Below, in pieces: positions 1 through 12,524 of a stretch of 12,524 nt of DNA. The notes below the pieces were generated by a model. That model did not search any database. It was not told where the DNA came from and saw nothing but the letters and a program-made list of their open reading frames with translations. Position 1 is the stretch's first letter. Each line of letters starts with the position of its first letter. The stretch is from Chlamydiales bacterium. GTDB lineage: Bacteria; Chlamydiota; Chlamydiia; Chlamydiales; JBDQID01. The translations under genes were made by a program, and so were the position numbers. Location of the stretch: assembly GCA_047611865.1 (NCBI GenBank), contig JBLFWS010000100.1:1-12524 (forward strand). The letters are read 5' to 3'.

Positions 1-17
1 GAGGGGATTTAAGCTAC

Positions 18-71
18 TAGCCCCTCTCTGTGTTCTCGGTGAGCTCGGTGGTTGATTAATGCAACAACGCC
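18..71. repeat. 54-bp repeat: three 9-bp units (24-50) plus an IS903-like terminal inverted repeat (54-71); right end of an element extending left out of the window
   Basis: 51/54 identical to the reverse complement of 11737-11790. Units CTCTCTGTG/TTCTCGGTG/AGCTCGGTG. 54-71 read on the minus strand is GGCGTTGTTGCATTAATC, which resembles the IS903 IR as I recall it (GGCTTTGTTGAATAAATC). Confidence 0.9.
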
Positions 72-282
72 GTTGATTGGCTATAAGTGGAAAGGTCAAC
101 GGGAGTAGGGCACAAATCATTAATAAAAAGGATCTCTTCTTGGGCATTAGTTTTTCTTTCTTCGATGGGTTTATTTTTTTTTGTAAGGAAGATAGCGAAG
201 AATTATTTAAAAACTAGGGTTTTTTCTGTACAAAGGCTTAATTCGTAGGTAAAAAGTAAGTTTTAAATTTAAACATTGATTT

Positions 283-1506
283 GTGCGTATGACTGTTTTT
301 TTTACTAGTGGTCCAAAGAGTGACAAACCCCGGTCGGACTTGCGGGTTCGATACACTGTTTCCAAGGAAAGTCTTAAAATTGAGATTTCCTCCAAAGTGG
401 AAGCTCTTTTTTCGGAAGCGATTCGTAGCCAGGTGGAATCTATTTGTCGGGATCTCTCTGTGAATACAGGGCTTTTGGAGATAGATGACTTTGGCGCCCT
501 GCCTTTTGTAATCGCAGCAAGGGTGGAAGCCGTCCTAAAGGAAGCATATCCTGAGATAAAAGCTGAGGCTTTGCCCGATCAGAAAGAATTCTGTACCTAC
601 GGGACAAGGCGGGATCGATTTAGAAGAAGTCGATTATATCTTCCCGGAAACCAACCCAAGCTCATGCTCAATGCCGGGATTCATCGGCCCGATGGAATAA
701 TTCTTGATCTTGAGGATTCCGTATCATTCGAAGAGAAATTTGTGGCAAGACTGATTGTCCGCAATGCCCTGAGGTCTCTTGACTTCTTTGGAGCAGAGAG
801 GATGGTAAGGATAAATCAAGGAGAAAGAGGGCTGGAAGATTTAGAATTCATTGTAGCTCACAATGTTCACTTGATTCTTATCCCTAAGGTGGAAAGCGCC
901 GAAGATGTCCAAAGAGTCGAAGAGAGGGTAAAGAAAATCAGTCAGCAATGTGGCCGGAAAGAACCTGTGTATTTCATGCCGATTATTGAAAGTGGACGAG
1001 GGGTGATGAAAGCTCTGGAAATCGCTGAGGCTTCTGAAAATAATGTAGCCCTGACGATAGGGCTAGAGGATTATACAGCTTCCATTGGAGCGGAGAGAAC
1101 GGAAGAGGGATGGGAGTCCTTTGTAGCTCGCAGCACGATTGTCAATGCAGCCAAGGCAGCGGGTTTACAAGCTATTGATACGGTTTTTTCTGATGTAAGC
1201 GATGAGGCAGGTTTGATTTCTGCGACGTTGGAGGCAAAGTCTTTGGGCTTCGATGGAAAGGGCTGTGTACATCCTAGACAAATCCGTGGAATTCACGATG
1301 CATTCTCACCATCTTTAAGCGAAGTGGCAAAGGCCAAAAGAATTATTCTGGCATTCGATGATGCAGAGGCAAAAGGATTGGGAGTGGTCTCCCTTGATAG
1401 TAAAATGATTGACCCACCGGTGGTGAAACGCGCGATGAGCGTTGTAGAAATGGCTGTATCTATCGGAATCTTAGACAAGCAGTGGAAAGAAAATGAAGAC
1501 GTCTGA
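283..1506 (+). CDS. citE: Citrate lyase acyl carrier protein (CitD-like, ~aa 1-88) fused to citryl-CoA lyase beta subunit (CitE, HpcH/HpaI aldolase/citrate lyase family)
   Basis: N-terminus RSD...SKVEALFSEAIR...DDFGALPFVIAARVEA matches the CitD pattern. C-terminal part has CitE motifs RRSRLYLPGN, DLEDSV, VRIN, IPKVES, IIES, GLEDY, GFDGKGCVHPRQI and MIDPPV. Start is GTG 283 or ATG 289. Confidence 0.9.
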   Translation: MRMTVFFTSGPKSDKPRSDLRVRYTVSKESLKIEISSKVEALFSEAIRSQVESICRDLSVNTGLLEIDDFGALPFVIAARVEAVLKEAYPEIKAEALPDQKEFCTYGTRRDRFRRSRLYLPGNQPKLMLNAGIHRPDGIILDLEDSVSFEEKFVARLIVRNALRSLDFFGAERMVRINQGERGLEDLEFIVAHNVHLILIPKVESAEDVQRVEERVKKISQQCGRKEPVYFMPIIESGRGVMKALEIAEASENNVALTIGLEDYTASIGAERTEEGWESFVARSTIVNAAKAAGLQAIDTVFSDVSDEAGLISATLEAKSLGFDGKGCVHPRQIRGIHDAFSPSLSEVAKAKRIILAFDDAEAKGLGVVSLDSKMIDPPVVKRAMSVVEMAVSIGILDKQWKENEDV

Positions 1507-3058
1507 ATTAGCAATACAAATGAACTCCGCTGGGAGAGAAGTCCTCGCTATGGTAAATGGCGAGGTGCAAACTCCTTTTCAAGGGGTAGGAAAGTATTTT
1601 CCGAAAGGAAGCAAAGCAGCTCCGCCTGTAAAAAGTTGTGCAGCTTACCCGGCAGATGGAAACAAGGTGCTATCTTCTCTAAGAGAAGCCTTAGAAAATG
1701 CCGGATTGAAAGATGGTATGACGATATCTTCACACCATCACTTCCGGAATGGCGACCTCCTTATGATTAAAGTCTTTGATGTGATTGCTGAGATGGGGGT
1801 TAAGAATATTCGTTGGTTTCCTTCTGCAGCCTTCCCATGTCACGCTCCGTTAATTGATCGTATAAAAGATGGGACAATTAGCTGGATCGAGGGTTCTCTG
1901 AACGGGCCTTTAGGCGATCTGGCTTCAAATGGGGGGATGAATGGGACTGCGGTGTTACGTAGTCATGGAGGCCGGTGGCAGGCTGTACAAGATGGTGAAG
2001 TGCATATTGACATTGCGATTCTAGCTTGCCCTACAGCTGACCCTTTTGGAAATGCAACAGGAGATAGGGGACCCTCAGCATGTGGACTCTTGGGATTTGG
2101 CCTCGTTGATTCTTTGTATGCAGATCATGTAATTGCGGTTACAGACAATCTAGTACCCTTTCCCTGTGTGCCCTGGCAAATACAAGGGAATAACGTTGAT
2201 AGCGTAGTTGTAATTGATAAAGTGGGAGATCCTACACAGATTGTTTCAGGGACTACGGAACTTACTAGTTCTCCGGATAGACTGCATATTGCTGAGATGA
2301 CAGCCCTCTTTGTACGGGCGGCAGGGATTTTACAAGAAGGCTTTAGCTTTCAGGCAGGAGCAGGTGGAATTTCTTTGGCCTTTACCCTCTTTTTGAAAGA
2401 GATGATGAGGAAGGAGAATATTAAGGCACGTTTCATTCGAGGGGGTTCGACAAAGTATCTCGTAGAGATGCTTGAGGAGGGTCTAACGGATTATATTCTT
2501 GATGGGCAAACCTTTGACCTCGAAGGCGTCCGCTCCATGAGAGAAAATAGTCATCATCAGGATACTTCTCCATTTACCAGCTACAACTGGCACGGAAAAG
2601 GTAACTTTGCCTCTATGATAGATGTGGTGGTCTTAGGTGCCACAGAGGTGGACGTTAACTTTAATGCTAATGTAGTGACACACTCAGATGGGCGCATGAT
2701 GCATGGCATCGGCGGATGGCAAAACTGTCTTTTTAGTAAATGCACCATTTTGGCTCTTCCGTCATTTCGTGACAGAATCTCTATAATCGTTGATGAGGTG
2801 ACGACACTTGTGGGTCCTGGGGAACTCATCGATGTAGTGGTAACGGAAAGGGGGATTGCCATTAACCCACGAAGGAAAGATCTCATAGATGCGGTAAAGG
2901 GGAGTGGCTTACCCATACGTTCTATTCATGATTTAAAAGCAGAAATTGACGACTTTGTAGGGGGGCCACCGTCAAAACCAAAGCTCTCTAATGACATCAT
3001 TGGAATCGTGAAATGGGTTGATGGAACAGTGATCGATTCAATTTACAAAGTATTATAA
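1493..3058 (+). CDS. citF: Citrate lyase alpha subunit (citrate CoA/ACP-transferase)
   Basis: CitF motifs GLKDGMTISSHHHFRNGD, LRSHGGR, FSFQAGAGG, LGATEVDVNFNANV, GIGG, DVVVTERGIAINP and DGTVID. Overlaps the upstream CDS by 14 nt. Confidence 0.93.
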   Translation: MKTSELAIQMNSAGREVLAMVNGEVQTPFQGVGKYFPKGSKAAPPVKSCAAYPADGNKVLSSLREALENAGLKDGMTISSHHHFRNGDLLMIKVFDVIAEMGVKNIRWFPSAAFPCHAPLIDRIKDGTISWIEGSLNGPLGDLASNGGMNGTAVLRSHGGRWQAVQDGEVHIDIAILACPTADPFGNATGDRGPSACGLLGFGLVDSLYADHVIAVTDNLVPFPCVPWQIQGNNVDSVVVIDKVGDPTQIVSGTTELTSSPDRLHIAEMTALFVRAAGILQEGFSFQAGAGGISLAFTLFLKEMMRKENIKARFIRGGSTKYLVEMLEEGLTDYILDGQTFDLEGVRSMRENSHHQDTSPFTSYNWHGKGNFASMIDVVVLGATEVDVNFNANVVTHSDGRMMHGIGGWQNCLFSKCTILALPSFRDRISIIVDEVTTLVGPGELIDVVVTERGIAINPRRKDLIDAVKGSGLPIRSIHDLKAEIDDFVGGPPSKPKLSNDIIGIVKWVDGTVIDSIYKVL

Positions 3059-3067
3059 AGGAAGGAA

Positions 3068-3613
3068 GTGATGCAGCTTATGGATAAATTATTGGAAATA
3101 TGGCCCGAAATAGAGTGGATAAAGGACGAAGAGCTGCGCAATATGGTGGCTCATGCCTGGTCGTACGCCATTGAACAAAGCGTATTGTCTATTGAAGACC
3201 TTGAAAGAATTCCCTTTTCTCTTTTGATTAAAGACTGTGGAGTGACCTTCATGAATCACAAAAGGACAGCTGTACAGCTGTCTGTTGATATAGCTGAAAG
3301 GATGCAAGAGAACTTTGGGGATCAAATTAAGATAAATATGGATGTCGTCATCGCAGGGGCTATCTTGATAGACGTGGGTAAACTTTTGGAATATGATCTT
3401 GATGATTCAGGAAAGCTCATTACAAGTGATGCCGGCAAAATCTTGAGACATCCATTTAGTGGTGTGGCAATAGCTGACAGATTTGGAATTCCGGTTGAGG
3501 TGCAACATATTATTGCCACTCATTCCATAGAAGGCGACTTGGGTAAACGAACTGTAGAATCTATAATTGTACATCATGCTGACTTTGTTAGCTTTGAACC
3601 GTTTAAGGAATAA
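3068..3613 (+). CDS. HD-superfamily (HDIG-like) metal-dependent phosphohydrolase with the HD motif altered to ID
   Basis: H(64)...GAILIDVGK...RHPFSG...HIIATHS...HHADF layout of HD proteins. Purine-rich RBS AAGGAAGGA directly upstream. Start is GTG 3068 or ATG 3071. Confidence 0.8.
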   Translation: MMQLMDKLLEIWPEIEWIKDEELRNMVAHAWSYAIEQSVLSIEDLERIPFSLLIKDCGVTFMNHKRTAVQLSVDIAERMQENFGDQIKINMDVVIAGAILIDVGKLLEYDLDDSGKLITSDAGKILRHPFSGVAIADRFGIPVEVQHIIATHSIEGDLGKRTVESIIVHHADFVSFEPFKE

Positions 3614-3624
3614 GGAGGATAGGG

Positions 3625-5592
3625 GTGGCTCAGAATCTTATAGAGAAAATCTCTCAACGCTATGCAGTTGGCTTGACTGCAAAGATGGAAGTGAAAAGTG
3701 GAGACTTCATCTCAATAAAGCCCGCCTATGTTTTGACTCATGATAACACAGCTGCTGTGATGATGAAATTCAAAGCTATAGGGGCAACAAAAATGGCGAA
3801 CCCTCGACAACCGATGTTTGCCTTGGACCATGATATCCAGAATAAGTCAGAAGCTAATGTAAAGAAGTATAAGAATATAGAGGCTTTTTCAAAAGAGGTA
3901 GGCGTCGACTTTTATCCTGCGGGTCGCGGTATTGGTCACCAGATCATTGTGGAAGAGGGATATGCTTTTCCTGGGGAAATGACTGTTGCCTCTGATAGTC
4001 ACGCTAACATGTATGGAGGGATAGGTTGTCTCGGAACTCCTCTCGTGCGAACAGATGCCGCCGCAATATGGGCAACAGGTAGAACCTGGTGGCAAGTCCC
4101 TCCCGTAGCCAAGTGTGTGCTTACAGGGAAGTTGCAAGAGGGTGTTACCGGGAAAGACGTGATAGTGACACTTTGTGGTGTGTTCAACAAAGATGAAGTT
4201 CTCAATCACGCTGTAGAGTTTTGTGGGGATGGGGTGGAAAGTCTGCCCATGAACGAACGGCTTACGATTGCTAATATGACTACGGAGTGGGGAGCATTGG
4301 TGGGTTTGTTTCCTATTGATGAAGAGAGTCTGCGGTGGTTGGATGAGCGTGCCGATTACATTGAGAAAAGGGGACTGGAAGGTGTTCCTTCCGATAAGGA
4401 TTTTGGCTCTATACACCCTCGCATTAACAGGGAGAGGATAGAGACCTTGAGAAAGGCTATTCCTAAAGCTGATGAAGGGGCATTCTATGCAAAAGAGATG
4501 ACTTTGGATCTGTCATCTGTGCGTCCTTATATATCAGGACCCAATCATGTGAAGGTGATGTGTAGTGTGGCAGAGATGGAGAAGAGGGAGCTTAAAATTC
4601 AAAAGGCCTATCTTCTTTCCTGTGTCAATGGCCGACTTTCAGATTTTACAGAAGCCGCCAAGGTTATTAAAGGGAAAAAAGTTGCCGATGGGGTGGACTT
4701 GTATATCTCGGCAGCTTCGAGTGAAGTACAGTATGAAAGTGAAAAACTGGGCGACTGGCAAATCCTGGTAGAAGCCGGAGCAAAAGTCTTGCCTCCAGGA
4801 TGTGGTCCGTGCATAGGTCTTGGAGTTGGATTACTTGAAGCTGGAGAGGTCGGGATATCAGCAACGAATCGCAACTTTAAGGGCCGCATGGGATCGAAAG
4901 ATGCTGAGGCCTATCTATCCTCACCAGCAGTGGTGGTAGCGTCTGCTGTGGCTGGAAAGATTTGTGGCCCTGTGCAGTATGAACATGTAGAGCCTAAAGC
5001 TTCCATAAAGATAAACGAACAGCCAGAACTTGAGGCAGGCCTTGTTGAATTAATAGAGGGCTTTCCGGAATCCATAGAGGGTGAACTTCTTTTCTGTCAC
5101 CAGGACAACATGAATACTGATGGCATATACCCAGGGAAATATACCTATATTGATGACTACCCTCCTGAAAAAATGGCAGAAGCCGTAATGGAAAATTACG
5201 ACGAACACTTTGGGGAAATCGCAAAGGAGGGGGATATCCTTGTTGGAGGCTTTAACTTTGGAACAGGAAGTTCCAGAGAGCAGGCAGCCACATCGCTTAA
5301 GTACCGGGGATTGCAACTTATTCTGGGAGGCTCTTTTAGCCAAACATATAAGCGGAACGCGCTAAATAATGGTTTCATGGTATTGGAAGTTCCCGAATTG
5401 GTAAAAGATCTGAAAGCGTTTTTAGGGGATAAAACCCCCACTGTTCGTACGGGATGGGTCGGAAATATTGATTTTAAGAAGGCTACAATGACAGCGAATA
5501 GAAAAACCTACAAACTGAGACCACTGGGAAAAGCAGCTCAAGAGCTTATTGTAGAAGGTGGTTTGGAATCCTGGGTTAAAGCTCGCATGTAG
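3625..5592 (+). CDS. lysF: Single-chain homoaconitase (homoaconitate hydratase, fungal Lys4/LysF type; aconitase family, large and swivel domains fused)
   Basis: QNLIEKI, THDN, LDHDIQNKSE, GRGIGHQ, ASDSH, RTDAAAIWATG.TWWQ.PPVA and ANMTTEWGA follow fungal Lys4. [4Fe-4S] ligands C333, C393, C396 (SCVN, GCGPCIG). Also ISATNRNFKGRMG and swivel domain NTDGIYPGKYTY, NFGTGSSREQA. Strong SD AAGGAGG at 3612-3618, GTG start. Confidence 0.88.
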   Translation: MAQNLIEKISQRYAVGLTAKMEVKSGDFISIKPAYVLTHDNTAAVMMKFKAIGATKMANPRQPMFALDHDIQNKSEANVKKYKNIEAFSKEVGVDFYPAGRGIGHQIIVEEGYAFPGEMTVASDSHANMYGGIGCLGTPLVRTDAAAIWATGRTWWQVPPVAKCVLTGKLQEGVTGKDVIVTLCGVFNKDEVLNHAVEFCGDGVESLPMNERLTIANMTTEWGALVGLFPIDEESLRWLDERADYIEKRGLEGVPSDKDFGSIHPRINRERIETLRKAIPKADEGAFYAKEMTLDLSSVRPYISGPNHVKVMCSVAEMEKRELKIQKAYLLSCVNGRLSDFTEAAKVIKGKKVADGVDLYISAASSEVQYESEKLGDWQILVEAGAKVLPPGCGPCIGLGVGLLEAGEVGISATNRNFKGRMGSKDAEAYLSSPAVVVASAVAGKICGPVQYEHVEPKASIKINEQPELEAGLVELIEGFPESIEGELLFCHQDNMNTDGIYPGKYTYIDDYPPEKMAEAVMENYDEHFGEIAKEGDILVGGFNFGTGSSREQAATSLKYRGLQLILGGSFSQTYKRNALNNGFMVLEVPELVKDLKAFLGDKTPTVRTGWVGNIDFKKATMTANRKTYKLRPLGKAAQELIVEGGLESWVKARM

Positions 5593-5619
5593 TCATTTAT
5601 ATTATTTACAGGAGAAGAT

Positions 5620-6759
5620 ATGGCTAAGTATAAGATCGCATGGCTCCCGGGAGATGGAGTCGGAAATGAAGTAATGGATTGCGCTCGAATGGTTCTGGAT
5701 AAACTGAATCTCGACGCAGAATATACCCATGGTGACATAGGCTGGGAGTTTTGGAAGAGTGAAGGTAACGCGTTACCTGACAGAACGATCGATATCCTCA
5801 AAAATAGCGATTGCGCATTATTTGGAGCCATAACTTCTAAGCCAAGAGACGAGGCAGCAAAGGAGTTGGACCCTAAACTTGCTGGTAAGGGTCTTGTATA
5901 TTTTTCTCCTATCGTGCAGCTACGTCAACTTTTTAACCTCCATACAAACTTGCGTCCTTGCAAAGCCTACGCAGGAAATCCTCTGAACTATAAAGAAAGC
6001 ATAGATATTGCGATCTTCAGAGAGAATACTGAGGGCATGTATGGCGGCGTAGAGTTTTTTCCGCTACCACAGGATGTCTTTGACGTTCTTTGTGCAAATC
6101 ATCCCAAAATGGAAAAGTTTGGCAAGGGGGGATTGGAAAATGTTGCTCTTTCCACACGTATCATGACTCGAAAAGGTTGTGAGAATATCGTGAGAAATGC
6201 CTTTGAGTATGCCAAAAAATTTGGTCGAAAGTCTGTTACCGTTGTCGATAAGCCCAATGTATTGAGAGAGACAGGGGGGCTGATGATTAGATCTGCACGT
6301 AAAGTGGCAGAAGACTTTCCAGGAATAGATTTGTGGGAGACTAACATTGACGCACAATGTATGTGGCTCTTAAAAAATCCTGATGACTATGAGGTGATGG
6401 TAGCGGAGAATATGTTCGGCGATATCCTCTCGGATCTGGCAGCACAACTCGTTGGTGGCTTAGGTTTCGCTTGTTCAGCAAATATCGGTGACGACTTTGC
6501 AGTCTTTGAGCCCACACACGGCTCAGCCCCGAAGTATTATGGACAAAATAAGGTAAACCCCATTGCCATGATACTTACGGCGAAAATGATGCTGGACTGG
6601 TTAGGAGAAACAGAGAAAGCCTCTATCCTCGAGCGAGCTGTTGGAGAGGTTATCGCTGAAGCGAAAGTAGGCACTTATGATGTGGGTCTGAATAACAGCA
6701 ACATTGAAGTGACAGAAGAGATTTGCTCCAAGTTGCAAGAAAACTTAATTAGAGGTTGA
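5620..6759 (+). CDS. Isocitrate/isopropylmalate dehydrogenase family beta-decarboxylating dehydrogenase (homoisocitrate dehydrogenase-like, probably NADP-dependent)
   Basis: Motifs LPGDGVG.EV, FGAITS, SPIV.LR, NLRP, RENTEGMY, K.NVL, NMFGDILSD and FEPTHGSAPKY. SD AGGAG upstream of ATG 5620. Confidence 0.9.
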   Translation: MAKYKIAWLPGDGVGNEVMDCARMVLDKLNLDAEYTHGDIGWEFWKSEGNALPDRTIDILKNSDCALFGAITSKPRDEAAKELDPKLAGKGLVYFSPIVQLRQLFNLHTNLRPCKAYAGNPLNYKESIDIAIFRENTEGMYGGVEFFPLPQDVFDVLCANHPKMEKFGKGGLENVALSTRIMTRKGCENIVRNAFEYAKKFGRKSVTVVDKPNVLRETGGLMIRSARKVAEDFPGIDLWETNIDAQCMWLLKNPDDYEVMVAENMFGDILSDLAAQLVGGLGFACSANIGDDFAVFEPTHGSAPKYYGQNKVNPIAMILTAKMMLDWLGETEKASILERAVGEVIAEAKVGTYDVGLNNSNIEVTEEICSKLQENLIRG

Positions 6760-6761
6760 AG

Positions 6762-8147
6762 ATGACAGAGACGATTTCCAGACAGATTGCAGAGTTTGCT
6801 GTCAATCTTAAGTACGAAGATTTACCCGAGGAAGTGATTGAAAAGGTAAAGCTATACCTCTATGACAGCATAGGCTGTGCATTTGGTAGTATGCATACAC
6901 CCGACGTAAACGCTGTCTTAGATATTTATAAAGAGATGGGCGGTAAAGAAGAAGCTACGGTCTTAGGCTTTGGAGATAAGCTCCCGGCGGTGAATGTCAC
7001 CTTAATCAATTCTTTGATGATCAGGGCTTTGGATTTTAACGACATCTATTGGAAAGAAGATCCTAGCCACCCCAGCGACATTATCCCAGCTGCTCTTTCT
7101 ATCGGAGAAAGAAATAAGCTTTCCATGAAGGATGTCATTACAGCGATTGTTCTGGCGTATGAATTTGAGCAAAGGATTTGCGAGTATGCCAAACCCGGTG
7201 TTCGGGAAAGAAAGTGGCACCATGCTACACTCACTCAATTTGTCTCTCCAATCGTTGCAGGTAAATTGCTGGGATTGACAGTGGAGCAGATGGTGAATGC
7301 CATTGGAATAAACGGCTGTCATAACCATACAATAGGATGCCCAACAGCTGGTAAGCTGACGATGATGAAGAATACTGTAGATCCCATGGCGGTTCAAGCG
7401 GGGGTCTTTGCAGCGTTGATGGCAGAAAAAGGCTATACCGGAACAGAGGCTATTTTCGAAGGAAAAGAAGGCTTTCACGATGTCTTCGGTCCAGGATGGG
7501 AAACAAGTATATTGACAGAAGGTCTTGGGAAGAGCTTTAGAATTATGCAGTGCTCCATGAAAGCGTTTCCTTGCGAAGCTTTGTCACACACCCATATTAC
7601 AGCAACTTTGCAAGCTGTGATTGAAAACGATATTAAGCCGGATAATATCAAAGAGGTGATCATCACGACAATTGCCCGAGCTAAGGATATCTTGTTCGAT
7701 CCGCACAAGTATACTCCAGATTCGAGGGAAACGGCAGACCATAGCCTACCCTTTTGTATAGCACGTGCGATACTGGACAGAAAGGTAACGACGGAATCTT
7801 TTGAACAGGAAAAGATCGATGACCCAAAGGTCAAAGAGATAATCCACCTGATTAAGGGAGAGGCCAGCGAGGAATTTGAAAAGTTATTCCCGGAAAAACA
7901 GCCATCAAATGTTAAAATTGTTACCAAAGATGGTCAGAAGTTTTCCGTATACCTTGAGTTTCCAAAAGGAGATCCAAGGGAGCCCATGACTCTTGAAGAT
8001 CTGGAGAATAAGTTTAACGCCCTCGCACAAGATAAATGTGACGATGCAAAGTTAGCTTCTCTGAAAGATACGATTCTGAACTGTGAAAATCTTACAGCAC
8101 AGAAGTTTATGGAGCAGATACAGCTGAATAATCTGGTGACGGCTTAA
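6762..8147 (+). CDS. prpD: MmgE/PrpD family protein (2-methylcitrate dehydratase-like)
   Basis: Motifs DSIGCAFG, RALDFND, HPSD, LAYE, FEGKEG, RETADHSLP and PKGDP...KF. ATG 6762 with AGAGG at 6751-6755 is preferred over the TTG 6756 in the ORF track. Confidence 0.87.
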   Translation: MTETISRQIAEFAVNLKYEDLPEEVIEKVKLYLYDSIGCAFGSMHTPDVNAVLDIYKEMGGKEEATVLGFGDKLPAVNVTLINSLMIRALDFNDIYWKEDPSHPSDIIPAALSIGERNKLSMKDVITAIVLAYEFEQRICEYAKPGVRERKWHHATLTQFVSPIVAGKLLGLTVEQMVNAIGINGCHNHTIGCPTAGKLTMMKNTVDPMAVQAGVFAALMAEKGYTGTEAIFEGKEGFHDVFGPGWETSILTEGLGKSFRIMQCSMKAFPCEALSHTHITATLQAVIENDIKPDNIKEVIITTIARAKDILFDPHKYTPDSRETADHSLPFCIARAILDRKVTTESFEQEKIDDPKVKEIIHLIKGEASEEFEKLFPEKQPSNVKIVTKDGQKFSVYLEFPKGDPREPMTLEDLENKFNALAQDKCDDAKLASLKDTILNCENLTAQKFMEQIQLNNLVTA

Positions 8148-8171
8148 GTAATGGTAATATGGGGTTTTACC

Positions 8172-8206
8172 CACTTAGGGTGTTGTTTTCTAAGTGAGTG
8201 CTTTTT
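8172..8206 (+). terminator. Possible intrinsic terminator after the operon
   Basis: CACTTAG (8172-8178) pairs with CTAAGTG (8190-8196), followed by AGTGCTTTTT. Stem is weak and the T-tract is offset. Confidence 0.3.
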
Positions 8207-8216
8207 GATAAAATAA

Positions 8217-8409
8217 AGACCGAAGGTCTTACATACTGCCAGCCCGGGGCAACGCCCTGGGTTGTTCAAAAACCATGTATTTAGCTCTGTAAGAGCGAAA
8301 TATTTCGATACAGCCTGATTTAATATTACGCTCTTACAGAGCTCTCCTGTCTATTTTTACATTTCCCAGGGCGCTGCCCCGGGCTGGCAGTATTTAAGGC
8401 CTTCGGCCT
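8217..8409. repeat. REPIN-like symmetric inverted-repeat element (two ~88-nt REP-like units in inverted orientation)
   Basis: Outer arms 8217-8261 and 8365-8409 match 41/45 as reverse complements. Inner arms 8283-8304 and 8322-8343 match 21/22. Each side has a 21-nt unpaired spacer; central loop is 17 nt. Contains CCCGGGGCAACGCCCTGGG. Confidence 0.9.
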
Positions 8410-8447
8410 ATTCTTATGAGAACGAACACATTTTAATTAATGACAAT

Positions 8448-8497
8448 TGGGTTTTACCTCAGACCTCAGCAAGGGGACTAGTCCTCTTGCATCCCCT
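8448..8497. repeat. Second, different REP-like palindromic element
   Basis: Near-perfect palindrome GCAAGGGGACTAGTCCTCTTGC at 8469-8490, preceded by GGGTTTTACCTCAGACCTC and followed by ATCCCC. Confidence 0.55.
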
Positions 8498-8638
8498 ATG
8501 TACTTGTCTTTTGTTGTAGGCGAATTCTTCTCCAGGATCTCTTTCTAATCCTAAATACAATCATCAATATACTTGTTCAGAAGGATTTAAGGGTTTATTG
8601 TTTCTTATCTCGAACTTGTATCAAATTTGGATGGGTGT

Positions 8639-9580
8639 ATGAATTCAGAAAACTCCAAAAAAGAGCGCTGCCGCTCTAGAAAAAATCACTATACTTTTCA
8701 TCCCTTTGAGCTAGCACTTGAGGGCTTCCCTAAAGATGTCTTCGAAAAGCTTATGGATCAGCTTTCTTATGGCTATTCCCTAGCACATATTCAAGGGGAT
8801 GTTTCCTCTGAAGATTACATCCAGAAAAAAACAGAATTCCTTGCATACGATTTTGTTCTCGTTGAAGGTGTAGGGGATACATCCATAGAAAGTATTGATT
8901 ATCAGACTCAGGTAAAGCCATTTTTTGAAAAGGATGGCATTAAGGGAGTGGCTTCATTTGTAGAGCAGAAGTTTATCTCTATGAGTCAAAAAATACCCGT
9001 GTATGGATTACTTCTGGCAGGGGGATACAGCACACGAATGGGTTCAGATAAGGCTTTGCTAAAATATCACGGAAAAACCCAGGTGGAGCACTGTTATGAC
9101 CTTTTGTCACAAGTTTGTAGTAAAACCTTTGTGTCAAAACGTAAGGAGCAGTCGTTTGCTGGGATAGAGAGGGATTTTCCCGTATTAACGGATCGTTTCC
9201 TGGACTTCGGTCCGCTGGGGGGGATCCTATCCGCTCTCTGTCATGAACCAAAGGCTGCATGGCTTGTTCTAGCCTGTGACTTGCCCTTCCTTGATCAAGA
9301 TACTCTAGAAGTTCTCCTTGATGGCAGGAACCCTTTTAAAATGGCTACGGCTTATAAAAATATCGATAAAGGTTTTCCTGAACCTTTATGTGCTATATAT
9401 GAGCCAAAGATCATCACCCGCTTGTTGGCTAGTATGGGGCTTGGATACGAGTGCCCAAAAAAAGTTTTACTGAACTCTCCAGTGGAGCTCTTGGAGCAAA
9501 GTAATCTTCGTTCTTTGGAAAATGTGAACGAACCGCTCGAATACCAAGAAGCGATTCTCTCTAGAGAGGATGTTTTGTAG
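8639..9580 (+). CDS. mobA: Molybdenum cofactor guanylyltransferase (MobA, NTP transferase) with a degenerate MobB-like N-terminal region
   Basis: MobA motifs LLAGGYSTRMGSDKA, GPLGGILSA, LACDLPF, PEPLCAIY and NVNEP. N-terminal ~115 aa contain FHPFE and DFVLVEG. ATG 8639 is preferred over TTG 8627. Confidence 0.85.
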   Translation: MNSENSKKERCRSRKNHYTFHPFELALEGFPKDVFEKLMDQLSYGYSLAHIQGDVSSEDYIQKKTEFLAYDFVLVEGVGDTSIESIDYQTQVKPFFEKDGIKGVASFVEQKFISMSQKIPVYGLLLAGGYSTRMGSDKALLKYHGKTQVEHCYDLLSQVCSKTFVSKRKEQSFAGIERDFPVLTDRFLDFGPLGGILSALCHEPKAAWLVLACDLPFLDQDTLEVLLDGRNPFKMATAYKNIDKGFPEPLCAIYEPKIITRLLASMGLGYECPKKVLLNSPVELLEQSNLRSLENVNEPLEYQEAILSREDVL

Positions 9581-9643
9581 ACCTATTACCCCACTAGAGA
9601 ATATACTCCTTCGCTTCACCTGATGCTTTAATTTGAGGTCGCA

Positions 9644-11731
9644 ATGGAACAGCCTGTTTCGGAAGAACAACTAAGGTCTATACTACAGAAAAAATTTGGT
9701 TTCGAAAACTTTCGTCCGGGACAACAGGAGGCAATCTCCCAGCTACTTAGCAAGGGGAGCTTGTTGTGTATTCAGCCAACGGGTCATGGTAAGTCTCTTC
9801 TTTATCAACTGCCAGCAACAATACTGGATGGAATGACCTTGGTGATATCTCCACTTCTAGCTTTAATGCGTGATCAGGAAGAACATTTAAATCAACGTTT
9901 CTCAATTCCTGCAGCAAGCTTGAATAGTGACCAAAGTGAAGAGGAAAATAACCAAGTACGAACTCTCGTTTGCCAAGGGGCTATCAAGATTCTTTTTGTA
10001 GCTCCAGAACAACTTGATCATGTTGACCGCTTTGACTTCCTACTAAATCTTCCGGTAAAGCTCATCGTTGTGGATGAAGCTCATTGTATCTCTACTTGGG
10101 GGCATGACTTTCGCCCCAGCTATCGTCAGATTTTACAGTTTGTCCATGCCTTAATGAATAAGGATAAAAGTGTACGGGTATTAGGCTTAACGGCCACAGC
10201 GGATCGTACAACTGAGGGTGACATCAAAGAACAGCTTTCTTTGCCAGGCAGGCCCTTGGAGGTGATGCGAGAAACCATGGATCGGCCGAACATAAAATTG
10301 TCTGCCTTTCAGTTATCGACGACTGCACAGAAACTCTATGCTTGCGAGCAGTTGCTTTCGCAAATTGAGGGGGCGGGTCTGATTTACTGTGCCACAAGGG
10401 AAAATACCGAACTTGTATCCAATTATCTTAAGTCTAGACATATAGATGCAGCGGCCTATCATGCTGGATTTCCTTCAGAAGATAAAAGGCGTTTGCAAAA
10501 GGAGTTTATCAATGATAAATTCAAAGTACTGGCAGCCACGAATGCTTTGGGAATGGGGATAGATAAATCGAACCTTCGTTTTATCATTCACTTTGATATA
10601 CCAGGGTCAATTACCGCCTATTACCAAGAGGTGGGGCGTTGCGGAAGGGACGGCCTTGAGGCCTTCGGAATACTCCTCTATGATCCAGCCGACAAGAGAA
10701 TACAGCGTTATTTCATTGAATCATCACAGCCGACGGTTGCGGACTTTCAAAATGTACTTAGTACTGTAAAAGGGGCTATAGTGCCTCCTAATTTAAATAC
10801 GATAAAATGCCAGTCAGGCCTGCATCCTACTAGAGTAATTGTTATTATTGCAGAGCTTATTGAGCAGGGTTTTATTAGTAAAGCGAGCCAAAAGGGGACA
10901 CAAGTATATTGTAGTACTGGAAAATCAGGTGATTGTGACTTATCTCGTTATACCCAGCAATATGATGTGAAATTGCGCGAGCTGGAAAATATGCTGCACT
11001 ATTCAGAACAAAAGAAATATTGCAGGATGAAGATTCTTCGTCGATCATTGGGAGACCTTACTAAAGAGGCCTGTGGTCGATGCTCAGCCTGTACTGAAAG
11101 TTCGTTGAAGCTTATCGAGGATCCTTCTGTCGTTTCCAAGGTTAATGCTTGGCTGGATATGCGAATGATTCAAATACCCTTAAGTAAAAGAAATAATATC
11201 TCAGCAGGTCACGCTCTTATGGATGGCAGAGTACGCTCTTCAATGTTCGTAAATTTCATGACAAAGCGTGCAGAGAGTAAGATTATGGATGAGGCACTCT
11301 CCCAAGATTTCCGCACTCTTCTTAAAAGGATTTTGGACCATTTGTTGGATGAGCATAAAATTGCTGCTGTAGTTCCTGTTCCTTCACGAACATGGGGTAT
11401 TCGTGATGAATTGGCAGCCTATGTGGCCAAGCAACTACATTGCCCGCTTTTATTGGATTTTCTTAAATGGAATGAAGAACCCGAGTCTCGGCAGGGTTTT
11501 TTACTAAACAATGATCAGCGGAGAAAAAATGTTAACCAGAAGATGAGTGTTAATGGGGAGAAAAGCTTGTCCTCAGGGACAATAATCCTTTTGGATGATT
11601 ATATGGGGTCGGGGTCAACACTGAAGGAAGCTGCGAGAGCTTTGAGAAAAGAGGCAAAACTGGAAAATGAAATCGTTCCCGTTACCATGGCCTTTGTAAA
11701 GTGGAAGCTAGGGAAGCCCGGAATGGTTTAG
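9644..11731 (+). CDS. recQ: RecQ-family ATP-dependent DNA helicase with C-terminal phosphoribosyltransferase (ComF-like) domain (RqlH type)
   Basis: Helicase motifs FRPGQ, PTGHGKSL, SPLLALM, DEAHCIS.WGHDFRP, LTATA, YHAG, ATNALGMGIDK and YYQEVGRCGRDG. Zn-site CRM...CGRCSAC. C-terminal PVPS, QRRKNV and PRPP loop IILLDDYMGSGSTL. RBS GAGG at 9635-9638. Confidence 0.92.
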   Translation: MEQPVSEEQLRSILQKKFGFENFRPGQQEAISQLLSKGSLLCIQPTGHGKSLLYQLPATILDGMTLVISPLLALMRDQEEHLNQRFSIPAASLNSDQSEEENNQVRTLVCQGAIKILFVAPEQLDHVDRFDFLLNLPVKLIVVDEAHCISTWGHDFRPSYRQILQFVHALMNKDKSVRVLGLTATADRTTEGDIKEQLSLPGRPLEVMRETMDRPNIKLSAFQLSTTAQKLYACEQLLSQIEGAGLIYCATRENTELVSNYLKSRHIDAAAYHAGFPSEDKRRLQKEFINDKFKVLAATNALGMGIDKSNLRFIIHFDIPGSITAYYQEVGRCGRDGLEAFGILLYDPADKRIQRYFIESSQPTVADFQNVLSTVKGAIVPPNLNTIKCQSGLHPTRVIVIIAELIEQGFISKASQKGTQVYCSTGKSGDCDLSRYTQQYDVKLRELENMLHYSEQKKYCRMKILRRSLGDLTKEACGRCSACTESSLKLIEDPSVVSKVNAWLDMRMIQIPLSKRNNISAGHALMDGRVRSSMFVNFMTKRAESKIMDEALSQDFRTLLKRILDHLLDEHKIAAVVPVPSRTWGIRDELAAYVAKQLHCPLLLDFLKWNEEPESRQGFLLNNDQRRKNVNQKMSVNGEKSLSSGTIILLDDYMGSGSTLKEAARALRKEAKLENEIVPVTMAFVKWKLGKPGMV

Positions 11732-11736
11732 CGTAT

Positions 11737-11790
11737 GGCGTTGTTGCATTAATCAACCACCGAGTTCAACGAGAACACAGAGAGAGGCTA
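11737..11790. repeat. 54-bp repeat, inverted copy of 18-71: IS903-like IR (11737-11754) plus three 9-bp units (11758-11784)
   Basis: GGCGTTGTTGCATTAATC-AAC-CACCGAGTT-CAACGAGAA-CACAGAGAG-AGG-CTA. Starts 5 nt after the helicase stop and ends on the GxxExxY stop codon. Confidence 0.9.
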
Positions 11791-12210
11791 AATTTTCATC
11801 CGGCGAATACCATTCTTCAACAACTTTACATTGAAGTTTATAAGAAGACCTCTTCCTCCACCGCGTAGCTTAAGGTAGGAAAGCAATTGAGCTTCATGAA
11901 CGGGAGCAAGTTCCTTCACGGACTTTATTTCCACAATTACTTGGTTCTCTACGATCAAATCCAAACGATAACCACACTCAAGCATCACATCTTTGTAAAT
12001 GATAGGCATAGACTTTTGCTGTTCCACCTTTAGCCCTCTAAGTCTTAGCTCATAACTGAGGCAGGCTGCGTAAGTTGATTCAAGTAAACCCGGTCCCAAG
12101 TGACGATGAACTTCGATAGCAGCTCCAATGATATCACTTGTTAAATGGTCTATTTCTTCTTCTACAAAAGGTTGATTTGTAATCTTCAAAATTCCCTCGC
12201 AAAGCTTCAT
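11788..12210 (-). CDS. GxxExxY protein (PD-(D/E)XK nuclease superfamily)
   Basis: IIGAAIEVHRHLGPGLLESTY (GxxExxY), YRLDLIVE..VIVEIK, HEAQLLSYLK and GLLINF. Exact start is uncertain. Confidence 0.93.
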   Translation of the reverse strand: MKLCEGILKITNQPFVEEEIDHLTSDIIGAAIEVHRHLGPGLLESTYAACLSYELRLRGLKVEQQKSMPIIYKDVMLECGYRLDLIVENQVIVEIKSVKELAPVHEAQLLSYLKLRGGGRGLLINFNVKLLKNGIRRMKI

Positions 12211-12244
12211 AAAAAAATGGAGCAGTTCAAACCTTGTTCTCTAT

Positions 12245-12524
12245 GGCTCAATACTCTAAATTTTGCAGGAAAAACTAGAGGATCGAAATAAAAACTAAAG
12301 GTCGATACCGCATCCGAAACTGGAAAGAGTATAACAAATCTCTCATTCAAAGAGGAAGCATAACCGTTTGGTTTTCAGAAGATTCTATCGAAAAATCGCT
12401 TGCTGATAAGGAAGAGGGAAAAAAGGGACACCCCACAATTTATTCCAATGACGCAATCCTCACAGCGTTAATGATTCGTTCGGTATTCCACCTTCCCCTA
12501 AGGGGTCTTCAGGGATTTCTGACC
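12245..12524 (+). mobile_element. IS5-family (IS903 group) insertion sequence, left part, truncated by the window end
   Basis: Transposase frame at 12288-12524. Candidate left IR GGCTCAATACTCTAAAT at 12245 has the GGC...TAAAT pattern, but the boundary is uncertain. Confidence 0.7.
12288..12524 (+). pseudogene. IS903-group DDE transposase N-terminus, no canonical start codon (not in the ORF track; partial)
   Basis: Manual translation IKTKGRYRIRNWKEYNKSLIQRGSITVWFSEDSIEKSLADKEEGKKGHPTIYSNDAILTALMIRSVFHLPLRGLQGFLT fits the IS903-type NW.EYN.AL..RGS.T.W / YS..AI / F.L.LR..QGF pattern. In-frame TAG at 12276-12278. GAGGA at 12278-12282 is followed by ATA at 12288. Confidence 0.8.

Follow-up and report, generated by a model that had tools for sequence, protein, structure and literature searches.

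A conserved six-gene cluster of citrate lyase-type, homoaconitase, dehydrogenase and PrpD-family genes: a candidate pathway linking a tricarboxylic acid with a 2-oxoacid and acetate

Results

Organization of the locus

The analysed window, a stretch of 12,524 nucleotides from a Chlamydiales bacterium, contains a cluster of six plus-strand genes (ORF coordinates 283-8147; Table 1). In order, they code for a CitD-CitE fusion, CitF, an HD protein, a Lys4-type homoaconitase, a dehydrogenase of the isocitrate/isopropylmalate family and a PrpD/MmgE-family protein. The original prediction of co-directional genes with overlaps or gaps of at most 27 nt was confirmed by the ORF coordinates (successive junctions -14, +9, +11, +27 and -4 nt), and the Pfam and NCBIfam profiles agree with the families it had named. 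Of the predicted span, the end at 8147 stands; gene 1 probably begins at ATG 289 and not at GTG 283.

A terminator-like hairpin begins 25 nt past the last stop codon and is a possible operon end. This evidence is weak because the scan returned 15 terminator-like sites versus 10.9 +/- 2.7 in shuffles. The remaining three genes of the window code for a MobA-like protein, a RecQ-like helicase and a GxxExxY protein. The profiles found no citC, citG, citX, homocitrate synthase, prpB or prpC gene in the window.

Table 1. Features of the gene cluster
Feature	Position	Strand	Profiles and remarks
CitD-CitE fusion	283-1506	+	PF06857 + PF03328; likely ATG 289 start
CitF-type alpha subunit (acetyl-ACP:tricarboxylate ACP-transferase)	1493-3058	+	PF04223, TIGR01584
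HD/HDIG-fold protein, 181 aa	3068-3613	+	TIGR00277
Fused Lys4-type homoaconitase, Fe-S hydro-lyase	3625-5592	+	TIGR00139, PF00330, PF00694
Beta-decarboxylating dehydrogenase, isocitrate/isopropylmalate/homoisocitrate family, NADP-type cofactor site	5620-6759	+	PF00180
MmgE/PrpD-family protein, proposed tricarboxylate dehydratase/hydratase	6756-8147	+	PF03972, PF19305
Terminator-like hairpin	8172-8196	+	consensus scan only

Conservation across genomes

Relatives of the HD protein are present in 429 species genomes, and 80 loci fetched from among them formed the synteny sample. All six genes lie together on one strand in 45 of the 80 loci, and thus the grouping is not due to chance. Failure to find the cluster elsewhere had been set beforehand as the refutation of the predicted pathway; instead it recurs in two gene orders (37 and 8 loci), between which the surroundings differ entirely. 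The carriers are many Ignavibacteria, Marinimicrobia and related bacteria. Among the 35 incomplete loci, 25 break off within about 700 bases of an end of the available sequence; L005, L007, L059, L063 and L072 have at least 3 kb of extra sequence and still lack the missing genes.

Beyond the window, the gene families that recur among the 80 loci likewise include none of the classical partners citC, citG, citX, homocitrate synthase, prpB and prpC, and no lysX/W/Z/Y/J/K-like genes. No lysine riboswitch was found in the window or in 7 loci. Transporter genes lie within the operon, namely CstA-family carriers in 17 loci (named pyruvate/proton symporter in NCBIfam) and a DASS carrier in L056. Identity across the loci is 72-79% for the HD protein and 67-81% for CitF. 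Other conserved neighbours within Ignavibacteria are a hybrid histidine kinase (31 loci) and a DNA methylase (32 loci).

The encoded proteins

Gene 1 joins a CitD-like acyl carrier (residues ~1-95; PF06857 at 18-87) to a CitE-type acyl-ACP/CoA lyase (~112-394; PF03328 at 115-331), a fusion seen in 47 of 47 aligned orthologues. The NCBIfam equivalogs citE (278.6 bits, cut-off 443) and citD (37.3 bits, cut-off 63.5) are not reached; a citramalyl-CoA lyase of itaconate degradation ranks second among the CitE models, and the closest solved structure is human CLYBL (E 1.9e-42). The Ser of an 'RSD' motif (S18 in the window), aligned with position 15 of the citD model, is kept in every aligned row in which the N-terminus is covered. 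CitF matches PF04223 (E 7e-138) and, with 510 bits, lies just over the TIGR01584 cut-off of 501.45. Its gene is downstream of the CitD-CitE gene in all 54 loci with both.

The HD protein exceeds the cut-off of TIGR00277 (HDIG, 31.9 versus 27.6 bits), with no Pfam match at E<=1e-3 and no sequence match in the PDB. Its AF2 model (pLDDT 88) retrieved only generic HD folds from the PDB by Foldseek, with YhaM on top (E 2e-4). Among its 4109 homologues, the best 120 are 73-92% identical. All 57 cluster-linked copies have Ile at the His position of the HD dyad, whereas 60 of 70 wider-family sequences retain the His. By their sequences, the cluster HD proteins form a subfamily in which Ile replaces the dyad His, and they are probably not ordinary phosphohydrolases. 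In each of 75 loci the HD gene stands ahead of the gene for the homoaconitase; its product is a fixed partner of the homoaconitase.

In gene 4 the large and small aconitase-family domains form a single chain, which scores 877.4 bits with the homoaconitase equivalog TIGR00139 (cut-off 529.9); the NCBIfam aconitase and LeuC models each stay below their own cut-offs. All 57 sequences compared retain C333, C393 and C396. According to the available part of PMC3556520, the reaction of Lys4-type and Thermus homoaconitases is confined to homoaconitate <-> homoisocitrate and a second enzyme is required, for which an analogy to methylcitrate dehydratase is drawn; Lys4-type homoaconitase is described there as known only from lysine biosynthesis.

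The dehydrogenase is of mixed character. No NCBIfam equivalog is reached; the top model is AksF2 homoisocitrate dehydrogenase (339 versus 540 bits). The best PDB match is Thermus homoisocitrate dehydrogenase (HICDH) for the N-terminal half, archaeal and bacterial isocitrate dehydrogenases (IDHs) for the core (84-150) and NADP-IDHs for the C-terminus. Its 'SPIV' aligns with S-x-N-V of the IDHs in the PDB and with G-A-I-R of Thermus HICDH, and an Ile replaces the isocitrate-binding Asn of these IDHs in 57 of 57 orthologues. In our alignment an Ile-Val pair lies at what we take to be the Leu-Leu of isopropylmalate dehydrogenase. An Arg aligned to R85 of Thermus HICDH is missing. 'HGSAPKY', equally invariant (57/57), matches 'APKY' of NADP-IDHs, whereas NAD-IDH and HICDH carry 'HGSAPDI'; from this motif we infer an NADP-type enzyme. 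Public annotations read isocitrate/isopropylmalate or, at JGI, 3-isopropylmalate dehydrogenase.

Gene 6 has the N- and C-terminal MmgE/PrpD domains and remains far under the NCBIfam PrpD equivalogs (76-101 versus 458-950 bits). Of the solved structures, cis-aconitate decarboxylase (E 2e-27) and iminodisuccinate epimerase (E 5e-20) match it better than PrpD does (E 2e-14). Aligned to mouse CAD, the His and Lys positions of the family are retained.

Discussion

The six genes, which resemble parts of three different pathways, are kept together in many bacteria and so probably serve one pathway that links a tricarboxylic acid, for example homocitrate, with a 2-oxoacid and acetate. The original prediction of one chain is supported in part, in that lyase, dehydratase, hydratase and decarboxylating dehydrogenase are the simplest link between the families. 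Its view of the set as undescribed agrees with full-text literature searches, which found no paper on the six genes; the lyase genes alone had been pointed out, in Ignavibacterium album (2012). The available part of that paper (PMC3362086) discusses CitF and the CitE-CitD fusion (IALB_1146/1147) within an 'unconventional reverse TCA cycle' and says nothing of the genes next to them (HD, homoaconitase, dehydrogenase, PrpD-like); 'aconit' and 'isocitrate' have 0 occurrences in its text. Complete TCA cycles are reported in the genome papers of Melioribacter roseus, I. album and Caldithrix abyssi. The set is therefore unlikely to be the only citrate branch of these cells.

Our preferred, though tentative, interpretation is that the cluster could be a module for a citrate homologue, most likely homocitrate, resembling the methylcitrate cycle with a citrate lyase-type complex replacing the synthase; its substrate, stereochemistry, cofactor and direction we infer. 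The ACP-dependent CitD-CitE and CitF would interconvert acetate plus 2-oxoglutarate and homocitrate via acetyl-ACP and homocitryl-ACP. Since citrate lyase is si-specific, the acetyl-derived arm would be pro-S and the product (S)-homocitrate. Aconitase-family enzymes are presumably unable to dehydrate this isomer towards the acetyl-derived arm, which would explain the company of a si-type lyase and a PrpD-type enzyme. The latter would interconvert (S)-homocitrate and cis-homoaconitate, the Lys4-type enzyme cis-homoaconitate and homoisocitrate, and the NADP-type dehydrogenase homoisocitrate and 2-oxoadipate plus CO2.

Homocitrate is suggested by the homoaconitase score (877 versus 530 bits, with the aconitase and LeuC models failing), by the second enzyme that such homoaconitases need, by the methanogen homoisocitrate dehydrogenase model on top, the invariant Ile in place of the IDH Asn and the Thermus-like N-terminal half of the dehydrogenase, and by the separate TCA cycles reported for relatives; the conserved carrier Ser also fits such a module. 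It is weakened by the narrow margin of CitF over its citrate lyase cut-off (510 versus 501), by the IDH-like core and C-terminus, the missing R85 equivalent and the public annotation of the dehydrogenase, by the distance of the PrpD-like protein from PrpD, by the lack of the carrier-making and -charging genes citC, citG and citX nearby, and by the five long loci without the missing genes.

As to the direction, we slightly favour the degradative, reductive one (2-oxoadipate + CO2 + NADPH -> acetate + 2-oxoglutarate) over biosynthesis. The invariant 'APKY' site, the transporters within the operon and the absence of a lysine riboswitch from the loci searched point this way; the exclusively biosynthetic record of Lys4-type enzymes does not. 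The CitDEF-type complexes known so far act as fermentative lyases, with an equilibrium on the side of cleavage at millimolar concentrations.

In the biosynthetic direction, a reversed lyase complex would be an ATP- and CoA-independent 'homocitrate synthase', and the three following enzymes would supply 2-oxoadipate to an alpha-aminoadipate lysine pathway of the LysW type and would thereby close the lysine gap that Ignavibacteria seem to have. The record of Lys4-type enzymes, the HD-homoaconitase pair standing without lyase or PrpD-like gene in a Calditrichaeota MAG (L007) and the high conservation, typical of housekeeping genes, speak for it. Yet lyase reversal would be unfavourable at physiological concentrations, an NADP-type dehydrogenase would pull more weakly, and neither a riboswitch nor lysX/W/Z/Y/J/K-like genes were found in the loci covered. 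In favour of biosynthesis, the accessible text of PMC3362086 lists thrA, lysC, asd, dapABD and argGH as absent from I. album, and that of PMC5317091 places LysWXZYJ and Hcs of the related C. abyssi in a single locus, the remaining homologues of the pathway being 'scattered' and partly found in a 'TCA locus'. Against it, I. album requires yeast extract and was judged auxotrophic by its authors (PMC3362086), and the Hcs of C. abyssi is an ordinary one (PMC5317091). We regard biosynthesis as rather unlikely.

Because the dehydrogenase combines an NADP-IDH-type site with Ile for Asn, citrate and isocitrate remain candidate substrates. Together with a two-enzyme 'aconitase' of its own and an isocitrate dehydrogenase of the NADP type, a true citrate lyase could serve citrate fermentation, ATP-free acetate entry into the cycle or a reductive branch independent of ATP (2-oxoglutarate + CO2 -> citrate -> acetate + oxaloacetate), the last being the 'unconventional reverse TCA cycle' put forward for I. 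album. Thermus HICDH also accepts isocitrate and E. coli PrpD slowly dehydrates citrate; CitF at its equivalog score and the IDH-like core and NADP site fit as well. As proposed by the I. album authors, IALB_1146/1147 would act in citrate fermentation or in a reverse TCA cycle (PMC3362086, available part). However, the hydro-lyase scores as homoaconitase and not as aconitase, the IDH Asn is Ile throughout, CitE and CitD miss their citrate lyase cut-offs, and a symmetric substrate offers no chemical rationale for a PrpD-type enzyme beside a half-reaction hydratase. With full TCA sets reported for the three relatives and a canonical aconitate hydratase listed for Ignavibacteria (PMC9560492, Table 1), we do not think this reading likely. 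The same logic with another 2-oxoacid, such as pyruvate/(S)-citramalate/2-oxobutyrate, 2-oxoisovalerate/isopropylmalate or repeated shortening of longer 2-oxodicarboxylates, would suit the hydrophobic Ile-Val pair, the JGI name, the citramalyl-CoA lyase model and the CstA carriers. The citramalate lyase of Clostridium tetanomorphum is a complex homologous to CitDEF that acts on the (S)-enantiomer. We consider this quite unlikely, as the homoaconitase score is far over the LeuC/LeuD models and the rest of branched-chain amino acid synthesis is given as absent in I. album (PMC3362086, available part).

Compared with known systems, the cluster shares with citrate lyase CitDEF (EC 4.1.3.6) all three components; it differs in the CitD-CitE fusion and in lying among isomerising and decarboxylating enzymes instead of citrate uptake or oxaloacetate decarboxylase genes. 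With the first half of the alpha-aminoadipate pathway (fungal Lys20/Aco2/Lys4/Lys12; Thermus HCS/aconitase/HACN/HICDH) it has in common the Lys4-type homoaconitase, a related dehydrogenase and the need for a second enzyme from homocitrate to homoaconitate. Here, however, the lyase complex replaces homocitrate synthase, the PrpD-family protein takes the place of aconitase, the cofactor site is NADP-type and an HD protein is added. In the methylcitrate cycle (PrpC, PrpD, AcnB, PrpB), too, an enzyme of si-type condensation or cleavage is joined by a dehydratase of the PrpD family and by a hydratase of the aconitase family, the latter shifting the hydroxyl towards the acyl-derived arm (cf. the analogy in the available part of PMC3556520), but that cycle ends with a lyase instead of an oxidative decarboxylation. 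Methanogen 2-oxoacid elongation (AksA, AksD/E, AksF) has the same sequence of reaction types, and AksF2 and AksF are the top dehydrogenase models, though under cut-off; the cluster has no AksA, and its homoaconitase is of the fused fungal type and not HacA/HacB.

That the genes are neighbours through descent alone is very improbable. In its favour, the 80 loci stem mostly from FCB-group lineages that are related, and the kinase and methylase neighbours are conserved within Ignavibacteria too. Against this, the six genes stay together after rearrangement while their surroundings differ, they are tightly packed in the window, and their reactions join end to end.

Organization and conservation of the gene cluster

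Six co-directional open reading frames occupy positions 283 to 8147 on the plus strand of the window. They encode a CitD-CitE fusion (CitDE), CitF, an HD protein, a Lys4-type homoaconitase, a dehydrogenase and a PrpD-like protein, with junctions of -14, +9, +11, +27 and -4 nt. This is the arrangement on which the original prediction of an undescribed tricarboxylate pathway was built; only the start of the first gene has to be amended, as the ATG at 289 is more probable than position 283. Pfam and NCBIfam upheld the family assignments of all six genes. Rfam gave zero matches in the window at E≤1, no tRNA was found there, and a promoter scan of the window stayed at chance level (26 sites vs 21.7 ± 4.3 in shuffles).

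Positions of features in the window and in related loci (L numbers; loci retrieved with the HD protein as marker)
Feature	Sequence	Position (nt)	Strand	Remarks
CitDE gene	window	283-1506	+	
CitF gene	window	1493-3058	+	
HD protein gene	window	3068-3613	+	
Homoaconitase gene	window	3625-5592	+	
Dehydrogenase gene	window	5620-6759	+	
PrpD-like gene	window	6756-8147	+	
Nested inverted repeat	window	8217-8409		193 nt, directly after the operon
MobA-like gene	window	8627-9580		Pfam, NCBIfam
RecQ-like helicase gene with phosphoribosyltransferase tail	window	9644-11731		Pfam, NCBIfam
Small inserted genes	window	11788-12210	-	GxxExxY gene (Pfam, NCBIfam); small inserted genes also in L020, L021, L024, L040, L045, L056, L059, L062, L068, L072
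Small SRP RNA gene	L010	5216-5310		
Small SRP RNA gene	L030	2305-2399		
Small SRP RNA gene	L068	2401-2495		
Na+-pumping decarboxylase set	L049, L061, L071, L078	about 4.1-8.4 kb	same as cluster	directly upstream of the dehydrogenase gene

The HD protein was chosen as the marker for related loci because it belongs to the least common family and lies in the middle of the cluster. A search of protein clusters yielded 4109 homologues at E≤1e-3 from 4212 candidates. The best 120 of these were 73-92% identical and were labeled as Ignavibacteria, Calditrichaeota, Bacteroidetes or FCB-group MAGs. A scan of about 185,600 genomes, one per species, showed relatives in 429. The synteny counts rest on the best 80 of these 429 loci, with at most 10 kb kept on each side, which were compared with the proteins of the window by tblastn.

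The cluster is conserved beyond the window: 45 of the 80 loci contained all six genes on a single strand within a span of 7.9-16.2 kb. Two gene orders were found. That of the window (CitDE, CitF, HD, homoaconitase, dehydrogenase, PrpD-like) occurred in 8 complete loci, mostly of the Marinimicrobia type, and the order dehydrogenase, HD, homoaconitase, PrpD-like, CitDE, CitF in 37, from Ignavibacteria, Melioribacter and relatives. Most of the 35 incomplete loci (25) break off at most about 700 bases from the end of the retrieved sequence. Another locus (L037) is affected by scaffold gaps, two run out behind an inserted RecQ gene and two are ambiguous; in the remaining five (L005, L007, L059, L063, L072) the missing genes were still absent although at least 3 kb of further sequence followed. 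Without exception the HD gene preceded homoaconitase (75 of 75 loci, median gap 100 nt) and CitDE preceded CitF (54 of 54), while the genes flanking the cluster differed between its two orders. Two gene orders, pairs that are never separated and changed surroundings indicate that the six genes travel as a unit, contrary to the lack of clustering elsewhere that would have refuted the original prediction. Full-text literature searches found no paper treating the six genes together, in line with the claim that the set is undescribed. The six-gene unit is thus real, widespread, conserved and undescribed.

Four cluster copies of the FCB type (L009, L032, L036 and L054; HD protein 74-75% identity) were found in bins labeled archaeon, Chloroflexota, Syntrophomonadaceae and Actinomycetota. 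Mis-binning or mislabeling would explain this more readily than recent transfer.

The encoded proteins

All three lyase components are present: alpha (CitF, PF04223), beta (CitE, PF03328) and gamma (the CitD carrier, PF06857). CitF scored above the cut-off of the citF equivalog TIGR01584 (510 vs 501.45 bits), whereas CitE (278.6 vs 443.4 bits) and CitD (37.3 vs 63.5) remained below those of citrate lyase. The Ser of the 'RSD' motif, at which the alignment with the citD model begins (model position 15), is kept in every orthologue row in which the N-terminus is covered. We take it to correspond to Ser14 of the Klebsiella protein, the attachment site of the phosphoribosyl-dephospho-CoA group, and its retention is consistent with a carrier domain that bears the prosthetic group.

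The single-chain homoaconitase reached 877.4 bits with TIGR00139 (cut-off 529.9) and stayed below the cut-offs of all aconitase and LeuC/LeuD models; C333, C393 and C396 are invariant. The PrpD-like protein belongs to the MmgE/PrpD family, with only 76-101 bits against the PrpD equivalogs (cut-offs 458-950). Its nearest solved structures are cis-aconitate decarboxylase (E 2e-27) and iminodisuccinate epimerase (E 5e-20), followed by PrpD (E 2e-14).

The dehydrogenase falls into the isocitrate/isopropylmalate dehydrogenase family without reaching any NCBIfam equivalog. The best models were those of the methanogen homoisocitrate dehydrogenases AksF2 (338.6 vs 540 bits) and AksF (286.9 vs 500), and an isocitrate dehydrogenase (IDH) model gave 286.1 bits against a cut-off of 510. 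Judged by regional matches in the PDB, the protein is a mosaic. Its N-terminal half is nearest to Thermus homoisocitrate dehydrogenase (70 bits) and then to isopropylmalate dehydrogenases, its core (residues 84-150) to archaeal and bacterial IDHs, and its C-terminal cofactor segment to NADP-dependent IDHs, with which it has the motif 'HG(S/T)APKY.GQ.KVNP' in common. 'HGSAPKY' was found in 57 of 57 orthologues and aligns with 'HG(S/T)APKYAGQ' of the NADP-IDHs, whereas the aligned NAD-IDHs and the Thermus enzyme carry 'HGSAPDI'. The substrate loop reads S-P-I-V in all 57, in contrast to S-x-N-V (S-V-N or S-I-N) in the aligned IDHs and G-A-I-R in Thermus homoisocitrate dehydrogenase. The Lys-Tyr pair of NADP-IDHs binds the 2'-phosphate of NADP, and the Asn of S-x-N the gamma-carboxylate of isocitrate. 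Going by these residue roles, the APKY motif and the loss of the Asn indicate NADP(H) as the probable cofactor and a substrate that is probably not isocitrate; homoisocitrate is not proven by this. 'SPIV' may be shared by fungal homoisocitrate dehydrogenases, a likeness not used as evidence here; the S. pombe enzyme was not among the five alignments listed for each part of the dehydrogenase queried.

The HD protein (181 aa) contains an HDIG domain (31.9 bits, cut-off 27.6). Its AF2 model has a pLDDT of 88, and the Foldseek matches were all HD proteins of a generic kind (best E 2e-4); no sequence match was found in the PDB, and the names of the Atlas clusters were only generic. A profile search of 1.84 billion representatives gave 1184 relatives, and every one listed is a protein of about 180 aa standing alone; no fusion to another domain occurred among the best 150. 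The protein has the HD fold. However, among the H...HD...D metal ligands of the HD-domain metal-dependent phosphohydrolases, the dyad His is replaced by Ile in 57 of 57 cluster-linked copies, although 60 of 70 aligned members of the wider family have His there; H64, D102, H128, H152 and D172 are retained. This exchange makes an ordinary phosphohydrolase role doubtful. The fixed position before the homoaconitase gene suggests that the HD protein is a partner of that enzyme.

Neighboring genes and relation to known pathways

The 1017 open reading frames of the 80 loci were clustered, and one member of each family present in at least 4 loci was annotated. The neighbor proteins scanned (77 + 19 + 28) cover every family recurring in at least 4 of the 80 loci. 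The classical partners citC, citG and citX, a homocitrate synthase (LeuA/NifV family) and prpB and prpC were, as originally stated, absent from the window, and none of them was present among these recurrent families either; this result applies to the surroundings of the cluster. Compared with citrate lyase CitDEF, the cluster has the same three components and the carrier Ser, but beta and gamma are fused and these accessory genes are missing. With the alpha-aminoadipate pathway it shares homoaconitase but not homocitrate synthase, and from the methylcitrate cycle it differs by the low PrpD score as well as by the missing prpB and prpC. The parts are members of known families; their combination matches no known pathway.

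Genes similar to lysX, W, Z, Y, J or K were not among the families recurring in the 80 loci, and no neighbor was a consistent seventh member of the cluster. Within Ignavibacteria a divergent hybrid histidine kinase (31 loci) and a DNA methylase (32 loci) recurred. In 17 loci the dehydrogenase and HD genes flank a CstA-family carrier, and in L056 a DASS carrier separates CitDE from CitF. Acyl-CoA dehydrogenase (6 loci), acetyl-CoA synthetase (6), a fused E1 dehydrogenase (4) and a methylmalonyl-CoA decarboxylase set (4) were considered as continuations of the pathway and dropped, being lineage-specific. The last of these is a complete Na+-pumping set, consisting of a glyoxalase-fold (epimerase-like) protein, an mmdA-like carboxyltransferase, gamma subunit, biotin carrier and beta subunit.

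Proposed pathway

The original prediction that the gene products form one chain holds in so far as the families can be strung together. A carrier-dependent lyase would be followed by a PrpD-type (de)hydratase, then by a hydratase for the half-reaction and last by a decarboxylating dehydrogenase. The system would be one of 2-oxoacid homologation or its reverse, for which we infer substrate and direction as follows. The informative feature is the presence of a PrpD-type and an aconitase-type enzyme side by side. In the methylcitrate cycle the si-type synthase puts the acyl-derived arm at a position where water elimination by aconitase is impossible, which makes PrpD necessary. Citrate lyase likewise has si stereochemistry. 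With an unsymmetrical acceptor such as 2-oxoglutarate, the lyase complex would make or cleave (S)-homocitrate, the mirror image of the homocitrate synthase product, and a PrpD-type enzyme would again be called for; symmetric citrate would create no such need. Fungal and Thermus homoaconitases have been described to catalyze only homoaconitate <-> homoisocitrate, the first half being done by aconitase, and the study likens this to the need of the methylcitrate cycle for methylcitrate dehydratase (Fazius et al. 2012, PMC3556520).

The most likely intermediates are homocitrate, cis-homoaconitate, homoisocitrate and 2-oxoadipate, because the homoaconitase scores as an equivalog, the dehydrogenase lacks the Asn and separate TCA enzymes are reported in relatives. 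According to the genome reports, the TCA cycle is complete in Ignavibacterium album (PMC3362086) and encoded in Melioribacter roseus (PMC3534657), and citrate synthase, a COG1048 aconitase and two IDHs are listed for Caldithrix abyssi (PMC5317091). Conversion of citrate and isocitrate by the cluster itself is somewhat less likely; the CitF score, above its cut-off, and the IDH-like parts of the dehydrogenase speak for it. A role of this kind was suggested for I. album, where IALB_1146/1147 were described as CitF and a CitE-CitD fusion and connected with citrate fermentation or an 'unconventional reverse TCA cycle'; 'aconit' and 'isocitrate' occur nowhere in the text of that paper (PMC3362086).

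Less clear than the homocitrate-series intermediates is the direction. We favor 2-oxoadipate + CO2 + NADPH -> acetate + 2-oxoglutarate on account of the NADP-type site, the transporters in the operon, the lack of a lysine riboswitch (Rfam detected none in the window or in 7 related loci, and only SRP RNA in the latter) and the thermodynamics of ATP-independent lyases, which count for cleavage. The same intermediates could be passed in the biosynthetic direction, towards 2-oxoadipate, and the choice between the two is not clear-cut. In favor of biosynthesis, Lys4-type enzymes have a biosynthetic pedigree, diaminopimelate genes are missing in I. album (its genome report gives thrA, lysC, asd, dapABD and argGH as missing; PMC3362086), and the LysW pathway is present in Calditrichaeota. 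For C. abyssi, the genome report describes a LysWXZYJ + Hcs locus, with other homologues of the aminoadipate pathway scattered, 'some in the TCA cycle locus' (PMC5317091).

A joint reading of all parts would be an ATP- and CoA-independent lengthening (or shortening) of a 2-oxoacid by one carbon via the 'wrong' enantiomer, (S)-homocitrate. The citrate-lyase-type carrier complex would perform the C-C step and the PrpD-type enzyme would repair the stereochemical mismatch. Ignavibacteria and Marinimicrobia would thereby supply 2-oxoadipate to an alpha-aminoadipate lysine pathway, so that their scoring as lysine auxotrophs would be wrong. The HD protein that lacks the dyad would be a new obligatory homoaconitase partner. 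That all of this holds together is rather improbable.

The carriers of the cluster belong to abundant, poorly cultured groups (Ignavibacteria, Melioribacteraceae, Marinimicrobia/Fidelibacterota, Calditrichia). Annotation pipelines scatter it as 'citrate lyase', 'homoaconitase', '3-isopropylmalate dehydrogenase', 'MmgE/PrpD family' and 'HD domain', and hence metabolic reconstructions pass over the cluster or distribute its parts among the TCA cycle, leucine synthesis and lysine synthesis. If the homocitrate-based interpretation is true, the cluster is a new route making or breaking 2-oxoadipate, and it would show which enzyme can carry out the homocitrate <-> homoaconitate half-reaction in bacteria. 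Its dehydrogenase would be the first enzyme of the homoisocitrate dehydrogenase kind to be of the NADP type, the very conserved HD protein would gain a role, and predictions of auxotrophy and carbon flow for the carrier phyla would change. Since the six proteins are small enough for expression and candidate substrates are few, the question is directly testable.

Other features of the window and the related loci

Within the inverted repeat that follows the operon, arms of 56 nt are 84% complementary and enclose a hairpin with 22-nt arms. As RNA it has a folding energy of -118.5 kcal/mol (z-score -15.7 vs shuffles). A 16-base core of the repeat is missing from all 80 related loci, and Rfam yields no match; a miniature mobile element and a structured RNA are both conceivable. 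In the MobA-like nucleotidyltransferase an additional N-terminal stretch of about 120 aa is without family match, and the protein corresponds to the C-terminal part alone of a bifunctional MobA/MobB model. As a substitute for CitX it was ruled out, since it lies 480 nt and a hairpin away and does not recur in the 80 loci.

The RecQ-family helicase carries a fused C-terminal phosphoribosyltransferase/ComF-like domain. Another 8 related loci have RecQ-like genes within the cluster or next to it; in L027, L051 and L053 the gene is immediately 3' of the HD gene. In loci of the Ignavibacteria type, the small SRP RNA gene is located upstream of the cluster at a distance of a few kb, in a conserved neighborhood with the DNA methylase and the hybrid histidine kinase. 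Genes for GxxExxY/PDDEXK_3, 23S-rRNA-intervening-sequence (IVP) and GIY-YIG proteins are wedged between cluster genes in many loci and leave the cluster unbroken; they have the look of small selfish insertions for which this operon is a tolerated or preferred site.
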